Positions 1 through 64,000 of a stretch of 64,000 nt of DNA are shown piece after piece. A model generated the notes under the pieces. It did no database searches. It was not told the DNA's origin and was given only the letters and a program-made list of their open reading frames with translations. The stretch comes from Mycobacteriales bacterium (lineage in GTDB: Bacteria > Actinomycetota > Actinomycetes > BP-191). The stretch is from assembly GCA_036382875.1 (NCBI GenBank), contig DASVPJ010000041.1, forward strand, positions 2,505 to 66,504. Reading direction: 5' to 3'. The translations under genes and the position numbers were made by a program. Numbering within the stretch: the first letter of the stretch is position 1; each line of letters begins with the position of its first letter.

Positions 1-150
1 TGCCGCCCCACGGGACGAGCGTCGCCGCGAGGCCGAGCAGCACCCCCGCGACCGCGGTTAGCGCGAGCGCGCGCGCCTCGCGGCGGCGGGCCGTACGGCG
101 GGCGTCGGCGACGGCGCGGCGGATCACCTCGTCCACGCCGTCCACGCTAC
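1..150 (-). CDS. Partial hypothetical membrane-anchored protein (3' part runs off window start)
   Basis: Minus-strand frame open to window edge with GC3-rich codons (VDGVDEVIRRAVADARR...LTAVAGVLLGLAATLVPWGG, hydrophobic stretch); possible GTG start near 150; no homology recognised. Confidence 0.25.
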
Positions 151-213
151 GCCGCGCGAAATGGTCAGACCTGGCTATGGCGGGGCGCAGCGTGCCGAAA
201 CACGATGTCTCGG

Positions 214-545
214 TCAGCGCGGCAGCAGCACGCCGAGCGCGAGCGACACCGCGTTGGCGACCAGCGACAGCGCGGCGATCGCCGGCGCGTCGCGGCCGAC
301 GCGCACGCGCAGGAGCGCCGCCTCCCACGCCACCGCGAACGCCTCGACGGCCACGAACGCCGCGTACCCCTCCGGCAGCAGCGGGAAGAGGACCAGCCAG
401 GTGAGCGGATGACTGGTGGCGTTGGCCAGCAGGCCGTCGCGGTACCCGCGCCGCGCGGGTACGCCGAGCGCCCGGCGCAGCCCGTACGCCCAGACCGGCG
501 GCTCGACGGCGAGCGTCAGCAGGAACGCCGCGAGGTAGCCGTTCA
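214..545 (-). CDS. Small integral membrane protein (about 110 aa), hypothetical
   Basis: GC3-rich minus-strand frame ending TGA at 214; GTG start at 545 (upstream frame becomes Arg-rich junk); hydrophobic segments (HPLTWLVLFPLLPEGYAAFVAVEAFAVAW..., AIAALSLVANAVSLALGVLL). Confidence 0.55.
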
Positions 546-642
546 CGCGCCGTGGCGGCCGGTCGCCGAGACCGCGGCGTACGTCGTCGTCGCGGCCGCG
601 CTCGCGTCCCGCGCGCCGCTGCTCGCGTCGGTCGTCGGGCTC

Positions 643-1476
643 ATGGTGCTCGGGATTCTGCACAACGCGTTCGAGCTCCGCTACGTGCTCGGGCGGTGGG
701 CGGGGTCGTTCACCGGCGCGTTCCGCGCGACCGTCCTCGGGCTCGTCACGGTGATCGCGGTGACGCGGCTCACCGGCGCGACGGTGACCGGGCGGCGGGT
801 CGAGGTGGTGGCCGGCTTCGCGGTGCTCGCCGCGGGCATGGCGTGGGGCGCGCGCCGCCGGCCGGTGCTCGCCGCCGTGGGCCTGCCGCTCGCCGTCGCG
901 ACGGGCGCGTGGGCGTGGACGCACCTCGACTGGTACTTCGTCGCGGTGACCTACCTGCACAACCTCGTGCCGTTCGTCTTCCTCTGGGACTGGTCGGCCC
1001 GGGCGCTCGCCGGCCGGGCGCGGGCGGCGTTCCGCGCGGTGCAGGGGGCGTGGCTGCTCGTCGTGCCGGCGCTGCTGCTGACCGGCGCGCTGCCGGTGCC
1101 GTCGCCGGCGTCGCAGCACGTGGCGTTCGCCGGGCCGCTCGCCGGCCACGTGGCGACCGTCGCGCCGCCGGCCTGGCGGGGGCCGGAGGCGGCGCGGCTG
1201 CTGGCGGTGTTCGCGTTCCTCCAGGTGCTGCACTACGCGTTCTGGTGCGCGTTCCTCCCGCGGCACGCGCTGGACGCGCCGCCGAGCCCGCGGGACGTCG
1301 CGACCCGCGCCGCGCTGTGGACCGGCGTGGCCGTCGTGGCGGCAGTTTTCGCGTTCGCCTACGTCGCGTCGTGGTCGTCCACGAAGATGGCGTACACGTC
1401 CCTGGCGAGCTACCACGCGTACGTCGAGTACGCGGTCCTGGCGCTCGTCGTGTTCCGACCCGTTGGAGAGAGATGA
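643..1476 (+). CDS. Integral membrane protein, hypothetical (start uncertain, may lie upstream of ATG 643)
   Basis: Frame of ORF 205..1476; only the part downstream of about 540 has coding character (GC3-rich, multiple TM helices: VLGLVTVIAVTRL, FAVLAAGMAW, LLVVPALLLTGAL, VAVVAAVFAFAYVA); N-terminal 110 aa of the listed ORF is antisense to the 214..545 gene. Confidence 0.6.
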   Translation: MVLGILHNAFELRYVLGRWAGSFTGAFRATVLGLVTVIAVTRLTGATVTGRRVEVVAGFAVLAAGMAWGARRRPVLAAVGLPLAVATGAWAWTHLDWYFVAVTYLHNLVPFVFLWDWSARALAGRARAAFRAVQGAWLLVVPALLLTGALPVPSPASQHVAFAGPLAGHVATVAPPAWRGPEAARLLAVFAFLQVLHYAFWCAFLPRHALDAPPSPRDVATRAALWTGVAVVAAVFAFAYVASWSSTKMAYTSLASYHAYVEYAVLALVVFRPVGER

Positions 1477-1622
1477 CCGTGGTGCTCGCCGACGCGGCCC
1501 CCACCGGCGCGGGGCTCGCGATCGTCGGCGTCATCCTGCTGGCGTTCGTCGCGATCGTGATCGCGGCCGTGTTCTTCTCGGTGCGCTTCCTCCTGCGGCG
1601 GGGGCGGCGCGGTCAGTCCTGA
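1473..1622 (+). CDS. Small single-TM protein (49 aa)
   Basis: ATG 1473 overlaps the TGA of the upstream gene (ATGA coupling); GGAGAG SD; GC3-rich; MTVVLADAAPTGAGLAIVGVILLAFVAIVIAAVFFSVRFLLRRGRRGQS is one TM helix plus a basic tail. Confidence 0.5.
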   Translation: MTVVLADAAPTGAGLAIVGVILLAFVAIVIAAVFFSVRFLLRRGRRGQS

Positions 1623-2056
1623 GCGCGGACGAACGAGAACTTCCCGTCCGGCTCCAGCACGCCGATCCGCACGTCGGCGAGGTCGCCGATGCCCTCGTTG
1701 CGCGCCGCCTCGAGGACCTCGTCGCGGGTGATGCGTTCGATCCGCAACGCCTCGTCCACCCACTTGCCGCGGTTCACGACGACGACCGGCCGGCCCTCCA
1801 GCACGTCGCGCGCCCGGCGCGAGCGGAACGTCAGCCACGACCCCAGCAGCGCGAGGAACCCGAACGTGCTCACCGCCAGGATCGCGCCGGTGACGCTGTA
1901 GTCCTCCTGCGTGACGCCCTGCTGCACGAGGTCGCCGATCGTGACGAGCACGATCATCTCGAACGCCGACATCTCCACGAGCTCGCGCTTGCCCAGCGCG
2001 CGGGTGAACAGCAGCAGGAACGCGTAGACCGCGGCCGCGCGCCACACGATGTCCAT
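1613..2056 (-). CDS. DUF421 (YetF-like) membrane protein
   Basis: 147 aa; N-terminal TM helices then C-terminal YetF-type domain (RITRDEVLEAARNEGIGDLADVRIGVLEPDGKFSFV); start TGATG-coupled to upstream gene. Confidence 0.8.
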   Translation of the reverse strand: MDIVWRAAAVYAFLLLFTRALGKRELVEMSAFEMIVLVTIGDLVQQGVTQEDYSVTGAILAVSTFGFLALLGSWLTFRSRRARDVLEGRPVVVVNRGKWVDEALRIERITRDEVLEAARNEGIGDLADVRIGVLEPDGKFSFVRAQD

Positions 2057-2574
2057 CAGGGCATCACCGTCGTCCGGATCGTGACGCCCACGACCGGGAC
2101 GCCGTTCGCCAGGACGGCCACCTCGCCGGTGGTGCCGCGCTGGCGGTTCGGCCCGGACCGCGTGTCGAAGTAGATGCGCAGCACGTCACCGGGCGGCGGG
2201 TCGAACTCCCACATCACGTGCGTCGCCGTCGCGGTCTCCATGCTCGGCGCGGGCTGCACGCCGTTCTCGTCGAACAGCGCGAAGTAGCCGGTCGAGACGC
2301 GCACCTGGATCGGCTCGCCGCCGAAGCCGCCGCCCTTGTGCACCCGCACCGACAGCGGCACCGCGTGGCCGGGGCGCGTGACGCGCGGGTACTCGACGAC
2401 GAGGTCGTAGCCGCCGCCGCTGGCCCGCGCGTGGGCCGTGCGCACGCCGAGGCGTCCGGTCGCGCCGAGCGCGAGCACCGTGGCGAACAGGGTGAGCAGC
2501 ACCCGGCGGGCCAGCCGGGCGCGCTTGAGCTCGTCGACGCGCGGCGCGACCGGCGCGGTGTCCGTCACGATCAT
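2056..2574 (-). CDS. Membrane-anchored/secreted hypothetical protein (operon partner of YetF-like gene)
   Basis: ATG at 2574 preceded by GAGGGGGA SD; N-terminal signal-anchor (RVLLTLFATVLALGATG); stop overlaps YetF start (TGATG). Confidence 0.65.
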   Translation of the reverse strand: MIVTDTAPVAPRVDELKRARLARRVLLTLFATVLALGATGRLGVRTAHARASGGGYDLVVEYPRVTRPGHAVPLSVRVHKGGGFGGEPIQVRVSTGYFALFDENGVQPAPSMETATATHVMWEFDPPPGDVLRIYFDTRSGPNRQRGTTGEVAVLANGVPVVGVTIRTTVMP

Positions 2575-2635
2575 GGTCGTCCCCCTCGGGGGGCAGTCGG
2601 GAAACCTGTCACACCCCGGCCGTACGCTCCTGGGC

Positions 2636-5413
2636 ATGTCCTTCGCCCGCCGTCTGGCCGCCGTCGCGCTCGGGGTCGCGCTGCTCGCGCCCGGCGCGCC
2701 CGCGCGCGCCGACGACGTGCCGCCGCCGCAGGAGCTCACCGCGGTCAACGCGCTGCCCCCCGGCGAGAACGGCCACTTCTCCGTCGCGGGCCAGGCCGCG
2801 GGCATGGCGTCGGGCGACCCGGACGACTACGGCCCGCACGTGGACGACCAGCGCGAGCTGTTCTGGGAGGGGCGGCACAAGCCCGGGTCGTTCGCCACGG
2901 TGTCCGGGCCGCCCGTCTCCCCGCGCGCGGGCGTGCGGATCTACCGCGACGACTACGGCGTGCCTGTCATCTACGGCGACACCGCGGCGGACGTGTGGTT
3001 CGGCGCCGGCTACGCCGCCGGCGTGGACCGGCTGTTCCTGGCCGACGCCGTGCGGCGGCTGGGGCGGGGGACGTTCGGCGAGCTGGGCGGGCCTTCGTAC
3101 GTGCCGGACGACGTGCGCGTGCGGCTCGGCGCGTACACCACCGAGGAGTACGACGCGATGCTCGCCGCGCTGCCCGCCGAGGGGCGGACCGCGATCGAGG
3201 CGTACAGCGCGGGCCTCGAGGCGCGGATCGGCGAGGTGCGGCTCGACCCGGCCCAGCTCCCGGCCGAGTACGTCCTGCTGTCCTCGCTGCCCGAGCCGTG
3301 GAGCGTCGTCGACACGCTCGCCGCGGGCGTGTACATCACGCGCTACGTCGCCTCCGCCGGGCTGCTCGAGCCCGAGCCGTTGCCGGTGCTGCGCGCGCTC
3401 GACACCGCGCTCGGGCGCGAGGCGGCGCTGGACGCGTTCGCCGACCTGTTCCCGCGCGAGGACCCGCTGACCACGACGACCGTGCCGAAGGCGGAGGGCG
3501 TGTTCGACGTCGACCCGGCGCCGACGGCGCAGCGGGACGCGGTGTACCGCGCGGCGGCGACGTACGCACTGTCGCTGCCGCCGGAGCTGGACGAGGGGCC
3601 GGGCACCGGCGCGTACCCGGTGCCCGCCTCGCCGCCGCCGCCCGTACCGCCCGCTCCCGGCCCACCCTTCGCGGCGGCGGCCGCCCTGCGCGGCGTGACC
3701 GCGCACCTGCGGTCGTTCGTGGGCGCGCTGCGCGGGGGGTCGTTCGGCTTCGCGGTCGCCGGCTCCCGCACCGCCAACGGCGCCCCGATGCTGATGAGCG
3801 GCCCGCAGCTCGGCTACTCCTACCCGACGCAGCTCTGGGAGCTCGAGGTGCACGGCGGCGGCTACGACGCCCGCGGCGTCTCCGTCCCGAGCCTGCCGAC
3901 GGTCGGCATCGGCTACGGGCAGCGGACCGCGTGGGCGCTGACGACCGGCTACTCGCGCACCATCGACTCGTTCGTCGAGACGACCCGGCGCACCGACGGC
4001 GCGCTGCAGTACCTGCACGGCGGGCAGTGGCACGACGCGGACTGCCGCACCGAGACCGTCCGCTACCGCACCGAGGTCCAGGGCGTGCCGGCCGGCCCGC
4101 CGGTGTTCGAGACCGACGTCGAGGCGTGCCGTACGGTGCACGGCCCGGTCGTCGCCGCGACGGCGGACGGCACCCGCGCGCGGTCGGTCGCCATCGCGAT
4201 GTGGCGGCGCGAGCTGGAGACCGTCAGCGGGCTGCTCGCGTTCGACCGCGTCGACACGTTCGCCGAGTTCGACCGCGCGGTCGCGCAGGTGACCTGGAAC
4301 GAGAACGTCCTCTACGCCGACGCCGACGGCCACATCGCGTACTGGCACCCCGGGCTGCTCCCGCGCCGCGCGCCGGCCGCCGACCCGCGCTTCCCCAGCC
4401 CGGGCACCGGCGGGTGCGACTGGCAGGGTCTGCTGCCGCGCGCCGCGCTGCCGCACGCGGTCGACCCCGCGCAGGGCTACCTGGCGAACTGGAACTCCCA
4501 GCCCGCGCACGGCTTCGACGACGCGCTCGGCGACCCGTACTCCGCGCGGCCCGCGGGCCAGGCCGGCCGGATCGACGTGCTCGACCGGCTGCTGAGCGGC
4601 GCGCACGGGCTCGACGTCCCCGCCGTCGAGGCGCTGGCCATCCGGATGGGGCGCACCGACCAGCGGTGGGGCTCCTTCCGGCCGGTGCTCGCCTCGCTGG
4701 CCGCCGCGGCCGGCGACTCGGCCGAGCGCCGCGCGGCGCTCGACCTGCTGCTCGGCTGGGACGGCACGGCGTTCGGGCCCGGCGCGGGGACCTCGCCGGG
4801 CGAGCCCGAGGACGAGACGGTGACCGACGGGCCGGCGCCGACGCTGTTCCGCGAGCTGGCCGACCGGCTGCGCGACCGGGTGCTCGGCGACCTGCCCGAG
4901 GCGGTGGTGCTGCGCGCCGACCAGGTGCCGGTCGCGGGCGACCCGTACGAGACCACGTCGCACGTCTTCGACGCCTCGCCGGCCGACAACCTCGTGCTGC
5001 GCGTGCTGACCGGCCGCACCGACCCGCCGGTGCGGCGCGACTGGCTCGCCGGCCGCACGCCGGCCGCGGTGCTGCGCGCCGCGCTGGACGACGCGGTCGC
5101 CGCGCTGCGCGACCGCTACGGCGCCGACCCCGCCTCGTGGCGCGCGCCGCACCCGCGCCGGCCGGTCGAGTCGCTCACCGGCGTCGTCGGGCCGTCGGTG
5201 ACCATGCCGTACGAGGACCGCGGCTCGTGGGAGCACATCGTGGCGTTCTCCCGGGCCGGCGCGCCCCCGCGCCCCGGGCCGCCGGCCCGCCCCGGCCGCG
5301 TCCCCGCGACCGGCCTGCCCGCCTGGCTGCCGGTGGCGGCGTTTGCCGCGGTGCTACCCGCCCTGTGGTCACGACGGACCCGGCGGCGGGGACCCGCGAC
5401 CTCCCCGCCGTAG
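2636..5413 (+). CDS. Penicillin amidase / acyl-homoserine-lactone acylase family protein (Ntn hydrolase, peptidase S45), secreted
   Basis: Signal peptide MSFARRLAAVALGVALLAPGAPARA; S45 hallmarks (GDTAADVWFGAGYAAGVDRLF; beta-subunit N-terminus GSFGFAVAGSRTANGAPMLMSGPQLGYSYP aligning to SNMWVIG...NGPQFGW of PGA); Pro-rich C-terminal tail with hydrophobic anchor. Confidence 0.85.
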   Translation: MSFARRLAAVALGVALLAPGAPARADDVPPPQELTAVNALPPGENGHFSVAGQAAGMASGDPDDYGPHVDDQRELFWEGRHKPGSFATVSGPPVSPRAGVRIYRDDYGVPVIYGDTAADVWFGAGYAAGVDRLFLADAVRRLGRGTFGELGGPSYVPDDVRVRLGAYTTEEYDAMLAALPAEGRTAIEAYSAGLEARIGEVRLDPAQLPAEYVLLSSLPEPWSVVDTLAAGVYITRYVASAGLLEPEPLPVLRALDTALGREAALDAFADLFPREDPLTTTTVPKAEGVFDVDPAPTAQRDAVYRAAATYALSLPPELDEGPGTGAYPVPASPPPPVPPAPGPPFAAAAALRGVTAHLRSFVGALRGGSFGFAVAGSRTANGAPMLMSGPQLGYSYPTQLWELEVHGGGYDARGVSVPSLPTVGIGYGQRTAWALTTGYSRTIDSFVETTRRTDGALQYLHGGQWHDADCRTETVRYRTEVQGVPAGPPVFETDVEACRTVHGPVVAATADGTRARSVAIAMWRRELETVSGLLAFDRVDTFAEFDRAVAQVTWNENVLYADADGHIAYWHPGLLPRRAPAADPRFPSPGTGGCDWQGLLPRAALPHAVDPAQGYLANWNSQPAHGFDDALGDPYSARPAGQAGRIDVLDRLLSGAHGLDVPAVEALAIRMGRTDQRWGSFRPVLASLAAAAGDSAERRAALDLLLGWDGTAFGPGAGTSPGEPEDETVTDGPAPTLFRELADRLRDRVLGDLPEAVVLRADQVPVAGDPYETTSHVFDASPADNLVLRVLTGRTDPPVRRDWLAGRTPAAVLRAALDDAVAALRDRYGADPASWRAPHPRRPVESLTGVVGPSVTMPYEDRGSWEHIVAFSRAGAPPRPGPPARPGRVPATGLPAWLPVAAFAAVLPALWSRRTRRRGPATSPP

Positions 5414-5489
5414 GGCCGAACGTCACCGAATCCGGACATCACCCGCCGCCCCCTCAAGACCCCGGGGGCCGGGGTCCGACCCGTTCTGC

Positions 5490-6407
5490 ATGCGTACGTT
5501 CCGGACCGCCGCCGCCCTCGCCGCCGCCGCCGTGCTGCTCCCCGGCGTCGCGGCCGCCGCCCTCCCGGCGCGGCTGGTGGCGGTGACGTACGACGCCGCC
5601 GGCACCGCGCGGCTCTACGCGCTCGTCAACGGCCACCGCCGCGCGCTCGGCCTGCCCGCGCTGGCGCTCGACACCCGGCTGGCCGGCATCGCGCGCACCT
5701 GGACGCTCGGCATGGCGGCGAGCGGCGACCTCGCGCACAACGACGCGCTGTTCACGTCCGCGACGCACGCGCTGCTGCGGATCAAGACGTTCGGCGAGAA
5801 CGTCGCGTACGCCTCGCGCGGCGTCGACTCCGCGCACCAGGTGCTGCTCGACAGCCCGCACCACCGCGAGAACATCGAGAGCCGCGCGTACGCCGTCGCC
5901 GGGTTCGCCGTCGCGGTCGACGCGAAGGGCGTCACCTGGGTGACCGAGGACTTCGGCAGCCGCCCGGTCGCGCCCGCCGCCACCACCGCACCGGCGCCCC
6001 GTCCGGTCGCGGCGCCCACCCCGGCCCGCGCGGCGAGCACCGCCGCCCGCCCCGCCGCGCGGGCGGCGATCGCGGCCCGCCGCCCGGCGCCGGTCGCCGC
6101 GCGGCCGGCCGCCCCCGCGGCACCGGCGTACGTCCCGCCGGCCTGGCCGCACCGGGCGTCGCCCACCGACCGCGTGGACCCGGCCGCCACCGGGCCGGCC
6201 ACCGCGCCGGCCGCCGCCACCGGCACCGCCGCCGGCGCCCCGCGGACCGCCACCCTCGACGCCACCCGCGCCGGAGGCCACCGGACGACCCCCGCCGCGA
6301 CCCCGCTCGCCGCCGTCGCCACCGCGCTCGCCGCGGCCACCGTCGCCGCCCTCGCCCGCGCGCTGCGCCCGCGCGCGCGGCGGCGTTCGGCCACACTGGC
6401 GGCGTGA
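5490..6407 (+). CDS. CAP (SCP/PR-1-like) domain secreted protein with Ala/Pro-rich C-terminal region
   Basis: Signal peptide MRTFRTAAALAAAAVLLPGVAAAA; CAP motifs (GHRRALGLPAL, HHRENIESRAYAVAGFAV); long low-complexity PA-rich linker and C-terminal hydrophobic anchor. Confidence 0.75.
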   Translation: MRTFRTAAALAAAAVLLPGVAAAALPARLVAVTYDAAGTARLYALVNGHRRALGLPALALDTRLAGIARTWTLGMAASGDLAHNDALFTSATHALLRIKTFGENVAYASRGVDSAHQVLLDSPHHRENIESRAYAVAGFAVAVDAKGVTWVTEDFGSRPVAPAATTAPAPRPVAAPTPARAASTAARPAARAAIAARRPAPVAARPAAPAAPAYVPPAWPHRASPTDRVDPAATGPATAPAAATGTAAGAPRTATLDATRAGGHRTTPAATPLAAVATALAAATVAALARALRPRARRRSATLAA

Positions 6408-6874
6408 CCGAGGAACGCGCCCTCGCCGCGCTGGACGCCGCCGGCGTCGCCTACCGCGTCGTCCGGCACGGCCCGGTCCGCAGCCTGGCCGAGGCCGCCG
6501 CCGCGCGCGGCGTGACGCCGGCCCAGGTCGTGAAGACGCTCGTCGTGCGCCGGGGCGAGGGCGACCACCTGTTCGTGCTGGTGCCGGGCGACCGGACGAT
6601 CTCCTGGCCGAAGCTGCGCGACCTGCTCGGCGTCAGCCGGCTGTCCCTGCCCGACGCCGGGGCGGCGCGCGACGCGACCGGCTACGAGCGCGGCACGATC
6701 ACGCCGTTCGGCTCGCTGGTGCAATGGCCTTCTATTGTCGACGAAAACGTTTCCGGGGAAATCACGCTCGGCGCCGGAGCGCACGGTGTCGCGGTCGCCG
6801 TGGAATCGGCGGACATCGTCGCCGCATTGAACGCCACCGTCGCCGACGTCTCCGAACCCGAGGACGCCGGATAA
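6404..6874 (+). CDS. ybaK: YbaK/ProX-type aminoacyl-tRNA deacylase
   Basis: GTG start overlapping upstream TGA (GTGA); family pattern (VKTLVVRRGEGDHLFVLVPGDR...WPKLRDLLGV...ITPFG). Confidence 0.8.
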   Translation: MTEERALAALDAAGVAYRVVRHGPVRSLAEAAAARGVTPAQVVKTLVVRRGEGDHLFVLVPGDRTISWPKLRDLLGVSRLSLPDAGAARDATGYERGTITPFGSLVQWPSIVDENVSGEITLGAGAHGVAVAVESADIVAALNATVADVSEPEDAG

Positions 6875-6884
6875 CCGCGCCCCG

Positions 6885-7925
6885 CTAAACGCAGCCCGCG
6901 CGCCGCCCGATCCGGCGCAACCCGGTCAGGTCGCCCGCGCCGTAGAGCGCCGACCCCACCGGCTCCAGCTCCGGCCGCATCATCTGGTGGTCCGCGTCGA
7001 CGTGGTCGAGCCCCATCACGTGCCCCAGCTCGTGCAGCAGCAGCTCGCCCTCCGTCCGCCCGGCGCCGAACCCGGAGCCGACGCCCGCCAGCCGCGCGAC
7101 GTCGACCACCACGAACCCGTGCCGGATCCGCGGCCGCCCCCCGCGCCCGGCGACCGGCTGCTCGAACCCGCCCGTCGCCGCGCGGCTGCCGCCGAGCAGC
7201 GCCGAGTCGGTGGCGTGGGTCCACGCGACGACGAGGTCGGCCTCGTACCGGAACCCGCGCCCGCCCGGCACGTAGCGCGTGCTGCCCAGCTCGCGGAAGC
7301 GCACCCCCGTCTCCCACGTGACCCGCCGCAACGCCTCCCGCAGGTCGGCCAGCGACGTGCCGCGCGCGGCGGCGGCGTTGACGCGGAACGTCACGACGGC
7401 GCACGGGTTCCACCGCGCGGGGACGCCGCGGGCGAGGAACAGGTACCGGTACGCGCGCGGGTCGCCGAGCCCGGTGTCCGTCACCTCGAGCGCCGCCGGC
7501 TCGCTCGCCGCGCCCGCGCCGGCCGCGAGCGGCACCACGGCCCGGACCTCGTACGTCGCCGCCTCCCGCCGCGCCAGCCGGGCGACCGCGGTGCCCGCGT
7601 GGTCGAGGACGACGCGCGCCACGACCGCCCACTCGGGCCCGGTCGCGAGCTGCACCTCGGCCTCGCGCCCGGCGAACGCGGGCGCGGTCACGGTGACGTC
7701 GACCGGCGCGTTCGGCGGCACCAGCCGCGGCGACGCGGCGACGGAGACGGCGGCCCCGAGCGGGGCGACCCGCCCGGGCGGCGCGCCCGGCGGCCCGCCC
7801 CTCAACGGGCTCGCCGGGGCGCCCGGTCCGGCACCCGGTCCGGCAGCCGGCGCGATGCCCGGCGCCGCGAGAACGGCCGCGGCGGCCACGATCACCGCGC
7901 GCCGGACGGCACACGAGAAGTCCAT
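6885..7925 (-). CDS. Secreted zinc metalloprotease (zincin, matrixin/snapalysin-like HExxHxxGxxH)
   Basis: ATG 7925 with GGGGGA SD; signal peptide MDFSCAVRRAVIVAAAAVLAAPGIAPAAG; catalytic motif HELGHVMGLDHVDADHQMM (Met-turn). Confidence 0.8.
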   Translation of the reverse strand: MDFSCAVRRAVIVAAAAVLAAPGIAPAAGPGAGPGAPASPLRGGPPGAPPGRVAPLGAAVSVAASPRLVPPNAPVDVTVTAPAFAGREAEVQLATGPEWAVVARVVLDHAGTAVARLARREAATYEVRAVVPLAAGAGAASEPAALEVTDTGLGDPRAYRYLFLARGVPARWNPCAVVTFRVNAAAARGTSLADLREALRRVTWETGVRFRELGSTRYVPGGRGFRYEADLVVAWTHATDSALLGGSRAATGGFEQPVAGRGGRPRIRHGFVVVDVARLAGVGSGFGAGRTEGELLLHELGHVMGLDHVDADHQMMRPELEPVGSALYGAGDLTGLRRIGRRAGCV

Positions 7926-8095
7926 GAACGTTCCCCCGTTCACGTGCGTTCCGCCCCCGCGGCCGCCCGTTGCGACGAGTCTTACGCCCGTTTTTGTCAG
8001 CCCCCTTCCCCATCATTGGCACGTCCGCGCCATTGGCGCTCCTGCGCCGGTGGCGGAACCACCCGCCCGTGCCACGGCACCTAACGTCCAAGGGG

Positions 8096-9070
8096 ATGGA
8101 ATTCTTGTTGCACATCGCCGGCATCGAGCCGCTGGAGGAGCGGCTCTATCGCGCCCTGCTCCGTACGTCGCCGCTGTCCCTGCCCGAGATCGCCGACACG
8201 CTCGGCGTTCCCGAGGGGCTCCTCCGCGGCCCGGTCGAACGCCTCGTCGCGATCGGCTTCGTCACCACGCTCACCGACGAGGGCGACCTCTACGTCCCCG
8301 TCCCGCCCGACCTCGCCCTGCACCTCGTGGTGAGCCGCGAGGAGCTCAAGCTGCAGCGGCGCCTGGAGGAGCTGAGCCGATTACGCGGCTCGGCCGCCCG
8401 CCTCTCCCGGCAGCTCGTCGGCGAGGCGAAGGAGAGCCGCATCGACGTCGTGCACGTCGTCGACGGCGACCCGCTGGTGCGCCGCAAGATGTCCGACGTC
8501 GCGCTCCTCGCCCGCGGCGAGGTCCGCATCCTCGAGCCGATGCCGCTGCCCGAGGAGGACCTCGAGACGCAGCCCGAGGTGACCCGCAAGGTCATCTACG
8601 AGCGCGCCGCGCTCGACGAGCCCGACGTGCTCGACCGCGTCCAGCGCCGCCAGATCGTCGGCGACCAGGTGCGCCTCATCCCGAAGCCGCCCGCGCGGCT
8701 CGTGCTCGCCGACGGCGACCTGGCGTTCGTCGGCCTCGACCCCGACCCGCAGGGGAAGGCGCGCGGCGCGCTGGTCCACCCGTCGCCGCTGCTGGCCACG
8801 CTGAGCACGGTGTTCGACCTGCTGTGGGACCGCGCGATCCCGCTCGACGTCGGCGTGCGGGGCGGCGCCGACACCGGCTGGCGGATCAGCGACGAGGACG
8901 CCGCCATGCTCCGGCTGCTCGCCGCCGGCCTCAAGGACCAGGCGATCGCCCGGCACCTCGGCATCGGCCTGCGCACGGTCGTGCGCCGCATCGGCAACCT
9001 GTCCCGCGCGCTGGACGCGGAGACGCGGTTCCAGGCCGGGCTGCAGGCCGCCAGGCGCGGCCTGCTCTGA
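8096..9070 (+). CDS. LuxR-family transcriptional regulator (C-terminal GerE-type HTH)
   Basis: ATG 8096 after AAGGGG SD; C-terminal LuxR HTH (DEDAAMLRLLAAGLKDQAIARHLGIGLRTVVRRIGNL); divergent from protease gene. Confidence 0.8.
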   Translation: MEFLLHIAGIEPLEERLYRALLRTSPLSLPEIADTLGVPEGLLRGPVERLVAIGFVTTLTDEGDLYVPVPPDLALHLVVSREELKLQRRLEELSRLRGSAARLSRQLVGEAKESRIDVVHVVDGDPLVRRKMSDVALLARGEVRILEPMPLPEEDLETQPEVTRKVIYERAALDEPDVLDRVQRRQIVGDQVRLIPKPPARLVLADGDLAFVGLDPDPQGKARGALVHPSPLLATLSTVFDLLWDRAIPLDVGVRGGADTGWRISDEDAAMLRLLAAGLKDQAIARHLGIGLRTVVRRIGNLSRALDAETRFQAGLQAARRGLL

Positions 9071-9110
9071 CCGATGCCCCTGGCGAAGGGGAGCCGCGGC
9101 CGGGCGTCGA

Positions 9111-9965
9111 ATGACCACCCTCGTGAGACTCCGACACGCCCTCCCCCTCGCCCTCGCCGCGCTCACCCTGGCAGTGCCGTCGCAGGCCGCGCCGCCGCTG
9201 CGCTACGTCGCGCTCGGCGACTCGTACAGCGCGGCCTCCGGCGTGCTGCCGCCGGACCCGTTCGCGCCGCCGGAGTGCCTGCGCTCGCTGAGCAACTTCG
9301 CGAACGTCGTCGCCGACGCCACCGGCGCGGCGCTCACCGACGTCACGTGCGGCGCCGCCGAGACCGGCCACTTCTTCGCGCCGCAGTACGACAACGTCCC
9401 GCCGCAGCTCGACGCGCTCACCAAGGACGCCCAGCTCGTCACCATGACGATCGGCGGCAACGACAGCGGCGTCTTCATCAACGCGATCGTGAGCTGCGGC
9501 TCCGCCGGGATGTCCACCGGCGGCCAGGGCAGCCCGTGCAAGGACCGCTACGGCACGTCGTTCGAGGACACGATCCGCTCGACCACGTACCCGTCGCTCG
9601 TCGCCGCGCTCGGCGCGGTGCGCGACCGCGCGCCGCGCGCCAAGGTGGCGATCCTCGGCTACCCGTGGATCCTGCCGGAGACGGTCGGCTGCTTCGAACG
9701 CATGCCGGTCGCCGAGGGCGACGTGCCGTACCTGCGCGGCGTGCAGGCGACGTTGAACGACGCCGTCGCCCGCGCCGCCGCCGCGACCGGCGCGACGTTC
9801 GTCGACCTCAGCGCCGTCTCGGACGCGCACGACGCCTGCCGCCCGATCGGCGAGCGCTGGATCGAGCCGGTCGTCACGACCACCAACCCGGTCGCCGTGC
9901 ACCCGAACGCCCTCGGCGAGGCCGGCATGGCCGCCGAGACGATGCGCGTGCTGAAGCTCGGCTGA
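9111..9965 (+). CDS. Secreted SGNH/GDSL hydrolase (lipase/esterase)
   Basis: Signal peptide; GDSYS block (YVALGDSYSA), GGND block (TIGGNDSG), C-terminal catalytic region. Confidence 0.8.
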   Translation: MTTLVRLRHALPLALAALTLAVPSQAAPPLRYVALGDSYSAASGVLPPDPFAPPECLRSLSNFANVVADATGAALTDVTCGAAETGHFFAPQYDNVPPQLDALTKDAQLVTMTIGGNDSGVFINAIVSCGSAGMSTGGQGSPCKDRYGTSFEDTIRSTTYPSLVAALGAVRDRAPRAKVAILGYPWILPETVGCFERMPVAEGDVPYLRGVQATLNDAVARAAAATGATFVDLSAVSDAHDACRPIGERWIEPVVTTTNPVAVHPNALGEAGMAAETMRVLKLG

Positions 9966-9966
9966 C

Positions 9967-10812
9967 GTGCCGACCGCCGAGGAGGTCAGGGACGCGCAGC
10001 GGGCCGCGTGGGCGGGCCTGTCCGCGGGCTGGGAGAAGTGGGACGCGGTCATCATGGACCAGCTCCGGCCGGTCACGACCGCGATCGTCGAACGCCTCGG
10101 CGTGGCCCCGGACCAGCACCACCTCGACGTCGCCGCGGGCACCGGCGAGCCGGGCCTGACCGTCGCGCGGCTGGCGCCGGAGGGGCGGGTCGTGCTGACC
10201 GACCTGTCGCCGGAGATGCTCGACGTCGCCGCCCGCCGCGCCCGCGCGCAGGGCGTCGCGAACGTCGAGACGGCCGTGTGCAGCGCCGACGACCTGCCGT
10301 TCGAGGACGCGTCGTTCGACAGCGTGTCGGTGCGGTTCGGGTTCATGTTCTTCCCGGACCTGGCCCCCGCGACGGCCGAGATCGCGCGGGTGCTCCGGCC
10401 CGGCGGCCGGCTCTGCGCGTCGGTCTGGGTCCGGCCCGAGGCCAACCCGTGGACGACGATCGCCATGCGCGCGATCGGCACCGAGGCGCTGGTCCCGCCG
10501 CCCGCGCCCGACGGGCCGAACATGTACCGCTGCGCCGCGCCCGGCGCCGTCGCCGCGCTCTACGAGGCCGCCGGGCTGCGCGACGTCGAGGAGTGGGACG
10601 TCGACGTCGCGCTCGTGACCCGTTCGGCCGAGGAGTACTGGGAAATGATCAGCGAGCACGTCTCGCTGGCCGTCGTGGCGCTCCAGCAGGTCGACGCGCC
10701 CGCGCGGGAACGGATCCGCGCGCGGGCCATCGCGGACGTCGCCGCGTTCGCCCAGGACGGCGAGGTGCGGGTGCCCGGCGCGGCGCGCTGCATCGCCGGT
10801 ACGAAGCCATGA
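9967..10812 (+). CDS. Class I SAM-dependent methyltransferase
   Basis: GTG start 1 nt after upstream stop; motif I (LDVAAGTGEPGL), DLSPEML, acidic/aromatic post-I regions (SADDLPFEDASFD). Confidence 0.8.
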   Translation: MPTAEEVRDAQRAAWAGLSAGWEKWDAVIMDQLRPVTTAIVERLGVAPDQHHLDVAAGTGEPGLTVARLAPEGRVVLTDLSPEMLDVAARRARAQGVANVETAVCSADDLPFEDASFDSVSVRFGFMFFPDLAPATAEIARVLRPGGRLCASVWVRPEANPWTTIAMRAIGTEALVPPPAPDGPNMYRCAAPGAVAALYEAAGLRDVEEWDVDVALVTRSAEEYWEMISEHVSLAVVALQQVDAPARERIRARAIADVAAFAQDGEVRVPGAARCIAGTKP

Positions 10813-10838
10813 CCGCCAGCACACCCAGGAGGCCCACC

Positions 10839-11015
10839 ATGCCCGTCCGCACCCTGCTCGCCGCGACGGCGCTCGCGCTCGTCGCGGTGCCGTTCGCCGG
10901 CCCGTCGCAGGCCGGCTGCACCAGCGACCTGCTCGGCACCCGCCCGCCGGACCCGCACAGCATCACCGCGACGTACATCCAGGCGGCGGCGGACTTCGTC
11001 GCCTGCGCGGTCTGA
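10839..11015 (+). CDS. Small secreted protein (59 aa, 2 Cys)
   Basis: ATG preceded by AGGAGG; GC3-rich; signal peptide MPVRTLLAATALALVAVPFAGPSQAG then 33-aa mature part. Confidence 0.45.
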   Translation: MPVRTLLAATALALVAVPFAGPSQAGCTSDLLGTRPPDPHSITATYIQAAADFVACAV

Positions 11016-11125
11016 TCCCGCCGTCCCGCGACCGGCTGCGCGAGCTGGGCTACGAGCTCGGCTCGCGCGCCGAGGGCGGCCTGTCCGAGGGCGCCTGGTT
11101 CGCCACCGCGCCCGACGGCGCGCCG

Positions 11126-11863
11126 GTGGTGCTCAAGTGGTTCCCGGACGAGGCCGCCGCCGATCGCTACGCCGCTTTGCTGCCCGCCCTGGACACGCTG
11201 CGTTCGCGCGGCGTCCCCGTGCCGGTCTACTCCGAGGTGCGCGTCGTCGACGGATGGACCGTGTCGGCGCAGCAGCGCCTGCCGGGGACGTCGCCGCGCA
11301 ACCCGCCGCCCGCGGTGGTGGCCCGGGTGTTCGAGTGCACCGCGCTGATGGCCGGGATCGAGTGCCCGCTGCCGACGCCCGACGGGCTGCCCTGGGGCGA
11401 GTCGGTCGTGCGCGCGCTCACCGCCGGCTCGGAGGAGTGGGCGCGGCACGAGCCGATGCGCGCCGGCGGGCCGCGCAGCGCCGCCGTGCTGGACCGGGTC
11501 CGCGCCGTCGGCGCCGAGGCCGACCCGGCGTGGTTCCCCTCGAACGGGCTCGTGCACCTCGACCTGCACACCGACAACGTCCTCGTCGGCGACCGCGGCA
11601 CGCTGACCGGGATCATCGACTGGGACGGCGCGTGCGCGGGCGACCCGCGCTTCGACCTCGTCCGGTTCGCGTTCGACCTCGACGGTCACGACCAGCCGGT
11701 CTGGGCGGACGTCGAGGCGACCGGCATCGAGCGACGGGTGCTGCTGGCCTACGCCGCGCACCACGCGCTGCGTTGCACGTCCTGGCAGATCCAGCAGCGC
11801 ACCGACGACGTGCCGCGCCAGCTCGCCCGCGCCGAGCGCGTCCTCGACCGGTACGGCGCCTAG
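11126..11863 (+). CDS. Aminoglycoside/small-molecule phosphotransferase (APH/protein-kinase-like) family protein; annotated from first in-frame GTG, true N-terminus probably upstream (non-canonical start or truncation)
   Basis: Brenner motif HLDLHTDNVLV and IIDWDGACAGDPRFD; conserved ATP-binding VLK at the very N-terminus; frame is open back to 11018 (RDRLRELGYELGSRAEGGLSEGAWFATAPDGAPVVLK) but contains no ATG/GTG/TTG. Confidence 0.65.
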   Translation: MVLKWFPDEAAADRYAALLPALDTLRSRGVPVPVYSEVRVVDGWTVSAQQRLPGTSPRNPPPAVVARVFECTALMAGIECPLPTPDGLPWGESVVRALTAGSEEWARHEPMRAGGPRSAAVLDRVRAVGAEADPAWFPSNGLVHLDLHTDNVLVGDRGTLTGIIDWDGACAGDPRFDLVRFAFDLDGHDQPVWADVEATGIERRVLLAYAAHHALRCTSWQIQQRTDDVPRQLARAERVLDRYGA

Positions 11864-11876
11864 CGGGTCGCGCCCG

Positions 11877-12308
11877 TCAGAGCGTGTACTCCGGCGCGTC
11901 GCTGACGGACCGGAAGCGGCGGGCCAGCACGGCGAGCAGCCGCTTCGCGACCGAGGGGTGGCGGTCGAGCAGGTCGCTGAACGCCCGCGGCTCGATCGCG
12001 AGCAGCTCCATGTCGGTGGCCGCCGTCACCGTCGCGGTGCGCGACGCGGTGTCCAGCAGCGCCATCTCGCCGACGCACTCGCCCGGCCCGAGCGTCGCCA
12101 CCGCGCGCCCCCTGACCGACACCTCCGCGGTGCCGTTCACGATGACGAAGCACTCCTGCCCGGGCGTGCCCTCCTTCGTCAGCACGGCGCCCTGCTCGAC
12201 CGACAGCTCGTCGACGAGGCCGGCGATGTCGGCGAGCTCCTTCGGCGTGCACAGCCGGAACAGCGCGACCTCGCGCAGGATCTCGACCTTGCGGCTCTTG
12301 GTACGCAC
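11877..12308 (-). CDS. Cyclic-nucleotide-binding (cNMP/Crp-like) domain protein
   Basis: GTG 12308 after GGAGGGG SD; cNMP-binding motifs (VEQGAVLTKEGTPGQECFVIVNGTAEV, GPGECVGEMALL...RTATVTA). Confidence 0.7.
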   Translation of the reverse strand: MRTKSRKVEILREVALFRLCTPKELADIAGLVDELSVEQGAVLTKEGTPGQECFVIVNGTAEVSVRGRAVATLGPGECVGEMALLDTASRTATVTAATDMELLAIEPRAFSDLLDRHPSVAKRLLAVLARRFRSVSDAPEYTL

Positions 12309-12455
12309 GGTGCCCCTCCAGGCGCGGCGACCCGGGCGGCCGCCGCCACCCGGCGCGCCGTACCGGACCCCTGCAAGTCCGGCGCCCATGCTGTGGCGCG
12401 CCCGGCGGCCCCGCAAGGCCTCGCCGCTGTGACGCTGCCCACAGGCGGCCGCGGC

Positions 12456-13178
12456 TCAGGCCGGGGGGAACAGGTGCCACGCGCCTTCCGACACGACCTC
12501 CACGGTCCCGTCCACCACGGTCAGCGCGGTCGCGTCGTCGATCGCGTAGGTCGGCACCGGCAGCCGGGCGGCCCACGCCCGCGCGTGGGCGGTCGACGCG
12601 TCGGGGTGGTCCGGGTGGTCCAGGTGCGGGATCACGGCGAAGTCCGCGAACCCCGCGCCCGCCGCCGTGACGAACGTCCTCGCGACGTCGCCGAACACCG
12701 CCTCCTCCGACGTCAGCACCGGCCCGCGGTGGGTCAGCGGCTCGGTGTACGTCTCCCCGAACGTCGCCGCCGTCGCGATCGACCCGGCGCTGACGCCGAC
12801 GTAGACCAGCCGGTCCAGCGACGGCAGCACCTCCGCCAGGCCCGACTCGCGCAGCCACCAGCTCAGGTAGACCGGGTCGCCGCCCCAGACCAGCAGCGCG
12901 TCCGCGGCCTCGACGCCCGGCAGCCAGACCTCCCGGTCGATGCTGGGCAGCGCGGTGAGCTCGAGCACGCCCAGGGACGCCCACCCGAGGTCGGTCAGCG
13001 GCGTCGCGACCTCGCCGCGGACCAGCCGGGCCGCCATCACCGGACCGACCCCGAACGGGTGGATCCCCGTCGGGACGACCAGTGCCGCGCACTCGCCGAC
13101 CGGCTTGCCGAGCAGTCTCGTCAGCGCGTCGCGGATGGTCGCGTTGCTGACGCCCGACGAGGTGAGAAGCAGCTTCAT
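12456..13178 (-). CDS. Peptidase S51 (dipeptidase E/cyanophycinase-like) family protein
   Basis: ATG 13178 (MKLLLTSSGVSN...); S51 pattern (VYVGVSAGSIA), class I glutamine-amidotransferase-like fold. Confidence 0.75.
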   Translation of the reverse strand: MKLLLTSSGVSNATIRDALTRLLGKPVGECAALVVPTGIHPFGVGPVMAARLVRGEVATPLTDLGWASLGVLELTALPSIDREVWLPGVEAADALLVWGGDPVYLSWWLRESGLAEVLPSLDRLVYVGVSAGSIATAATFGETYTEPLTHRGPVLTSEEAVFGDVARTFVTAAGAGFADFAVIPHLDHPDHPDASTAHARAWAARLPVPTYAIDDATALTVVDGTVEVVSEGAWHLFPPA

Positions 13179-13261
13179 GCGAGCACCATGCCGCACTCGG
13201 GCGCCCGGGCGCCCGGGCGCCCGAGTGCCCGAGTGGCGCGGGCGCCCGGGTGCGGCGGTGG

Positions 13262-14176
13262 CTAGGCGGGGCCGCGCAGCGTGACGTCGACCGCGCCGCC
13301 CACGCGCTCGCGGATCGTCGTGCACCGCGTGCCGGTCGGCACCTCGGTCACCTGCGTCGCGCCGGTCATGCCGAGGTCGCGCACCGCCTTGTCCACCAGC
13401 GCCCGCGTCGCGGCGAGCGGCCGGCACTGCCTCGCGATCTCGCGCAGCCGCGCGGCGAGCGCGACGTGCCCGCCCTGCTCGTCCGCCGGGTCGGTCCCGC
13501 GGGCCAGGAGCCAGACGGTGCGGGTGACCGGGTCGGCGCTGCCGGCGTCGGTGCACCGGCCCGCGTCGCGCGGCGTGACGGTCCACCCGACGAGGCCGGT
13601 GCGGGCGACCTCGGCGCGGGCGAACGCCACCGCCTCGGCCTGGGTGAAGCAGCGCGAGCCGAGCCCGGCGACGTAGTCGTCGAGCGACTCCTGCAGGTCG
13701 ATGAGCGCGACGTTCTGGCCCTGGCCCGCCGGGAGCGGCGTGCCGCCGGACGGCGCCGGGTCGGCGGCGGGCTGCACGAGGATGCCGCCGTGGCCGTTGT
13801 CGTACGCGACCAGCGGCGGCGCCGCGACGCCGAGGTCACGCGTCCACTGCGCCGCGCAGTCGGCGACGGGGTCGCCGGAGACGGCGGTGATGATCGACGC
13901 CGAGCCGCCGATCTGGCACTGCAGCGACGTGGTGTCGCGGGGGTCGCCGGCCCTGACGATCGCCCAGCCGATCGTCCCGCTGGCGGCCAGGGTGACCCCG
14001 GTGACGCCGGCCACGAGCTGCGCGCGGCGGCGACGGCGGGGGGAGGGAACAGGGGGTACGGGCATGGCCACGATCCGTTCGAGCAGGGCCTCGCGGGCCT
14101 CGGCACCGGTCGCTCGGGCCACCTGCTCGTCGGCCACGCGCGCCAGCCGGCGCACCGCGTCGTCGTGGGAGCTCAC
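13262..14176 (-). CDS. Anti-sigma factor (membrane-spanning), cognate to upstream ECF sigma
   Basis: GTG 14176 overlaps sigma gene stop (GTGA); one TM helix (AQLVAGVTGVTLAASGTIGWAIV); GC3-rich; Cys-containing extracytoplasmic domain. Confidence 0.65.
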   Translation of the reverse strand: MSSHDDAVRRLARVADEQVARATGAEAREALLERIVAMPVPPVPSPRRRRRAQLVAGVTGVTLAASGTIGWAIVRAGDPRDTTSLQCQIGGSASIITAVSGDPVADCAAQWTRDLGVAAPPLVAYDNGHGGILVQPAADPAPSGGTPLPAGQGQNVALIDLQESLDDYVAGLGSRCFTQAEAVAFARAEVARTGLVGWTVTPRDAGRCTDAGSADPVTRTVWLLARGTDPADEQGGHVALAARLREIARQCRPLAATRALVDKAVRDLGMTGATQVTEVPTGTRCTTIRERVGGAVDVTLRGPA

Positions 14177-14760
14177 AGGCCGTCCTCCGTCGTACCGGGA
14201 CGGGCGATCGCCCGTCGTGCCGTCGCATGTCCGGCCGCGGCCGTGCGTTGCACGTCCCGCCGCCGGGCCTCCGCGAAGCGGTGGCGGGCCCGGTGCAGCC
14301 GCACCCGGACGAGCGGGCGGCTCACGCCCAGCGCCACGGCGAGCTCCTCGTGCGTCAGCCCCTCCCACGCCACGAGCGCCAGCAGCTCGCGGTCGCTCTC
14401 GCGCAACGCCGCGAACGCCCGCGCCACCGAGCCGTCGGTCTCCGGCGCCGGCACCGCCTCGCCGAGGACGGCGAGCTCGGCCGCGAGGCGCTCGGTCAGC
14501 GCGGCGCGGCGGCGTTCGCCCCGGCGGTGGTTCGCCAGCGCGCGGCGCGCGACGCCGTAGACCCACGGCCGCAGCTCGTCGCCCGCGGGCGCGTCGTCGA
14601 AGCGACGCCACAGCGTCAGGAACGTCTCCGCCACGACCTCGGCGGCGTCCTGCGGGTCGGCGAGGCGGCGCGCGGCGTAGCCGCACACCGGCGCGTAGAG
14701 CGCGCGGTACGCGCTCTCGAACAGCTCGCGCCGTTCGTCGTCGTCCACCCAGCCGCCCAC
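14173..14760 (-). CDS. ECF (sigma-70 family group 4) RNA polymerase sigma factor
   Basis: Region 2 (ELFESAYRALYAPVCGYAARRLADPQDAAEVVAETFLTLWRRFDD) and region 4 (LALVAWEGLTHEELAVALGVSRPLVRVRLHRARHRF). Confidence 0.85.
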   Translation of the reverse strand: MGGWVDDDERRELFESAYRALYAPVCGYAARRLADPQDAAEVVAETFLTLWRRFDDAPAGDELRPWVYGVARRALANHRRGERRRAALTERLAAELAVLGEAVPAPETDGSVARAFAALRESDRELLALVAWEGLTHEELAVALGVSRPLVRVRLHRARHRFAEARRRDVQRTAAAGHATARRAIARPGTTEDGL

Positions 14761-14809
14761 CTGTCGTCGGACCCCGTCGCCAGGCGCATGTCCGGTCCGG
14801 GCGCCAGCG

Positions 14810-15661
14810 TTGCACCTCGGCCCCCGCGCCGCCCGGCGCCTCTACGCTGCGGCCGTGGACGCCGCCGTCGCGCAGCTCGCCGCCCTCGTCGCGCAGGGCA
14901 ACGCCGCCCTCGCCGGCGACGCCGAGGCCGGTGCGCGGGTCGAGGCCGGCTCGACGTTCCGGTACGTGCGGGCGGTGCGGTTCGAGCGGCAGGAGGGCTC
15001 GCCGCCCGTGACGACGCACGCGGAGGACAGCGCGGCGGGCTGGTTCCGGCAACTCGCGGAGTGGGGGGTGACGGCGCTCTGGCTCGACCCGCGGCCGCTC
15101 GCCGTCCCGACGCTCGCCCCGCACCTGCTCGCGGCGTGGACCAACGGCAGCCGCGTCTCGATCGTCACGGAGGGCGCGGAGCCGCGGCTGCGGTGGATCG
15201 CGTCGCGGCACGTCGACCGCGTGCCGACGGAGGCGGACGAGCGGGTGTGGGCGGTCCACTGCGTCGGGCGGCCCGACATCGCGGACCTCGCCCCGCGGCC
15301 GACGATCCCCGAGGCGGCGGCCGCGTTGGAGGCGCTCGTCCGGGCGGCGCGCGAGCTCGCCCGCCGGATGGACGAGACGTTCTGGGGCGGTCAGCTCGAA
15401 CGCGCCCTCGCCCGGCTCACCGACGACGACCCCGCGACGAAGCACCACGACGACGTCCTGCCGCCCTCGGCCGAGCTCGACCGCCGCCGGCTGTTCGCGG
15501 CGGCCGTCGGCGCGTACGTGTTCGGCGGCATGGGCACCTGGAACGACATCGGGCCGCCGCCCGACGACGAGGAGGCCAACGCCGAGTACGACCGGGTCAC
15601 GCCCGCCCTCTACGCCGCGGTCCTCGACGCCGTCGCCGCCGCGGTGAACCCGCGCCGGTGA
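14810..15661 (+). CDS. Hypothetical protein (start codon uncertain, TTG 14810 or downstream GTG)
   Basis: GC3-rich frame, non-repetitive composition; divergent from ECF sigma gene; no recognised motif. Confidence 0.5.
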   Translation: MHLGPRAARRLYAAAVDAAVAQLAALVAQGNAALAGDAEAGARVEAGSTFRYVRAVRFERQEGSPPVTTHAEDSAAGWFRQLAEWGVTALWLDPRPLAVPTLAPHLLAAWTNGSRVSIVTEGAEPRLRWIASRHVDRVPTEADERVWAVHCVGRPDIADLAPRPTIPEAAAALEALVRAARELARRMDETFWGGQLERALARLTDDDPATKHHDDVLPPSAELDRRRLFAAAVGAYVFGGMGTWNDIGPPPDDEEANAEYDRVTPALYAAVLDAVAAAVNPRR

Positions 15662-15774
15662 GCCCGTCGCGCGACGCCCCGACCGGCTGATCCGGCCCGG
15701 CGGGCGGGGGCGGCGCGCGTACCATGGACCGAGCCGCACGAGGCGGTGGTCGAGGTGCGGAGGGGGGCGGCCGC

Positions 15775-16227
15775 GTGTACAAGGCGATCGTTCGTTCGCT
15801 GATCCGGAAGGACGTCGCCGCGCTGGTCGCGGGCGACCCGGGCCCGGCGGCGGCGAGGTACGCCGACGACGCCGTCCTGAGGTTCCCAGGCCAGAACTCC
15901 TGGGCGATGCAGCACCGGGACACCCCGCCGTCGACCGAGGAGTTCGCGACGCACCGCGGCCGCGCCGAGATCGAGGCGTTCCTCGCCCGGTACACCGCCG
16001 AGGGCATGAAGATGCACGTCGACGACATCCTGGTGAACGGCTTCCCCTGGCACACCCGCGCGGCGGTGCGGGTCACCCATGTGGCGCCGGACCGGACCGA
16101 GACGCGCGGCGTCATGTTCATCACCTCCCGCTGGGGCAAGGTCGTCGCGCAGGAGGACTACGAGGACACGCAGGCCATCGCGGCCCGCGAAGCCGGTCGC
16201 ACTCCCTCGGCCGCCGGCGGCCGGTGA
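15775..16227 (+). CDS. SnoaL-like/NTF2-fold protein (first gene of terpenoid-type operon)
   Basis: GTG 15775 after GGAGGGGGG; NTF2-like pattern (FLARYTAEGMKMHVDDILVNGFPWHTRAAVRVTH...WGKVVAQEDYEDT); stop overlaps next gene's start. Confidence 0.6.
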   Translation: MYKAIVRSLIRKDVAALVAGDPGPAAARYADDAVLRFPGQNSWAMQHRDTPPSTEEFATHRGRAEIEAFLARYTAEGMKMHVDDILVNGFPWHTRAAVRVTHVAPDRTETRGVMFITSRWGKVVAQEDYEDTQAIAAREAGRTPSAAGGR

Positions 16228-17228
16228 CCGTCTTCGCCTCGCGCGAGGCGACGTTCTCCGGTCTCGACGAGCTCCCGCTCGCGCCCGTCGAGGACGAGCT
16301 CGCCCGGAGGCTGACGGCCGGCTCGGCGTTCGACGACGTGTACGCCCACGTGCTCGCGGTGCCGGGGAAGCGGCTGCGCGCCCGGCTCGTCCTCGGCTGC
16401 GCGGCGCTCGGCGAGGCGCCGCTCACCGCGTGGGACCGGCGGGACGCGGTCGAGCTCGCCGCCGTGATCGAGATGCTGCACGAGGCGTCGCTGATCCACG
16501 ACGACATCTGCGACGGCTCCACCGAACGCCGTGGCGCCCCGTCCGTCGCGGCGGCGTTCGGCGTCGGCCGCGCGGCCCGCGCCGGGTTCCACCTGGCGGG
16601 GGAGGCCCTGCGGCTGTGCGCCGACGTCCTCGACCGCAGCGACACGCTGCGCCGCATCACGCCGTCGAGCCGGCGCGTGGGCGACGGCGGGCTCGGGGCG
16701 CTGTCGTTCGGCCAGCTCCTCGAGACCGTGGCGCCGACCGGTGACGTCGCGTCGTCCCGGCGCCACTACGGCAAGGTCGCGCGGGCGAAGACCGGCACGA
16801 TGTTCCGGCTGGCCTGCGAGATGGGCGCGGCCGTGGCGCGGTGCGGTGACGCCGAGCGCGCGGCGCTGCGGACGTTCGCGGACCGGCTCGCCGTCGCGTA
16901 CCAGATCGTCGACGACGTGCGCGACGTCGAGGGCGCCGCGACGCTCGGCAAGCGGCGCGGCACCGACGCGTCCCGCCGTACGTTGTCGTGGCCGATCATC
17001 GAGTGGCTCGCGACCTCGCCCACGGCGCGCGATCGCTGGGCGGCGGCCGACGTCGCCCCCGTCGCGTTGTGCGACGACGTCACCGCGTCCGGCGCGACCG
17101 TCCGGGCCCGGCGCGAGGCGGCGCGCGTCGTCGGGGAAGCCGTCGACGCGCTGCGCGTGCTGCGGCCGTCCGCGGCCACCCGCGCCCTGGCCGACCTCGC
17201 CACGCGGACCGTCGGGGACGGACGGTGA
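16224..17228 (+). CDS. Polyprenyl diphosphate synthase (trans-isoprenyl diphosphate synthase)
   Basis: First Asp-rich motif LIHDDICDGSTERRG, second QIVDDVRD; GTG start in GTGA overlap with upstream gene. Confidence 0.85.
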   Translation: MTVFASREATFSGLDELPLAPVEDELARRLTAGSAFDDVYAHVLAVPGKRLRARLVLGCAALGEAPLTAWDRRDAVELAAVIEMLHEASLIHDDICDGSTERRGAPSVAAAFGVGRAARAGFHLAGEALRLCADVLDRSDTLRRITPSSRRVGDGGLGALSFGQLLETVAPTGDVASSRRHYGKVARAKTGTMFRLACEMGAAVARCGDAERAALRTFADRLAVAYQIVDDVRDVEGAATLGKRRGTDASRRTLSWPIIEWLATSPTARDRWAAADVAPVALCDDVTASGATVRARREAARVVGEAVDALRVLRPSAATRALADLATRTVGDGR

Positions 17229-18457
17229 CCGCCGACGCGCTCGTGCGGGCGGCGTTGCTGGCCCGTGGCAGCGTTGCGCTGCGCGCGGCCCCGCCCGTCG
17301 AGCGGGTGCTCCGCGCGCGGTCACCGCGCGCGCTCGCCCGGGCCGCCCTCGTGCCCGCGGGGCGGAACCTCGGCATGGCGATCGCGATGCTGCCGGCCGG
17401 CCAGCGGCACGAGGCCACCGCGGCGTTCCTGGCCTGCCGGGTGCTCGACGCGTTCGAGGACCTCGGCCCCGACCCGGTGGCCGGCATCCACGCCGCGGCG
17501 CGCTACCTCACCGGCTCGTCACCGGCCATGCCCGCCGCCGGCACGCTGCGCGCGAGCCGGCCGTCCGAGCACCTCGACCGCGCGCTCGCCGTCCGCATCG
17601 ACCTCGTACGCGCGCTCGTCACCTCGCTCGACGCCGACCGCGGGCGGCGCGTCGAACGCCTCGTCGCCGACGTCGCCGCCGCGATGGCCGCGCACGCCGG
17701 CCGGCAGGAGCGGCGCGCGTACGGCGGCGACGTCCTCGGCCGCGCCGTCGCGTACGCCGGCGAGGTCGTCACCGACGAGGCCGGCGACGACGGTCCGGCC
17801 GACCGCGGCGTGCACCGCGCCGTCGGCTACCTGCTGCAGCTCGCCAACGACCTCCGCGACGACACCCGCGCGCCGTACGGCGCGGACTCCGCCGAGGAGC
17901 TGCGCTACGTCGTCTTCCTGTCGTCGCTGACCGGGTCGCTCGCCGCGCTGGACCTCGTCAGGTCGCTCCACCGCCGGGCCGCGAGCTGCGGCGGCCGCGT
18001 CGCGGTCGCCGCGATGATGCTGCACACGACCGCGTACTTCTGCCGTGCCGCCGGTGTGCGGCCGCCCGTCCCGCGCCGCGCGCGGCTCCTGCGCGCCGTG
18101 CTGGCCGCGCGCGGCGAGCGGCCGTTCGAGCGGCTCTGCCGCCGCGTCGAGGTCGCCGCCGACGCCTGCCTCAACCGCACCGTCACCGCGGCCGGCGCCG
18201 GCGACGACCTCGTGCTGTTCACGGCACCCCGCGGCACGACCGGGCGGGGCGTCGCCGCGCTGGCCGTCGACGCGGCCACCCACCTCATGGCGCCGCTGCC
18301 CGCCGGCCCGTTGCGCGGCCCGCTGCCGCCCGCGCAGGTGCGGGCCATGATGCTCGCCGACCACGTCGTACTCGACGCCGTCGAGCCGACGGACGACGGC
18401 GACACCGGCGACCTGCGCGAGCTCGCCGACCTCCTGCAGCGGGCGGCGGCGTCGTGA
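17225..18457 (+). CDS. Squalene/phytoene synthase family (head-to-head isoprenoid synthase-like) protein
   Basis: GTGA-coupled start; class-1 isoprenoid synthase fold signatures with atypical first motif (FLACRVLDAFEDLG) and second motif YLLQLANDLRDD. Confidence 0.6.
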   Translation: MTADALVRAALLARGSVALRAAPPVERVLRARSPRALARAALVPAGRNLGMAIAMLPAGQRHEATAAFLACRVLDAFEDLGPDPVAGIHAAARYLTGSSPAMPAAGTLRASRPSEHLDRALAVRIDLVRALVTSLDADRGRRVERLVADVAAAMAAHAGRQERRAYGGDVLGRAVAYAGEVVTDEAGDDGPADRGVHRAVGYLLQLANDLRDDTRAPYGADSAEELRYVVFLSSLTGSLAALDLVRSLHRRAASCGGRVAVAAMMLHTTAYFCRAAGVRPPVPRRARLLRAVLAARGERPFERLCRRVEVAADACLNRTVTAAGAGDDLVLFTAPRGTTGRGVAALAVDAATHLMAPLPAGPLRGPLPPAQVRAMMLADHVVLDAVEPTDDGDTGDLRELADLLQRAAAS

Positions 18458-19470
18458 CCGCCGTCACCGACGTCCGCCCCGCTCCGCCGGCGGTCCCGCG
18501 CGCGTTCCCGCGCCTCGAACGCCTCGCCGAGCGCGTGCTGCGCGTCGAGCGCGGCGCCAACGTGTTCCCGATCGGCCACGTGCTCTGCTACGTCGCGCTG
18601 CTCGCGTCGTGCCTCAGCCCGTTCGGCCCCCGCGCCTGGTGGACCGCCGCGCCGGCGATCGTGCTGCTGACGTTGCTGAACTACTCGGCCACCGTCGGGG
18701 TGCTGCACATGCACGCGCACCGCCCGCTGTTCGTGTCCAGGCTGCCGAACCGGCTCGCCGACCTGGTCTGCTGCTTCCCGTGCATGCTCAGCGCCACCGA
18801 GATGCGCGTCATGCACGTGTCGCACCACCACCGGTTCGACAACGGCCCGCGCGACGTCACCTCCACGGTCGGCTACGAGACCGGCGGCCGCGCGGTCTGG
18901 TACTGGCTGCGCTTCCCGTGGCGCGTGAAGGCCGCCTGCGTGGACGAGATCCTGCGGCGCGCGGACTCACCGGCGCGGCGTACGCGGCGGCGGCAGCTCC
19001 TGTTCGACGAGGCGGTCGTCATCGGCACGGTCACCGCGCTCACCGTCGCGTGGCCGTACCCGATGCTGGCGTTCTACTGGCTGCCGTTCGTGCTGACGTT
19101 GCTGACGAGCGGCTACTTCGCCTGGCTGACGCACGCGCCGGCCACCGGGCGGGCCGGCGACAGCGCCTCGATCAACACCGTCGGCAACGTCCTCAACTTC
19201 TTCGTGTTCAACCAGGGCTTCCACAGCGTCCACCACCGGTACCCGGGGATCCACTGGACCGAGATCCCGGACAAGCTCGCCATCCTGCTCGACGTGGACG
19301 ACGACGTGGTCGTGTCGTACTGGGTGACGCTCGACACCGCGTGGCGCATCGCGGCGCCGGAGCGCTTCCGCGAGCCGGAGTTCGGCGCGGCGTGGAAGCG
19401 GCGCCTCGCCGCGCGGCTCGCGACCGGCTCGTGCCGATCGAGGCTGCTGCCGTACTTCGTCAAGGTGTAA
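18454..19470 (+). CDS. Membrane fatty-acid desaturase/carotenoid ketolase-hydroxylase family di-iron enzyme
   Basis: GTGA-coupled start; three His boxes (HMHAHR, HVSHHHRF, HSVHHRYPGIHW) and several TM helices. Confidence 0.8.
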   Translation: MTAVTDVRPAPPAVPRAFPRLERLAERVLRVERGANVFPIGHVLCYVALLASCLSPFGPRAWWTAAPAIVLLTLLNYSATVGVLHMHAHRPLFVSRLPNRLADLVCCFPCMLSATEMRVMHVSHHHRFDNGPRDVTSTVGYETGGRAVWYWLRFPWRVKAACVDEILRRADSPARRTRRRQLLFDEAVVIGTVTALTVAWPYPMLAFYWLPFVLTLLTSGYFAWLTHAPATGRAGDSASINTVGNVLNFFVFNQGFHSVHHRYPGIHWTEIPDKLAILLDVDDDVVVSYWVTLDTAWRIAAPERFREPEFGAAWKRRLAARLATGSCRSRLLPYFVKV

Positions 19471-19555
19471 CGCGGCGCGCGCGTGCACCGCAGCGGGGTG
19501 GGGGAGGACACTCCGTGCGACCTGCCCGACCCGACCCCGCGAAGGTGACCAGACG

Positions 19556-19735
19556 ATGAAGAAGACGCTGCGGCTGTCCCGCGAGGAGCTTCGCGAGCTC
19601 ACCGCCCCCGAGCTCCAGGACGTGCAGGGTGGCACCCACCCGTTGATCACCGACGGCCACCACTGCTTCGGCACGACGCTCTGCGCCGGCCTCTCGTTGC
19701 CGACCGCCTGCGGCGTGCTCACCATCGACTGCTGA
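19556..19735 (+). CDS. RiPP-like precursor peptide (59 aa): leader MKKTLRLSREELRELTAPELQDVQGG plus Cys/Thr/Ser-rich core
   Basis: Not in ORF track (59 aa). ATG with AAGGTGA SD 7 nt upstream; 57 of 59 codons G/C-ending; class II lanthipeptide-like ELxxL leader ending GG; core THPLITDGHHCFGTTLCAGLSLPTACGVLTIDC has 4 Cys. Confidence 0.5.
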   Translation: MKKTLRLSREELRELTAPELQDVQGGTHPLITDGHHCFGTTLCAGLSLPTACGVLTIDC

Positions 19736-19766
19736 CGGGGCAGCGGACCTACGGTCTTGGCGCACG

Positions 19767-19851
19767 GCGGAGAGGGACAGGCCCGAGCGGGAAGCCCAGG
19801 TCAGACGGGTGCGCCGCCAGGGACTTGAACCCCGAACCCGCGGATTAAGAG
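19767..19851. repeat. attL: 85-bp direct repeat of tRNA-Lys 3' half plus 3' flank
   Basis: Near-identical (2 differences) to 28985..29070, which overlaps the intact tRNA-Lys; covers anticodon loop to acceptor 3' end plus about 35 bp. Confidence 0.7.
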
Positions 19852-20158
19852 GCAGGGCTACTACGTCCGAGGCAGTCCGGGGTAGTTGGTGACACCCCGC
19901 CTGACCTGCGACTTTGCGGAAGGCCGTGTCGTCGCAGTTCGGCACATCCGGGCTTGTCCGGCACCGCTTGTTATCGCAGTGTTAGCGCACTCATCGCGAT
20001 CGCGGGCGGCGCGGCCCGGGTCGCCCAACCGCGCCACAGGTCGTCGCGGCGCCGCGTGCGTAGGGTGTGCCCTTGAGGGTGAGCGGGTGGCGCATCAACG
20101 CGTATCATGCGATGACGAGGTGGCTTCTCGTTACGGGTAGTGCGATCGGGGGCAAGCC

Positions 20159-20533
20159 TTGTTCAGAAAAAAGAGCCGCGCTCGTGAGGCGTCGGGCGAG
20201 TCTTTACGAACCATTGAAAAGCTTAACCCACTGTACTATGAGCGGGTACAGGGCCGGCTTCGTCTTTGGGACGCGCCGGATGCGTCCATCGAGAACGCTG
20301 CGACGAGCACGGCGAACGCGATCTTCAACGTGGCGATGAATTACTTTGGCCGACTCGGTGACGACCGCGCCGGGCGAGCCTTCGCTCTACAGTTCGAAAA
20401 ACGTGTCGCGGGCGACCTGACCGTCGCGGACAAGATGATCGATCAACTCATCTCGTACGACGCTGACACTCAGGAGTTTCTTACGACTCTGCTCCAGCGC
20501 TTGGAGGATCTCGCAGGTCGCCCGCCCACCTAG
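20159..20533 (+). CDS. Hypothetical protein (island cargo)
   Basis: TTG start; mixed AT-ending codons typical of the island; 124 aa; no recognised domain. Confidence 0.4.
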   Translation: MFRKKSRAREASGESLRTIEKLNPLYYERVQGRLRLWDAPDASIENAATSTANAIFNVAMNYFGRLGDDRAGRAFALQFEKRVAGDLTVADKMIDQLISYDADTQEFLTTLLQRLEDLAGRPPT

Positions 20534-20878
20534 ATCGCACGCTGTTCTCGTGCTCCGTTGAATACCAACCTGAGCGAACGTGCCCGCGGCGAGCTCGGTG
20601 TCGATGCGGCATTAAACGCCAGCGCCTCGGCGGATCGTCTCACCGGCCTGCGGCTGAACGTCCTGCCGCTCGCGTCGCGCCAGTCGTACAGGTAGCCGCG
20701 GCCGCGCGGCGGATGCGAGGCTGGAGAGCGCGGGGTCGTGCCATCGACGGGTCGTCTCGTCGTCGGGCGACGACGTGAAGATGAGGATGCGGCGCACCCG
20801 CCGCAGGTCCGGCCGGGTTGCCAGCAATCCGCCACATCCGGCCTCAACGCGATGTTGAACGCCCCGCTCCGGGGAGCA

Positions 20879-20996
20879 AGCCGCAGGTCAGACGGGTGCG
20901 CCGCCAGGGACTTGAACCCTGGATCCGCGGACTTAAAGGCAGGGCAACTTCCGAGGCAGTCCGGGGCAGTTGGTGACAACCGCCTGACCTGCGGTT
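20879..20996. repeat. Degenerate internal copy of the att/tRNA-3' repeat plus conserved island-internal flank
   Basis: Shares caggtcagacgggtgcgccgccagggacttgaaccc with the att repeats and, after a diverged stretch, gcagggc...gaggcagtccgggg.agttggtgaca..cgcctgacctgcg with the island side of attL (19852..19910). Confidence 0.5.
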
Positions 20997-21481
20997 TGCC
21001 CCGTCGGATGTCGCCGTATAGCACGAACTCCGGATACGTCTGTTGGCCATGCTAGCGCTGCTAGCACGCGAGGACGTGGTGCCGACCAGTCGACTCATCA
21101 GGGCGGCGCCTCAGCAACTGCCTCGACCGCCGACGAAGACGCACCTCTGGCGTGCCGGCCCGTTCAGTCGTCCCGCCGACCCGCGCCCCAGGTCAGTCAA
21201 TCTACGATCTTGAGGCTGCTGAAGCGCATCATGTACAACGGTCGCTGTCTTCGTCGTTTGCCGCTCCTGCTCAAGGGCGCTGCGTCGATGCCGCGACGCC
21301 GAGAGGACGGATCCCTCACCGCCCACGGTCTCGACGTCGCGTGTACCACTGACGACGCCTCCCACGCCGAGGGGGCTTACCGCCCTCGCCCTCCGCATGG
21401 ACCTGGGACGAGGCGATCAACGGACTGACAATGAAGTCGGAACATTCCGAGCATTGAGCCTGACTGAAGTAGGCTCGGGCC

Positions 21482-22588
21482 ATGGCACTTCGTCCTACCA
21501 TCTTCATCGGATCCTCTGCGGAGGGAGAGCTCCTGGCGAACCAGCTTCAACTCAACCTCAGCAGGACGTGTCGACCTGATGTCTGGAGCCAGGGAGTCGT
21601 TCGCGTCGGCTCGGCAACACTGCAAAGTCTCGTAGACGCAAGTCATCGGTACGACTTTGCTGCCCTCCTTCTTACACCGGACGACGTTATAGAACAGCAT
21701 GGCGAAACTGGATTCGCTCCGCGTGACAATGTGATCTTTGAAGCCGGTCTGTTTGTCGGTGCGCTGGGCCCGGGCCGCACGTTCTTGGTGCATTGCCGTG
21801 AAGATGTGCTCAACCTCCCATCTGATCTCCTCGGAGTCACCATGGCCACGTATGACCGGCCAAGCCCAGGGGACAACTTGGAAGCGATCATGGGTCCGCC
21901 CGCCACGAAGATCATGAACGCGATTCAGCATGTCGAGTCAACAGGAGTTGGCCCGAACTACCTGACTGCCTTCAGTGCGTTGGCGCGCGAAGTCCCAAGG
22001 GATGAGCTAGTCAGGATCATCACCGAAGCTAGCGCGCCCAGTGATATGCGCTCGCCGCTTAGTCCCGTAGCCTTGCGGACCTTGGAGCGAGAACTTGAGT
22101 CCAGGGGCCACAGTCGGGATCGCGAGCTTACCCGCGACGATCTGCGGCCAGAGATCCGTAAATATAATGATATTCGAGAGACGACGATTCCGGGTGTTAG
22201 CCGAACGAACAGGCTGGAGGAAACCCTCGGAGAGATAGAGTATAAAGCCCTACGCCAGAAATATCCGGCAAGTCTCACCGCGGAACTACTGGACGGCGCC
22301 GATGGGGACAGAGTGGCAGGCCTCGTTCTAGCTCGCGTAAGGCCCGACAAAGAGAACTTCGACGCAGTGTTGCGCATAATAGAGACGCCTCGGTCGAACT
22401 ATGAGCATGCCAAGGCCATTGAGACAATGATACAGATGAAGAAGTCAGACAAACTCACAGATGACCAGGTGCGGGCTGCCCGACGCGTTGCTGAAGAATT
22501 GCTCGACAAGCGTGTGACGCTAATAGTGGACGGCGACCCCAGCCGGGTTGTGTTGGTCGAAACACTTGCGAGAGAGCTCAATCGGTGA
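21482..22588 (+). CDS. TIR-like (PF10137/COG4271-type) nucleotide-binding domain protein with uncharacterised helical C-terminal domain
   Basis: N-terminal signature (TIFIGSSAEG...DFAALLLTPDDVIEQHG...RDNVIFEAGLFVGALGPGRTFLV...LPSDLLGV); AT-ending codons; C-terminal 230 aa with no recognised motif. Confidence 0.7.
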   Translation: MALRPTIFIGSSAEGELLANQLQLNLSRTCRPDVWSQGVVRVGSATLQSLVDASHRYDFAALLLTPDDVIEQHGETGFAPRDNVIFEAGLFVGALGPGRTFLVHCREDVLNLPSDLLGVTMATYDRPSPGDNLEAIMGPPATKIMNAIQHVESTGVGPNYLTAFSALAREVPRDELVRIITEASAPSDMRSPLSPVALRTLERELESRGHSRDRELTRDDLRPEIRKYNDIRETTIPGVSRTNRLEETLGEIEYKALRQKYPASLTAELLDGADGDRVAGLVLARVRPDKENFDAVLRIIETPRSNYEHAKAIETMIQMKKSDKLTDDQVRAARRVAEELLDKRVTLIVDGDPSRVVLVETLARELNR

Positions 22589-22778
22589 GAGCGCCGCGGC
22601 GCCGCTCTGCGACAATCGGAACGAGCGTGCCGCCACGATGCAATCAGGGCGCGCCCATCGGTGCTGTACCTAGCGAGTTCATGCAGGCCGGTTGGTTGCC
22701 CGGAAGATGTCGGTACTGTGGCTGAAAGCGGACGACACACTCGAACGCGCGGACCCTCACCCCGGGTCCGGATGACTC

Positions 22779-23843
22779 TCAGCGGCTAGCAGCTAGCCGG
22801 TCACGCATCTCACGTGCGGCCGTCTTCCAGTCCTGCTCCGCCGACACGCTGAGGCACCGATCGAGGAGCCGCCGGGCGACATCGTTGAGCTCGGCCTCAC
22901 GAATCGCTTCCTCGACAGCGATGAGCGCCATGGCAAGCCGACGTCGCGTGCCCTCCTCGGCGAGCGTCAGATGCTCGAACGCGCGAACGGCGCCGGCGCG
23001 GTCGAGCTGGACCAACGCTGGCACGAGCCTTCGTGGGATGCCCACGTCATCGGCATTATTGGCGACCTCGACGGCGCGGATCAGGAACTCGTCCCCGACG
23101 GGTGCGCGTACCAACCGGGGCAACGTGTCGAACGCAAGCCGTTGAACACCTTGCTCTGATGATTCGAGCAGCGCAAAGACGTCGTCCTCGTCTAACCCGC
23201 CCCGATCGGCGAGCAGCCGGATCGCGCGCTTGCGCGGCCCCTTGTCCTCAAGCTCGTCGGTCGCCAGCTCGACCAGTCGCTGGACGTCGGATGCCGACAG
23301 TTTGTCGGCATCGGCGACGGTGAGACGCAGCGCCGTTCGCACGTTGCGCTGCTGCACCAGCCGCATGCCGGCCTCGAAGAGGCCGCCGAGCTGCTCGCGG
23401 ATCTTCTGCTCGAAGGTCGCCGGAGTGAATGGTGCGACGGTCAACTGCCAGTCGTACTCGAGGGACCGGAGCACCTGGGTCATTCTACGGTCGCTCGGGT
23501 CGGTCACCCCGTCCAGGCTGCGCAGCTCGTTAAGGATGCGGTATTTCGCGTACGTGGCGTCCAGGCAGAGCACGAGGAACGGCGTGCCCGCTTGCAGCGC
23601 CGTGTCGAGTTCGGTGCGCCAGGTGAGGTCGCCGTAGTCCTCCACGACGACGAAGACGCAGATGTCCGCGTCGAGGACCGACGCACGGGAGTTGGCCTCG
23701 AACCGCGCGCCGACTGCGTTGCTGTACGTGATCGCGCCCTGGAGGTAGGTCATTGGCTGGCCGCCGACGTCACGAACGACCCGTTCGAAGTGTTCGAGTA
23801 CATTGCGCGTGTCCGCTGCGCCGCAGAGCATGATTCGGAGCAT
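22779..23843 (-). CDS. DUF4062-domain protein with C-terminal HEAT/ARM-like repeats
   Basis: ATG 23843 after GGGGG SD; DUF4062-like N-terminus (ADICVFVVVEDYGDLTWRTELDTALQAGTPFLVLCLD); helical repeats in C-terminal half; convergent with the TIR-like gene, with hairpin terminators between. Confidence 0.65.
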   Translation of the reverse strand: MLRIMLCGAADTRNVLEHFERVVRDVGGQPMTYLQGAITYSNAVGARFEANSRASVLDADICVFVVVEDYGDLTWRTELDTALQAGTPFLVLCLDATYAKYRILNELRSLDGVTDPSDRRMTQVLRSLEYDWQLTVAPFTPATFEQKIREQLGGLFEAGMRLVQQRNVRTALRLTVADADKLSASDVQRLVELATDELEDKGPRKRAIRLLADRGGLDEDDVFALLESSEQGVQRLAFDTLPRLVRAPVGDEFLIRAVEVANNADDVGIPRRLVPALVQLDRAGAVRAFEHLTLAEEGTRRRLAMALIAVEEAIREAELNDVARRLLDRCLSVSAEQDWKTAAREMRDRLAASR

Positions 23844-24225
23844 CTGACCCCCAACTGCTTCATCGTCCGAACGCACGTTACCGGCGACCGCGTTGGCGTG
23901 TCAGTGGGAGGATTGGCCCTCAGCCCTCAACCGCGTCGCGCGACGGCGGGTGCTAGCCGCTCGCGCCGACTCCCGCGCGGCCGAGCGACCGGATGCACTT
24001 AACGAGGTATCCCAACAGGCAACAATCGAGACATTGCCCTCTGCGCGGCGCGTACCATTCGGCACCTAGCGGCTGTGCGGCGAGCGCAGTGGCTCCCATA
24101 GTCGGACGGTGCAGAGGGTCCTATTACACCGACCTTGCTGCGGGTTCGCGACTTCGGATGCCGCCGGGCTTGCCTGCGGATCTGATTGCAGCAGGTGACT
24201 CATTAAGCGTCGGGTCGGCATAATG

Positions 24226-24504
24226 TTAGTCGTCGCACGCCTTGCGGATTGCGTCAACGAACGGCAGATCCTCGTCCTTCGTGTCGTCACTCAAAGACTC
24301 GAACGGCCGAATGGCGTCGTGTTCGCGGCCGCTTGACTCCATCCATGCCGCCCATGCGTCATGCACATCGGCGGCAGTTACGGCCGCGCCCTTTGCGCGC
24401 GCGAGTACGGCATACATCAGGAACAGACTTGTTGATTCTGCTGGAATAAGAGCTTCCGGTACTTGTGAGCGGATCTTGTCCGCGAGGTCTGTGATGTAGC
24501 TCAT
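24226..24504 (-). CDS. Small hypothetical protein (92 aa), third gene of TIR operon
   Basis: ATG overlaps stop of upstream membrane-protein gene (ATGA); acidic C-terminus; no recognised domain. Confidence 0.5.
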   Translation of the reverse strand: MSYITDLADKIRSQVPEALIPAESTSLFLMYAVLARAKGAAVTAADVHDAWAAWMESSGREHDAIRPFESLSDDTKDEDLPFVDAIRKACDD

Positions 24505-24998
24505 CGGACAACCAGATACGTTGCCAGCACGAGATAGACTACCCCGAATGCGACCGGCGTCACTTGCTCGATGAAGCCGAGCTCGGCGTAGCGATCGCGC
24601 CACTTGAGCTTGGTCGGAGGGTCGGTGTTCGGCCTCAAGACGACCCACTCGTCCACGAACGGACGCACCGTGAAGTGGTCCTGTTCGATGCGGTTGATCA
24701 CGGTGAACTTCGCTGAATTCAACTTCCGATAACTCCGGAGAAGGAGCCACCAGGCGCCGGCGAGAAGTACTCCAGCAAAGGCTGCAACCACGAGAACGAA
24801 CCGGTCAGGTGCGGCCTGGCCGCCGCTGTCGCTGACCCTTGTGGCAAAGAGCGCAAGACCGGCAACAAGGCCGGTCTGCAAGGTCAGAAAGAAGCTGTTC
24901 GCCGAGGCTCGCCTTGCGGATACCCGATCCGCCATCTCAACCGCAAGCGAGTACAACGCGAGAACTGTGGCCTCGGAACTAGCGGCTGGGACAGTCAT
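24501..24998 (-). CDS. Multi-TM membrane protein (about 165 aa), candidate effector (SLATT-like?) of TIR operon
   Basis: ATG 24998 one nt after TIR gene stop (alternative GTG 25013); TM helices FFLTLQTGLVAGLALFA, FVLVVAAFAGVLLAGAWWLLL, VTPVAFGVVYLVLATYLVV; AT-ending codons. Confidence 0.6.
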   Translation of the reverse strand: MTVPAASSEATVLALYSLAVEMADRVSARRASANSFFLTLQTGLVAGLALFATRVSDSGGQAAPDRFVLVVAAFAGVLLAGAWWLLLRSYRKLNSAKFTVINRIEQDHFTVRPFVDEWVVLRPNTDPPTKLKWRDRYAELGFIEQVTPVAFGVVYLVLATYLVVR

Positions 24999-24999
24999 C

Positions 25000-25419
25000 T
25001 CAGCGCGAGCCACCGATAAGTAGCTTCAGATTGTCCCAGGTCCAGTTATACATCTTGTCGGTTGACTTGGCGGAGGTGGGGCGCGTGCAGGTTCCGGTGG
25101 CCCGCCCACGTAGCAGGAAGTACGACTTGCCTTCCTCCTGGGCAATCGATACTTCAGCGCTGACTCCGGTGGCGGTGTGCGTGTGGTGACCGCACAGCAC
25201 TACAACCTGGTCGACGCCCTTGATCCGTCTCCGCGCGCGCGACCGCCAATCAGGCGACGCTTCTTTGATGGACATGTCAACTACCTCGAATGGCGAATCC
25301 GAGTTCTTTGCCTGGCCAATCAGCAAGGTCTTGAGATCACTGTCGTTGTCATAGTCGAAACTTACAAACACCCGTGTCTTCGCCACGCCTCTCCCCTGTC
25401 TGGTGCTGTACATACCCAT
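25000..25419 (-). CDS. TIR-domain protein, ThsB-like (DUF1863/MTH538 TIR-like)
   Basis: RVFVSFDYDNDSD...VVVLCGHHTHTATGVSAEVSIAQEEGKSYFLL matches ThsB/DUF1863 pattern (vFfSFhy.D...LIG..T..s.WV..EI); AT-ending codons; start ATG 25419 (TTG 25443 also possible). Confidence 0.7.
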   Translation of the reverse strand: MGMYSTRQGRGVAKTRVFVSFDYDNDSDLKTLLIGQAKNSDSPFEVVDMSIKEASPDWRSRARRRIKGVDQVVVLCGHHTHTATGVSAEVSIAQEEGKSYFLLRGRATGTCTRPTSAKSTDKMYNWTWDNLKLLIGGSR

Positions 25420-25884
25420 CGGCCCTGGCGTCCGATCCGGCAACGACTGATGCCATAACCTATCGCACTAGCTTGTACAGATCGTTCGATGTTCGTGCGC
25501 AGCCGGGTGTCGGCTGGGACGAGACGCCGCCGACACTTCAGCGTGAGTGTGAGCGTCGGTGTGCGGGGGCGAGAGCGGCGTGGGCCGCGCGCCTCGCGGG
25601 CAGGCCGTTCTTGCCTGCCCGCTCTTCCTGTCCGTAGGGGCCGTAGAGGCTCCGAGGTCAAGGGCCGCCGGGGGCGGTCGCGGAGCGACGCGCGAAGCGC
25701 GCCCTTGAGCTTGGAGGGGCGGCCCCGCAGGATGCGCGGCCCGGGGCGCTCGACCGGACGTGCCCGGCTTGCGGTGTACTCCTGTGGACAAGGCGGGGCC
25801 GGCGGCGAGTTCTCCACAGATTCCGTTCGGCCTCTTGCGGGCGCTTCGGCGGTCAGGTGAACTTCAACGATGGTCCATGATCGC

Positions 25885-26127
25885 TCACTCGATCTGATCG
25901 AGACGTCCCATGAGTTGGCTCGGCTTCACGTCGAGCGCTCGGGCGAGGCGCACGACGATCGCGACGGTCGGGTTGCGGCGGCCGGTCTCGATCTCGGAGA
26001 GGTACGCGACGCTGATCCCGGCGCGCTCGGCGCAGACCGGCTGCGTGAAGCCGCGGCGGTGCCGCAGTTCGCGCACCCACAGGCCGAGCGCTTGGCAGAG
26101 CCGCTCGTCCAGATCGTCGGCTGGCAT
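25885..26127 (-). CDS. XRE-family (Cro/CI-type) HTH transcriptional regulator
   Basis: HTH pattern LRHRRGFTQPVCAERAGISVAYLSEIETGRRNPTVAIVVRLARAL; divergent from phage-like genes at 26192. Confidence 0.7.
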   Translation of the reverse strand: MPADDLDERLCQALGLWVRELRHRRGFTQPVCAERAGISVAYLSEIETGRRNPTVAIVVRLARALDVKPSQLMGRLDQIE

Positions 26128-26191
26128 GGACCCGCATCGTACGGACGCGCCGCACTTCGCGGCGGTCCACCCACGACCACGGGAGGACGGC

Positions 26192-26530
26192 ATGACGCAG
26201 ACCATCGTTGACGAGATCGACCGCACGTTCCTGCTGCTGCGCGTTGCGGCAGCCCGCGACGACGGCGCGGACGAGGCGACGGGGACGCGCTGGTGCGCGC
26301 ACGTGTGCGACCCGGCGAGCCCGCTCGCGGGTCTCTACGCCTTCGCGGACACCCTCGCCGAGGCGCGGGACGCGGTGACGGTCCTGGCGTGGACGGCGGT
26401 ACTCGCGGGCGAGCTGCTGCCGTTCGGCTACACCGCCGACGACCTGGCAGGCATCCACGTCGCGGTGACGACGACCACCCCGTACGACGCCGCCTGGCTC
26501 AACGCCGCAGTCGCGAACGACGCGGCGTAG
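26192..26530 (+). CDS. Hypothetical island protein
   Basis: ATG after GGGAGGACGG SD; GC3-rich; 112 aa, no recognised domain. Confidence 0.5.
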   Translation: MTQTIVDEIDRTFLLLRVAAARDDGADEATGTRWCAHVCDPASPLAGLYAFADTLAEARDAVTVLAWTAVLAGELLPFGYTADDLAGIHVAVTTTTPYDAAWLNAAVANDAA

Positions 26531-26542
26531 GTAGGAGGCGCC

Positions 26543-27028
26543 ATGACGACACAGATCGACGGCTGCCGGCCGCACCTGACCAGCGACCGCGCGGACGAGT
26601 CGTACTCCTCCTGGGTCGGTCGGGCGCGGTGCGCCGGGTGGTCGGACGTGTTCGGCGACGAGAGCAGCAACGACGAGGCGCTGGCGCTCTGCGGGGCGTG
26701 CCCGGTGCTGCGGCAGTGCCGCCGATGGGCGCTGCGCACCGCGGTGGACGGCGTGGCCGGCGGCATGACGTCCGCGGAGCGCGCGGCGTGGCGGCGCGAG
26801 CACGGCGAGCCGGAGCCGGTCGTGAGCGTCGAGGACTTCCTGCTGACCGAGGTGGTCAGCGCCGACCGGACGTGGGGCCGTGGCCGCTCCGAGGCGATCC
26901 TCAACGCGGTAGCACGCTGGACCGACGACGGACACACCGCTCGCGAGATCGGCCTCCGGCTCGGCGTCACCCGACGCACCGTGAACAGGCTCCGCGCTAC
27001 CTGCCGCGAATGCCGACTCATCGCCTGA
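26543..27028 (+). CDS. WhiB-like (Wbl) Fe-S transcription factor with extra C-terminal HTH
   Basis: Cys motif C...C..C....C (CAGW...CGACPVLRQCRRWAL), GVAGGMTSAER turn; C-terminal AREIGLRLGVTRRTVNRL; typical of actinophage/AICE regulators. Confidence 0.75.
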   Translation: MTTQIDGCRPHLTSDRADESYSSWVGRARCAGWSDVFGDESSNDEALALCGACPVLRQCRRWALRTAVDGVAGGMTSAERAAWRREHGEPEPVVSVEDFLLTEVVSADRTWGRGRSEAILNAVARWTDDGHTAREIGLRLGVTRRTVNRLRATCRECRLIA

Positions 27029-27130
27029 CCCGACCCCGTTCCTCGACCTCTGCTGTTCTCCCGACCCCTTCGTCTCTTCTTCTTCGCTTCTCTCCTGATG
27101 TTGTTGATCTTGTTGCTGACCTGATCCGCT

Positions 27131-27338
27131 CCACCCCGCTGACCTGCCCTCCCTTCTCCAATGTGCGTGTCGAGGGAGTGCCACATGTTCGGGGGTGCGA
27201 AGCAGCCCCGAACATGTGGCACGACCGACCCCCGGCGGAGTGCAAAACCGCAGGTCAGCGGGGTGGAGCGGCCTCCGAAAAAGATCTTCGAGGGTGGTTC
27301 CTCGGGTGGTGCCTCGGTGCGTGGACCGAGGCACCACC
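27131..27338. promoter_or_regulatory. Cluster of strong nested palindromes upstream of xis-int (candidate regulatory/recombination-accessory region)
   Basis: 17-bp inverted repeat ccaccccgctgacctgc (27131-27147) and gcaggtcagcggggtgg (27250-27266) enclosing a perfect 17-bp stem hairpin (27178-27222); a further 14-bp stem hairpin at 27305-27338; contains CTGACCTG also present in att core and att-adjacent arms. Confidence 0.5.
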
Positions 27339-27475
27339 CTGAGCGGGTCCCCGGTTACGAGAACTTCACGGAGATCTCACCGCCGTGGTAACTCGGCCGT
27401 GAACCTTTCGTGAAGTCCCGAGCCGACCGTCCCCCCACGTCCCGGTAGCCCGGGACGGGCGAGAGGAGAGCCACC

Positions 27476-27745
27476 ATGAGCGCCATCGACCCGGCGTCGT
27501 TGCCGCCCGTTCTCGACGTCCCCACGGCCGGCCGGCTGCTCGGACTCGGCCGCTCCGCGGCCTACGACCTCGCCGTCGCCGAGCTCTGGCCGACGCCGGT
27601 CCTGCGGCTCGGACGGCGGCTGCGGATCCCGACCGCTCCGTTGCTGGCGCTTCTCGGCCTCGACCCTGGTCCGCTGTCGCAGTCCGGTGGCATGGTGACC
27701 GGGTCACCAACTGCCCCGGCTGCCTCCGAAGGAGGCAGGCCATGA
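27476..27745 (+). CDS. xis: Excisionase/Xis-family HTH DNA-binding protein
   Basis: GAGAGGAGAG SD; MerR/AlpA-like HTH (LDVPTAGRLLGLGRSAAYDLAVAELWPTPVLRLGRRLRIP); stop overlaps integrase ATG (ATGA). Confidence 0.7.
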   Translation: MSAIDPASLPPVLDVPTAGRLLGLGRSAAYDLAVAELWPTPVLRLGRRLRIPTAPLLALLGLDPGPLSQSGGMVTGSPTAPAASEGGRP

Positions 27746-28974
27746 CGAAAGAGTCGGGCGTGTACCAGCGGCACTCACGGCGCTGCCCGCGCAACGCGGG
27801 CGGTCGTGGCTACGCGCCGCACCGGTGCACCGGCACGTGGTCCTACGTCATCGACGTGGGCCGGGACGCCAACAACGAGAGAAGGCAGGAGACGAAGGGA
27901 GGCTTTCCGACCAAGCGGGAAGCGGTCGAGCAGCGGCGCAAGCGTCTCGGCGAGCTGAGGTCGCGGACGGGCGAGGCGTACGGGACGACGGTCGGCGCGT
28001 ACCTGGAGCAGTGGCTGTCGTGGAAGCGCGGCCTGCGGGACAGCACCCGGCTGTCCTACCGGCAGCACCTGGACGACTACCTGGTCCCGGCGCTTGGGCA
28101 GTACCGGCTCGCCGACCTGGAACGTCGGCCGGAGCTGATCGAGCAGATGTTCTCCAACCTCGTCACCGGGGTCAGCGGCAAGCCGTTGTCGCCGGCGTCG
28201 GTGCGGCGCATCTACTCGACGCTGCGCAGCGCGCTCAACAGCGCGGTGAAGCGGCGGATGCTGGCGCACAACCCGGCGTTGCACGTCGAGCTGCCGCGGA
28301 CGGCGCTGTACCGGCCGGTCGTGTGGGACGCGCAGCAGGTCGGCATCTTCCTCGACGCGATCCAGGGCCACCGGCTCTACGCGCTCTACGGCGTCGTCGT
28401 CCTGACCGGACTCCGGCGCGGCGAGGCGCTCGGGCTCCGGTGGGAGGACGTGGACCTGGACGAGGGCGTGCTGCACGTACGCCAGCAGGTCGTCGCGGTC
28501 GGCACGGAGGTCCGCATCGGCCCGCCGAAGACGAAGGCGGGGGAGCGGACGGTCGCGCTGTCCGAGGCGACCGTGGCGATGCTGCGCGAGCACCAGGCGC
28601 GGCAACGGCGCGAACGGCTCGCGTGGGGCGAGGCGTGGCACGACAGCGGCCACGTGTTCACCTACGAGGACGGCCGGATGCTGCGGCCGGACCACGTGAC
28701 GCACCTGTTCCGCAGGCTGGCGAAGGAGGCGGGGCTGCCGCTGATCCGGCTGCACAACCTGCGGCACACCAGCGCGAGCCTCGCGCTGGCGGCGGGCGTC
28801 CCGATGAAGGTCGTCAGCGACCGGCTCGGCCACTCCAGCGAGTCGATCACCTCGGCGCTCTACACGGTCGTCGTGCCCGCTGTGGCACGCGAGGCGGCCG
28901 AGCGGATCGCCAACGTCGTGCTGCTGCCGAGGGCACGGAGCGACGAGCACGAAGCCGTGTTAGCGCGGCGTTAG
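27742..28974 (+). CDS. int: Tyrosine-type site-specific integrase
   Basis: C-terminal catalytic region (LRRGEALGLRWEDVD, HNLRHTSASLALAAGVPMKVVSDRLGHSSESITSALY); adjacent to tRNA-Lys and attR. Confidence 0.9.
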   Translation: MTKESGVYQRHSRRCPRNAGGRGYAPHRCTGTWSYVIDVGRDANNERRQETKGGFPTKREAVEQRRKRLGELRSRTGEAYGTTVGAYLEQWLSWKRGLRDSTRLSYRQHLDDYLVPALGQYRLADLERRPELIEQMFSNLVTGVSGKPLSPASVRRIYSTLRSALNSAVKRRMLAHNPALHVELPRTALYRPVVWDAQQVGIFLDAIQGHRLYALYGVVVLTGLRRGEALGLRWEDVDLDEGVLHVRQQVVAVGTEVRIGPPKTKAGERTVALSEATVAMLREHQARQRRERLAWGEAWHDSGHVFTYEDGRMLRPDHVTHLFRRLAKEAGLPLIRLHNLRHTSASLALAAGVPMKVVSDRLGHSSESITSALYTVVVPAVAREAAERIANVVLLPRARSDEHEAVLARR

Positions 28975-28984
28975 CGCATGACCG

Positions 28985-29070
28985 GGAGAGGGCCAGGCCC
29001 GAGCGGGAAAGCCCAGGTCAGACGGGTGCGCCGCCAGGGACTTGAACCCCGAACCCGCGGATTAAGAGTC
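28985..29070. repeat. attR: direct repeat overlapping 3' half of tRNA-Lys
   Basis: Partner of 19767..19851. Confidence 0.7.
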
Positions 29071-29099
29071 CGCTGCTCTGCCAATTGAGCTAGCGGCGC
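29027..29099 (-). tRNA. tRNA-Lys (anticodon CTT), CCA not encoded
   Basis: Minus-strand cloverleaf GCGCCGC-TA-GCTC-AATTGGCA-GAGC-A-GCGGA-CTCTTAA-TCCGC-GGGTT-CGGGG-TTCAAGT-CCCTG-GCGGCGC-A; 73 nt. Confidence 0.85.
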
Positions 29100-29181
29100 G
29101 TGGCGCAGACTCTACACGACCTTCCGCCGGGGCCGCGCGCGCGTTACCGTCGTACGTCTGGCCAGCGGAGGGGCGGGGATC

Positions 29182-30150
29182 GTGCTGCGCGTACGGCGGT
29201 CGGTCGCGGCCGGGGTGGCGATCGCGGTGCTCGGCGTGCCGTGGGCCATCGCCGCGCCGCAGGAACGCCCCCTCTGCCTCGACCCGGTGATCGCCTGCCC
29301 GAAGCCGCCGCCGCCCGAGCCGGACCCGGTGCCGAAGCCGGACACGAGCGCGTACCGGGGCCTCGGCACGTGGGTCGACGCGTACGACTTCGCGCGCGAG
29401 TTCGGCAACGCCACCACGCGGCCGAGCGCGGTGGACGAGATGGCGCAGCAGGGCGTGAAGACGCTCTACATCCAGGCCGCGAAGGACCGCGACGGCGTCG
29501 GCGACCTGGCCAGCCCGGACCTGCTCGGGCAGTTCCTCGAACGCGCCCACGCCCGGCGGATGAAGGTGATCGCCTGGTACCTGCCGCGCTTCCTCGACCA
29601 GGAGCGCGACTTCCGCCACGTGAAGGCGATGCTCGACTTCCGCTCGCACGGCCACGCGTTCGACGGCGTCGGCATCGACATCGAGTCGCGCGAGAACGGC
29701 GACGTGAAGCAGCGCAACGACCGCCTCGTCGCGCTGTCGCAGCGGGTGCGCAAGGCGGCGGGCATGCGCAGCGTCTCGGCGATCGTGGTGCCGCCGGTGG
29801 TGACGGACGTGATGAACCCGAAGTTCTGGCCGGACTTCCCGTGGAGCCGGATCCGGAGCAGCTACGACGTCTGGGTCCCGATGGGCTACTGGACCAACCG
29901 CAAGCCGGACAGCGAGTACCGCGACGCGTACCGCTACACGACGGAGAACGTCCGCCTGCTCCGCGAGAACCTGAACGACCCCAACGCCGTGGTCCACGTC
30001 GCCGGCGGAGTCGGAACCAAGGCGACGAGCAGGGACTACGAACGCTTCGTGCTGGGCGCCCGCGACAGCCGCAGCGTCGGGCTCTCCGTCTACGACTGGG
30101 CGGTCACGGCGCGCAGCGCGTACCCGATCCTGCGCAAGGGGCCGAGCTAG
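29182..30150 (+). CDS. Secreted hypothetical protein (possible glycoside-hydrolase-like TIM-barrel)
   Basis: GTG after GGAGGGGCGGGG SD; signal peptide; GC3-rich; Pro-rich linker then about 250-aa domain. Confidence 0.6.
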   Translation: MLRVRRSVAAGVAIAVLGVPWAIAAPQERPLCLDPVIACPKPPPPEPDPVPKPDTSAYRGLGTWVDAYDFAREFGNATTRPSAVDEMAQQGVKTLYIQAAKDRDGVGDLASPDLLGQFLERAHARRMKVIAWYLPRFLDQERDFRHVKAMLDFRSHGHAFDGVGIDIESRENGDVKQRNDRLVALSQRVRKAAGMRSVSAIVVPPVVTDVMNPKFWPDFPWSRIRSSYDVWVPMGYWTNRKPDSEYRDAYRYTTENVRLLRENLNDPNAVVHVAGGVGTKATSRDYERFVLGARDSRSVGLSVYDWAVTARSAYPILRKGPS

Positions 30151-30155
30151 CCGCG

Positions 30156-30497
30156 TTACGCGCCGTGCAGCGCCTCGTCGCGGGTGTCGTAGACCGGCAG
30201 CTCCTGGTCGAGGTGGGCCAGCACCAACGCCGGCCGCACCGGCGACGACGGCGGGCACGCGACGCGCAGCGAACGGTGGTGCTCGTGCGCGAGGTCGCAG
30301 CCGCGCCGCAGCGCGCGGACGCCGCCGGCGAGCAGCGTGCCGCTCTCGGTGAGGTCGACGACGACGTCGTAGCCGTCGCGGGCGACGAGCCCCGCGATGG
30401 CGCCGCTGACGGCCGGAGCGCTGCGTGGCGTGAGGTCACCCTTCACGATGAGCAGCGCGACACGGTTGTCCTGGTCCAGGTCGATGTCGACGCTCAT
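30156..30497 (-). CDS. STAS-domain protein (anti-sigma-factor antagonist-like)
   Basis: ATG 30497 after GAGGCGG; SpoIIAA-like pattern (VDIDLDQDNRVALLIVKGDLTPRSAPAVSGAIAGLVARDGYDVVVDL). Confidence 0.7.
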   Translation of the reverse strand: MSVDIDLDQDNRVALLIVKGDLTPRSAPAVSGAIAGLVARDGYDVVVDLTESGTLLAGGVRALRRGCDLAHEHHRSLRVACPPSSPVRPALVLAHLDQELPVYDTRDEALHGA

Positions 30498-30596
30498 CAC
30501 GACCGCCTCGGGTAGCGCGCACGGACTAGTAACGCACTAGTCATCGGCCCACCGGAAGGGGGTCTGAACGGATCAGCCGGGAATCACCCGGTTGGC

Positions 30597-31334
30597 TCAA
30601 CGCGGCAACGGCCCCGGCATGCCGAGCAGCCGGCCGCGCCCGAGCGTGGCGCCGAGCGCGGTCGCGGCGGAACGCCGCTGCTCGGTGTCGACGCCCAGCG
30701 CGATCACCTCGATGCCGCGGCGGCCCGCGAGGTCGAGCATCGCGCGCACCCCGTCGGACACGGCGCCGGAACGGCCGGGCCGGTCGAGGTCGAGCTTGAC
30801 GACGTCGGGGCGCACCTGGTCGAGCAGCCCGAGGGCGCCCGGAACGTCCGCCACGTCGTCGGCGACGATCCGCCACCCCCAGCCGCGGAACTCGTCGATG
30901 CCCGAACGCAGCGCCGCCGGGTCGGCGAACGCGTGCGCCGGCACCTCGGCCGCGACCTTCACGGAACGCCGCCCGCGACCCCAGGAGGTGGCGAGCCGCG
31001 GCGGGCACGCGCTGCCGTACGTCTCCGGCTCAGGCGTGATCCACATCTCGACGTCCACGCCGCGCTCGAGGTACTGGTCGAACGCGAGGCAGCGGAACGC
31101 CCAGTCCAGCCGCTCCACGAGGCCGAGGCCCTGGGCCGACTCCAGCAGCGCGAGCGTGCTGTTCAGCTCGGTGCCGGCCTGGCCGCGACCGGTCGCCTTG
31201 TAGCCGACGAGCGTGTCGTCGTCGAGCCGGCGGACGGGCTGGAAGTCGGGGCCGAGCTGCTCGGGCCGCTCGATGAGCCGCTCGATGAGGGCGCGGTCGT
31301 TGCGGAGCTTCTCCACGGAGTTCAGCAGGGACAT
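30597..31334 (-). CDS. EAL-domain protein (c-di-GMP phosphodiesterase-like, possibly degenerate)
   Basis: C-terminal EAL-type blocks (IVADDVADVPGALGLL, DVVKLDLD, IEVIALGVDTEQ). Confidence 0.65.
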   Translation of the reverse strand: MSLLNSVEKLRNDRALIERLIERPEQLGPDFQPVRRLDDDTLVGYKATGRGQAGTELNSTLALLESAQGLGLVERLDWAFRCLAFDQYLERGVDVEMWITPEPETYGSACPPRLATSWGRGRRSVKVAAEVPAHAFADPAALRSGIDEFRGWGWRIVADDVADVPGALGLLDQVRPDVVKLDLDRPGRSGAVSDGVRAMLDLAGRRGIEVIALGVDTEQRRSAATALGATLGRGRLLGMPGPLPR

Positions 31335-31360
31335 GCAGGTGGTCTCGGCACGAATGCCGT

Positions 31361-32395
31361 TCACCCTGAGAGCGCCGCCGTCCGCCGGCCGATCGCGGGC
31401 ACGAACTTGAAGCCGTGCCCCGAGCACGGCGAGCAGACGACGAGCGCCCCGTGGCGGCGCAGCACGAACGACTCGTCCGGCGTCGTCGTGTACAGGCACG
31501 AGTCCGCGCGGGTGGCCCGCGGCTCGGCGCCGGGCAGCCACTCGGCGGCATACTCCTCGACCCGCCGCACCGCGGCGGCGTCGACGCCGAGCCGCGCGTC
31601 GGGCGTCACCGGACGGCCGCTGCCGTGCTCGCCGACCTTGACGCCCTCGCCGGGCGCGCCGAGGCCGTAGTACGGCACGCCGTCCGCGCGGTGGTGGATC
31701 CACGACGGCCAGGCCGCGTCGCTCGGCAGGTAGACCGGCTGCTCCTGCGTGACCCGGAACGGCGGCAGGTCGTCCGGCACCGGCAACGACGCGAGCAGCC
31801 CCGGCAGCCACGCGCCGGCCGCGACGACGGCGACCCGCGCCTCGTACTCGTCGCCGGTGTCCGTCGTGACGGCGACGCCGTACGACGTCTCGCGCGCGGC
31901 CACGGCGGTCACGCCGAACCGCACGTCGGCGCCGTGCCGCGCCGCCTCCGCGTGCAACGTCTCCACCGCCGCGTCGGCGTCGAGCCGCCCGGCGTCGGGC
32001 TGGTGCACGACGTCGGAGGAGAACCGCAGCGCCGGCCACCGCTCGGCCGCCGCCGCGGCGGCCAGGCGCTCGTACGGCAGGCCGTGCGCGCGCAGGTTCG
32101 CCTCGATGTCGTCGACCGCCACGCCGTGGTCGACGCCGCCGGTGACCTGCAGCAGGGACGCGCCGCTCTCGCGTTCGAGCAGCCGCCACAGGTCGTACGC
32201 CTCGCGGGCCATCGCGACGTACGAGCCGTCGGCGTAGGCGAGCCGGAAGATGCGCGAACGGCCGTGCGAGGAGCCGTGCACGTGGTGCCCGGGGTGGCGT
32301 TCGAGCAGCGTCACGTCGCGCCCGGCGCGGGCCGCCCACCAGGCGGTCGCCGAGCCCATCGCGCCGCCGCCGACGACGAGCAGGTCCGTACGCAT
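31361..32395 (-). CDS. FAD-dependent oxidoreductase (sarcosine/N-methyltryptophan oxidase SolA-like)
   Basis: Rossmann dinucleotide motif DLLVVGGGAMGSATAWWAA; C-terminal pattern ending CSGHGFKF. Confidence 0.8.
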   Translation of the reverse strand: MRTDLLVVGGGAMGSATAWWAARAGRDVTLLERHPGHHVHGSSHGRSRIFRLAYADGSYVAMAREAYDLWRLLERESGASLLQVTGGVDHGVAVDDIEANLRAHGLPYERLAAAAAAERWPALRFSSDVVHQPDAGRLDADAAVETLHAEAARHGADVRFGVTAVAARETSYGVAVTTDTGDEYEARVAVVAAGAWLPGLLASLPVPDDLPPFRVTQEQPVYLPSDAAWPSWIHHRADGVPYYGLGAPGEGVKVGEHGSGRPVTPDARLGVDAAAVRRVEEYAAEWLPGAEPRATRADSCLYTTTPDESFVLRRHGALVVCSPCSGHGFKFVPAIGRRTAALSG

Positions 32396-32508
32396 CGCGG
32401 GCAGGCTACGGCGCCGCGCGCGGCGAATGCTTGACCCGGAGCCCGTTCCGCCGGTTTGCTCCACCTCTGCCCGAGATGCCCGGTCGACCCCTCTGCAAGG
32501 AGACCCTC

Positions 32509-32736
32509 GTGCGCCGTCTGCTCGCCCTGCCCCTCGTCGCGTTCGCGTTCGCGACCCCCGCCTCCGCCGCCGTGTCCTGCCACGGCGTGTACTCCGGCAG
32601 CACCGACGTCAGCGTCTGCGCCGGCATCGAGTGCGTCGACCTGTGCGGTCCGCGCCTCGTCGTCGACCCGCGCTGCTCCGGCGCGCCCTCGATCGCCGCC
32701 GCGCTGTGCGCCGCGATCGACGCGTACGAGCTCTGA
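32509..32736 (+). CDS. Small secreted 6-Cys protein, paralog 1 of 3 (75 aa)
   Basis: GTG after AAGGAGAC SD; signal peptide VRRLLALPLVAFAFATPASA; mature about 55 aa with 6 Cys. Confidence 0.55.
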   Translation: MRRLLALPLVAFAFATPASAAVSCHGVYSGSTDVSVCAGIECVDLCGPRLVVDPRCSGAPSIAAALCAAIDAYEL

Positions 32737-32762
32737 CCTCGCCTCACCCAAGGAGACCCGGC

Positions 32763-32975
32763 ATGCGCCGTCTGTTCGCCCTGCCCCTGATCGCCGCGGC
32801 GTTCGCCACGGCGAGCCCCGCCGGCGCGGTCGCCGCCTGCACGCCGACCGTCGTCGGCGCCTGCGTGTCGTACCAGTGCGGCGAGATCTGCGGGCCGGTC
32901 GAGGTGTGGCTCTACTGCGACCTCGACAGCCACCCGCGCATCCTCGCCTGCGACCTGATCAACCAGCTCGGCTGA
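32763..32975 (+). CDS. Small secreted 6-Cys protein, paralog 2 of 3 (70 aa)
   Basis: ATG after AAGGAGACC SD; MRRLFALPLIAAAFATASPAGA signal peptide; 6 Cys. Confidence 0.55.
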   Translation: MRRLFALPLIAAAFATASPAGAVAACTPTVVGACVSYQCGEICGPVEVWLYCDLDSHPRILACDLINQLG

Positions 32976-33004
32976 GCCCCGTTCTGCGAAGGAGCCCCTC
33001 CGTG

Positions 33005-33238
33005 ATGCGTCGTCTGCTCGCCGGTGCGGCTGTCGCCGCCGTGGCGTTCGGCGTCACCGCCCCCGCGTCCGCCGCCTGGTCCTGCCACGGCGTCGAGTCC
33101 GGCACCACCCGTGCCGGCGTCTGCGCCGGCTCGTGGTGCGTGGACGAGTGCTGGATCGTGGCCTGGACCTACTGCGAGGGCGCGAACGCCAAGGTCTGCA
33201 CCGCCGTCGACGGGCTCGGCGCCCCGCCCGGCCGCTGA
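33005..33238 (+). CDS. Small secreted 6-Cys protein, paralog 3 of 3 (77 aa)
   Basis: ATG after GAAGGAGCC SD; signal peptide MRRLLAGAAVAAVAFGVTAPASA; 6 Cys (WSCHGVESG...CAGSWCVDEC...YCEG...VC). Confidence 0.55.
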   Translation: MRRLLAGAAVAAVAFGVTAPASAAWSCHGVESGTTRAGVCAGSWCVDECWIVAWTYCEGANAKVCTAVDGLGAPPGR

Positions 33239-33251
33239 CCCGCAACCGTGC

Positions 33252-33704
33252 CTACGGCGCGGTGACCGACGCCCCCTCGCACATCAGGTAGTAACGGGTC
33301 GTCGGGTTGATGTTGGCGTACTGCGCCACGCAGGTGAACGCCGCCGGCGCGCCGGTGGACGCGCACAGGCCGGCGAACGCGATGAGGCCGGCCACGTAGG
33401 CGACCTGGCACAGCCCCAGCTGCAGGGGGCCGCAGGAGCCGTACATGGTGCCGGTGCCGACCGCGATGGTGCCGACGACGGTGCCCGAGAACCCGCAGGA
33501 GTACGTCCCCAGGATGCCGCGGGTACCGACGCTCGTGATCGTGCCGGTGAACGCCACGGACTGCGGCTGCGAGTAGAGCCCGAAGCCGGGCGTGAACGTT
33601 CCGCTGCCGGTCAGCACGAACACGTCGGCGTTCGGGGCTGACGCGGCCGGGCTTGCCATGGTGAGGGGGAGCGCGAGCACGGCGACGAGGGGACGGAGCT
33701 TCAT
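33252..33704 (-). CDS. Secreted protein, uncharacterised paralog family member A (150 aa)
   Basis: ATG 33704 after AGGAGAA SD; signal peptide; family motifs (VLTGSGTFTPG, QSVAFTGTITSVGT, SCGFSGT, GSCGP, NINPTTRYYLMC). Confidence 0.7.
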   Translation of the reverse strand: MKLRPLVAVLALPLTMASPAASAPNADVFVLTGSGTFTPGFGLYSQPQSVAFTGTITSVGTRGILGTYSCGFSGTVVGTIAVGTGTMYGSCGPLQLGLCQVAYVAGLIAFAGLCASTGAPAAFTCVAQYANINPTTRYYLMCEGASVTAP

Positions 33705-33735
33705 GGTTCTCCTGGCTGGGTGGGCGGTGCCGCTG

Positions 33736-34203
33736 CTACGGCACCCGGTAGTCGACCGCGACGACGCACGCGAGGTTGAACCGCGTCGTCGGGTTGACGT
33801 TCGTGGGCTGGAACACACAGTCGAAGTGCAGGCCTCGCGACGCGCTGGCGATCACGGCCGTGGTCAGGGAGAGAGTGGGACCTACGCGCACCAAGACCAT
33901 GTCGACGCCCGACGTCGGGCCACAGCTCCCGGAGAGCGAACCCAATCCGAGGAGCACCGAGCCGATTTGGTCCGTTCCCGAGAAGCTGCACGAGTATCCG
34001 CCGAGACCCACAGGGAACGTGCTTGCGTAGCTTGCCGTCCCGGTGAACGAGATCGACTGCGGGGTCGGGACCACCGTAAGGCCGGGGCTGAGGGTCCCGC
34101 TGCCGGTGATCACGTAGACGTTCGCGTCCAGAGCCTCGGCGGGCGGCGCGACCGGAAACGCGAGCGCGGCGGCGGCGCCAGCGACGAGCAGGCGGTGCGA
34201 CAT
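33736..34203 (-). CDS. Secreted protein, paralog family member B (155 aa)
   Basis: ATG 34203 after GAGGGGGGA SD; motifs ITGSGTLSPGL, QSISFTGTA, SCSFSGT, GSCGP, CVFQPTNVNPTTRFNLAC. Confidence 0.7.
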   Translation of the reverse strand: MSHRLLVAGAAAALAFPVAPPAEALDANVYVITGSGTLSPGLTVVPTPQSISFTGTASYASTFPVGLGGYSCSFSGTDQIGSVLLGLGSLSGSCGPTSGVDMVLVRVGPTLSLTTAVIASASRGLHFDCVFQPTNVNPTTRFNLACVVAVDYRVP

Positions 34204-34477
34204 CGTCCCCCCTCGGGGCTGGGTGTGCCGCGACCGTAGAGGCGCGGGGGGATCGGCGACACGGCCAGGTGGCCAGGTCCCTCACCCTCGTGTCGACCGG
34301 CCTGAGGCGGGCCGCGCGCCGCGACGACCTGACGGGAGCCGCCCTCTGCGGCTGGGTCGACGCCGGAGACCGGGGGCGACCGTGCCACTGCCGTCCATGA
34401 CGTCACCGCCGGTCCGAGCCGGAACGCGCGGGAGGGGCGGGCCGCCGCGCGACCCGCCCCTCCCGCGTGCAGCGTCG

Positions 34478-34945
34478 TTACGAGATCTTCGCGAGCCCCG
34501 CGGCGCACGCGAGGTTGTAGCGGGTGGTCGGCCGGACGTTCGTCGGCTGGAACACGCAGTCACCGGCGCCGATGCCGCCGGTGCCGCCGTTGATCGGGCA
34601 CACGACGATCACGTGCACGCCGGTGAACACGAGCGAGCAGCCCGGGAACGACAGCGGGCCGCAGGAGCCCGAGACGGTGCCGGTGCCGCCGGCCATGTTG
34701 CCGAAGCCGGTGCCGGAGAACGAGCACGGGTACGAGCCGGGCAGGCCGTCGGTGCCGACCACGGTCGCGGTGCCCGTGAACGAGATCGACTGGTTCTGCA
34801 CGACCTCGGTGAGACCCGGCGAGAGGGTGCCGCTGCCGGTGATCGCGGCGACGTCGACGTTGGCGGCGACGGCGGGCGACGCCGACAGCAGCGCGAACGG
34901 CATCGCCAGCGTGGCACCGAGGAAGAGCGAGCGGGTGAGCTTCAT
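34478..34945 (-). CDS. Secreted protein, paralog family member C (155 aa)
   Basis: ATG 34945 (MKLTRSLFLG...); motifs ITGSGTLSPGL, QSISFTGTA, CSFSGTG, GSCGP, CVFQPTNVRPTTRYNLAC. Confidence 0.7.
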   Translation of the reverse strand: MKLTRSLFLGATLAMPFALLSASPAVAANVDVAAITGSGTLSPGLTEVVQNQSISFTGTATVVGTDGLPGSYPCSFSGTGFGNMAGGTGTVSGSCGPLSFPGCSLVFTGVHVIVVCPINGGTGGIGAGDCVFQPTNVRPTTRYNLACAAGLAKIS

Positions 34946-35071
34946 GCGGGTGTGCCTTTCGTCGAGGGGTGGGTACCGACGCAAGGCACGCTAGGCAGCG
35001 CGGCGGGGACGCAGTAGCGCCACCCGGCCACTTCTGCTGGCCACCCGGCCAGGTGCCGGGAGCCCACCTGG

Positions 35072-36280
35072 CTACGTCCGGCGGGACGCCGTGCTGCCGG
35101 CGTAGCGGTTGCGGACGCCGCTGTAGACGACCTTGACGGTCTTGCCGCGCACGGTCCGCAGGGTGCTCTTGCCGCGCGAGTCGGTGCGGTACGACGCCAC
35201 CGACTTGCCGTCGACGTACCACGTCACGACCTGCCCGCCGAGCGGCTTGCGGAGGTCGTCGACGAGCGTCGCGGTGACGTACGCCGTGGTGCCGGACACG
35301 GTCTGCGCGAGCGACGCCGACGTCGGCTGGATCCGCACGGTGAGCGGCGCGGTCGCGGTCGCGGCCTGGAGCGAGTCGTCGCCCGCCCACGACGCGGTGA
35401 CCGGGTACGACCCGGCCAGGCTGCTGATCGCGAACGACGCCGAGAACGTGCCGTCCGCGCCGGACGTGACCTGCGCGGTCTTGCCGGCGACCGAGACGGT
35501 GACGTTCTTGCCGGCGACGGCGGTGCCGGCGGTGTTGGTCAGCGTGCCGCCGATGACCGCGGTGTGGCCGGTGACGACGTACGCCGGAACGGTCAGCGCG
35601 AGCTTGCCCGCCGGCGGCGCGAAGCAGGTGTTGTCGCCGAGGGTGTACGCCTGCGCGGCCGCGTCCTTCGCGGCGGCGGTGTCGGCGCTCATCATCGTGA
35701 CCACGAAGTCGGCCTGCGACGCGGCGGTCACCGAGCTCATGACGATGCCGTCGGTGAGCGGCTCCTTCGCCGCGGCCGCGAGCGGCGCGCGGTCGGCCGT
35801 GATGACGACGGTGTGCGTCTTGGCGTCGAACACCGCCTCGACCTTGGCGTCGGCGATCGCGCCGCCGTCGAAGTTCGCGCCGGTGAGCGGCGGCGCGACC
35901 ATCGGCCCGGCCACGTCGTGCACGGCGGCGGCCTCGCTCTCGCCGGCGAAGATGTCGACGACCTTGCCGCTGGGCAGCTTGTACGACACCACGAACTGGT
36001 GGCCCGCCCCCAGCGACGGCGAGCTGAGCTCGGCCACCTTGATGTAGGCCCGCAGCTTCTCCGGCGGGGAGGCGAGCACGACGCTGAGGATGTCGAGGTC
36101 GGAGTCGTTCGGCGCCCCGGAGACGCTGGCGTCCTCCGCGTCGTCGGTGAACGTCACGCAGCCCTCGCGCGGCGTGGGCGGCGCGGCGGGCGCCTCGTCG
36201 GCGGCGTGGCCGGCGGGCGGCGCGACGGTCGCCGCGACCGCGGCGACGACGATCAGGCCGGTCTTCGTGATGGCGATGCG
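35072..36280 (-). CDS. Secreted protein with bacterial Ig-like repeats (start GTG 36280 or 36343)
   Basis: Signal peptide VRIAITKTGLIVVAAVAATVAPPAGHA; Thr/Ala/Val-rich beta repeats (TVSVAGKTAQVTSGADGTFSA..., VTATLVDDLRKPLGGQVVTWYVDGK). Confidence 0.65.
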   Translation of the reverse strand, partial: RIAITKTGLIVVAAVAATVAPPAGHAADEAPAAPPTPREGCVTFTDDAEDASVSGAPNDSDLDILSVVLASPPEKLRAYIKVAELSSPSLGAGHQFVVSYKLPSGKVVDIFAGESEAAAVHDVAGPMVAPPLTGANFDGGAIADAKVEAVFDAKTHTVVITADRAPLAAAAKEPLTDGIVMSSVTAASQADFVVTMMSADTAAAKDAAAQAYTLGDNTCFAPPAGKLALTVPAYVVTGHTAVIGGTLTNTAGTAVAGKNVTVSVAGKTAQVTSGADGTFSASFAISSLAGSYPVTASWAGDDSLQAATATAPLTVRIQPTSASLAQTVSGTTAYVTATLVDDLRKPLGGQVVTWYVDGKSVASYRTDSRGKSTLRTVRGKTVKVVYSGVRNRYAGSTASRRT

Positions 36281-36418
36281 CACGGGGGTACGTCCGTTCT
36301 CTTCTCGGCCGCGGGTCTGGGCGTCCCGCGGCAACAGCGCCACGAACCTAGGGGCCTTGCGTGAGGGGCGGTACAGCCAGGTGGCTACGTCCGGGATGGC
36401 CAGGTGGCCATTTACGGC

Positions 36419-37474
36419 TCAGCAGCCGGGGACCGCCGACGACACGCGGCAAGGGGTGCCGGCGCCGCCGTAGTTGTGACCGGTGTTGTCGACGCCCACC
36501 CACCCGTACGGGGTGTGCACGCCGATGTGCTCCTCGTTCGTCTGACCGTTCTGCATCAGGTTGCCGGGCTTGCCGACGCGGGCCACGACCGGGGTACGGC
36601 GGGGCGCGACGTCGACGAGGGGCGCGGCCGGCTCGGTGCCGCCGGTGCGCGCCGGGGCGGACGCCACGCGGGTGCCGGCGGCGGCCGCCGCGCCCGACCG
36701 GGCGGCGGGGAGGGGCGCGGAGCGGCCGGCGTCCTGGACGTACACGGTGCCCCGCGGCGCGGCCATCGCCCGCGGCGCGGAGCCGTGCGGCGCGACGGTG
36801 TACGTCACCGCGCCCGCCACGGCGACGGCGAGCGCGGCCGCGCCGGCGAACGAGAAGCCGCCGCCCTGCGCGAGCTTGGCCGCCCTGACCGCGGCGGTGC
36901 GGCGGCGGAGCCGGACCAGCGCGCCGAGCCCGAACGCGCCGCTCGGCACGCTGGCGAGGGCCCGGCGGAACTGGTTGCGCGCGCGGAACAGCTTCTGCCG
37001 CACGGCGTTGTCGTTGGTCCCCAGGAAGCGGGCGATCTCGCCGACGCTCATCTCGTCGAACGCCTGGAGCGCGAGCACCTGGCGGGACGCGGGGGCGAGG
37101 CCGTCGAGCACCTTGTGCACGGCCTGGCTGCGGTCGGCGGCGAGCACCGGCTCGTCGGCGGGCGGCGCCACCTCGCGCTCGTAGGTCTCCTCGGTGAGCG
37201 GCTGCTCCGGCGCCTGCGCGCGGGCGAAGTCGCGGGCGACGTTGACGGCGATCGCCGCGATGTACGGCCACGGGTCGCGGGACGGGTCGATCCGGTGCGC
37301 GTGCAGCAGGACCCGGACCATCGTCTCCTGCGCGACGTCCTCGCTGTCGAACGCCGGGAACCGGCGCGCCGCGAGGCCCTTCACCCGGCCGTAGTAGCGG
37401 CGGTAGAGCACCTGGAACCGCTCGTCGTGGTCGTCCGCGCGTTCGGCGGCGACGTCGATCGGCTGGGCGCTCAC
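36419..37474 (-). CDS. ECF sigma factor with C-terminal membrane-anchored extracytoplasmic extension (sigma/anti-sigma-like fusion)
   Basis: GTG 37474 after GGAG SD; sigma region 2 (FQVLYRRYYGRVKGLAARRFPAFDSEDVAQETMVRVL) and region 4 (LALQAFDEMSVGEIARFLGTNDNAVRQKLFRARNQF) followed in the same frame by a TM helix (FSFAGAAALAVAVAGAVTY) and a 150-aa C-terminal domain. Confidence 0.7.
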   Translation of the reverse strand: MSAQPIDVAAERADDHDERFQVLYRRYYGRVKGLAARRFPAFDSEDVAQETMVRVLLHAHRIDPSRDPWPYIAAIAVNVARDFARAQAPEQPLTEETYEREVAPPADEPVLAADRSQAVHKVLDGLAPASRQVLALQAFDEMSVGEIARFLGTNDNAVRQKLFRARNQFRRALASVPSGAFGLGALVRLRRRTAAVRAAKLAQGGGFSFAGAAALAVAVAGAVTYTVAPHGSAPRAMAAPRGTVYVQDAGRSAPLPAARSGAAAAAGTRVASAPARTGGTEPAAPLVDVAPRRTPVVARVGKPGNLMQNGQTNEEHIGVHTPYGWVGVDNTGHNYGGAGTPCRVSSAVPGC

Positions 37475-37616
37475 GGGGTCACTCCGGGGATGTCCTGTCG
37501 GGCGAGGGCACCTTCTCAAACGTTTCCTGGGTGTGTCCGTAACGTTCGACGGGGAGAGCCCGTACACCTTCCAGAGGTTCGGTCTGCCCAGGACCGCCCA
37601 GGAGGGGGATACGGGG

Positions 37617-39683
37617 ATGTCCACGGCATCCGCCGTACGCGGCCCGCACTGGCCGCGGCTGACCCCTGCCGTCGCCCTGGCGGACATCGCCACGGCGATG
37701 AACTCCTCCCTCGGCCTGGACGAGATCCTGCGCACCGTCGTGCGCCTGACCTGCGACGTCCTGGCCGCCAACCGGGCCACGATCCTGCTGCTCGACGACC
37801 TGATGCGGCTGGTGCCGAAGATGTCGCACGGCGCCGTGGAGGACCCGGCCGCGCTGGCCCGGTTCCGCGAGATGCCGCCGATCGCGCTGGCCTCGATCCC
37901 GCACGCGATCGACCTCATCGGGAAGGCGGCGGCGCTGCCGATCAGCGACGTCGGCGCCTCCGACCTGATCCCGCGCGAGTGGATCGACCAGTTCGGGCTG
38001 CAGTCGCTGCTGATCGCGCCGATCGTGGCCGACGGCGAGACGCTCGGCGCGCTGGTGGCGGACTACGTGGACGAGCGCCACGAGTTCACGCCCGCGGAGA
38101 CCCGCACGATGGAGGGCATCGCGGCCTGCTGCGCCACCGCGATGCGCAACGCCCGCCTGTACGACGAGGCCGTGCGCCGCGCGCAGAACCTGGACGAGAG
38201 CCTCCGCGTCACCGCCGACCTGAACGCCGCCACGACGTCGCGCGGCGTCTGCGACGTCGCCCTGGACGGCCTGCTGCGGGTGCTCGAGGGCAGCCGGGCG
38301 AGCCTGCACGTCTACGCCGACGACGCGCTCGTCACGCTCGCGACGCGCGGCGGGTTCCACCCCGACCCGGGCCGGTACCCCCTCGCGGCGGACGAGCGGG
38401 CGGCGCTCGTCGCCTTGGCGGACGAGCGGGGCGGCATCGCCGACGCGGTACGCCACCTGGCGCCGTTCGCCGCGCTGCCGGACGACCTGCCCACGGTGCT
38501 GCTGCCGCTCACCGACGCGCCCACGCCGGGCTTCGTGCTCGTGACGTGCGCCGAGCTGCCCGACGACACCCGCTGGCGCCTCGCCCGCTCGGTCGCCGGC
38601 CAGGTGTGGCTCGCGCTGGACCGCGCGCGGCTCGCCGAGCAGACCCAGCGCCGGTTCGAGGACCTCCAGACGATCTACCACCTGGCCGACGAGCTGGCGC
38701 TCGCGCCGGACCTGGACACCGTGGTCGCGCGGATCGCCGGGCCGGTCCGGGTGGCGACCGGCTGCGAGGCCATCGACGTCTACCTCTGCGGCTCGCGCGG
38801 CAGCGAGCGGTTCGCCAGCCGGCCGCCCGGCAAGGCGCTCTCCGCGCTGATGCGCGCGTGGCGTACGCCGCCGTCGCACCCCGTCGAGCACGGCGGGCTG
38901 CTGGTCGTGCCGATGGTGCTCGACGGCGCGCTGGTCGGCCTGCTCCGCGTCCGCGAGGGCGCCGAGCACCCCGGCCCGGCCGAGGAGGACTTCCTCATGG
39001 CCATCGCGGCCGGCGTCGCGAGCGTCGTGTCGCGCGCCGAGCTGACCGCCAAGGTCGGGGAGGCGCAGCGCGAGCTCGCCGTCGTCCAGGAGCGCGAACG
39101 CATCGCCCGCGACCTGCACGACACGCTCGGCCAGACCCTGTTCGGCCTCGGGCTCCAGCTCGCGCAGTGCGAGCAGGCCGCCACCGACCAGGCGCTGCGC
39201 GCGTCGCTGCGCCAGGCGAAGGGCGCCACCGACGCGGCCGCGGTGCAGCTCCGGCAGGCGATCCACGCGCTGGCGTTCCTCAAGGGCGGCCGGCTCGACC
39301 TCGTCGGCTCGCTGCGCGCGCTCACCCGCGAGCTGCCGGAGGGCCTCAACGCCGTCTTCCAGACCTCCGGCCGCGCCGTCGCCGTCGAGCCGGCGCGCGC
39401 CGAGGCGCTCCTGCGCGTGGCGCGCGAGGCGCTGGTCAACGTCGAGAAGCACGCGCTGGCCAGCGCCGTGTACCTCGAGCTGCGCTACCGCAGGGGGACG
39501 GTCGAGCTGACGGTGACCGACAACGGCACCGGGCTCGGCCAGCGCGCGTCCGCGCTCGCGGCGTCCGGGCTGCACTTCGGCCTGCGCAGCATGAAGCGAC
39601 GGCTCGACGAGGTCGGCGGGGAGTTCTCGTTCGAGAACGTCGTCCCGCACGGCCTCCGGATCACCGCGAGGGTGCCCGTATGA
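37617..39683 (+). CDS. Sensor histidine kinase with three cytoplasmic GAF domains (HisKA_3/NarX-type)
   Basis: ATG after GGAGGGGGA SD; H-box ERERIARDLHDTLGQ; HATPase_c motifs (TVTDNGTGL, GLHFGLRSMKRR); no TM segments. Confidence 0.85.
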   Translation: MSTASAVRGPHWPRLTPAVALADIATAMNSSLGLDEILRTVVRLTCDVLAANRATILLLDDLMRLVPKMSHGAVEDPAALARFREMPPIALASIPHAIDLIGKAAALPISDVGASDLIPREWIDQFGLQSLLIAPIVADGETLGALVADYVDERHEFTPAETRTMEGIAACCATAMRNARLYDEAVRRAQNLDESLRVTADLNAATTSRGVCDVALDGLLRVLEGSRASLHVYADDALVTLATRGGFHPDPGRYPLAADERAALVALADERGGIADAVRHLAPFAALPDDLPTVLLPLTDAPTPGFVLVTCAELPDDTRWRLARSVAGQVWLALDRARLAEQTQRRFEDLQTIYHLADELALAPDLDTVVARIAGPVRVATGCEAIDVYLCGSRGSERFASRPPGKALSALMRAWRTPPSHPVEHGGLLVVPMVLDGALVGLLRVREGAEHPGPAEEDFLMAIAAGVASVVSRAELTAKVGEAQRELAVVQERERIARDLHDTLGQTLFGLGLQLAQCEQAATDQALRASLRQAKGATDAAAVQLRQAIHALAFLKGGRLDLVGSLRALTRELPEGLNAVFQTSGRAVAVEPARAEALLRVAREALVNVEKHALASAVYLELRYRRGTVELTVTDNGTGLGQRASALAASGLHFGLRSMKRRLDEVGGEFSFENVVPHGLRITARVPV

Positions 39684-40339
39684 CCGCGCTGTCCGTCTAC
39701 CTCGTCGACGACCACCCGGTCGTCTGCTCCGGCCTCGACGCGCTGCTGTCCGCCCAGGAGGACATCGAGGTGGTCGGCTACTCGCACAGCGCCGAGCTGG
39801 CGCTCTGCGACCTCCGGGAGCGCCCCGCCGACGTGGTCATCGTCGACCACCGCCTCGGCGGCTCGATGGACGGCGTCGACCTGTGCCGGCGGATCACCGA
39901 GCCGCCGTACCTCGCCCGCTGCCTGGCCATGAGCGCCAGCGCCGACGGCGAGAGCGTGCGGTCCTTCGTCTGCGCCGGCGCCAGCGGGTTCCTGCTCAAG
40001 CACGCCGACCCCGCCCGCATCGTGGACGCGGTCCGTACGGTGGGCCGCGGCGCGTCGTTCATCGACCAGCGGGTGGCCGAGCTGATCGCGCAGGAGCTGA
40101 ACCCGGCCACCCGCGGCCGGATGCTGCTCACCGCGCGCGAGCGGGAGATCCTCGAGTACGTCGCGCGCGGGCTGTCGAACCGCGAGATCGCCGTGCGGCT
40201 CTGCGTCTCCACGAGCTCGGTGAAGAGCTACGTCTCGAACCTGCTCCGCAAGCTGGGCGTGACGCACCGGACGGAGGCGGTCGCCGTGGCCGCGCGCGAA
40301 GGGCTGCTGGCTCTCGTGTCGGGCAGCGGTGTCCGATGA
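39680..40339 (+). CDS. NarL/FixJ-family response regulator (REC plus LuxR HTH)
   Basis: ATGA overlap with kinase stop; REC motifs (VYLVDDHPVV, VVIVDHRLGG); C-terminal LuxR HTH (LTAREREILEYVARGLSNREIAVRLCVSTSSVKSYVSNLLRKLGV). Confidence 0.85.
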   Translation: MTALSVYLVDDHPVVCSGLDALLSAQEDIEVVGYSHSAELALCDLRERPADVVIVDHRLGGSMDGVDLCRRITEPPYLARCLAMSASADGESVRSFVCAGASGFLLKHADPARIVDAVRTVGRGASFIDQRVAELIAQELNPATRGRMLLTAREREILEYVARGLSNREIAVRLCVSTSSVKSYVSNLLRKLGVTHRTEAVAVAAREGLLALVSGSGVR

Positions 40340-40421
40340 CGTCCGGAAATGGCCACCTGGCCAGTTTGGTGATGGCCACCTGGCCAACGGCATGTGGCCA
40401 GGTGGCGCTTACGTGCCACAT

Positions 40422-40448
40422 GGAACGCGCAATACCGTCCCCCGCGTC
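40422..40448 (+). promoter_or_regulatory. Possible ECF-type promoter (GGAAC ... CGTC) upstream of paralog D gene
   Basis: GGAAC at 40422-40426 and CGTC at 40445-40448 (18-nt spacer, slightly long) about 35 bp upstream of ATG 40481; an ECF sigma is encoded 3 kb upstream. Confidence 0.3.
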
Positions 40449-40480
40449 GGTTTTGCCCCCGTTCCATGAAAGAGGTTCGT

Positions 40481-40942
40481 ATGAAGAAGCTCGTTCGCTC
40501 GCTCTTCGCGGGTGCCGCGATCGCGATGCCCATCGTGATGGTCACCGCGTCCCCGGCCGCCGCGCTCGACGCGTTCGTCATCACCGGCTCGGGCACGATC
40601 AGCCCCGGCCTGACGGCCGTCCCGACGCCGCAGTCGGTCAGCTTCACCGGTACGGCGACGAGCGTCGGCACGACGGCGGTCCCGGGCTCGTACCCGTGCT
40701 CGTTCTCCGGCACGGACACGCTGGGCTCGGCGGCCGAGGGCGTCGGCACGGTGTCGGGCTCCTGTGGCCCGTTCGCGTTCACGAACTGCCAGTTCGTCCG
40801 GATCGTGGGCGTCGTGGTCGTGGTCTGCCCGCCGCAGGGCAACCCGCCGCGTACCGCCGTCGCGGTCTGCGCGTTCCAGCCGACCAACGTCAACCCGACC
40901 ACGCGGTACAACCTCGTGTGCGCGGGTGTCGTCGGCCCGTAG
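40481..40942 (+). CDS. Secreted protein, paralog family member D (153 aa)
   Basis: ATG after AAAGAGG SD; motifs ITGSGTISPGL, QSVSFTGTA, CSFSGTD, GSCGP, CAFQPTNVNPTTRYNLVC. Confidence 0.7.
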   Translation: MKKLVRSLFAGAAIAMPIVMVTASPAAALDAFVITGSGTISPGLTAVPTPQSVSFTGTATSVGTTAVPGSYPCSFSGTDTLGSAAEGVGTVSGSCGPFAFTNCQFVRIVGVVVVVCPPQGNPPRTAVAVCAFQPTNVNPTTRYNLVCAGVVGP

Positions 40943-41057
40943 CTCGGCCCGCGAACTCCGTTTCGCGTAGCGCGTCACTTCCGGTGGTGCCCGGCGTTTA
41001 CCCGTCGGGCACCACCGGATCATTTTTCCCAGCAGAACCGACGAAGGAGCTCCAGCC

Positions 41058-41645
41058 ATGAGGATCCGCACCGCACTCGTCGCCGCGGCGGCCGTCGCGA
41101 TCGCGGCGCAGAGCGGGGCCGTCGCCGCGACGCGCCCCAAGCCCAAGCCGCTGTGCAACCTCGTGACCGACAAGCCCGGCGACCTGACCACCGGCACGAA
41201 GTCGCTCGACATCGTCGGCGCCGACATCGTGAGCGACGGGAAGCGCCTGACGGTCGTCGTCCGCCTCGCCAAGCTCGCCGCGGTGGGCAGCGAGCCGACG
41301 TCGCCGACCGGTGGGTACTTCGAGTTCCAGTTCACCCACAACGGCGCGGGCCAGAAGCTGTTCGCCCAGATCACCGCGGCGGGCAGCAAGTTCGGCCCCG
41401 GCGCCGGCGCCAAGGGTGCGTTCGACCTCGCCAGGAACGAGGTCCGGATCACGGTCAACGCCAACGAGCTCTTCGGCTCGCCGGTGCTGCGCCAGGGCGA
41501 CCTGCTCACGAACTTCGTCGTCAGCACCGACATCGGCAACCCGGTGTACGACTCCGGCAGCACGCTGTACATGGCGGGCGACGTCGCGAACGGGTACAAG
41601 CCGTACCCGGTCGGCGCGGCCTCCTGCGTCAAGCTCGGCGCCTGA
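41058..41645 (+). CDS. Secreted hypothetical protein (195 aa)
   Basis: ATG after GAAGGAG SD; signal peptide MRIRTALVAAAAVAIAAQSGAVAA; GC3-rich. Confidence 0.6.
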   Translation: MRIRTALVAAAAVAIAAQSGAVAATRPKPKPLCNLVTDKPGDLTTGTKSLDIVGADIVSDGKRLTVVVRLAKLAAVGSEPTSPTGGYFEFQFTHNGAGQKLFAQITAAGSKFGPGAGAKGAFDLARNEVRITVNANELFGSPVLRQGDLLTNFVVSTDIGNPVYDSGSTLYMAGDVANGYKPYPVGAASCVKLGA

Positions 41646-41784
41646 CCCCACGCTCCGCGGCCCCGCCGGTCCCAGCCTCCGGCGGGCGCCGCGGCCTTCT
41701 GCGAGCGAGGCGTAACGGCAGGCGGGGTGGCGCCGTACACCTTGTGACGGACTCGTGCCGTCCGGTTGTCCAGGGAGGGCTTCA

Positions 41785-44436
41785 GTGAGGCGTTGGACTC
41801 GCGCGCGGGCGCTGCTGCTCGCGCTCGCGACCACCGCGGCCGCGGTCGTCGGAACGGCGCTGCCGCGTGCCGCCGACGCGGACGGGGGACTCGTCCAGCA
41901 GGCGGAGTGGCACCCGTTCCCCAAGGACACCGCGGGCCACGGCTACGTCGCCGTCGACTCCGCGAGCCGCATCGGGTACGCGTTCTCCGGCGCCCTCACG
42001 GGCCAATGGACCCGAGTCCAGGCGGTCAACCTCGACACCGGCAAGAACCTCGGGACGCCGCTGGCCATCCCGCCGGTCGGCATGACCGCGCCGAGCTGGG
42101 TCGACACGAAGCGGCACGTCCTCGTCTACGCCGAGTCGTACCCCTCGAACGCCTTCGTGCCCCCCACGACGCAGCACCTGTACGGCCTCGCGTTCCGCAA
42201 CGGGCAGGTCGAGCGGATCTTCACCGTGGACTCGCCGGTCGGCTCGCTCCGGATCGCGTCGCTGGTGCCCGACGAGGCCACCGGCGACCTGCTCGTCCTC
42301 GGCACGACCGACAAGATGTCGCAGAGCCTGACCGGCGGTCCGTCCGTCATCGACATCCAGCGGATCTCCATGGCGGACCTGGCGGCCGGTCGCGTCGTGA
42401 CCCGGTGGACCGAGGCGCTGCGCCTGCCCCAGGACTCCTGCCCCGCACTGGTCGGCACGGACCTGCCGACCGAGGCGCTGGTCGTCGGCGACACGGCGTT
42501 CCTGCCCTGCCGCGGCCCGGCCAACGACAAGAGCGGCACGGCGGCGCAGACGTTCCTCGGCGCCCAGGCGGGGGTCGTCGCGGTCCGCGGCGTCGGCCCT
42601 CAGCGCGCGGCCGAGCCCGCCATCACCGTCTACCGGACGAGCGGCGACTACTACAAGGCGGGCGCCGAGACCGCGGTCGACCGGCGGATGCGCCGGCTGC
42701 TGCTGGTGGAGACCGGCTACACCCCGGGCCTGCGGGTGTTCGACACCGACCACCGGCGCTACGTCGGGCGCATCAACGGGAACGCCGCGGTGCTCTTCGG
42801 TCAGGTCGTCGACCAGATGACGAGCCGCGTGTACTTCATCAGCAAGGACGGCCAGGTCGGCCTCGGCTACGCCGACGACGCCGCGCTCGTGCCGACGCAG
42901 GGCGAGCGCCTCAAGGTGCCGTACGCCGCGCTGTTCGCCACCGGCAACGCCCGCCGGCTCTCGTTCGACGAGAAGACGAAGCGGCTGCTCGTGCCCCTGC
43001 GCCGCCAGAACGACACCGGTGCGCTGGTCGAGTCGGTCCTCGTCATGAAGGACGTGGCCGACCCGTACGTCCCGCCGCCGGCGATCGACCCGGCCTACGG
43101 CGCCGTCGACCTGCCCGACGTGCCCGGCAAGACCGAGAGCGAGCACGCCGCGACCGCCCGCGCGGTCGGCGCCGACTACCAGCTCATCGGCGGCACGATG
43201 AACCTCGTCCAGAACGTCCTCGGCACCGACGGCCGCGGCCAGTTCCGGCCGGGCACCCGCCACCTGCGCCAGGCGTACGTCGAGTCGGCCAACCTCACCG
43301 ACGACGGCGCCATCGCCCGCGCGACGGCGGCGCAGCAGGACGACGCCACGCTCGCCGACCGCAACGAGGTCCAGGACACCGCCGGCCACGGCGGCGGCCC
43401 GTACGCGCCGCTGCTCGTGTGCACCGACTACGCCAAGGTCGCCGCCGTCCAGGAGGGCCCGGGCGCCACGGCTCGTTGCGACCTCGCGAAGGCGACGGTC
43501 GCCGCGAAGGCGGCGTACGACCACGCGGGCGGCGTCATGATCACGGGCGGCCAGACGACCGTCCCCGCGCCGGTGCAGATGGGCGACTCCACGGTCGAGG
43601 TGGTCGAGCAGCGGGCCGCCGGCCGCGGCGCGCTGACCACGAAGGTCACCGCGATCGCGCGCAACGTCACCATCGGCGGCGTCGTGTCGTTCGGCCGGGT
43701 CGAGCAGCGCACGACGCTCACCGCGCACGGCCGCAGCGGCACCGCGAAGCTGGACCGCGCCGTGGTGGTGACCGACGTCGAGATCAACGGCACGCCGTTC
43801 TGCGGCCTGACGTGCTCGCTGTCCGCCGTCACGGCCGCCGTGAACAAGGCGGCGAACGGCCGCTTCTGGGTCGACTTCCCGACGCCCACCATGACGGTGG
43901 ACAAGCGCGGCACGTACGCGGAGGTCACCCAGGACCCGTACCTGCACGCCGAGCGCAAGCTCGACTACGACAAGGCCGAGGACGACTTCGTCGTGCCGGC
44001 GATGTCGGTCGTGTACCTGCTCGACGGCATGAGCAAGAGCCGCCTGGTCACCGACTTCGCGGCCGTGTCGGGCACGAACTCCTACCGCGTCTACCCGGTC
44101 AACGACTTCGACTTCGGCGACGGCGAGGACCCGGTCGTCGACGACGACGGCGGCGGCGGCGAGCTGCCGCGCCCCGTGGCGACGATCCGTCCCGAGGCGC
44201 CGAAGCCGGACGGCTCCGCGCCCGCGCCGCAGCCGACCACCGTCGCCGGCGGTTCGACGGACGACGGGCCGATCGGCGCCCTGATCGAGCGCGTGCGGCT
44301 GTCGCTGCGCTCGCTCGGCGACGCGCTCCCGCTGCTCCTGATCTGGGCGCTCCTCGGCGTGCCCGCGTACCTGTCGGCACGCCGCCGGCTCCTCCTGGAA
44401 CTCCCGATGCTCACCCGTGATGAGGAACTGACATGA
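41785..44436 (+). CDS. Large secreted/membrane-anchored hypothetical protein (883 aa) heading the ABC-transporter operon
   Basis: GTG after CAGGGAGGG SD; signal peptide; C-terminal TM helix (LPLLLIWALLGVPAYL); stop overlaps next gene's ATG. Confidence 0.6.
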   Translation: MRRWTRARALLLALATTAAAVVGTALPRAADADGGLVQQAEWHPFPKDTAGHGYVAVDSASRIGYAFSGALTGQWTRVQAVNLDTGKNLGTPLAIPPVGMTAPSWVDTKRHVLVYAESYPSNAFVPPTTQHLYGLAFRNGQVERIFTVDSPVGSLRIASLVPDEATGDLLVLGTTDKMSQSLTGGPSVIDIQRISMADLAAGRVVTRWTEALRLPQDSCPALVGTDLPTEALVVGDTAFLPCRGPANDKSGTAAQTFLGAQAGVVAVRGVGPQRAAEPAITVYRTSGDYYKAGAETAVDRRMRRLLLVETGYTPGLRVFDTDHRRYVGRINGNAAVLFGQVVDQMTSRVYFISKDGQVGLGYADDAALVPTQGERLKVPYAALFATGNARRLSFDEKTKRLLVPLRRQNDTGALVESVLVMKDVADPYVPPPAIDPAYGAVDLPDVPGKTESEHAATARAVGADYQLIGGTMNLVQNVLGTDGRGQFRPGTRHLRQAYVESANLTDDGAIARATAAQQDDATLADRNEVQDTAGHGGGPYAPLLVCTDYAKVAAVQEGPGATARCDLAKATVAAKAAYDHAGGVMITGGQTTVPAPVQMGDSTVEVVEQRAAGRGALTTKVTAIARNVTIGGVVSFGRVEQRTTLTAHGRSGTAKLDRAVVVTDVEINGTPFCGLTCSLSAVTAAVNKAANGRFWVDFPTPTMTVDKRGTYAEVTQDPYLHAERKLDYDKAEDDFVVPAMSVVYLLDGMSKSRLVTDFAAVSGTNSYRVYPVNDFDFGDGEDPVVDDDGGGGELPRPVATIRPEAPKPDGSAPAPQPTTVAGGSTDDGPIGALIERVRLSLRSLGDALPLLLIWALLGVPAYLSARRRLLLELPMLTRDEELT

Positions 44437-45953
44437 GCCGGCTCGGCCCGTCCGTCGACGGATCCCTGTCCACCCTGGCCGTCGTCGCCGCCGGCGTCGT
44501 GGTGCTGTCGTTCGTCGCCATCAGCAACACCGGCGCGAGCTCCGTCGGCCTGCCCGGCACGGGCGTCGTCGTCGACGGCGGCACCGGCAACGGCACGACC
44601 GGCAACGGCACCACCGGCAACGGCACCACGAACACGGCCGGCGGCAAGACCGGCACGTCCGGCGGCGGGGTCGTGACCGACCCGAAGACCGGCAAGATCA
44701 CGGTCCCGCAGCCGCGCGGCGTCGAGTGCCGGGCGGGCGCCAACGGCGGCAAGACCGACCGCGGCGTGACCTCGACCGAGATCAAGCTCGGCGCGACGGT
44801 CGTGCAGACCGGCATCGGCACGAGCTTCCTCGGCCCGGTCGTGACCGGGATGAACGCCGTCAAGAACAAGGTCAACCGCGAGGGCGGCATCTGCGGCCGC
44901 AAGATCACCCTCAAGGTCAAGGACGACGGCTGGGACGCGCAGCGCGGCTACGGCTACATCCGCAACCTGGTCGAGGGCGAGCAGGTGTTCGCGCTCGCCG
45001 TGAACCCGTCGTCCGAGGGCCTGCGCATCGCGAGCCGCGAGGGCTACTTCGTCAAGACCCAGACGCCGGTCCTCGGCACCGACGGCATGCTCAACAGCCA
45101 GTACGTCGACCCGTGGATCTGGCCGGTGGCCGCGTCGACCGTCTCGACGATGCACATCATGGCCAAGGACGCGTACGACCGGCTCGACGCGCGCAGCTTC
45201 TCGATCGTCTACGACAACCAGTACCACTTCGGCGTCGAGGGCGCGTTCGCGTACAACGCCGCGGTGAAGCGGCTCACCGGCAAGGACATCCCGGGTTACG
45301 GCTCCGGCGGCTGCAGCACGCGGTACTGCGCGATCACCGCCGGCCGGTCGAGCTACTCGACCGAGAGCAAGGCGTTCAACGACGCCTGCTTCAACGGCGA
45401 CAACGAGTGCGACTTCCTCGCGCTGCTGCTCGAGCCGAACGAGGCGCTGACGTTCGTCCGCGACGGGTTCGGCCGCGAGTTCACCGCCGGCATGGGCCTG
45501 GCGCAGACGCTGTTCAGCGAGTCGTTCGCCAAGTCGTGCGCCTCGACGTGCGAGGGCGCGACCGTCTGGACCGGCTACCTGCCGCCCGTCGGCGCGAACG
45601 CGAGCAAGCCGGCCGTCGCCGAGTACGTGCGCGACGTGCGGTCGGTGAAGCCGGACATCGACGTCTACAACCAGTTCCTCGAGGGCGGCTACCTCGGCAT
45701 GCGCTACACGGTCGACGTGCTGAAGAAGGTCGGGCCGTACCTCACCCGCCCGGGCGTCATGGCCGTGGCCGACGCGATGCCGTACGACATCGGCCTGTCG
45801 TCGCCGCTGAAGTGGGCCAAGGGCAACCACTACGCGAACGCCTCGATGCAGCCGTTCATCATCCAGTACCAGGGCGGCTTCAACGGCTTCCGCAGCCCGG
45901 GCATCGGCTGGGTCAAGGACCCCTGGGTCGGCCTCGACGCGCCGAAGGACTAG
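44433..45953 (+). CDS. ABC transporter substrate-binding protein (branched-chain amino acid/LivK-like, periplasmic binding protein type I)
   Basis: ATGA-coupled; N-terminal anchor then Gly/Thr-rich linker; PBP type I fold signatures. Confidence 0.8.
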   Translation: MSRLGPSVDGSLSTLAVVAAGVVVLSFVAISNTGASSVGLPGTGVVVDGGTGNGTTGNGTTGNGTTNTAGGKTGTSGGGVVTDPKTGKITVPQPRGVECRAGANGGKTDRGVTSTEIKLGATVVQTGIGTSFLGPVVTGMNAVKNKVNREGGICGRKITLKVKDDGWDAQRGYGYIRNLVEGEQVFALAVNPSSEGLRIASREGYFVKTQTPVLGTDGMLNSQYVDPWIWPVAASTVSTMHIMAKDAYDRLDARSFSIVYDNQYHFGVEGAFAYNAAVKRLTGKDIPGYGSGGCSTRYCAITAGRSSYSTESKAFNDACFNGDNECDFLALLLEPNEALTFVRDGFGREFTAGMGLAQTLFSESFAKSCASTCEGATVWTGYLPPVGANASKPAVAEYVRDVRSVKPDIDVYNQFLEGGYLGMRYTVDVLKKVGPYLTRPGVMAVADAMPYDIGLSSPLKWAKGNHYANASMQPFIIQYQGGFNGFRSPGIGWVKDPWVGLDAPKD

Positions 45954-45965
45954 GGGTACCGGACC

Positions 45966-48959
45966 GTGCTCGACCTGATCGTCTACCTCCTGCTGTCGCT
46001 GCCGCTCGTCGGCGCGTACGCGATGCTCGGCGTGGGCATCGTGGTCATCTTCCGGGCGTCCCGGGTGCTCAACCTGGCGCACGGCGCGATGGCGATGCTG
46101 CCCGCGTACGTGGCGTACGAGCTGTCCGTGCAGCGGCACCTGCCGATGGTGCTCGTCGTGCCGGTGGCGGTCGCCTCCGGCGGCGCGCTCGGCGTGCTGA
46201 CCGAGCGGGTGTTCGTCCGCACGCTGCGCCGCCAGGGCCCGACCGCGCAGACCGTCGGCACCGTCGCGATGTTCGGCCTCGTCGTGTCGATCGTCGCCAA
46301 GGTCTGGGGCACCGCCCCGCTCATCGGCCCGCGGGTCTTCCCCGACGGCGGGCCGAAGCTGTCCGGCAGCACGATCTTCTGGGGCGACCTCGGCCTGTTC
46401 TTCACGGCCGTCGTCGCGGCCGGCGCGCTGCTCGCGGTGTTCCAGTTCACCGACCTCGGCCTGTCGCTGCGTGGTGCCGCCGACAACCGCGTCGCCGCCG
46501 CGCTGGTCGGCATCGACCCCGACCGCAACGCGCGCGTCGCGTGGCTGATCGGCGGCTCGCTGGCCGGTGTCGCCGGCGTGCTGCTCGGTGGCGTGAACAA
46601 CCTCAGCCCGTACACCCTGTCGCTGCAGATGCTCCCCGCGTTCGTCGCGGCGCTGATCGGCGGCCTGGCGAGCCTCACCGGCGTGCTCGTCGGCGCGGCC
46701 TGCGTCGGCTTCCTCCAGGGCCTGGTGCCCGCGATGGGCCTGCTCGCGCCGCTGCGCCGGATCTCCGGCCAGCTCGGTCTCTCGCAGCTCGTCCTGACGA
46801 TCATCGCGCTGTCCGTGATGTACCTGCGCGGCGGCAAGTACTCGCAGACCGACATCCGCGCCGAGCAGGCGACCGGCACCGCCGAGGTCACCGCCGGGCG
46901 GCGCCGGTTCGAGCCGACGCTGCCGGTCGCGCGCCGCAAGCTGCTCGGCGTCCAGATCCGCGCCTGGCGGTACCTGCTGCTGATCGTGCTGCTCGCCTGG
47001 CCGTTCGTCGGGCTCAGCGAGAGCCGCCAGTTCGCGCTGCTCGGCGACGCGTCGCAGGCCGGGCTCTACACGATCGCGGCCGCGTCCATCGTGCTGCTCA
47101 CCGGATGGGTCGGCCAGATCTCGCTCGCGCAGGCGGCGTTCGTCGGCATCGGCGCGTTCTCCACGGCCATCGTCATCCGCGGCTGGCACCTGGGCTTCCC
47201 GCTCAACCTGCTGCTCGCCGGCGCGATCGCGGCCGGCGCGGCGATCGTGCTCGGCCTCGTCGCGCTGCGGGTCCGCGGCCTCTACCTCGCGGTCGCGACG
47301 CTGATCTTCGCGTACATGGCCGACGCGTACCTGTTCGTGTCGCCGTGGTTCTCCGGCGAGGGCGGCTCCTCCAGCGCCAACGTCGAGCCGGTCGGCCGGG
47401 CGGGCACGCAGCCGTACTTCGACTTCAGCGAGCGCAAGACGTTCTACTTCGTCGTCCTCGCCGTCGCGGCGGCGGTCATCTTCGGCCTGCTGAACCTGCG
47501 TGACTCCAAGACCGGCCGCGCGTTCTTCGCGGTGCGCGGCTCGGAGACGGCGGCCGCGTCGCTCGGCATCGACGTGCGGCGCTACAAGCTGATCGCGTTC
47601 GCGGTCGCCGGCGGCATCGCGGGCATCGCGGGCAACCTGACGTTCATCGGCCAGGGCACGGTCGTCAGCGCGCAGTTCAACATCAGCGCGTCGCTGCTGA
47701 TCCTCGCCATCGCCGTCGTCGGCGGCCTGCAGAGCCTGGGCGGCTGCGTCGCGGCGTCGATCGTGTTCGCCGCGCTGAACGAGCTGTTCTTCCGGGTCGA
47801 GGCGCTGGCCGGCTACCTGGAGATCGCCTCCGCGGTGCTGCTCGCGGCGGTCCTGCTCGTCTACCCGGGCGGCCTCGCCGCGATCCCGCACTCGGTCGCG
47901 CGCTACCTCGCGCCGCTCACCGCCCGGGTCCGCGCGTGGGCCGACGAGAACGAGGTCCCCGAGCGCCTCGAACGGCTCCGGTCGACCGGAGCGCTGGGCC
48001 GCGTGCGCAACGCCATGCCCTGGAACAGGAAGCCGAGCACGCCGGTGGGCATCCAGCCCGCCGAGCCGAAGCCCATCCGGATGCCGGCCGTCGCGCCGGT
48101 CGCCCAGGCGGCCGAGCCCGGCGAGGAGCTGCCGGTCAAGGTGCACCTGCCGGAGGGCGGCGTCTCGTCGGTCATCGACGTGCGCGGCGTCCGCGTGGAG
48201 TTCGACGGCCTGGTGGCCGTGGACAACGCCGACCTGCAGGTCGGCCCCGGCGAGATCGTCGGCCTCATCGGCCCGAACGGCGCCGGCAAGACCACGCTGT
48301 TCAACGCGATCTCCGGCCTCGTCACCCCGACGTCGGGCACGGTGTCGCTGTTCGGCGAGGACGTGACGGAGCTGCCCGTGCACGAGCGGGCGCGCCGCGG
48401 CCTCGGCCGGACGTTCCAGGCGATCCAGCTCTTCCCGCAGCTCTCGGTCTACGAGAACCTGCTGGTCGCCACGCACGCGAGCAACCCGACCGGGCTGTAC
48501 GCCCACGTGTTCCTCACCCGCCGCGGCGTGCGGCACGAGGCGGCGGCCGAGGAGTCGGTGAAGCGGGCGATCCGCTTCATGCGGCTCGAGCCGTTCGCCG
48601 ACCGCACGGTCGCCGGGCTGCCGTTCGGCGTGCTGCGCCGCGTGGAGATCGCGCGGACGCTCGTCGGCGGCTGGCCGGTCGTCATGCTCGACGAGCCGGC
48701 CTCCGGCCTCGACAACGCCGAGACCGACCAGCTCTCCGAGCTGCTGCTCGACCTGCGCGCGCGCCTCGGCGTGTCGTTGCTGCTGATCGAGCACGACGTC
48801 CGGATGGTGACGGGCGTCTCCGACCGGATGTACGTGCTCGTGCACGGCAAGATGGTCGCCTCCGGCACCCCGGACGTGGTCCGCGAGGACCCGACCGTCA
48901 TCGCGGCGTACCTCGGCGAGGCCGCCGTCGCCCCGACCACGGAAACGGTGCCGGCATGA
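45966..48959 (+). CDS. Fused ABC transporter permease-permease-ATPase (LivH-LivM-LivG-like in a single 997-aa ORF)
   Basis: No stop across two branched-chain permease domains and one NBD (Walker A GPNGAGKTT, signature LSGG-like LPFGVLRR, Walker B VVMLDEPASGLD). Confidence 0.75.
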   Translation: MLDLIVYLLLSLPLVGAYAMLGVGIVVIFRASRVLNLAHGAMAMLPAYVAYELSVQRHLPMVLVVPVAVASGGALGVLTERVFVRTLRRQGPTAQTVGTVAMFGLVVSIVAKVWGTAPLIGPRVFPDGGPKLSGSTIFWGDLGLFFTAVVAAGALLAVFQFTDLGLSLRGAADNRVAAALVGIDPDRNARVAWLIGGSLAGVAGVLLGGVNNLSPYTLSLQMLPAFVAALIGGLASLTGVLVGAACVGFLQGLVPAMGLLAPLRRISGQLGLSQLVLTIIALSVMYLRGGKYSQTDIRAEQATGTAEVTAGRRRFEPTLPVARRKLLGVQIRAWRYLLLIVLLAWPFVGLSESRQFALLGDASQAGLYTIAAASIVLLTGWVGQISLAQAAFVGIGAFSTAIVIRGWHLGFPLNLLLAGAIAAGAAIVLGLVALRVRGLYLAVATLIFAYMADAYLFVSPWFSGEGGSSSANVEPVGRAGTQPYFDFSERKTFYFVVLAVAAAVIFGLLNLRDSKTGRAFFAVRGSETAAASLGIDVRRYKLIAFAVAGGIAGIAGNLTFIGQGTVVSAQFNISASLLILAIAVVGGLQSLGGCVAASIVFAALNELFFRVEALAGYLEIASAVLLAAVLLVYPGGLAAIPHSVARYLAPLTARVRAWADENEVPERLERLRSTGALGRVRNAMPWNRKPSTPVGIQPAEPKPIRMPAVAPVAQAAEPGEELPVKVHLPEGGVSSVIDVRGVRVEFDGLVAVDNADLQVGPGEIVGLIGPNGAGKTTLFNAISGLVTPTSGTVSLFGEDVTELPVHERARRGLGRTFQAIQLFPQLSVYENLLVATHASNPTGLYAHVFLTRRGVRHEAAAEESVKRAIRFMRLEPFADRTVAGLPFGVLRRVEIARTLVGGWPVVMLDEPASGLDNAETDQLSELLLDLRARLGVSLLLIEHDVRMVTGVSDRMYVLVHGKMVASGTPDVVREDPTVIAAYLGEAAVAPTTETVPA

Positions 48960-49696
48960 CCGCCCTCCTCGACGTCCGCGGCCTCGACGTCTCGTACGGC
49001 GCGGTGACCGCGCTGCGCGACGTGGACCTCACCGTCGGCGCGGGCGAGGTCGTCGCCGTCGTCGGCGCGAACGGCGCCGGCAAGTCGACGCTGCTCAAGA
49101 CCGTCTCCGGGCTGCTCTCGCCGGTGCGGGGCGAGATCGTGTTCGACGGCGAGGACATCGCGGGCAAGCCGGCGTTCGACGTCGTGAAGCGCGGCCTCAC
49201 GCTGCTGCCGGAGGGCCGCGAGCTGTTCCGCGACCTGTCGGTGCTCGACAACCTGCACCTCGGCTTCTGGCCGACCCGCAAGCCCACGTCGCTGCGCGAC
49301 GAGCGGGTCGAGCGGGCGTTCGACATCTTCCCGCGGCTCAAGGAGCGCGCCCACCAGCGCGCGTCCACGCTGTCCGGCGGCGAGGCGCAGATGCTCGGCG
49401 TCGCGCGCGCGCTGATGTGCTCGCCGAAGCTGCTCGTCGTCGACGAGCTCTCGCTCGGCCTCGCGCCGAAGGTCGTGTCGCAGCTCTTCGACGTGCTCGG
49501 CGAGGTCAACGCCGCCGGCACCAGCCTGCTGCTGGTCGAGCAGTTCGTGCACCTCGCGCTCGAGCACTCGCACCGCGCGTACGTGCTCGCCAAGGGCTCG
49601 GTCGCGCTGTCCGGCCCGAGCAGCGAGCTGCTCGCGGACCCGGCCGTCGTGGCGTCGTACCTCGGCGGGTCCGCGCCCGTACCCGCGGCCACGTGA
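48956..49696 (+). CDS. ABC transporter ATP-binding protein (LivF-like)
   Basis: ATGA-coupled; Walker A GANGAGKST, ABC signature LSGGEAQ, Walker B LLVVDELSLGLAP. Confidence 0.85.
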   Translation: MTALLDVRGLDVSYGAVTALRDVDLTVGAGEVVAVVGANGAGKSTLLKTVSGLLSPVRGEIVFDGEDIAGKPAFDVVKRGLTLLPEGRELFRDLSVLDNLHLGFWPTRKPTSLRDERVERAFDIFPRLKERAHQRASTLSGGEAQMLGVARALMCSPKLLVVDELSLGLAPKVVSQLFDVLGEVNAAGTSLLLVEQFVHLALEHSHRAYVLAKGSVALSGPSSELLADPAVVASYLGGSAPVPAAT

Positions 49697-50247
49697 TGCG
49701 CAGGGCGTTCGTCGCCGGTGCCGCCGTGCTCGCCCTCGTGGCGCTGGCGGTGGGGTCGTTCGCCCTCACCCGCGACGAGAAGCCGGCGCTGACCCGCGCG
49801 CAGTACGAGGCGTGGGAGAGCGCGATGCTGCCGGAGCTCCAGGCGGGCGGCCGCACCGTCGAGCAGGGCATGAAGGCCGCGATCGACGACCTGCAGAACC
49901 GCCACGTCGTCCCGCCCGCGACGATCGCCACCGAGGCGGACGCCTGGGTGGAGTCGCTGACCGCGACGAAGGGCCGGGTGGCCGCGGTCGTGACGCCGGA
50001 CGTGCTCAAGCCCGCGCAGCGGGACTTCCTGGCGGCGCTGGACGGTTACGTAGCGGCGGCGCGCGAGTTCAAGAAGGCGGCGCTGGCCCCGGAGGGGGCG
50101 GCGCGGCAGACGCTGGTGGAGAACGGCATCCGGCACGGCGAGGCGGCCGACGACATCTACGACCGGGGCGGGTTCCTCGTGCAGGACGTGCGCCGGTCGG
50201 TGGGACTGCCCGAGAGCGACAACTTCCCGAGGAGATCCGTTGAATAG
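49696..50247 (+). CDS. Membrane-anchored hypothetical protein
   Basis: Start GTG 49693/ATG 49696 abutting upstream stop; N-terminal TM (FVAGAAVLALVALAVGSFAL). Confidence 0.5.
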   Translation: MRRAFVAGAAVLALVALAVGSFALTRDEKPALTRAQYEAWESAMLPELQAGGRTVEQGMKAAIDDLQNRHVVPPATIATEADAWVESLTATKGRVAAVVTPDVLKPAQRDFLAALDGYVAAAREFKKAALAPEGAARQTLVENGIRHGEAADDIYDRGGFLVQDVRRSVGLPESDNFPRRSVE

Positions 50248-50845
50248 CACCCCCGCCCGCACCACGCTGGCGGTCCTGGCCGTGGCGGCGCTCGCCGCCT
50301 GCGGTGGTGGCGACAAGCCCAAGACCGAGGCGAGCGGCGCTCCCGCGCCCACCGCTCCGGTCGTCGCCATCATGACCTCGACCCCCACGCCGTCGTCCGG
50401 CACCGCGTCCACCAAGCCCGGCACCGGCGCCACCCCCGGCGCGAGCCGCGGCACGACCGGCGCGACGACGGGCGCGACGCCCGGCGGCAGCACCGCCCCC
50501 GGCGGCACCCCCGCGGCGAACCCCACGAACGGCGCGGGCACGATGGACATCGACGCCAAGATGTCGAAGACCTGCCTGAGGCCCGGCGACTCGGTCACCG
50601 TGACGCTGCACGGCCGCCCCGGCATGAACGTCGTCCACAACGCCACCTACGCGGACGGCAAGGACGGCGAGGTGCACGGCGGCAAGGAGATGCACGGCAT
50701 GACCGACCAGAACGGTCAGTACACCGGCACCTGGACGCTGCGTCCCTCCGCGCCGGTCGGCGACGCGACGCTCTACCTCGCGGCCGTCGACTACATGGGC
50801 AGCGGCCACGACCACCTGCCGTTCCGGGTCTCGCTGAGCTGCTGA
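50240..50845 (+). CDS. Lipoprotein with Thr/Gly/Pro-rich linker
   Basis: TTG after GAGGAG SD; lipobox LAAC; low-complexity linker then about 95-aa domain. Confidence 0.55.
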   Translation: MNSTPARTTLAVLAVAALAACGGGDKPKTEASGAPAPTAPVVAIMTSTPTPSSGTASTKPGTGATPGASRGTTGATTGATPGGSTAPGGTPAANPTNGAGTMDIDAKMSKTCLRPGDSVTVTLHGRPGMNVVHNATYADGKDGEVHGGKEMHGMTDQNGQYTGTWTLRPSAPVGDATLYLAAVDYMGSGHDHLPFRVSLSC

Positions 50846-50894
50846 GCCGAACCACGGGGGACCACGCCCCAGCCGTGGACGAAGGAGCCCGCCC

Positions 50895-51137
50895 ATGCGC
50901 AAGTCGCTCGGCCTGGCCGCCGTCGCGGCCGTCGCGGTGTCGATCGTGCCCGCGACGGCCGAGACCGGGGACCCGACCCTCTGCTACGAGGTGACCCGGA
51001 CCGGCACCGTCGGGCCGCCGGTGCACGTCGGCCCGATCTGCGTCCCGTTCTACGACGGCCCGGTGAACTGCCAGCCCACGACCGTGACCACGACGCCGTT
51101 GAACGTCATCACGATCTCGTGGTGCGTCCCGCGCTGA
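50895..51137 (+). CDS. Small secreted Cys-containing protein (80 aa)
   Basis: ATG after GAAGGAG SD; signal peptide; 4 Cys. Confidence 0.45.
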   Translation: MRKSLGLAAVAAVAVSIVPATAETGDPTLCYEVTRTGTVGPPVHVGPICVPFYDGPVNCQPTTVTTTPLNVITISWCVPR

Positions 51138-51179
51138 CGCCGTAGCGGCGCGCCACGACCCCCCGCGGCGCGCCCCGGC

Positions 51180-52460
51180 TCAGTGCCGGGTCGACGTCTC
51201 GCGCTGGTAGTAGACGCCCCAGCGGTTCTTGGCCACGAACACGCTCATGCCGATGTGCATGCGCCCCTGCCGGTCCAGGCGCACCATCTCGAACTCCGGC
51301 AGGGTCTGCGCGCCCTCCCACATCGGCGTGCGCGTCGTGGTGCCGCTGGTGACGCGGCCGTTGGTCACGCGGGCCCAGTAGAAGTACCAGCCGGACTCGG
51401 CATCGACCTGGCCGGCGGGGGAGCCGAGCCAGACGATCGCCGCCTCACCCGCGCGGCCGCCCGCGACCCACGGCGCCTGGCCGGTGTGGCCGGCGTTGAG
51501 CGGCTTGGGGGCGGTCCAGTGGGCGCCCTTGTCCTTCGACATCGTGTAGAAGACCGGGTTGTCCTTGTCCCGCGGCGCGGCCCACGCGACGTGCAGCCAG
51601 CCCGCCGCGTCCATGCCGATGCTCGGGTAGATCGAGCTCGTCTCGCGCGGGATGTCCGCGATGGGCAGCGTGGTCCACGACGCGCCGCCGTCGTGGCTCG
51701 CCGCGAGCGAGATCTCCTCGGCGTACTTGGGGATCGCCGGGTGGTTGACGCCCGCGCTCATCCGCCGCGAGTAGACCAGGTAGAGGTCCTTGCCGCTGGG
51801 GGAGACGACGAAGTTGCCCTCCCACGTGTACGGCCCGGCGGCGTTCGCGGTGGTGATGGGCACCGCCGGGGAGAACGTCCGGCCGTAGTCGGTCGACTTG
51901 GTGAACCACATCGCCGACGGCGTGCAGCACTGGAGGTCGTGGTAGGTCAGGTACACGGTGCCGGGCGGGCCGCCGACGAGCCAGGGCCGGTCCACGACCG
52001 GGGCCGTGACGGAGACGAGCGAGCCCTCCCAGGACTCGCCGTTGTTGCGGCTGGAGCCGACGGAGAGGTTCCCGACCCACGTGTCGGCGGTGTACATCGT
52101 GCCGCCCGCGTCGAACGCCACGTCGCAGTCCCCGCCCTCGAACGCCGCGTTGCGGGTGTCCGTGGAGGACGGCTCGACGTCGATGGCGCGCCACTTGCGG
52201 CCGCCGTCGGTCGAGAGGTGGAAGTACGACTGGCCGTCCTCGACCGCCGGCACGCCGGACGGGTCGCAGATCAGCATCTGGCTGGGGTTCCTGGGGTTGA
52301 TCGCGAGGCTGGTCTCGCGGTGCGCCTGCGTCCCGCTCACCAGGACGGGCGTGTCCCAGCCCTTCGTCGGGCGTTCGGCCGCCGTCCCGGACGGGGCGGT
52401 GAGCACCGCCACGGACACGGCCGCCGCGGCGGCCCACCAGTACCTGACGTTCGGTCGCAT
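51180..52460 (-). CDS. Secreted BNR/Asp-box repeat protein (sialidase-like beta-propeller)
   Basis: Signal peptide; multiple Asp-boxes SxDxGxTW (STDGGRKW, SRNNGESW, STDYGRTF, SHDGGASW, SKDKGAHW). Confidence 0.75.
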   Translation of the reverse strand: MRPNVRYWWAAAAAVSVAVLTAPSGTAAERPTKGWDTPVLVSGTQAHRETSLAINPRNPSQMLICDPSGVPAVEDGQSYFHLSTDGGRKWRAIDVEPSSTDTRNAAFEGGDCDVAFDAGGTMYTADTWVGNLSVGSSRNNGESWEGSLVSVTAPVVDRPWLVGGPPGTVYLTYHDLQCCTPSAMWFTKSTDYGRTFSPAVPITTANAAGPYTWEGNFVVSPSGKDLYLVYSRRMSAGVNHPAIPKYAEEISLAASHDGGASWTTLPIADIPRETSSIYPSIGMDAAGWLHVAWAAPRDKDNPVFYTMSKDKGAHWTAPKPLNAGHTGQAPWVAGGRAGEAAIVWLGSPAGQVDAESGWYFYWARVTNGRVTSGTTTRTPMWEGAQTLPEFEMVRLDRQGRMHIGMSVFVAKNRWGVYYQRETSTRH

Positions 52461-52535
52461 GGGCGGTGCGCCTCTCGCTGGGGGTACGAACCGCGCGCAC
52501 CCTTCTCCAGCGGGAGGCGCCCCTCCTGCTTGCCG

Positions 52536-54767
52536 TCAGGCCTGGAAGCGCCGGAGCCGCAGGCTGTTGGTGACCACGAACACCGACGAGAACGCCATCG
52601 CGCCGCCCGCGAGCAGCGGCGAGAGCCGCCCGGCCGCCGCGACCGGGATCGCCGCGACGTTGTACGCGAACGCCCAGAACAGGTTCCCCTGGATCGTGCG
52701 CAGCGTCCGCCGGGCCAGCCGGATCGCGGCCGGCGCGGTGCGCAGGTCGCCCCGGACCAGTGTCAGGTCGCTCGCCTCGATCGCCACGTCGGTGCCGGTG
52801 CCCATCGCCAGGCCGAGATCGGCCTGGGCGAGCGCGGCGGCGTCGTTGACGCCGTCGCCGACCATCGCGACGACCCGGCCCTCGGCCTGCAGGCGGCGGA
52901 CCACGTCGACCTTGCCCTCCGGCAGCACCTCCGCGACCACCTCGTCGATCCCGACCTGCGCGGCGATCCCGCGGGCGGTGCGCTCGTTGTCGCCGGTGAG
53001 CAGCACCGGGCGCAGGCCGAGCGCCTTCAGCTCGGCCACCGCGGCGGCGCTGGTCTCCTTCGGCGTGTCGGCGACGACGAGCACCGCGCGTACCGCGCCG
53101 TCCCAGGCCACGAACACCGCCGTCCGGCCGCCCGCCTCCGCGTCCTCGCGGGCCCGGGCGAGCGCGTCGGGAACGGTCAGCGACCACTCGCGCAGCAGCG
53201 CCTCGCGGCCGGCGAGCACCGCGTGCCCGTCCACCACGCCGCTGACGCCGAGCCCGGCCGTGCCGGCGAACGACTCCACCCGCGGCAGCGCCCCGACCTC
53301 CGCGCGGGCGGCGTCCGCGACGGCCCGCGCGATCGGGTGCTCGGAGGCGTTCTCCACCGCGCCGGCGAGCCGCAGCACGTCCGCGCGGCGTTCCGTGGTC
53401 ACCACGTCCACGAGCGTCATCCGGCCGGTCGTCACGGTGCCGGTCTTGTCCAGCACGACGGTGTCGACGCGGCGGGTCGACTCGAGCACCTCGGGGCCCT
53501 TGATGAGGATTCCGAGCTGCGCGCCGCGGCCGGTGCCGACCAGCAGCGCGGTCGGCGTGGCCAGGCCCAGCGCGCACGGGCAGGCGATGATCAGCACCGC
53601 GACCGCGGCCTCGAACGCCCGCTCCACCCCCGCGCCGTCCAGCAGCCAGTAGGCGAGCGTGGCGAGCGCCAGCGCGATGACCACCGGCACGAACACCGCC
53701 GAGACGCGGTCGGCCAGCCGCTGCACCGGCGCCTTGCCGGACTGCGCCTCGGTCACCAGCCGCGCGATGCGGGCCAGCGCGGTGTCCGCGCCGACGCGCG
53801 TGGCCCGGACGGTCAGGACGCCGCCGGCGTTGACCGTCGCGCCGGTCACCGCGTCGCCGGGCCCTACCTCGACCGGCACCGACTCGCCGGTGAGCATGCT
53901 CTCGTCCACCGCGGACTGGCCGTCGGTGACGACGCCGTCGGTGGCGATGCGTTCGCCGGGGCGGACCAGGAACAGGTCGCCCGCCTGCAGCTCCGCCACG
54001 GCCACCCGGGTCTCGACGCCGTCGCGGAGGACCGCGACGTCCTTCGCACCGAGCTCGAGCAGCGCCTTGAGCGCCGCGCCCGAACGCCGCTTCGCCCGCG
54101 CCTCGAACCACCGGCCCAGCACGATCAGCGTCGTCACGCCGGCCGCGACCTCGAGGTAGACGTCGGGCATCCCGTGCGCGCCCATCCGCATCCCCGGCTC
54201 GCCGGCGCCGCCCCAGAACAGCGCCCACACCGACCAGCCGAACGCCGCCGTCACGCCGACCGAGATCAGCGTGTCCATCGTCGCGGCGCCGTGCCGGGCC
54301 TTGACCGCCGCCGCGTGGTGGAACGGCCAGGCGCCGTAGACCACGACCGGCGCGGCGAGCGCGAACGCGAGCCACTGCCAGAAGCGGAACTGCAGTGCCG
54401 GCACCATCGACAGGAGCACCACCGGCACCGACAGCGTGGCGGAGACGAGCAGCCGCATGCGCAGCGTCTCGGGGCCGCCGTGGTCGTGCGGGTCGGCGGC
54501 CGCCGCGTGCGCGCCGGGCGCGCCGTGCCCGCCGTCCGCGTCGTGCCGCGCGGGGCGGGGGAGGGCCGCCCGGTAGCCGGTGGCCTCGACCGTGCGGACC
54601 AGGTCGTCGGGAGCGACGACGTCCGGGTCGTACGTCACCGACGCCTGCTCGGTGGCGTAGTTGACCGACGCCGTGACGCCGTCGAGGCGGTTCAGCTTCT
54701 TCTCGATCCTGGCGGCGCACGACGCGCACGTCATGCCGCCGATCGCCAGGTCGAGCCGCTCGGTCAT
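52536..54767 (-). CDS. copA: Copper-translocating P1B-type ATPase
   Basis: HMA domain [11 protein letters not shown] motif ([13 protein letters not shown]), DKTGTVT phosphorylation site, [10 protein letters not shown]. Confidence 0.9.
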
Positions 54768-54970
54768 GATCCGGCGACGGCGTAGCCGGCCTCGTCCACG
54801 GCGGCGCGCACCGCGCCGTCGTCGATCGAGTCGCCGGTCACCGTCAGGGTCTTGGAGCCGAGGTCCACGGTGACGTCGGACAGGCCCGCCACCTTGGAGA
54901 CCTCCTCCGTCACGGCGGCGACGCAGTGGCCGCAGGTCATGCCGTCGACGGTGTAGGTGCGCGTGCTCAT
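54764..54970 (-). CDS. copZ: Copper chaperone (HMA domain)
   Basis: MTCGHCV metal-binding motif; ATGA overlap with copA. Confidence 0.85.
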
Positions 54971-54984
54971 GGTGTCTCCTGTTC

Positions 54985-55266
54985 CTACGAGCGGACGAGG
55001 CGGCGTACGGCCTCGCCGGCTTCGGCGATCTTGGCGTGCGCCTCGGGGCCGCCGGACTCGATCGCGGCGGCGACGCAGTGGTGGAGGTGCTGTTCGAGGA
55101 GGGTCGTCGCCACGGCCTGGAGGGCCTTGGTGGCGGCGGAGATCTGGGTGAGGACGTCGATGCAGTACGCGTCCTCGTCCACCATGCGCTGGAGCCCGCG
55201 TACCTGCCCCTCGACGCGGCGCAGCCGCTTCAGCAGGGCGTCCTTGTCGTCGCTGTACCCGCGCAT
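54985..55266 (-). CDS. csoR: CsoR/RcnR-family copper-sensing transcriptional repressor
   Basis: ATG 55266 after GGAGGAGAG SD; CsoR W-X-Y-Z residues (YCIDVLTQ...HLHHC). Confidence 0.85.
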
Positions 55267-55294
55267 GCTCTCCTCCACGGTCGGGAGGAACAGC

Positions 55295-55311
55295 ATACCC
55301 CTAGTGGGTAT
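55295..55311. promoter_or_regulatory. Putative CsoR operator (GC-rich inverted repeat ATACCC-N5-GGGTAT)
   Basis: atacccctagtgggtat 29 bp upstream of csoR start; resembles actinobacterial CsoR operator consensus. Confidence 0.5.
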
Positions 55312-55488
55312 TCCGGCCGACTGCCTGGGCGCCCGGGCGGGCCCCGGGCAGCCGGGTGCACCCGCGCGTTCTGTGGAGCTCAGGGGACGGTCGTCCGCGT
55401 GGCGATCTTCACAGTTGGGGCACGGCCGCGGCGGGCACGGCCGCGGCGCGCGCGGCGCGCGGCGCGCGGCGGCCGGCGCGGGCCCCGC

Positions 55489-56586
55489 CTACCGGGCGCA
55501 GACGGTCTTGAGGAACGGGTACGGGTTCGCGGCGGGGCCGCCACCCGGGTGCGCCTCGAAGTGCACGTGCGGCGGCGTGGTGGCCGCGTTGCCGGTGTTG
55601 CCAACGTGCGCGATGACGTCGCCGGCCCGGACGTGCGTCCCGACCGGGGCGAGGTTCACGCTGTTGTGGGCGTAGTAGTAGCGGTCGCCGTTCGCGGCGC
55701 GCAGCCACAGCGTGATGCCGCCGAGGCCGCCGTTGCCCCACTTGTCGATGACGCCGTCCACCACGGCGTACGCGGGGGAGCCGTGCGGCGCGAAGACGTC
55801 GGTGCCCTGGTGCTGCCGCCCGCCGGAACGCGGCGCGTGCCACGTGTCGACGAACGACCGGACCGCGCCGACCGGGCAGGCGTAGCGGCCGGGCGGGGCG
55901 ACGTACGCGTTGCCGGCGCCGCTGGTCGTGGCCACCGTGCGCAGGGCCGCGGCGGCGAGCTCGCGGGCGCGCGCCGCCTCGGCCTCGACGATGGCGCGCA
56001 GCCGCGCGTCGGCGCCGGCGAGCAGCGCGGCCTGGCGCGACAGCAACGACTCCAGCCGGGCGGCGGCCTCCTGGGTCGCCCGCTCGGCCTTGGCCTGGTC
56101 GCGGACGGCGGAGTGCAGCGCCTCCTGCGCCTTCTCCGCCTCCTCGGCCCCGCGCACGGCGTAGCCGACCTGGACCTGGTCGGCCTGCAGGACGGCGGTC
56201 GCGTTGTGGTACCGGGAGAACGCGTCGTGGAAGTCGGTGGCCTGGAACACCGTCGCGACGACGGCGAGCGAGCCGCCGTTCATGTAGAGCGCGCGGATCC
56301 GCTCGGCGGCGGCGTCGTTGGCGATGGCCCGGGTCTCGGCGGCCTCGCGGGCCCGCGCCTCGGCGCCGAGGTTCGCGCTGATCGCGTTGGTGAGCGAGTC
56401 CTCGGCCTCGTGGAAGCGCGCCATCGCGTCGGCGAGCTCCTTGTCGAGCGCGGCGACGGACTTCTTCAGCGCGGCGACGCGGGTGCGCAGGTCGGACTTG
56501 TCGTCGGCGGTGGCGGACGGCGACAGCGACACGACGAGCGCGGCGCACGCCGCCAGCACGACGGCGCGCCGGGGGAGGCGGCCCAT
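55489..56586 (-). CDS. Secreted M23-family metallopeptidase with N-terminal coiled-coil
   Basis: Signal peptide; M23 motifs HQGTDVFA...GNTGNA...PHVHFE. Confidence 0.8.
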   Translation of the reverse strand: MGRLPRRAVVLAACAALVVSLSPSATADDKSDLRTRVAALKKSVAALDKELADAMARFHEAEDSLTNAISANLGAEARAREAAETRAIANDAAAERIRALYMNGGSLAVVATVFQATDFHDAFSRYHNATAVLQADQVQVGYAVRGAEEAEKAQEALHSAVRDQAKAERATQEAAARLESLLSRQAALLAGADARLRAIVEAEAARARELAAAALRTVATTSGAGNAYVAPPGRYACPVGAVRSFVDTWHAPRSGGRQHQGTDVFAPHGSPAYAVVDGVIDKWGNGGLGGITLWLRAANGDRYYYAHNSVNLAPVGTHVRAGDVIAHVGNTGNAATTPPHVHFEAHPGGGPAANPYPFLKTVCAR

Positions 56587-56624
56587 GCCCCGTTCTTCGT
56601 CATCCGGGGCACGGACCTTGACCC

Positions 56625-59600
56625 CTACGGCCTAACGCCCAGCCGGTCGAACACGACGTTCGTCCCGGTTGCGCCCGTCCGGCGCTGGCCCAGCACGGTG
56701 ATCGTCATGGTGTGGGCCCGGTCGGCGAGCCCGGAGAACGTCCGCACGTAGCCCCAGCGGGCCGACGAGTACCAGTTGTCGAACGTTCCCTTGCTCACGC
56801 CGTCGATGACCACCGTCGCCTTGCCCATGTTCGGGCCGAGCGCGGTCACCCAGTCGATGCCGCGGCCGCGGAACGTGATCGTCACCGTCGCGCCCGCGAC
56901 GTCCTCGACGGCGTACGCGCCGCCGCTCGCCGCCGACGTGCCGTAGCGCGCCCAGCCGAACGTCACCGCCGGCGTCGCCGCCAGCGACTGGCCGACCTTG
57001 AACGCGTCCACGGCCACGTCAGTGCCCTTGCCCGAGGACGACCCCCGCTCCCCGCGCACCACGATCTTGAGCGTGTGCTTGGCGTTCGTCAGGCCGCCGA
57101 TCGACCGGGTGAGCGCGCCGGAGGTGGTCGAGTAGAAGTTCACCCGCGACGCCTTGAGGACGTTGTCGACGTAGACGTCGGCGAGGCCGTACGTCGGCCC
57201 GCGCACCCCGTACCAGGTGATCCCGGTGCCGGTGAACACGTACGACGCCGTCGCGCCGCGCAGGTGCGCGACGTGGTACGTCCCGCCCTGCGCCCCAGAC
57301 CAGCCGGCCCGCCGCCACGCCTGGCGGACCCCGACCGAGGTCTCCTGCTCCACGGTCGACGCGCGGTACGCGCGCGACGCGCCGGGCGAGGCGTTGCCGG
57401 CGAGGTCGGTCACGCCGGACACGGCGAGCGTGTAGAGCTGGCCCGGCACCAGCGGCGCCGACGGCGTGAGCAGCGCCCGCTGGACGGTCGTCGCGGTGCA
57501 GGCGACGGCGACGTTGGCCGACGTGCGGCAGGACAGCGCGGCCGGGACGACCGTCGCGGTGCCGGTGAGCAGCAGCCGCACGGTGCCGGCCGTGACGTTC
57601 TTGACCGGCTCGTTCCACGTGACGGTGTGGGTCGGCGTCAGCGCCGCCGACGGCACCGGCACGGACGTGACCGGCGCGGCCGTGTCGACGGTCCACGCGA
57701 ACGTCACGGCCTCGCCGGCGTTGCCGACGTCGTCCGTCGCGGTGACCGACAGCGTGTGCACGCCCGCCGACACGGTCGGCGTGAACGGCGAGTCGCACGC
57801 CTCCGGCACGCCGTCCAGCGCGCACTCGTACGACGCCACGTCGGGCGCCGCCGAGGAGAACGCGAACGTCGGCGTGGTGTCGTTGCCGAGCGCCGGCGGC
57901 GTCGCGGTGAACGCCGCCGCCGGGCCCGTCACGTCCACGGTCCAGCCCCACGACGCGGGGACGCCGGGGTTGCCGAGCGCGTCGTACGCGACGACGGCGA
58001 ACGTGTGCCCCGCCTCGCCCAGCGACGACAGCGTCACCGGCGACGCGCAGTCGCCGGCCGCGCCGTCGACCGTGCACACGTAGTGGTCCGCGCCGTCCGC
58101 CGCGAACTCGAACGTCGCCGCGTCGGCGCCCGTGCGGGCCGGCGGCTTCGCGGTCAGTGCCGCGTCGGGCCCGACCGTGTCGACGGTCCACGCGTGCGTG
58201 GCGGGCGCGCCGGCGTTCGCCAGGTCGTCCTTCGCGACGACCGCGAACGTGTGCGGCCCGTCCGCGAGCCCCGAGAGCACGAGCGGCGACGCGCACGCGC
58301 TCGCGACGCCGTCCACGGTGCACGTGTACGACGCCACGTCCTCGTCCGGCGCGGCGAACTCGAACGTCGCCCCGGTCGCGTTGGTCAGCGTCGCGGGCGC
58401 CGCGGTGATCCCCGCGTCCGGGCCCGCCGTGTCGACCGTCCAGGTCCAGGTGGCGGGCGTGCCGGCGTTGGCGAGGTCGTCCTTGGCGACGACGGAGAAC
58501 GAGTGCGCGCCGGCCGCCAGCGACGACAGGGTCAGCGGGGACCCGCAGGCGCTCGTGACGCCGTCCACCGTGCAGGTGAAGCCGGCCAGGTCCGCGGCGG
58601 CCGAGGAGAACGCGAACGACGCCGCGGTCGACGCCGTGCGCGCCGCCGGCTTGGCGGTGAGCGAGACGGCGGGGCCGGTCTGGTCGACCGTCCACGCCCA
58701 GGTGGCCGGGACGCTGTTGTTGCCGAGGTCGTCGCGCGCGACGACGGCGAACGTGTGGTCGCCCTGCGTGAGCGAGGACAGGTTCAGCGGCGACGTGCAG
58801 GCGGCGGCGGCGCCGTCGACCGTGCACGTGTAGCCGGCCAGGTCGCTCGCCGCCGAGCCGAACTCGAACGTCGCCGTGGCGAGCGCGGTCCGCGCCGGCG
58901 GCTTCGACGTCAGCGAGACCGCCGGACCGGCCTGGTCCACGGTCCACGTGTACGACGCGGTGGCGGCGTTGAGCGCCGCGTCGCGCGCCGTCAGCACGAA
59001 CGTGTGCGACCCGGTGGTGAGGCCGTTCGAGGTGTACGCGCCGGTGCCGCACGTGACGGGGGAGCCGTCGAGCGCGCAGGCGTAGGTCAGCGCGTCGTCG
59101 GGCGTCCACCCGAACGCCGCCGTGGCCGACGCGGTCCGCAGCGGCGGCACGCTGGTGAGCTCCGGCGCGGCGGGCGCGGTCGCGTCCACGGTCCACGCGC
59201 GGGTCGCGGCGGCCGACGTGGCGCCGTTCTTCGACGCGGTGACGGAGAACGTGTGCGGGCCGTCGGCCAGCGACTCGTAGGTCACGCCGCTGGTGCACGG
59301 CGCGGGCGCGCCGCCGTCGAGCGTGCACGCCGTCGTGGTCCCGGCGGCGGAGGTGAACGCGAACGTCGCGGAGCGGCTGTTGACCAGTGCGGCCGGGCCG
59401 CTCGTGATCACCGGCGCGGGGACCGCGATGGTCCACGAGAAGACCGTGTCGGCACTCTGCCGCCCCGCCTGGTCGACCGTCCGCACGGTGAACGTGTGGC
59501 CGCCGAACGTGAGGCTCTGGTAGTCCGCGGTGCCGAAGCACGACGACGCGCCGCCGGTGTCGAGGCGGCACGTGTAGTACGACGCGTCGTCCGACGGCGA

Positions 59601-62600
59601 CGCGAACTCGAAGTGCGCCGTGGTCGCCTCGGTGGACGCGTTCGGCGTCGCGGACAGCACCGGCGCCGCGGGGTCGGTGAGGTCGACGTACCACGTGTAC
59701 TGGTTGCCGCTCTGGTTGCCCGCCGGGTCGGACGCGACGACGTTGAAGGTGTGCTGCCCCTCGGCGAGGCCGCTCACGGACGCGAAGGACGACGAGCACC
59801 CGACGGGCGCGTTGTCGACCTTGCAGGCGTAGGTCGCCGACTGGTCGCTCTGCCACTGGAACAGCGCGCTCGTGGCGGCCGACCGCGCGCTCGGCACCTG
59901 GAAGAACCCCGGGAACGCCGGTGGCACCGTGTCCACGGTCCACGACCGGGTCGCGGCGGCGGACAGGTTGCCCGCGGCGTCGACAGACCGGACCGCGAAC
60001 GTGTGCGCGCCCTGGCCGACCGTGTAGCCCACGCCGCTCACGCAGGTCGCGGGCGTCTGGCTGTCGAGCTGGCACTGCGCGCCGGTGGCGTCGCCGGTCA
60101 GCTCGAACGTGAACGCCGCGCTCGTGCTGCGCACCAGGCCGCTCGGGCCGGTGAGGATCGTCGGCACCGGCGCGGGCGTCCCGTCGACGGTCCACGTGCG
60201 CGTCGCGAGCGGGCTCTCGTTGCCGTTCTCGTCGACCGAGACGACGGCGAACGTGTGCTCGCCCGAGGACAGCGGGCCGCTGTACGTCTTCGACGCGGAG
60301 CACGACGCCCAGGCGGTGTCGTCCAGCGCGCAGAGGTGCGTCGTGCCGGTGTTCGTGAAGGTGAACGTGAACGCGTTCGCCCCGCCCGGCGCAGTCGTCC
60401 CGGACGGCCCGCCGGTGATCGACGGCGTGGCGGGCGGGACCTGCTCGACGGGCGTGTAGAGCCCGGCGTTGCCGGTGCCGACGAGGTCCAGGCCGTCGCC
60501 GCGGTGGGCGAGCGTGGCCATGGCGACGTTCGTGAAGCCGCGGTTGATCGAGTGCCACGCGGCACCGTCGTCGGTGGACTTGTACATCGACACGGTGCCG
60601 GAACGGCCGGCCAGCACGACGCCGCTCGGCGACACGGACAGCCGGTCGGCCACGTCGGGCAGCGGCGACGGCGTCCACGTGCCGGTGCCGCCGTCGCGGT
60701 ACAGCCTGACGCCGCCGGCGCCGTCGGTGGCGACGTACGCGACGGTGCGGTCGGCGGGGTGCGTGGCGAGCGTCTGCACGACCGAGCCCGGCTGCGGCAG
60801 CTCGCGCGGGGTCATCGCGAGCGCGGGCGACGGGTCCGCCGAGAACGACGCGCGGGAGACTCGCGGCGCGGCGCCGCGGACGACCCAGACGTCGGTCGCG
60901 GAGACGGCGTCGACCTCGGTGACCGAGGTCTGGCCGAGCGGCGTCCACGTCGACCCGGCGTCGCCGCTGCGGACGACCTGGCCGCCGGCGGCGAGCCACA
61001 CCACCGGCGCGTCGGGCACCGCGGACACCGACGCGACGCTCGCGGGGGCACCGGCGGCGGCCCAGTCGCCGCTGCCCACGTCGATCCGGTACAGCGCCGT
61101 GCCGAACACCGCGAGGGCGCGCAGCGCGCTGGAGGCGTCGCGGACGAGCGCGACCTGCTTCGCGTCGGTGCCGGTCGCGGTCGTCGTGCCGAGCGGGCCG
61201 AACGACGCGCCGCCGTTCGTCGAGCGGAACACGCCGGCGTCGGTCGCCGCGTAGAGGTGCAGCGGGTTGGCCGGGTCGGCGACGACCTGGCGGACGTTGC
61301 GGCCGCCGAGCGAGGTGAACTGGAACTTGTCGTTGACGATCGTGATCGCGCGCGTCGCGGTGCTCGACGTGCCGGTGAGGGCGGCCTTGACCGTGACCGC
61401 GGTGCCGGTGGGGGAGGCGCTCGCCGGGGCGGTGTACGTCGTGTCGGAGAACGTCCCGCGCGACGCGGACCAGGTGAGCTTCGGCTCCGCGACGGAGTTG
61501 CGCAGCGTCGCGGTGAACGTCGCGGTCAGCGTGGCGTTGACCCGGCTGACGGCCGGCGGGATCGCGAACGCGAGCGTGGTGTCCGCCGACCCGGGCCAGA
61601 ACTGCGAGGCGTCGTCGAAGTTCGTGAAGGCGTCGATGCGGCCGTCGCCGGTCACGTCGCCGAACGTCCCGTGGTGGATCGACCCGGAGAGGGCGTGCAC
61701 GGGCGCGTACGCGTTCGGGCCCGTGCGCCGCAGCAGCACCGGCCCGCGGTACGTGTACCCGGCGAGGTCGAGCACGCCGTCGCCGTCGACGTGCACGGCC
61801 TGCAGCTGGCGCGGACGCCACGGGAGGAGCTGCACGGGCGTGGTGCTCACGGCGCCGGTGCCGTTCGCGAGGTTGGGGAGGACGAGCAGCTTCGGCGGGA
61901 AGAACGTGTAGTTCTCGCCGCCGACCCCGACGACGAGGTCGTTCCATCCGTCGCCGTCGGTGTCGGCGATCCGCGGCTCGGGCGCCATGCCGACGTTGTA
62001 CGTGACCTCGGACGCGATCGCGCCGAAGCCGTTGTTGATGCCGACCTCGATCGTGGTGCTGTTGTTGGTCGACCCCTTGATCCCGACCGCGACGTCGGGC
62101 CGGCCGTCTCCGGTGAGGTCACCGACGTCGAACGAGTCGGCCTCGAACGTCGACATCAGCGCGACCGGCTCCTGGAACGTGCCGTTGCCGTTGCCCTTCT
62201 CGAACAGCAGGTTGCCGAACCACTCCAGCCGGATCGCGTCGAGGTGACCGTCGCCGTCGAAGTCCGTGAGCCGCGCGCGGTTGCCGGACCGGGCGCCGCC
62301 GGTCGTGGGGACCTTCGCGTCGGGCGTGAACGTCCCGGTGCCGTTGTTGCGCCACACCTGGTAGCGCCAGGTCTGCGTGCTGGTCGAGCCGAACGGCACG
62401 TACACGTCGACGTCGCCGTCCTCGTCCACGTCGCCGAGCTCGAGGTCGAGGACGAAGTCGTTCGTGCGGGTGAAGCCGTTCGCGGCGAACGTGCTGCCGG
62501 CCGCGCTGGTGGTCCTCGTGAGGCCACTGCCGTTCCACGACACGGTCACCAGGTTCCAGACCTCGAGGCCGTTGCAGCAGGTCTGCAGCAGCACCACGTC

Positions 62601-63035
62601 GGGCTTGCCGTCGCCGGTCACGTCCGCGATGTCCGCGTCCTGGCCGCCGCCGGCCGGCGACGCGACCTCCTCGGCGAACCCGCCCCCGGGGACGCCGCTC
62701 GCGATCGTGATCGTCGCGTCGGCGTAGACGCTCGGGTCCTCGACCGCCGTCGCGCGCACGACCGCGACCGGGTCCGCGGGCACCGTCGCGGGCGGCGTGT
62801 AGAGACCGCTCGCGCCGACGGACCCGGCGCCGCGCCGCAGCGACCACGTCACCGTCTGGTCGGACAGGTTCGTGGTCGTCGCCGTGAGCTGGCGGGTGCC
62901 GCCGACCAGCACCGACGAGACGCCGGGCGTGACCCGCACCGTCGGCGGGTCGATCGCCGACGCGGACGACGCGGGCAGGGTCAGAGCGGCCGCCCCCACG
63001 GCCACCACGAGGACGCGCGAGAGCGCACGACGCAC
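56625..63035 (-). CDS. Giant secreted surface protein (2136 aa): FG-GAP/VCBS beta-propeller, Asp-box propeller, about 10 tandem Ig-like domains, C-terminal beta-sandwich domains
   Basis: GTG after GAGGGGGG SD; signal peptide; FG-GAP repeats (DVTGDGKPDVVLL, DFDGDGHLDAI, DTDGDGWNDLVVG); repeated about 95-aa units of form TWTVD...P...LTS.P...F.F......C.LDG....C.SP..LS.L..G.HTF.V.A.D..GN. Confidence 0.85.
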   Translation of the reverse strand: MRRALSRVLVVAVGAAALTLPASSASAIDPPTVRVTPGVSSVLVGGTRQLTATTTNLSDQTVTWSLRRGAGSVGASGLYTPPATVPADPVAVVRATAVEDPSVYADATITIASGVPGGGFAEEVASPAGGGQDADIADVTGDGKPDVVLLQTCCNGLEVWNLVTVSWNGSGLTRTTSAAGSTFAANGFTRTNDFVLDLELGDVDEDGDVDVYVPFGSTSTQTWRYQVWRNNGTGTFTPDAKVPTTGGARSGNRARLTDFDGDGHLDAIRLEWFGNLLFEKGNGNGTFQEPVALMSTFEADSFDVGDLTGDGRPDVAVGIKGSTNNSTTIEVGINNGFGAIASEVTYNVGMAPEPRIADTDGDGWNDLVVGVGGENYTFFPPKLLVLPNLANGTGAVSTTPVQLLPWRPRQLQAVHVDGDGVLDLAGYTYRGPVLLRRTGPNAYAPVHALSGSIHHGTFGDVTGDGRIDAFTNFDDASQFWPGSADTTLAFAIPPAVSRVNATLTATFTATLRNSVAEPKLTWSASRGTFSDTTYTAPASASPTGTAVTVKAALTGTSSTATRAITIVNDKFQFTSLGGRNVRQVVADPANPLHLYAATDAGVFRSTNGGASFGPLGTTTATGTDAKQVALVRDASSALRALAVFGTALYRIDVGSGDWAAAGAPASVASVSAVPDAPVVWLAAGGQVVRSGDAGSTWTPLGQTSVTEVDAVSATDVWVVRGAAPRVSRASFSADPSPALAMTPRELPQPGSVVQTLATHPADRTVAYVATDGAGGVRLYRDGGTGTWTPSPLPDVADRLSVSPSGVVLAGRSGTVSMYKSTDDGAAWHSINRGFTNVAMATLAHRGDGLDLVGTGNAGLYTPVEQVPPATPSITGGPSGTTAPGGANAFTFTFTNTGTTHLCALDDTAWASCSASKTYSGPLSSGEHTFAVVSVDENGNESPLATRTWTVDGTPAPVPTILTGPSGLVRSTSAAFTFELTGDATGAQCQLDSQTPATCVSGVGYTVGQGAHTFAVRSVDAAGNLSAAATRSWTVDTVPPAFPGFFQVPSARSAATSALFQWQSDQSATYACKVDNAPVGCSSSFASVSGLAEGQHTFNVVASDPAGNQSGNQYTWYVDLTDPAAPVLSATPNASTEATTAHFEFASPSDDASYYTCRLDTGGASSCFGTADYQSLTFGGHTFTVRTVDQAGRQSADTVFSWTIAVPAPVITSGPAALVNSRSATFAFTSAAGTTTACTLDGGAPAPCTSGVTYESLADGPHTFSVTASKNGATSAAATRAWTVDATAPAAPELTSVPPLRTASATAAFGWTPDDALTYACALDGSPVTCGTGAYTSNGLTTGSHTFVLTARDAALNAATASYTWTVDQAGPAVSLTSKPPARTALATATFEFGSAASDLAGYTCTVDGAAAACTSPLNLSSLTQGDHTFAVVARDDLGNNSVPATWAWTVDQTGPAVSLTAKPAARTASTAASFAFSSAAADLAGFTCTVDGVTSACGSPLTLSSLAAGAHSFSVVAKDDLANAGTPATWTWTVDTAGPDAGITAAPATLTNATGATFEFAAPDEDVASYTCTVDGVASACASPLVLSGLADGPHTFAVVAKDDLANAGAPATHAWTVDTVGPDAALTAKPPARTGADAATFEFAADGADHYVCTVDGAAGDCASPVTLSSLGEAGHTFAVVAYDALGNPGVPASWGWTVDVTGPAAAFTATPPALGNDTTPTFAFSSAAPDVASYECALDGVPEACDSPFTPTVSAGVHTLSVTATDDVGNAGEAVTFAWTVDTAAPVTSVPVPSAALTPTHTVTWNEPVKNVTAGTVRLLLTGTATVVPAALSCRTSANVAVACTATTVQRALLTPSAPLVPGQLYTLAVSGVTDLAGNASPGASRAYRASTVEQETSVGVRQAWRRAGWSGAQGGTYHVAHLRGATASYVFTGTGITWYGVRGPTYGLADVYVDNVLKASRVNFYSTTSGALTRSIGGLTNAKHTLKIVVRGERGSSSGKGTDVAVDAFKVGQSLAATPAVTFGWARYGTSAASGGAYAVEDVAGATVTITFRGRGIDWVTALGPNMGKATVVIDGVSKGTFDNWYSSARWGYVRTFSGLADRAHTMTITVLGQRRTGATGTNVVFDRLGVRP

Positions 63036-63266
63036 TGTGCCCCCCTCAGGGACAGTCGGGTGTGTGTTCAGGTGTGAGGGGTCACCCTAGCCACGCGGCA
63101 AGCCCGACGGAACGATCCGGGGCGAACTCGCCCGGAGGTTGGTCCGGACGGGCCGTGGGCGATGACCCGTTCGGGCGAGAGAGGGGTGACGACCCGCTCG
63201 ACGGCGCCGTGAGCCCGTTCCGTGAAGCCCCGGCGGCCGTCGCCCGCGTGGTGATCTTCACAGAAC

Positions 63267-63346
63267 GGGTCCGGCTCCGGCTCCGGGTCCGGGTCCGGGT
63301 CCGGCTCCGGGTCCGGGTCCGGGTCCGGGTCCGGGTCCGGGTCCGG
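63267..63346. repeat. Hexanucleotide tandem repeat (GGGTCC/GGCTCC)x13
   Basis: 13 contiguous 6-nt units, two variants, about 230 bp upstream of the giant surface-protein gene. Confidence 0.8.
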
Positions 63347-63353
63347 CGACGGC

Positions 63354-63665
63354 GTGGCCCGCGGACCGGTGAGTTCCGGGCGCCGCGGACGTCCACCCCG
63401 TGTGGTGGTCGAGGTCGTGGACGGCGGGGCCGTCGTGGCGACCGTGCGCATCGACGGCGACGTGCCGGGGCTGTTCCTCGTGGACGCGGTCGCCCGGCTC
63501 ACGCTGGCCGCCCGCCGGCTCGGCTGGCGGCTCGCGGTCGCCGACCCGGAGCTACGCGAGCTGCTCGCCCTCGCGGGGGTCGACGTCGAGCCGGGGCGGC
63601 AGCCCGAACGCCGCGAAGAGGCGTTCGTCGATGTAGTGGTGCAGCCCGACGACCCGCCCGCCTGA
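63354..63665 (+). CDS. Hypothetical ORF (doubtful; overlaps convergent sigJ-like gene by about 110 bp)
   Basis: GC3-rich frame starting right after the hexamer repeat; no motif. Confidence 0.2.
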   Translation: MARGPVSSGRRGRPPRVVVEVVDGGAVVATVRIDGDVPGLFLVDAVARLTLAARRLGWRLAVADPELRELLALAGVDVEPGRQPERREEAFVDVVVQPDDPPA

Positions 63666-64000
63666 CGTCTCGATCACCTGGATCGCCCACGGCTCCCAGC
63701 CGCCGCCCTCGGCGGGCTTGTACGCGCCGAACGCCGGCAGTCCGTTCGCCCGCACCGGCAGCAGCCGCGAGCCGCGGCAGCCGATGCCGTGGCCCAGGTA
63801 GAACGCGCCGATCTCCTTCGGCCCGCGCAGCCACATCGGGAACGGCGGCATGGTGAACGCCGCGTCGTCCGACACCAGCGTGACCAGCGTGTCGACGTCG
63901 TAGCGCTCGAACGCCTCGACGTAGCGCCGCAGCAGCGCCGCGTGCTCCTCGTCGAGGTCGACCGGCGCGGCCGGCCGCCGCTCGTCCAGCGTCGCGCGGG
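63552..64000 (-). CDS. Partial ECF sigma factor with C-terminal SnoaL-like domain (SigJ-type); 5' part beyond window end
   Basis: Frame open to window edge; C-terminal SnoaL_2-like pattern (RYVEAFERYDVDTLVTLVSDDAAFTMPPFPMWLRG...WEPWAIQVIETSGGRVVGLHHYID). Confidence 0.6.
   Translation of the reverse strand, partial: RATLDERRPAAPVDLDEEHAALLRRYVEAFERYDVDTLVTLVSDDAAFTMPPFPMWLRGPKEIGAFYLGHGIGCRGSRLLPVRANGLPAFGAYKPAEGGGWEPWAIQVIETSGGRVVGLHHYIDERLFAAFGLPPRLDVDPREGEQLA

Follow-up and report, generated by a model that had tools for sequence, protein, structure and literature searches.

A stand-alone TIR-X protein on a tRNA-Lys island, with a Cap12/PycTIR-class TIR domain and an uncurated HEAT-like domain, as a candidate one-gene immune sensor-effector

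The gene considered here encodes a protein, TIR-X, in which a TIR domain of the Cap12/PycTIR class is followed by a helical linker and by a domain, referred to as X, that has no curated description. It is best explained as a stand-alone, acquired NADase effector of this class with domain X in the signal-binding position, a reading to which we assign a probability of roughly 0.5. As an NADase-type TIR is joined to a domain that is known on killing modules elsewhere, the protein is therefore probably a one-gene immune sensor-effector. Positions in the window, the whole 64-kb stretch of DNA that was analyzed, are collected in Table 1.

Table 1. Location of the TIR-X gene, its domains and key codons, and the boundaries and machinery of its island (window coordinates)
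Feature	Position	Strand	Basis
Complete CDS, TIR-X protein	21482..22588	+	ORF list; 368 aa + stop, ATG start
TIR domain, Cap12/PycTIR type, aa 1-~152	21482..21937	+	PF10137, PADLOC, PDB matches
Codon of E87, predicted catalytic Glu (= SfSTING E84)	21740..21742	+	7un8 alignment + PMC9402430
Codon of D115 in LPSDLLGV (= SfSTING D110)	21824..21826	+	7un8 alignment + PMC9402430
Helical linker, aa 153-196	21938..22069	+	Alignment of three TIR-X orthologs
Domain X, aa ~197-367	22070..22582	+	Helical hairpin + three HEAT-like repeats
attL-like direct repeat, island boundary	19769..19851		Repeat families D1 and D8
Tyrosine integrase of island	27742..28974	+	PF14657 + PF00589 on called gene
attR-like direct repeat over 3' part of tRNA-Lys	28985..29068		Repeat pairing
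tRNA-Lys (CTT), integration target	29025..29099	-	ARAGORN

The N-terminus had been assigned to the PF10137 TIR-like family in a preliminary description of this DNA, and matches in Pfam, PADLOC and the PDB all support the assignment. The PF10137 profile aligns almost completely with aa 7-125 (profile positions 2-118 of 119, E=1.5e-25), and its score of 90 bits is above the curated cutoff of 24.7 bits. TIR effector models in PADLOC span aa 4-151. Among them are the CBASS 'Effector TIR', matched at E=5e-38, and PycTIR, matched at E=2e-27, of which only the TIR part is aligned (positions 151-285 of 288). Sequence matches in the PDB include Cap12/SfSTING (7un8, E=1e-18) and PycTIR (8jsj, E=3e-17), and 9lmq also matches the TIR domain, the three lying at about 1e-17 to 1e-18. 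The NCBIfam Cap12 model NF050172 reaches 89.6 bits against a cutoff of 450 bits, and its match is confined to aa 3-129. All of the motifs quoted in the preliminary description are found: TPDD at aa 65-68, RDNVIFEAGLFVGALG at aa 81-96 and LPSDLLGV at aa 112-119.

The NAD pocket of SfSTING includes F6, S10, W33, L47, R78, N80, E84 and D110, the last being the trans-acting Asp that completes the active site of a neighboring TIR (PMC9402430). In the alignment with 7un8, F6, S10, W33, L47, R78 and N80 correspond to F8, S12, W35, L50, R81 and N83 of the target; the sole aligned pocket change is from F37 of SfSTING to V39. The predicted catalytic Glu, on which the TIR assignment had been made to depend, is present as E87, the counterpart of the helix alphaC residue E84, and both E87 and D115 are invariant across 18 related TIRs, in which the other aligned pocket residues are also invariant or nearly so. 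From this pattern of residues we infer that the protein has NAD+ glycohydrolase activity.

The C-terminal part was first described as a single domain of 230 aa; it instead consists of a linker of ~45 aa and a domain X of ~170 aa. The linker is conserved only among three TIR-X orthologs and its helices are predicted with medium confidence. Domain X has a helical hairpin at aa 218-258 followed by three HEAT-like repeats at aa 263-367, and in the predicted model it is, at the level of fold, a HEAT/ARM-like alpha-solenoid of stacked antiparallel helix pairs; a single-sequence AlphaFold model (pLDDT 45) was set aside as useless. The residues that mark the X family (Y228, R232, R241, T242, G275, R277, Y307 and E308) are kept in the TIR-X protein, and G275 and R277 fit an ordinary structural HEAT motif. 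The earlier statement that this region is unrecognizable holds for curated families, as there is no Pfam match even at E<=10 and no NCBIfam, PADLOC or PDB sequence match. Curated HEAT/ARM profiles likewise leave the target without a match at E<=10, and HEAT_2 is matched by only 4 of 52 X-family members (best E=2.8e-5). The statement does not hold for structure, which is HEAT/ARM-like, nor for family membership, since X belongs to a widespread uncurated family, which is not a housekeeping one. Foldseek gave nothing significant in the PDB or BFVD. The sole match of the family profile among PDB sequences was a borderline one to the BLV capsid N-terminal domain (E=0.003), which was judged to be due to chance.

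The X family is uncurated and has at least 80 members, most of them in Actinomycetota. Recovering it required an exhaustive HMMER search, as a word-indexed protein search returned only the query itself when given the C-terminus and four more proteins when given the family profile. The exhaustive search yielded 48 X-bearing representatives, all confirmed by the family HMM (1e-40 to 1e-62), and the domain occurs in Actinomycetota, Chloroflexi and Myxococcales, with an enrichment in developmentally complex bacteria. In about two-thirds of the members X is joined to one to three predicted N-terminal membrane helices (29 of 49 representatives and 22 of 31 genome loci). The remaining members carry TIR (TIR_2 as well as PF10137), caspase-like CHAT, patatin or peptidase domains, or NTPases of the NACHT, KAP, iSTAND or ParA-like kind. 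The TM, TIR, CHAT, patatin and peptidase partners are cell-killing modules. In the NTPases X follows the NTPase domain, either C-terminally or internally and sometimes in two or three tandem copies, and this is the position of sensor repeats. No X homolog was found in viral contigs by a narrow-alignment motif search; tblastn gave no match in phages and, in plasmids, matches to the TIR part only.

The TIR-X gene itself is intact, having been called on three public contigs from three independent assemblies, and it is horizontally acquired island cargo. Its GC content is 56.9% and its GC3 is 61%, compared to 95-98% for the flanking host genes, in line with the foreign codon usage reported before. 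The tRNA-Lys island proposed in the same description is likewise supported by the tRNA-Lys(CTT), the integrase and the 83-nt direct repeats of 96-98% identity; the island is 9.2 kb in length. A second TIR gene had been noted nearby and is indeed present at 25000-25413 on the same island, 2.4 kb from TIR-X: it is ThsB-like (PF08937) and forms a Thoeris-like operon with partners of its own, an 8xMP and a DUF7701 gene. This operon is absent beside the orthologs P0002 and P0003, its Pfam ids were not found in the supplements of a 2025 Thoeris survey, and a literature search for '8xMP' gave irrelevant matches only. The DUF4062 gene thought to adjoin TIR-X was not recovered, as the 350-aa gene at 22779-23831 matches no family in Pfam, PADLOC or NCBIfam. 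That gene is convergent with TIR-X, tail to tail with 190 bp between the two, has a GC3 of 82% compared to 61%, is not a member of the X family, and is not conserved beside TIR-X orthologs. The preliminary description saw no nucleotide cyclase gene nearby, and the Pfam-annotated gene list indeed has none within +/-10 kb; neither a nucleotidyltransferase nor a CD-NTase occurs among the called genes of this interval or beside the TIR-X orthologs.

The TIR-X architecture is rare, being represented by three 50%-identity clusters among 1.84 billion representatives, and two metagenome scans added no further orthologs. The orthologs share 41-51% identity with conservation over the full length, and in L007, one of only two besides the target, the part encoding the TIR domain is broken by an in-frame TGA. 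No relationship links the genes that flank TIR-X at its three loci. Each TIR-X gene is adjoined by an unannotated gene of 306-350 aa, with no detectable similarity among the three (BLASTP E>1) and with differing orientations (convergent, divergent and co-directional). Across the wider family, no neighbor recurs among 123 genes flanking X genes at 32 genome loci, and the single-gene proposal made earlier fits both observations. A second X gene was found neither near 6 NTPase-X loci and 32 other X loci nor in the window, and at 38 loci X genes have no linked gene for an enzyme that makes a signal. The 32 genome matches to the strict X motif each come from a different species, and one motif-matching copy is therefore seen per genome. 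Most X-family genes adjoin metabolic or housekeeping genes rather than lying in defense islands.

In the preferred reading, the TIR-X protein would be inactive in uninfected cells because the active site of this class is completed only by TIR-TIR packing, with E87 and the pocket residues contributed by one subunit and D115 by its neighbor. Domain X would be the sensing and assembly module, which may bind the trigger, self-associate, or both, and the trigger would most likely come from the phage, as a protein or as a multimeric structure. Clustered TIRs would then switch on as NADases, NAD+ would be depleted and the infection aborted. We infer that clustering activates the protein, what kind of trigger it senses and that it acts against phage, and the defense function is a prediction from sequence. 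The gene's position as integrase-island cargo next to a Thoeris-like operon speaks for this reading. The location of X-family genes mostly outside defense islands, the TGA of L007, the Val in place of SfSTING F37 and the absence of X homologs from the phage and viral collections searched speak against it. A surface that follows varied phage proteins would also not usually be expected to keep residues as constant as the near-invariant Tyr, Arg, Arg, Thr, Arg and Glu of X; these may instead belong to the HEAT scaffold, bind a small ligand or mediate homotypic contacts.

In comparing the protein to known systems, the closest are Cap12 and PycTIR, which share with it the PF10137 TIR, the catalytic Glu, the trans-acting Asp and the pocket except for F37, as well as the union of a TIR effector and a regulatory domain in one polypeptide, from which activation through TIR packing would be expected. 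The regulatory domain is what differs, being a HEAT-like solenoid rather than STING, SAVED or a cNMP-binding domain. Unlike Cap12, TIR-X has no STING domain, full-length NF050172 score or CD-NTase operon; unlike PycTIR of Pycsar, its TIR is N-terminal, and it has neither a cNMP_binding domain nor a nearby PycC cyclase. It also differs from ThsB of Thoeris, as it has no PF08937 or ThsB PADLOC match and no conserved operon partner. Single-gene NADases with a sensing domain do exist: SpbK of B. subtilis combines NADase and sensor in one polypeptide and clusters on the phage portal (PMC12847820), and Swarozyc (DUF4062-AUX) is activated by a phage portal (bioRxiv 10.64898/2026.05.01.722283). TIR-X, known from sequence, resembles both in joining a predicted NADase to a putative non-catalytic sensing domain without a partner gene; however, SpbK belongs to another TIR clade and is not among the PDB sequence matches of the target, DUF4062 is unmatched in the target, and the sensor domains of the two proteins are unrelated to X. 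STAND/Avs-type sensor arrays and the effector-associated domains (EADs) of Aravind (Kaur et al. 2020) offer a further parallel, in that X follows NTPases, is sometimes in tandem and occurs on diverse effectors, but X matches no EAD, TPR or HEAT Pfam model, and most X proteins have no NTPase and no paired X copy is found nearby.

This last parallel leads to an alternative that we consider unlikely, in which X is a homotypic adaptor like the EADs, and TIR-X, TM-X, CHAT-X and patatin-X proteins are recruited through X-X contacts to an X-bearing STAND/KAP/iSTAND NTPase that acts as the sensor and has its gene at another site in the genome. EADs are defined by their presence both on effector-only proteins and on core NTPases, and the X family as a whole follows suit, with an iSTAND protein among the latter; X is non-enzymatic and, in the predicted model, all-helical, and its taxonomic range coincides with the lineages that are rich in EADs, namely Actinomycetota, Chloroflexi and Myxococcales (Kaur et al. 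2020, PMC7159879). The genes of an EAD pair commonly lie side by side, however, and an adjacent second X gene is found neither at the 38 loci nor in the window. The single strict-motif copy per genome among the 32 matches and the lack of an EAD Pfam match also argue against an adaptor, and a domain of ~170 aa that recurs in tandem within NTPases looks less like a small adaptor than like an array of sensor repeats. Quite improbable, in our estimation, is that TIR-X is the effector of a signaling pathway in which X binds a second messenger or metabolite, such as an ADPR derivative from the ThsB-like TIR, a cyclic nucleotide from elsewhere, or NMN/NAD+ as in SARM1. The PF10137 TIRs characterized so far are signal-activated CBASS and Pycsar effectors, the fusions of X to TM, TIR, patatin and protease modules mirror those of SAVED, STING and cNMP sensors, an anionic ligand would be well served by the near-invariant Tyr, Arg, Thr and Glu, and the island also carries a ThsB-like TIR gene. 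However, no signal-generating enzyme is linked to X at the 38 loci, the ThsB gene has its own partners in an operon that the orthologs P0002 and P0003 do not share, and G275 and R277 fit the ordinary HEAT motif. A HEAT-type receptor for cyclic nucleotides is not known. For SARM1, an ARM solenoid that binds NAD+/NMN and thereby gates the TIR is established (PMC7688312), and this supports a metabolite ligand by precedent.

The same precedent can be taken further, with X as the bacterial counterpart of the SARM1 ARM domain and as a sensor of a conserved ligand rather than a receptor for phage proteins, a proposal we regard as very doubtful. A pocket of Y228, R232, R241, T242, R277 and E308 would then read NMN, NAD+ or a nucleotide. 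SARM1 (ARM-SAM-TIR) also couples an alpha-solenoid to a TIR NADase, and TIR-X might be autoinhibited or gated by a metabolite in a similar manner. In TIR-X, however, the domains come in the opposite order, a SAM oligomerization domain is missing and the TIR is of a different subfamily; sequence similarity between X and SARM1 was not detected, so that the two are compared purely by analogy. If true, suicide effectors ranging from TIR NADase and membrane pores to CHAT protease and patatin lipase would be gated by a ligand-sensing X across Actinomycetota and other developmentally complex bacteria. The chances are slim that the gene has a non-immune role, either as a factor in actinobacterial development, such as a regulated NAD+ glycohydrolase or an agent of cell death, or as inert island cargo, or that it is a decaying remnant. 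The non-defense surroundings of most X-family genes, the enrichment of X in developmentally complex bacteria and the ortholog broken by a stop codon would fit readings of this kind, but the ORF is intact on three assemblies, all catalytic and X signature residues are kept, the orthologs are conserved over their full length at 41-51% identity, and the island location is beside a Thoeris-like operon. Slimmest of all are those of a two-gene module made of TIR-X and the convergent 350-aa gene, for instance a toxin with its antitoxin or regulator. The tail-to-tail spacing of 190 bp on the same island and the presence of an unannotated gene of 306-350 aa beside each ortholog suggest such a module; against it, the three neighbors are dissimilar and differ in orientation, and the convergent gene differs from TIR-X in GC3 (82% compared to 61%) and lies outside the X family.

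Returning to TIR-X as a stand-alone NADase effector, the characterized Cap12/PycTIR-class TIRs respond to a nucleotide signal that a partner enzyme makes. Here the full catalytic apparatus is kept, but a HEAT-like domain stands in for the receptor and a partner gene is missing, so the same weapon would be triggered in a different manner. The more general result is domain X itself, which lies outside Pfam, NCBIfam, PADLOC and the PDB yet is common to at least 80 proteins. If X is a sensor, these would make up a new family of immune or cell-death proteins, each encoded by a single gene and hosted by bacteria that are poorly covered by current defense catalogs, and the domain would provide a handle for finding their triggers.

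The TIR-X protein, in which an N-terminal TIR domain is joined to a C-terminal helical domain named X, is encoded by an uninterrupted ORF; gene calls on three independent public assemblies include the same gene, and one source labels the product 'TIR domain-containing protein', from a Mycobacteriales MAG. Profile matching assigns its N-terminus to the Cap12/PycTIR class of TIR domains. All three motifs quoted in the preliminary description were found (TPDD, aa 65-68; RDNVIFEAGLFVGALG, aa 81-96; LPSDLLGV, aa 112-119), Pfam PF10137 matches aa 7-125 (E=1.5e-25, 90 bits vs a 24.7-bit cutoff), and the PADLOC CBASS 'Effector TIR' and PycTIR models match aa 4-151 (E=5e-38 to 2e-27). The NCBIfam Cap12 models cover aa 3-129 only (89.6 bits vs a 450-bit equivalog cutoff), and the nearest solved structures are SfSTING/Cap12 7un8 (E=1e-18), another Cap12, 9lmq, and PycTIR 8jsj. 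Membership is of the PF10137 TIR domain family only: unlike Cap12, the protein has no STING domain or CD-NTase, unlike PycTIR, it has no cNMP domain or cyclase, and it falls outside ThsB as defined. The closest TIR relatives (P0054-P0072, matched to window 21482-21925) are PF10137 proteins of 220-250 aa at 42-54% identity; their short C-terminal tails are mutually unlike, coiled-coil-like in some and different in others, which suggests a broader 'TIR plus variable tail' protein set.

In SfSTING, the NADase pocket is formed by F6, W33, F37, L47, S10, R78 and N80, with catalytic E84 and a D110 supplied by the opposing TIR (PMC9402430). Mapping by HMMER alignment (chain numbering offset of 8) gave F8, W35, V39, L50, S12, R81, N83, E87 and D115 as counterparts, F37 to V39 being the sole change. 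Across 18 PF10137 relatives aligned at 38-68% identity, W35, L50, N83, E87 and D115 do not vary, and F8, S12 and R81 hardly do; the catalytic Glu on which the TIR-like assignment had been made to hinge is thus kept. As the trans-acting Asp (D115) is also kept, activity is suggested to depend on TIR-TIR packing as in SfSTING.

The 230-aa C-terminal domain proposed earlier is in part a linker: since aa 153-196 are conserved among the three TIR-X orthologs only, the region splits into ~45 aa of linker and ~170 aa of X. The C-terminal part has no Pfam match even at E<=10, none in NCBIfam, PADLOC or PDB sequences, and retrieved only itself in a word-indexed search of 5.8 billion proteins. Exhaustive HMMER searching of 1.84 billion cluster representatives yielded 48 relatives at E<1e-3. 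The TIR-X architecture is rare, making up three 50%-identity clusters in this library, since just two of the relatives have it: P0002 (369 aa, 50% identity) and P0003 (332 aa, 41%). A locally built family HMM matches all 48 over ~165 residues (about 1e-40 to 1e-62), places the shared domain at aa ~197-364, and finds tandem copies in P0010 (three, in an iSTAND protein) and P0023 (two). Pfam-A (2025), NCBIfam r20 and PADLOC v2 hold no model of X, and no solved relative is detectable by sequence. The signature reads YExxR..MxPGxxRT..M (Y228, R232, R241 and T242 here), GxxGxR[IV]vaLA..Q..PD (G275, R277), SRSAFEQYxAL (here PRSNYEHAKAI, with Y307 and E308) and DR..L...iL. AlphaFold performed poorly from the single sequence (pLDDT 45); with a 52-sequence alignment, aa 130-368 reached pLDDT 87 overall and >90 for aa 219-368. 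In this model X is all-helical, a hairpin (aa 218-258) preceding three helix-pair repeats (aa 263-367), and is predicted to be a divergent HEAT-like alpha-solenoid family.

Of the 49 representatives, 29 are proteins of 250-380 aa in which X follows 1-3 hydrophobic helices predicted at the N-terminus; five are fragments, and the remainder carry PF10137 TIR (3), TIR_2 (3), CHAT (3), patatin, metallopeptidases or P-loop NTPases. A genome scan of one genome per species gave 32 further X loci, with the TM-X type in 22 of the 31 having confident X matches, and added NACHT-X, KAP-NTPase-X and ParA-like-X-FGE-sulfatase. In CBASS, Pycsar, Thoeris and STAND systems, cell killing is typically the task of TM, TIR, patatin and caspase-like effector modules. 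X follows the NTPase in NTPase proteins, C-terminally or internally, the usual place of sensor repeats. Hosts are mostly Actinomycetota (Streptomyces, Nocardia, Microbispora, Dactylosporangium, Kribbella, Cellulomonas), with others in Chloroflexi, Myxococcales and Acidobacteria. At locus L046 (846-6467) the iSTAND protein with three X copies precedes a 320-aa gene and a metallopeptidase gene, and the ParA-like-X-FGE-sulfatase fusion lies at L034 3972-6248. One X-flanking gene recurs in three loci (L021, L037, L041): in two Dactylosporangium species (L037/L041 5423-6886) the stop of the X gene is overlapped by a conserved 485-aa gene, and a gene related to it lies beside the X gene in Streptomyces polygonati (L021). 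The iSTAND, ParA-like and Dactylosporangium settings are conflict-system-like.

Window GC is about 75% and falls to 60-66% at 19.5-26 kb, where the TIR-X gene is the most deviant (GC 56.9%; GC3 61% vs 95-98% in flanking host genes), in keeping with the foreign composition noted previously. The direct repeats, tRNA-Lys and integrase delimit an integrative island of ~9.2 kb, and the proposed tRNA-Lys island with another TIR gene is borne out by these and the ThsB-like gene; it also carries XRE-like and WhiB-like regulators. No nucleotide cyclase lies within +/-10 kb of the TIR-X gene, as had been stated. No PADLOC system model fits the 8xMP or DUF7701 gene, and the Pfam identifiers of these two genes are absent from the supplements of the 2025 Thoeris survey. 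The degenerate third repeat looks like a relic of an older tandem integration; repeats at 19769-19897 and 20876-20981 enclose an unannotated 124-aa ORF (20159-20533). A 21-nt near-perfect palindrome (27178-27222), enclosed by the arms of a perfect 22-nt inverted repeat (27126-27147 / 27250-27271), lies between the WhiB-like gene and the small ORF that sits upstream of the integrase; the site may serve the island in regulation or recombination.

Features of the island carrying the TIR-X gene (window coordinates)
Feature	Position	Strand	Remarks
Direct repeat, 83 nt	19769-19851 = 28985-29068		96-98% identical; overlaps 3' end of tRNA-Lys(CTT)
Third tRNA-Lys-derived repeat copy	20876-20981		Degenerate (83-91%); 1.1 kb inside island
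TIR-X gene	21482-22588	+	ATG start; 368 aa
Convergent neighbour	22779-23831	-	350 aa (365 aa from upstream GTG)
Thoeris-like operon	24226-25413	-	Three overlapping genes
DUF7701 gene	24226-24504	-	PF24792
'8xMP' octameric membrane protein gene	24501-24998	-	PF24838
ThsB-like TIR gene	25000-25413	-	PF08937
Tyrosine integrase	27742-28974		
tRNA-Lys(CTT)	29025-29099		

On the best-supported reading, given a probability of about 0.5, the protein acts alone as a mobile NADase effector whose X domain takes the place of a STING, SAVED or cNMP sensor. By sensing a trigger and/or self-associating, X would cluster the TIR domains so that D115 could complete a neighbouring active site, and the clustered TIRs would destroy NAD+ and abort infection. 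Two one-polypeptide NADase-plus-sensor systems, both activated when they cluster on a phage protein, offer precedents: in SpbK it is the N-terminal domain that binds the SPbeta portal (PMC12847820), and in the DUF4062 protein Swarozyc the phage portal is bound by an auxiliary domain (bioRxiv 10.64898/2026.05.01.722283); the 2025 Thoeris survey regards stand-alone and CBASS/Pycsar TIRs as NAD+-depleting effectors, not signal producers. By analogy, the protein would act as Cap12/PycTIR effectors do, and as SpbK or Swarozyc does; we infer its function from sequence, predicted structure and context.

X could instead be an EAD-like homotypic adaptor tying effectors to X-bearing NTPases elsewhere in the genome, a role that fits its family-level dual pattern, but this is unlikely given that the adjacent-pair hallmark is missing: a second X gene was found neither near any X gene examined, six NTPase-X loci included, nor anywhere in the 64-kb window. 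That X is a small-ligand receptor, as in SARM1 ARM or CBASS sensors, draws on its near-invariant polar residues and is rather improbable, as no signal-making enzyme is linked to X genes. At the 32 genome loci, nothing clusters across >3 loci apart from the X gene and the shadow ORFs that overlap it; among the 123 nearest neighbours, which are mainly metabolic genes, no Pfam or PADLOC family recurs. Searches of phage, viral and plasmid collections found neither X nor TIR-X.

A two-gene module with the convergent neighbour is highly improbable, as neighbours of TIR-X copies are not conserved: the P0002 gene lies between housekeeping genes (pth, rplY, prs, glmU), the P0003 gene adjoins thiamine genes, and genes adjoining the three copies show no mutual similarity (BLASTP E>1). 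The convergent neighbour itself has no counterpart beside the orthologs, no X domain and a GC3 of 82%, between host and island cargo; because it matches no Pfam, NCBIfam or PADLOC family, the 'DUF4062' label given to it was not confirmed. A non-immune role or decay would accord with most X genes lying outside defence islands and with the P0003 gene (L007 358-1473), where an in-frame TGA (L007 418-420) lies just past the TIR motif GSSSEGEQLA, so that the called protein begins inside the TIR and the gene is either a pseudogene or a sequencing error; the window copy, however, is intact with all key residues kept, making this very unlikely.

The protein would join a known kind, that of single-polypeptide NADase sensor-effectors, as a member whose HEAT-like regulatory domain is new and uncurated. 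The most useful outcome is the X family with its effector-swapping pattern. That TIR effectors carry yet other sensor domains is foreseeable to a specialist; a domain that lacks annotation and is common to Actinomycetota TM, TIR, CHAT, patatin and STAND proteins nevertheless gives a concrete lead that can be tested.

Follow-up and report, generated by a model that had tools for sequence, protein, structure and literature searches.

A TIR-like HEAT-repeat protein on an actinobacterial integrative island as a candidate single-protein anti-phage sensor-effector

Within a 64,000-nucleotide stretch of DNA from a Mycobacteriales bacterium, hereafter the window, a gene coding for a 354-residue protein (22779-23843, minus strand; stop codon 22779-22781) is flanked by two TIR-type genes, raising the question of whether its product acts on its own or as the partner of one of its neighbours. 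The gene was taken from a list of open reading frames, and its ATG start (MLRIMLCGA...) agrees with the N-termini of 31 full-length homologues sharing 37-52% identity with it. A preliminary description had read the encoded protein as a DUF4062 domain fused to HEAT-like repeats, and the two peptides quoted there, ADICVFVVVEDYGD and TELDTALQAGTPFLVL, are found at residues 59-72 and 77-92.

The gene forms part of a tRNA-Lys integrative island of ~9.2 kb (19769-29099), as delimited by its repeats, tRNA, integrase and GC content, which bears out the described position of the gene on a mobile island, flanked by two TIR-type genes. A direct repeat of ~83 nt, with 96-98% identity between its copies, forms an attL-like site (19769-19851) and an attR site (28985-29068), the latter lying inside or abutting the tRNA-Lys gene (29025-29099) and overlapping its 3' half; a third, degenerate copy lies in the interior of the island (20876-20938). 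A tyrosine integrase (Pfam 3.9e-24) is encoded at 27742-28974. The GC content of the island is ~63% (62-64% over 20-26 kb), reaching ~71% toward the integrase end, versus ~75% in the flanks. On one side, the target gene converges, as had been described, with a PF10137 (CAP12/Pycsar-type TIR) gene (21482-22588, plus strand; Pfam 1.5e-25, PADLOC TIR effector 4.8e-38) across a 190-nt spacer (22589-22778). Two GC-rich hairpin terminators had been assigned to this spacer. GC-rich stems are present in its sequence, but its folding is not stronger than that of shuffled sequence (z -0.34, -0.02 and +1.6) and a consensus terminator scan, which needs a T run after the stem, gave no site in the 190 nt, so that the stems are confirmed and the terminator role is not. 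On the other side, 382 nt upstream of the target gene, JGI gene calls outline an operon with overlapping gene ends (24226-25443, minus strand), coding for a ThsB_TIR protein (25000-25443; Pfam 2.4e-8), an 8xMP membrane protein (24501-25013; Pfam 4.5e-36) and a DUF7701 protein (24226-24504; Pfam 2.7e-31).

No match to the target protein was obtained in Pfam, NCBIfam, PADLOC or PHROG at E-value cut-offs of 0.1-10, depending on the library, and Pfam gave nothing even at E<=10. PDB sequence searches with full-length and N-domain profiles returned chance-level matches alone (G-gamma, L18Ae and Der GTPase). An AlphaFold (AF2) model was obtained with a pLDDT of 89.9, and three regions, all on the minus strand, are predicted: an N-terminal TIR/NDT-like (DUF4062/NIR-like) domain (residues 1-140; 23424-23843), drawn from the secondary structure of both models, Foldseek and hhalign; a long linking helix (residues 141-177; 23313-23423), spanning residues 141-177 in one model and 144-175 in the other; and a C-terminal HEAT/ARM-like alpha-solenoid (residues 178-354; 22782-23312), drawn from the model, Foldseek and sub-threshold HEAT_2 matches.

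The N-terminal domain is modelled as five beta-alpha units with five strands (pLDDT 86-90). Its Foldseek matches include a Bacillus cereus TIR domain (8fz9; 6.7e-4), the RRS1/RPS4 and BtpA TIR domains, the CMP N-glycosidase BcmB and DNPH1, and the same spectrum of TIRs, CMP N-glycosidase and DNPH1/NDT is reported for a genuine NIR domain (10.64898/2026.09.04.749371). The top BFVD match is a full-length siphovirus 'deoxyribosyltransferase' of 358 aa (E 4.3e-7). Sub-threshold matches were found to DUF4062 in 10 of the 32 family members (13-17 bits, best E 2.3e-3) and to TIR_2 in 12 of the 32 (best 2.8e-4; 15-17 bits where inspected), mapping to residues 10-73 and 38-108, respectively; none of the 32 reached the canonical TIR threshold of 28 bits (PF13676/PF01582). 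When the N-domain family was compared by hhalign with 22 PF13271 proteins, 139 colinear columns were aligned over the whole domain with an E-value of 1.1e-4 and a probability of 56%, and it is on this probability that the putative link to DUF4062 rests. Single-sequence controls gave 19.6% for DUF4062, with PF10137 close behind at 15.6%, 1.9% for ThsB and 0.3% for TIR_2. One member of the extended family (P0177) is labelled as a DUF4062 protein in UniRef, and an iterated word-indexed search with the extended N-domain alignment brought back only two proteins. The DUF4062 assignment of the preliminary description thus holds only in part, at the level of the family profile and its sub-threshold matches, but not as a Pfam match in the target protein, which falls below the PF13271 gathering score of 24.7 bits. 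As shown here on the basis of the predicted models, the N-terminal domain would belong to the TIR/NDT superfamily, nearest to DUF4062/NIR. A Ras-like/TRAFAC GTPase was also considered and dropped because the P-loop is absent: no Walker A GxxxxGK[ST] motif follows strand 1, where the sequence reads MLCGAADTRNV. The Der/EngA matches to this domain (E 0.2-0.9) are limited to residues 52-94.

Across 27 N-domains, fusion proteins included, G8, S52, W75 and E78 are invariant and no other residues are; the residue directly after E78 is L, F, Y, M, I or V. The invariance of these four residues across differing fusions points to an active site. E78 was aligned by hhalign on the invariant Glu of the SGTEEEF motif in genuine DUF4062 proteins, which is the catalytic residue according to the published DUF4062 papers, and it also aligns with the Glu of the PF10137 (FEAG) and ThsB_TIR (SAEV) domains encoded in the window. 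From its invariance and alignment, E78 is predicted to be the catalytic glutamate; its codon occupies 23610-23612 on the minus strand, as checked by translation, and that of W75, one helical turn ahead, occupies 23619-23621 on the same strand. One hallmark of DUF4062, a conserved Glu at the beginning of helix C with an aromatic or hydrophobic residue after it, is present in the family, whose own motifs are MLCGAxDT, NS (51-52) and ITWxxE. The published hallmarks also include a strand-A aromatic (Phe) motif and a Q/W/E motif (Evangelion paper, 10.64898/2026.06.25.731849), and these two of the three are absent from the N-domain alignment. Met5 of MLCGA occupies the position of the Phe, and the GWE...RPQ..IN block of DUF4062 proteins has no counterpart, NS51-52 being found there instead.

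The C-terminal region comprises approximately 12 helices at residues 184-352 in the AF2 model (pLDDT 93-98), which are predicted to stack in pairs with (D/E)xxxx(V)Rxx(A)xxxL-type cores. The repeat cores DELEDKGPRKRAIRLL, SEQGVQRLAFDTL, ADDVGIPRRLVPAL and EEGTRRRLAMAL are visible in the family alignment. Foldseek matched the solenoid to alphaRep, CpcE/F and TON_1937 HEAT proteins with a probability of 1.0 but E>7e-3, and the family profile picks up eight repeat units in P0167, a genuine Arm/HEAT protein. Sub-threshold HEAT_2 matches occur in nine of the 32 members (best 3.9e-4, 21.1 bits), none of which reached the HEAT cut-off of 27.7 bits (PF13646/PF02985). The term 'HEAT-like' therefore holds on the model, the structural matches and the repeat units of P0167, but not as a Pfam HEAT match above threshold. 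In one third of the members the DUF4062, TIR_2 and HEAT_2 sub-threshold matches are in register. The 37-residue helix joining the two domains is possibly a stalk or oligomerisation element, and by analogy may be likened to the helical stalks of Swarozyc (10.64898/2026.05.01.722283). Other proteins carry this N-domain joined to NUDIX, TIR_2 or a coiled-coil, transmembrane and Cys-rich domain, and the same HEAT domain is also found behind another N-terminus, a shuffling of domains typical of conflict-system effectors.

The family is rare. With a 20-sequence subset of the 32-sequence family alignment as query, 27 loci were found in 185,579 species genomes, and all named source organisms belong to the Actinomycetota. 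No relatives of the target were recovered by tblastn from the 72,556 plasmids of PLSDB or the 50,697 phage genomes of INPHARED. One homologue (P0010) is encoded 51 nt past a prophage serine integrase, with a terminase 2 kb off and no recognised partner gene in its neighbourhood. Several relatives are located in islands where TIR, STAND and SLOG genes abound. Their neighbours include a TIR gene, an 8xMP homologue, DUF4062-TPR, nSTAND1 and IS66 at locus L008, TPR-S/trypsin and LSDAT_prok with IS elements at L010, and TIR_2-STAND at L007; IS3 and DUF87 occur at L056. P0167, considered as the TIR-STAND neighbour at L007, was rejected as an unrelated Arm/HEAT protein. Most loci have no conserved neighbour, and none is conserved family-wide. 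At several Micromonospora loci the same chromosomal neighbourhood is kept, with an HD_4 gene 93 bp to 4.1 kb upstream; HD_4 was rejected as a partner, its confinement to Micromonospora and its variable distance agreeing with shared synteny and not with a functional pairing.

The target protein is, with about an even chance in our estimation, a Vulcan-type anti-phage sensor-effector that acts on its own, and is most likely, judged by architecture, a divergent actinobacterial relative of the one-protein Vulcan. Vulcan, from Enterobacter roggenkampii (WP_050009967.1), consists of one protein with an N-terminal NIR and a C-terminal HEAT domain (Le Mouellic et al., bioRxiv 10.64898/2026.09.04.749371), and according to this 2026 preprint it works as a single-protein defence in which a phage protein acts as the trigger, NAD+ is depleted and the catalytic Glu is required. 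Of the options raised in the preliminary description, the independent sensor or effector is accordingly the best fitting, given the general lack of conserved neighbours, the lone prophage copy and the Vulcan precedent. Counted against the Vulcan-type reading are the marginal Foldseek E-values of the N-domain, with GTPases in the same score range, the absence of defence or mobile genes from four of 11 Pfam-annotated neighbourhoods, and the HEAT repeat cores, which are conserved (mean identity 44%) and not hypervariable. Also counted against it are the want of any match to a curated model, the 56% hhalign probability behind the DUF4062 link, the two missing hallmark motifs, the Micromonospora loci with a shared chromosomal neighbourhood, the lack of relatives in the plasmid and phage collections, and the 8xMP cassette described below, which may indicate a partner. 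By analogy with the experimentally characterised DUF4062/NIR systems Vulcan, Swarozyc, Evangelion and NIR-Avs2, the enzyme domain would be kept inactive in the uninfected cell. Binding of a phage protein by the HEAT solenoid may then bring about activation or oligomerisation, possibly via the stalk helix, and the ensuing destruction of NAD+ would cause the infected cell to arrest or die ahead of phage release, as in abortive infection.

One neighbour alone recurs in more than one genus: 8xMP, a membrane protein whose gene flanks the target gene on the side away from PF10137 and which was overlooked in the preliminary description. This neighbour suggests a less probable, two-component arrangement in which the TIR-like HEAT protein would take the place of the usual small ThsB-like TIR, sense infection and signal, through a nucleotide product or direct contact, to 8xMP, which would damage the membrane. 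Within 10 kb of the target gene or its relatives, 8xMP homologues occur in the window, at L018, at L008 and in four Streptomyces species. In these Streptomyces species the two divergently oriented genes form a 1.76-kb cassette, 88-90% identical in its DNA from species to species and set between unrelated flanks, from which it follows that the 8xMP-target pair moves as a unit, though the four cassettes may represent one evolutionary event. Of nine annotated plasmid contexts from different phyla, six have a small TIR gene immediately upstream of 8xMP; in Leptolyngbya, 8xMP is preceded by a weak TIR_2 match, and at L018 a TIR_2 protein adjoins it. However, 8xMP is missing from most family loci, the prophage copy included, Streptomyces loci at 84% DNA identity lack it and retain an intact target gene, and in the window it already comes with a ThsB_TIR of its own, the two being encoded in one operon with overlapping genes; its adjacency may merely mirror the clustering of defence genes. 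A Synechococcus plasmid, pIITB6_1, on which HEAT, TIR and 8xMP are separate genes was considered as a Rosetta-stone case and rejected, as its HEAT protein is not detectably homologous to the HEAT domain of the target (hhalign 0.15%). A further proposal, likewise less probable as a whole, is that the MLCGAxD-NS-TWxxE domain represents a separate, unnamed TIR/NDT clade, which in Streptomyces would form a mobile Thoeris-like two-gene system with 8xMP. The HEAT-fused enzyme would there replace the small ThsB-like TIR and activate the membrane effector, and the domain would have NUDIX, TM/Cys-rich and TIR_2 as further partners.

The fold of the N-terminal domain may also serve another chemistry, that of an NDT/CMP-hydrolase-like nucleotide N-glycosidase rather than a bulk NADase, which would deplete or modify the nucleotide pool (dNMP, NMP) or make a signalling nucleotide. 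This appears rather improbable. The best target-normalised PDB TM-scores are those of the CMP N-glycosidase BcmB (TMt 0.62-0.68) and DNPH1 (0.57-0.62), BFVD matches are named as deoxyribosyltransferase or CMP hydrolase, and the lack of the DUF4062 Phe and Q/W/E motifs fits such an activity, but profile comparison places DUF4062 closest, the DUF4062 members that have been tested are NADases, and the NIR domain of PsAvs2, once annotated as 'CMP hydrolase', proved to be an NADase. The NUDIX fusions suggest nucleotide chemistry in general and fit ADP-ribose processing equally well.

A role outside defence, in which a chromosomally encoded regulator or scaffold of the Actinomycetota would bind a ligand through its TIR-like domain and not act as an enzyme, is considered improbable to a still greater degree. 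The shared Micromonospora neighbourhood with HD_4 upstream, the loci without defence neighbours and the conserved HEAT repeat cores would be consistent with it. The invariance of E78, W75, S52 and G8 even across fusions argues against it, as do the patchy distribution in 27 of 185,579 species genomes, the copies on a prophage, an integrative island and in IS-flanked regions, and a GC content below that of the host. The partnership with the convergent PF10137 TIR-like gene proposed in the preliminary description is very improbable and is unsupported because PF10137 never recurs with the family: the two are adjacent in this one window only, across the 190-nt convergent spacer, no PF10137 relative was found by tblastn at ~47 other homologue-bearing loci, Pfam annotation shows no PF10137 in any of the 10 other neighbourhoods so annotated, and the convergent orientation rules out co-transcription.

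If the Vulcan-type reading is true, the NIR/DUF4062 NADase class and the one-protein design of Vulcan would reach into the Actinomycetota, in a branch overlooked by the present Pfam, PADLOC and NCBIfam models, and censuses of defence genes in Streptomyces and its relatives would consequently undercount. At 354 aa, with a confident model and one obvious predicted catalytic residue, the protein would then be a compact sensor-effector that is easily tested. The pairing with 8xMP and the widespread plasmid 'small TIR + 8xMP' module, present in several phyla and for which no description was found in PADLOC-DB or in a limited literature text search, would then suggest a TIR-linked membrane effector module.

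Among the known systems, Thoeris ThsB shares with the target a TIR-superfamily domain with a conserved Glu, and the target gene adjoins a ThsB_TIR-8xMP-DUF7701 operon and is paired with 8xMP in Streptomyces, as small TIRs are elsewhere. However, similarity to ThsB_TIR is weak (hhalign 1.9%), there is no ThsA-type SLOG or Macro effector, and the target has a sensor-like HEAT domain of its own. NIR-Avs2 and NLR-like proteins with an N-terminal DUF4062 or TIR domain likewise combine a TIR-like effector with a C-terminal helical-repeat sensor, but the target lacks the STAND NTPase between the two and is 354 aa long, as against ~1000 or more. Swarozyc (10.64898/2026.05.01.722283) and Evangelion (10.64898/2026.06.25.731849) are, like the target, single genes borne on mobile elements with an N-terminal DUF4062/TIR-like core and a C-terminal auxiliary region; in both, the core is an NADase and the auxiliary region is needed for sensing (same sources). 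KpSwz, which binds the phage portal (10.64898/2026.05.01.722283), has a helical stalk after its TIR-like domain, where the target has its 37-residue helix, and Evangelion is plasmid-enriched with a short AUX region (10.64898/2026.06.25.731849). Their auxiliary domains are not HEAT solenoids, and their cores, unlike that of the target, reach PF13271. Vulcan differs in that the N-domain of the target lies below the PF13271 threshold and bears MLCGAxDT, NS and TWxxE where Vulcan-type domains have the Phe and Q/W/E motifs, and in that the named organisms of the target family are all Actinomycetota, with one subclade travelling with 8xMP. At the level of architecture the two agree in the direct fusion of a TIR-like domain with its Glu, in the target only putatively of the NIR/DUF4062 type, to HEAT repeats; both are carried in defence or mobile contexts, and they would share the predicted logic in which the sensing of a phage protein by the HEAT domain is followed by NAD+ depletion.

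The target gene (22779-23843, minus strand) encodes a protein of 354 aa starting at ATG 23843 (MLRIMLCGA...), a start position shared by 31/31 full-length homologues, while a GTG at 23876 is also possible as start codon. When all 32 family members were scanned, sub-threshold matches were observed to TIR_2 (12/32 members, best 2.8e-4, residues 38-108), DUF4062 (10/32, best 2.3e-3, residues 10-73) and HEAT_2 (9/32, best 3.9e-4, residues 170-264). The AlphaFold2 model built on the family alignment (pLDDT 89.9) comprises five beta-alpha units (1-140), a helix of 37 residues (141-177) and a solenoid made up entirely of helices (184-352, pLDDT 93-98), and a model of the N-domain alone concurs (pLDDT 86.3, pTM 0.80). 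Foldseek comparison with the PDB matched the C-terminal domain to the HEAT proteins alphaRep, CpcE/F and TON_1937, and the N-domain to a Bacillus cereus TIR (8fz9, 6.7e-4), the RRS1/RPS4 and BtpA TIRs and SfSTING-TIR, the N-domain E-values being marginal, with some GTPases in a similar score range. A GTPase reading was rejected, as the sequence contains no P-loop. Both peptides cited in the preliminary description occur in the ORF, and its assignment of DUF4062 fused to HEAT repeats is partly supported by the sub-threshold matches, the modelled fold and hhalign, although no curated profile in Pfam (up to E=10), NCBIfam, PADLOC or PHROGs matches the target itself (E<=0.1-10, depending on the library).

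Against a reference alignment of 22 genuine PF13271 proteins, seeded with the DUF4062-TPR protein from one homologue locus, the extended N-domain family scored Prob 56% and E 1.1e-4 in hhalign over 139 colinear columns covering the whole domain, with the family-invariant E78 aligned to the DUF4062 Glu that is invariant within SGTEEEF. Single-sequence controls gave 19.6% for DUF4062, 15.6% for PF10137, 1.9% for ThsB_TIR and 0.3% for TIR_2, and E78 faces the corresponding Glu in the DUF4062 (TEEEF), PF10137 (FEAG) and ThsB_TIR (SAEV) alignments. Only G8, S52, W75 and E78 are invariant over 27 N-domains, including those of very different fusion proteins. Of three DUF4062 hallmark motifs reported with Evangelion, the N-domain lacks two, namely the Phe of strand A and the Q/W/E block. 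It is concluded that the N-domain belongs to the TIR/NDT superfamily, is closest to DUF4062/NIR with retention of the predicted catalytic Glu, and makes up a sub-family of its own that current models miss. The best explanation, credited with about an even chance, is that the target is an autonomous abortive-infection protein, in which the HEAT-like solenoid would act as sensor and the TIR-like N-domain as the NADase leading to abortive infection. The independent sensor or effector initially proposed is the supported reading.

The family is small: when 1.84 billion representatives were searched exhaustively with a profile, only 191 proteins reached E<=1e-3. Scanning 185,579 species genomes with a pattern yielded 27 loci, in which all named organisms are Actinomycetota (Micromonospora, Streptomyces, Actinoplanes, Amycolatopsis, Kribbella, Lentzea, Nocardioides and Acidimicrobiia MAGs); metagenomes contribute 16 further loci and a viral contig one more. 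Family members are on average 53% identical to each other in the enzyme core, 44% in the solenoid and 33% in the last 40 residues. The N-domain is also fused to NUDIX, to a C-terminal TIR_2 domain and to a coiled-coil with a TM helix and Cys-rich domain, while in P0151 the HEAT domain follows an N-terminal part unrelated to that of the target; exchanges of domains like these are typical of conflict-system proteins. P0083 (L011 8001-10416) and P0112 consist of the N-domain, a middle domain and a C-terminal NUDIX hydrolase, and the L011 fusion gene overlaps at its end with a radical-SAM gene of 275 aa; this locus could represent a different nucleotide-centred system. Ten proteins (P0089, P0091, P0102, P0103, P0127, P0134, P0135, P0137, P0139 and P0142) combine the N-domain with a coiled-coil as well as a hydrophobic segment that probably spans the membrane, most ending in a Cys-containing domain (with a weak SPOR match in P0089), and would be membrane-anchored versions of the same enzyme domain.

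All-against-all ORF clustering revealed only one neighbour family common to several genera, the membrane protein 8xMP. In four Streptomyces species (L026 9335-11115; L027, L029 and L036) a 1.76-kb segment carries only 8xMP and the target homologue, in divergent orientation, with 88-90% DNA identity and unrelated flanks; related loci with 84% identity retain the target alone. An integrase lies 1.4 kb downstream of the L029 cassette. 8xMP also occurs near the target in the Micromonospora locus L018 (beside a TIR_2 protein), in the Amycolatopsis locus L008 and in the window, where it forms the middle gene (24501-25013) of a minus-strand operon (24226-25443) with ThsB_TIR (25000-25443) and DUF7701 (24226-24504), the gene ends overlapping, 382 nt upstream of the target on the same strand. 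On plasmids, a small TIR gene directly precedes 8xMP in 6/9 annotated contexts (cyanobacteria, proteobacteria, actinobacteria and clostridia). This module is found on plasmids of Synechococcus, Polaromonas, Haematospirillum, Paenarthrobacter, Novosphingobium and Clostridium perfringens (L058-L061, L064 and L065), and on the Synechococcus elongatus plasmid pIITB6_1 (L058 1908-3459) a separate 183-aa HEAT-repeat gene lies ahead of it, its product being of the same domain class as the target C-terminal half, with no detectable homology (hhalign 0.15%). 8xMP has no PADLOC match and no description was found in a limited literature search; the ThsB_TIR and 8xMP (with DUF7701) operon appears to be a TIR-linked membrane-effector system that has yet to be described. 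The target may take the TIR role for 8xMP in some settings, for which the Streptomyces cassette and the plasmid modules argue. However, most family members lack 8xMP and that in the window already has its own ThsB_TIR, so an 8xMP-coupled system is placed second, at perhaps one chance in five, as a fresh lead open to test.

Somewhat less probable is that the N-domain is a glycosidase of nucleotides other than NAD. Its Foldseek matches also include the CMP N-glycosidase BcmB and DNPH1, and among viral structures a full-length siphovirus 'deoxyribosyltransferase' (358 aa, E 4.3e-7) ranks first, ahead of TIR, CMP-hydrolase, Cap12-TIR and NDT proteins.

A non-defence role is improbable. Defence and mobility genes are absent from four of the annotated homologue loci, and in several Micromonospora loci the homologue occupies the same chromosomal setting, where an HD_4 gene lies 0.1-4 kb upstream of it. 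Against such a role, the target lies on a tRNA-Lys island, and in a prophage or phage contig (L055 872-3333; IMGVR_UViG_3300047160_011136) the homologue is the first gene after a serine integrase, starting 51 nt past it, with a terminase 2 kb off; this position is the usual site of prophage-borne defence 'morons'. In L008 the homologue begins 3 nt downstream of a ParA-like/TPR gene, itself preceded by a TIR gene, amid an 8xMP homologue, DUF4062-TPR, nSTAND1, recombinase and IS66, while in L010 it is followed by alpha/beta-hydrolase, TPR-S+trypsin and LSDAT_prok genes, flanked by IS110 and IS1595. Elsewhere MATCAP and a 1007-aa TIR_2-STAND protein (Nocardioides), IS3, DUF87, subtilase (Peptidase_S8), VWA and Tubulin_2 (L056), or pairs of ThsB-like TIR and caspase (Peptidase_C14) genes (L024 2487-3827; L040 202-1526) accompany homologues. 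A C. perfringens plasmid (L065 1495-3808) encodes caspase, TIR, 8xMP and a second TIR in one row.

The mobile island of the initial description proves to be a genuine integrative one. The GC content of the window, about 75%, falls to about 63% from 20 to 26 kb, tRNA-Lys(CTT) (29025-29099) has a tyrosine integrase (27742-28974) next to it, and a direct repeat of about 83 nt including the tRNA 3' half occurs at 19769-19851 and 28985-29068 (96-98% identity). With a degenerate copy at 20876-20938, three copies of this att sequence are present, which suggests tandem or decayed integrations, with a remnant of about 1.1 kb, containing only one ORF (124 aa, 20159-20533), beside an 8.1-kb element. Regulatory and housekeeping genes of the island (25885-27745) include an HTH_31 repressor-like gene, a WhiB domain-HTH fusion (26543-27028) and an 89-aa ORF without Pfam match that abuts the integrase gene and is possibly an excisionase; genes for replication or transfer were not seen. 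The target is indeed convergent with the PF10137 gene (21482-22588, plus strand) and has the Pfam-matched ThsB_TIR gene on its other side. The two hairpin terminators claimed for the 190-nt convergent spacer are counted as unverified, since the spacer, although it contains GC-rich stems, folds no better than shuffled sequence and a consensus terminator scan found no site in it. The PF10137 product carries a CAP12/Pycsar-type TIR domain (residues 7-125) followed by about 240 residues without family match, and appears to stand alone, with no cyclase nearby. That it partners the target, as also suggested initially, is very improbable despite their adjacency, its relatives being absent from all loci fetched for target homologues (0/~47 others by tblastn; 0/10 other Pfam-annotated neighbourhoods).

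The observations in the preliminary description are thus largely right, and the predicted autonomous HEAT-sensor protein can be set beside systems described only months ago. Three 2026 preprints show for DUF4062 (now called NIR) that it acts in phage defence as a TIR-like NADase: Swarozyc is activated by the phage portal (10.64898/2026.05.01.722283), Evangelion is plasmid-borne (10.64898/2026.06.25.731849), and NIR-Avs2, Vesta and Vulcan are further NIR systems, Vulcan being a single protein with NIR at the N-terminus and HEAT repeats at the C-terminus, requiring its catalytic Glu, depleting NAD+ and being triggered by a small phage protein (10.64898/2026.09.04.749371). Unlike genuine DUF4062/NIR proteins, the target falls below the Pfam threshold and lacks two hallmark motifs; its branch is invisible to current annotation models. 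Given these mixed results it is not filed as a Vulcan member but as a variant of the Vulcan-like design. As the modelled fold, the conserved Glu and the architecture of the target agree with that design, the same mechanism is the most likely one for it.

Follow-up and report, generated by a model that had tools for sequence, protein, structure and literature searches.

Three tightly coupled minus-strand genes (25386-24226) in the 64,000-nucleotide window, i.e., the whole stretch of DNA analyzed here, encode a 128-aa ThsB-type TIR protein, a 165-aa 8xMP-family protein with three transmembrane (TM) helices, and a 92-aa acidic DUF7701 protein. Their sequences and their relatives point, with a probability of about 65%, to a split Thoeris-like system in which (i) the TIR protein would make the signal, (ii) the RyR-like DUF7701 protein would sense it, and (iii) the 8xMP protein would damage the membrane. 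A Thoeris-like operon with a small multi-TM partner in place of ThsA had been proposed in a preliminary description of this DNA, and comparative genomics supports that proposal through the recurrence of the module, the swapping of effectors, the existence of multi-TIR loci, and fused versions of the genes.

Operon organization and effector swapping

The first gene (25000-25386, minus strand; Pfam ThsB_TIR) encodes the putative signal synthase and is separated by a single nucleotide (TGAgATG) from the gene of the putative effector (24501-24998, minus strand; Pfam PF24838, 8xMP). The latter is joined through an ATGA overlap to the gene of a divergent RyR/Repeat12-like protein, a putative sensor of an ADPR-derived signal (24226-24504, minus strand; Pfam PF24792, DUF7701). 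An ORF check placed all three reading frames where the preliminary description had them, with the same 1-nt gap, the same overlap, and the same sizes of the second and third products. The three hydrophobic helices ascribed to the 165-aa protein appear as TM helices in an AlphaFold model, and the 92-aa protein is indeed acidic, with 18 D+E residues vs 9 K+R. The TIR start, on the other hand, has to be revised, as the previously chosen ATG at 25419 would append 11 residues that are absent from homologues. Translation most likely starts at the GTG at 25386, because a Shine-Dalgarno-like run, GGGGAGAGG, lies just upstream of it and because TIR homologues across phyla (approximately 70% identical) are 128-129 aa long.

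In HMM searches, which had been suggested as a check on the operon, all three proteins score above the respective Pfam cut-off: ThsB_TIR at E 2.4e-8 and 34.7 bits (cut-off 21.2), 8xMP at 124.1 bits (cut-off 30; profile positions 2-135 of 136), and DUF7701 at 110.4 bits (cut-off 27). PADLOC returns weak ThsB matches to the TIR protein. For 8xMP and DUF7701, NCBIfam gives no match and PADLOC (2023) contains no model. Ten ORFs of the surrounding island and its edge were scanned with Pfam, nine of them also with NCBIfam and PADLOC, and none carries a SIR2, Macro, or SLOG domain, as had been stated for the island. Neither the SIR2-SLOG ThsA nor the Macro-TM effector of canonical Thoeris types I/II is present among these ten ORFs, which also give no Pfam match to Peptidase_C14.

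By sequence, the window TIR is a member of the family used by type IV Thoeris, a system that pairs a TIR protein with a caspase-like protease and uses N7-cADPR as its signal (Rousset et al., bioRxiv 10.1101/2024.10.24.620036). It shares 37% identity (E 2e-20) with the published type IV ThsB of Pseudomonas sp. 1-7 and 67% identity (E 1e-63) with IMG ga0080001_10167248, an entry labeled ‘Caspase - Type IV’ in the available tables of Yirmiya et al. The putative catalytic residue is the glutamate E78, which is kept in at least 97% of 121 TIR homologues and shares an alignment column with the WEI/YEI glutamate in ThsB sequences of types IV and I. What the window has in common with type IV Thoeris is this family of short TIR-only proteins of approximately 128 aa; in contrast, its putative effector is a three-TM 8xMP accompanied by a separate RyR-like protein, with no caspase.

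In this one TIR family, the effector alternates between 8xMP and the caspase-like protein of type IV Thoeris. Peptidase_C14 genes directly follow relatives of the window TIR, and a caspase-like gene is found downstream in 24 of the 71 metagenomic loci with enough downstream sequence; 8xMP takes that place in 22 metagenomic loci, a number that comes from a recount over all 79 TIR-positive loci. Caspase-linked and 8xMP-linked TIRs are intermixed, with a median cross-group identity of 0.57, equal to the value within the 8xMP-linked group, and a maximum of 0.77. A second, unrelated TIR family of type IV style, the ‘NLFISHSW’ type, is likewise paired with 8xMP, and tandem or multi-TIR versions of the system exist among the loci.

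Conservation of the gene neighborhood, a further check put forward in the preliminary description, is evident, with TIR-8xMP(-DUF7701) recurring across phyla and on plasmids. Among 81 loci from species-representative genomes, DUF7701 lies directly downstream of 8xMP in 73 and a window-type TIR directly upstream of 8xMP in 48, while 30 loci contain 8xMP and DUF7701 without an adjacent TIR. The hosts of the module belong to the Actinomycetota, Chloroflexota, and Acidobacteriota and include one archaeon; plasmid-borne TIR-8xMP occurs in Cyanobacteriota, Alphaproteobacteria, and Actinomycetota.

8xMP and DUF7701

The AlphaFold monomer model of 8xMP (pLDDT 86.9) consists of a long N-terminal helix and three TM helices. 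The invariant polar residues of the family (E21, D24, R25, R29, R30, N34, S89, Y90, R91, K97, E105, E117, and W118) are grouped in the N-terminal helix and the TM2-TM3 segment, which are predicted to be cytosolic. One homologue bears the NCBI name ‘RipA family octameric membrane protein’, and it is by this family name that an octameric state and pore activity are putatively ascribed to 8xMP. Searches of the PDB by single sequence, by profile, and by Foldseek on the model return no meaningful solved structure like 8xMP, and nothing relevant came up in the literature under the names 8xMP, DUF7701, or ‘octameric membrane protein’. Kinship with SLATT or DUF2270 proteins found no support: DUF2270 is not matched, and 3 of 36 members show no more than weak matches to SLATT_1 or SLATT_fungal (E 0.06-0.13). 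A phage origin of 8xMP was likewise dropped on the basis of zero matches in 50,697 phage records.

DUF7701 is, by remote homology, a divergent RyR/Repeat12-like domain. In hhalign comparisons with a broad phage RyR alignment, it reaches 93-94% probability (E 1.5e-7 to 3.5e-7), and its profile matches the PDB entries 6uhi, 6uag, 4n05, and 3nrt. The window protein itself gives no match to the Pfam RyR family (PF02026) at E ≤ 1; sub-threshold matches to this family occur in 9 of 36 DUF7701 homologues, the best of them at E 0.005. A phage-RyR HMM run against six-frame ORFs of the collected loci retrieves 16 ORFs at E < 0.01, of which 14, once checked, coincide with DUF7701 matches; the remaining two are those of L009 and L039. 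In a few type IV operons (Paenarthrobacter plasmid, L125), the gene after the caspase effector encodes a distinct small protein that is RyR-like; a three-sequence alignment of such caspase-linked proteins matches DUF7701 over only 18 columns at E 0.05 (hhalign).

Four DUF7701 residues, H48, W51, H62, and D79, match ligand-contact residues of two phage proteins, namely H75, W78, H100, and D117 of RyDEP, which contact ADPR or 3′cADPR (PMC13232231), and H129/W132, H154, and D171 of RyR Tad (bioRxiv 10.64898/2026.06.04.730250). These four positions are invariant in all 30 DUF7701 copies without a TIR and are kept in 48-49 of the 50 copies linked to one. H48 and D79 are the equivalents of the catalytic dyad of RyDEP, and both are retained. 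With RyDEP, RyR Tad, and Repeat12 of animal RyR, DUF7701 has in common a putative R12-like helical domain, as judged by profile, and the HxxW...H...D pattern. The H-to-W (+3) and H-to-D (+17) spacings are identical to those of phage RyR, whereas the stretch from W to the second H is 11 residues shorter and the window protein falls below the Pfam RyR threshold. Two 2026 preprints showed that cADPR-type immune signals are bound or cleaved by RyR-domain proteins of phages (PMC13232231; bioRxiv 10.64898/2026.06.04.730250); the ligands of the conserved residues are ADPR, 2′cADPR, 3′cADPR, or cADPR. RyDEP and RyR Tad are phage-encoded anti-Thoeris sponges/glycosidases; DUF7701, by contrast, is encoded by the host as part of a TIR operon and frequently occurs in fusion with effector domains.

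The fusions are found among 147 new representative clusters. DUF7701 is N-terminal to 8xMP in one chain in 10 of them and C-terminal to TIR in 3; its other fusion partners are a GIY-YIG nuclease and a Ser/Thr kinase. At locus L177, a ThsB_TIR gene is followed by a fused DUF7701-8xMP gene; at L182, a TIR_2 protein precedes a DUF7701-8xMP fusion; and at L179-181, a TIR-DUF7701 fusion is followed by 8xMP. By appearing in one chain with 8xMP, TIR, nuclease, or kinase, DUF7701 behaves like a ligand-sensor domain, and it is probably the signal sensor of the system.

Proposed mechanism, alternatives, and related systems

In the mechanism that we infer, the TIR protein would detect phage infection and turn NAD+ into an ADP-ribose-derived second messenger. 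The most plausible messenger is N7-cADPR or a closely related isomer, a choice favored by TIR family membership and extrapolated from TIRs that are 37% identical or belong to another TIR family. DUF7701, probably as a dimer, would bind the messenger through H48, W51, H62, and D79 and would then act on the cytosolic face of 8xMP, which is octameric according to its Pfam and NCBI names. Switched to a membrane-permeabilizing state, 8xMP would bring the infected cell to a stop by abortive infection or growth arrest, and phage protection would result. DUF7701 may also cleave the messenger slowly and so serve as a timer, given that the catalytic dyad of its phage relative is retained. TM or pore effectors are used by Thoeris types II, V, VII, and X, according to Yirmiya et al. 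(bioRxiv 10.64898/2025.12.03.692087).

An unlikely but credible alternative is that 8xMP senses the TIR signal directly, while DUF7701 is a host-encoded signal sponge or glycosidase and either determines the threshold of activation or turns the response off. Direct sensing has been proposed for the DUF2270/ThsF ring effector, and DUF7701 would be comparable to the ring nucleases of type III CRISPR as well as to RyDEP and RyR Tad of phages. Outside high-GC taxa, TIR+8xMP operons often have no DUF7701, as in 10 of 15 evaluable metagenomic loci and on a Synechococcus plasmid; in these, presumably, 8xMP responds unaided, or such systems differ in how they work. The 30 TIR-less loci argue in the opposite direction, as 8xMP and DUF7701 occur there together with intact ligand residues. 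The different RyR-like protein behind the caspase on the Paenarthrobacter plasmid and in L125 suggests an accessory that follows the signal and not one effector, and it fits a general signal regulator as well as a dedicated sensor; in a Novosphingobium operon, the DUF7701 position is occupied by a small, weakly SLOG-like protein. Direct sensing would also suit the invariant Arg/Lys cluster on the predicted cytosolic face of 8xMP. Attachment of DUF7701 to 8xMP (10 clusters), to a nuclease, and to a kinase, however, points to an effector-attached sensor and not to a free regulator. The retained equivalents of the RyDEP dyad would suit a glycosidase. Sensing and cleaving are nonetheless compatible in one domain; the CARF domains of Csm6/Csx1 do both.

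It is quite improbable that the 8xMP-DUF7701 pair is a module for membrane homeostasis or stress outside phage defense, with the TIR protein being an NAD+-consuming enzyme or adaptor recruited otherwise. Such a module is suggested by the ‘RipA family’ name of the 8xMP homologue, since RipA of Francisella is envelope-linked and tied to LpxA and intracellular growth (PMC4322802). Although the window protein is a clear Pfam 8xMP member (124 bits), its kinship to RipA goes by the name of that homologue, NCBIfam gives no match, and work on RipA has concerned intracellular growth and envelope effects related to LpxA, not phage defense. In Kitasatospora, the TIR-less 8xMP+DUF7701 pairs share a vertically conserved chromosomal neighborhood that includes a SARP/NB-ARC/TPR regulator and a sigma factor, which is unlike a mobile defense cassette. 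The window copy, however, is low-GC cargo of an integrase island and adjoins another TIR gene, and the plasmid-borne relatives lie beside IS elements and HEPN, Fic, and toxin-antitoxin genes. A function outside defense would be in line with the missing PADLOC model and with the lack of 8xMP homologues in the 50,697 phage records, but it sits poorly with the multi-TIR arrays and with a TIR family in which 8xMP alternates with the caspase effectors of a proven defense system. A toxin-antitoxin-like pair, in which a holin-like 8xMP is restrained by contact with DUF7701, no nucleotide signal is involved, and the TIR protein is an independent NADase, would suit the small overlapping genes, the acidic small partner, and the persistence of the pair without TIR, but it is barely credible in view of the invariant DUF7701 residues, which are exactly the nucleotide-contacting ones of RyR-domain proteins, of the DUF7701-8xMP single chains, which would tie antitoxin to toxin permanently, and of the further fusions of DUF7701 to TIR, nuclease, and kinase.

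The proposed split Thoeris-like system resembles several described or predicted ones. Yirmiya et al. (bioRxiv 10.64898/2025.12.03.692087) predicts a ‘3TM’ Thoeris effector class that is outside the experimentally tested set and distinguishes types V (DUF2270/ThsF), VII (SLATT), and X (ion channel). As in the window, these are operons of a TIR protein and a small multi-TM effector that is thought to kill through the membrane. On the available entries, the ‘3TM’ class is probably 8xMP, because the ‘3TM’ rows are filled by TIRs of the ‘NLFISHSW’ type, to which the TIR found beside 8xMP on the Synechococcus plasmid also belongs; among the rows listed, however, the TIR clusters are other than that of the window. 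8xMP is distinct from the effectors of types V and VII in that it has no Pfam similarity to DUF2270 and reaches SLATT only below threshold, in 3 of 36 members. No mention of 8xMP, RipA, or DUF7701 was found in the accessible text and tables of that study, and a RyR-like sensor, whether separate or fused, is absent from the description given there.

Type II Thoeris (Macro plus TM helices, His-ADPR) also couples a cytosolic ligand domain to a membrane-killing module, an arrangement mirrored by the fused DUF7701-8xMP genes beside TIR. In the window, by contrast, the predicted sensor fold is RyR-like instead of Macro, a different TM module is present, the TIR belongs to another family, and the putative sensor and effector are separate chains. 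Although the catalogue of Thoeris systems is growing fast, their known sensor domains are few and comprise SLOG, Macro, and some unnamed pockets. The literature searched yielded no description of a host-side RyR-like component of a TIR pathway, and a RyR-like sensor in a Thoeris-like system appears to be undescribed before.

If DUF7701 senses for a membrane effector, the operon represents a Thoeris variant of wide distribution, with 833 clusters at 50% identity that belong mainly to Actinomycetota and extend to other phyla and one archaeon. A sensor role would also explain where phages may have got their sponges, assign a function to the uncharacterized Pfam families 8xMP and DUF7701, and offer a small, tractable bacterial system in which an R12-type domain may couple a cyclic ADP-ribose isomer to pore opening. 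A more specific version, tentative and on balance doubtful, holds that DUF7701 is a true prokaryotic Repeat12-type sensor with a cyclic ADP-ribose isomer made by the TIR protein as its ligand and an oligomeric 8xMP pore under its control. The cADPR-ryanodine receptor axis of animals has long been debated, and this version, if true, would provide its mirror in a bacterial pathway leading from cADPR to a RyR domain to a channel. RyDEP and RyR Tad would in that case go back to a host immune sensor that phages had captured, and RyR-like domains would constitute a new Thoeris sensor class beside SLOG and Macro, attachable to pores, nucleases, and kinases.

The upstream region and the island

The intergenic region 5′ of the operon (25387-25884, minus strand) presumably holds the promoter, with no special structure detected. 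A structured leader had been described here, but the fold has a z-score of −1.48 and 7 of 100 shuffles fold equally well; the region gives no Rfam match and, on the minus strand, no consensus promoter and no terminator-like site. A structured leader or riboswitch was rejected on the basis of this z-score and of the missing Rfam family and terminator. Farther upstream, the XRE-family HTH gene is present as described (25885-26226, minus strand; Pfam HTH_31 and HTH_3). Its suggested link to the operon is not supported, as XRE-like genes occur near TIR in only 2 of 75 related loci; the gene is regarded as a neighbor in this island and not as a conserved regulator or partner.

The trio is carried by a 9.2-kb low-GC island integrated at tRNA-Lys. 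That the operon resides on an integrated island had been proposed earlier, and the tRNA-Lys direct repeat, the adjoining integrase, and the low GC content substantiate it and now define the borders. On the left lies an attL-like copy of the tRNA-Lys 3′ end (19769-19851), and on the right the tRNA-Lys(CTT) gene (29025-29099; ARAGORN, Rfam) with the attR repeat (together 28985-29099, minus strand). The 83-nt direct repeat (D1/D5; 19769-19851 vs 28985-29068) is 96-98% identical and corresponds to the 3′ part of tRNA-Lys(CTT). The tyrosine integrase of the island is encoded at 27742-28974 on the plus strand (Pfam Phage_integrase, Arm-DNA-bind_4, and Phage_int_SAM_3). GC content is 0.58-0.60 in the trio, 0.66 in the island, and 0.74-0.77 in the host. 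The same island contains another TIR gene, of the CAP12 type. The CAP12-type TIR and the 365-aa protein, the 124-aa ORF, and the WhiB-like protein of the island do not recur by sequence in 164 related loci; by Pfam, a member of the CAP12-type TIR family is present in L179-181.

The operon and its island

The three minus-strand genes are best read as a Thoeris-type system in split form: the TIR protein would act as the signal synthase, the RyR-like DUF7701 protein would sense the TIR-made signal, and the 8xMP protein would be the membrane effector, proposed to form a pore. The preliminary description of a Thoeris-like TIR with a small transmembrane (TM) effector was largely right, in that the module is conserved and its TIR family exchanges caspase-like and 8xMP partners; what we infer for it is that a signal is made and bound, a pore is formed, and the cell is protected from phage.

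The reading frames and their tight coupling are real. The 8xMP gene (24501-24998, 165 aa) starts with an ATG one base past the TIR stop and shares an ATGA overlap with the DUF7701 gene (24226-24504, 92 aa). The TIR frame also stands, but its start is more likely GTG 25386 (gene 25000-25386, 128 aa) than the proposed ATG 25419, because a Shine-Dalgarno-like GGGGAGAGG precedes that codon and the homologues are 128-129 aa long. Two upstream elements of the preliminary description fall away. The 498-nt region before the operon, taken for a structured leader, has no detectable structure (fold z = -1.48), Rfam match, or terminator, and an XRE gene, the supposed regulator, neighbors the module in only 2 of 75 related loci.

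The integration of the island is confirmed. It spans 9.2 kb (~19.8-29.0 kb) with a G+C content of 66%, against 74-77% for the window, and the trio within it has 58-60%. Its borders are two copies (19769-19851 and 28985-29068, 96-98% identical) of an 83-nt direct repeat that is the 3′ part of tRNA-Lys(CTT) (29025-29099), which adjoins a tyrosine integrase (27742-28974). A third, degenerate att copy lies ~1.1 kb inside (20876-20938, 83% identical to 19789-19851) next to a 35-nt repeat (20947-20981, matching 19863-19897), and together they suggest tandem or serial integrations at tRNA-Lys. Near-identical proteins carry a Mycobacteriales MAG label.

The remaining cargo includes a plus-strand gene (21482-22588, 368 aa) whose product has an N-terminal CAP12/Pycsar-effector-type TIR (Pfam PF10137, E 1.5e-25; PADLOC TIR effector, E 5e-38) and a C-terminal ~240 aa without a family match. 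Since such a gene also stands beside TIR-DUF7701 and 8xMP genes and an integrase in the related loci L179-181, it could be a regular companion, or a second effector, of islands of this type. A 365-aa ORF (22779-23876, minus strand), 350 nt downstream of the DUF7701 gene, has no Pfam, NCBIfam, or PADLOC match and no relative among 164 related loci. On the plus strand, a gene for a WhiB-like protein with a C-terminal HTH (26543-27028) is followed by an 89-aa ORF (27476-27745) that overlaps the integrase start by 4 nt and may encode an excisionase. The GC3 of the WhiB-like gene and the integrase (0.92-0.95) is host-like, unlike that of the defense cargo.

The TIR family and its exchangeable caspase-like and 8xMP partners

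Family HMM searches place the TIR above the Pfam ThsB_TIR threshold (PADLOC ThsB matches are weak) and identify its partners as clear members of 8xMP (PF24838, 124 bits) and DUF7701 (PF24792, 110 bits), neither of which has a counterpart in NCBIfam or PADLOC. One 8xMP homologue is named by NCBI a “RipA family octameric membrane protein”. The predicted 8xMP model (pLDDT 87) bears out the three hydrophobic helices noted earlier as TM helices, adds a long N-terminal helix, and places the TM2-TM3 segment in the cytosol; the protein resembles no solved structure by sequence or by fold. The invariant polar residues E21, D24, R25, R29, R30, N34, S89, Y90, R91, K97, E105, E117, and W118 are predicted to cluster on the cytosolic face.

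The TIR homologues are unusually conserved (~70% identity across phyla), including the putative catalytic glutamate E78. In Planctomycetes, a Peptidase_C14 gene comes after this TIR, which is the architecture of type IV Thoeris, whose TIR makes N7-cADPR (bioRxiv 10.1101/2024.10.24.620036; PMC13243611). TIRs 67% identical to that of the window are labeled “Caspase - Type IV” in the part of Table S1 of Yirmiya et al. consulted (bioRxiv 10.64898/2025.12.03.692087), and identity to the published type IV ThsB of Pseudomonas sp. 1-7 is 37%. A TIR-anchored metagenome scan returned 79 TIR-positive loci, 71 of them with enough downstream sequence. A caspase-like gene occurs in 24 of the 71 and a second TIR in 13, while 8xMP was found in 16 of the 71 on a first pass and in 22 on a recount over all 79. 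Tandem-TIR versions, as in loci L099 and L042, recall multi-ThsB classical Thoeris. TIRs adjacent to 8xMP and to caspases are intermixed: their median cross-group identity of 0.57 (maximum 0.77) equals the value within the 8xMP group, and for 14 of 94 the nearest-neighbor TIR carries the other effector. A second, unrelated family, the “NLFISHSW”-type TIR, resembles the type IV ThsB of E. coli 328 and has 8xMP as its partner on a plasmid of Synechococcus elongatus. Because each of two distinct TIR families is found with caspases as well as with 8xMP, both effectors may respond to one signal or to similar ones.

In the work of Yirmiya et al., 29 putative Thoeris types are annotated and types V-XI, including 3-TM DUF2270, SLATT, and ion-channel effectors, are validated; a “3TM” effector class is listed in the parts consulted but untested there (bioRxiv 10.64898/2025.12.03.692087). 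All “3TM” rows examined in Table S1 of that work are “NLFISHSW” TIR clusters, the TIR type found beside 8xMP on the Synechococcus plasmid, and “3TM” is for this reason very probably 8xMP. Its accessible text and tables contain none of the strings 8xMP, RipA, PF24838, or DUF7701. The TIR and 3-TM pairing was therefore already predicted, and the third gene is not discussed in those accessible parts.

DUF7701 as a candidate signal sensor

DUF7701 is, by profile and residue comparison, a RyR/Repeat12-like domain. Searched against PDB sequences, its profile matches RyR repeat proteins, with 6uhi at E 1.3e-3 and three Bacteroides entries (6uag, 4n05, 3nrt) named “putative ryanodine receptor”. Among 36 DUF7701 members, no second family but Pfam RyR recurs, and 9 match it below threshold. 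Aligned by hhalign with eight phage RyR domains and a Bacteroides fragment, DUF7701 scores 93-94% probability (E 1.5e-7 to 3.5e-7). The reciprocal phage-RyR HMM recovers 16 six-frame ORFs of the related loci at E < 0.01; the 14 checked coincide with DUF7701 matches, and the other two (L009, L039) are stop-to-stop ORFs overlapping the 8xMP gene.

The DUF7701 residues H48, W51, H62, and D79, invariant in the 36-sequence alignment, align with ligand-contacting residues of phage RyR proteins: H75, W78, H100, and D117 of RyDEP, a cADPR glycosidase with the catalytic dyad H75 and D117 (PMC13232231), and H129/W132, H154, and K170/D171 of the RyR Tad sponge, which binds 3′cADPR, 2′cADPR, and cADPR (bioRxiv 10.64898/2026.06.04.730250). 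Spacing is the same from H to W (+3) and from H to D (+17), and the loop that joins W to the second H is ~11 residues shorter in DUF7701. Both studies treat RyR-domain proteins as phage counter-defense, and neither mentions a TIR operon in which the host encodes an RyR-like protein (PMC13232231; bioRxiv 10.64898/2026.06.04.730250). A RyR-like host sensor appears to be undescribed in the searchable literature and would tie in directly with this 2026 phage work and with the cADPR-RyR question.

Searching 1.84 billion representatives with a profile yielded 833 DUF7701 clusters. Among the 147 new clusters listed, DUF7701 stands alone in 116, is fused in a single chain to 8xMP in 10 (with one more in 8xMP-DUF7701 order) and to a TIR, in TIR-DUF7701 order, in 3; in others, a GIY-YIG nuclease or a Ser/Thr kinase follows it at the C-terminal side. 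Locus L177 has a ThsB_TIR gene and, 7 nt later, a fused DUF7701-8xMP gene, and L182 has a 483-aa TIR_2 protein before such a fusion. In L179-181 a TIR-DUF7701 fusion precedes 8xMP and, with an extra ThsB_TIR, a CAP12-type TIR, and an integrase, the gene content parallels what the island in the window carries. The nuclease fusion is the protein P0376 (L178 1091-1834) and the kinase fusion is P0396; on the short contig L178 a DUF6308 gene precedes the nuclease fusion and no TIR is visible.

Like the SLOG, Macro, CARF, and SAVED sensors, DUF7701 would be a small ligand-binding domain joined to several unrelated effectors, and its N-terminal placement fits the predicted cytosolic N-terminus of 8xMP. 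For these two reasons it is favored, by analogy, as the sensor through which the 8xMP effector would perceive the signal, with a retained catalytic dyad that may give self-limiting cleavage of the ligand. The main rival is that 8xMP itself senses the signal and DUF7701 buffers or degrades it. This rival draws on three observations. Many TIR and 8xMP operons have no DUF7701, namely 10 of 15 evaluable metagenomic loci, from low-GC taxa, and the one on the Synechococcus plasmid. In some type IV operons, a different RyR-like protein of 94 aa (Pfam RyR E 0.002; EHxRWxxWQ...PYxxLSxxEKxSDR) comes immediately behind the caspase (L165 1355-1639, Paenarthrobacter plasmid pYJN5-2, caspase annotated; L125 2776-3078, caspase inferred by position; also L140 189-590), which makes this a second RyR-like lineage tied to TIR signaling operons. 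On Novosphingobium plasmid p4, a protein of 157 aa that weakly matches YpsA-type SLOG (L167 3974-4447, E 0.015) holds the third position after TIR-8xMP and may be an alternative small nucleotide-binding accessory replacing DUF7701. A HEPN protein comes next on that plasmid.

Distribution and TIR-less pairs

A pattern scan with the 8xMP alignment, one genome per species, gave 80 loci, or 81 with a Cellulomonas locus. The neighborhood proposed from the single island recurs: DUF7701 is directly downstream of 8xMP in 73/81, this TIR directly upstream in 48/81, and all three genes are present in 43/81. Hosts are mainly Actinomycetota (Mycobacterium, Streptomyces, Cellulomonas, Nocardia, Actinomyces, and others), along with Chloroflexota, Acidobacteriota, and the archaeon Ca. 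Nitrosopolaris. A MAG contig assigned to this ammonia oxidizer (L065) bears a complete trio, which implies cross-domain transfer or a binning error. 8xMP is present on nine plasmids and absent from 50,697 phage records.

8xMP and DUF7701 occur without an adjacent TIR in 30 of the 81 loci, chiefly in Kitasatospora and Streptomyces (L045, L047, L048, L054, L057, L066-L068, L074, L079, L084, and others). In Kitasatospora they lie in conserved synteny with a SARP/BTAD-NB-ARC-TPR regulator, which ends ~200 bp upstream, and a downstream sigma-70 family gene. The four ligand residues of DUF7701 are intact in 30/30 TIR-less and 48-49/50 TIR-linked copies, and the TIR-less pairs may be served by TIRs at other loci or react to a different ADPR-type metabolite. 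They may instead point to a non-immune role, as has reportedly been proposed for Francisella RipA; such a role is unlikely for the copy in the window, because its context is mobile, low in GC, and rich in TIR genes.

A DUF6338 membrane protein, which may be another accessory, follows the trio in Cellulomonas (L001 9144-9794) and the TIR-caspase-RyR-like operon on the Paenarthrobacter plasmid (L165 2004-2732). On the Synechococcus plasmid (L166), a HEAT-repeat protein is encoded just upstream of TIR-8xMP.
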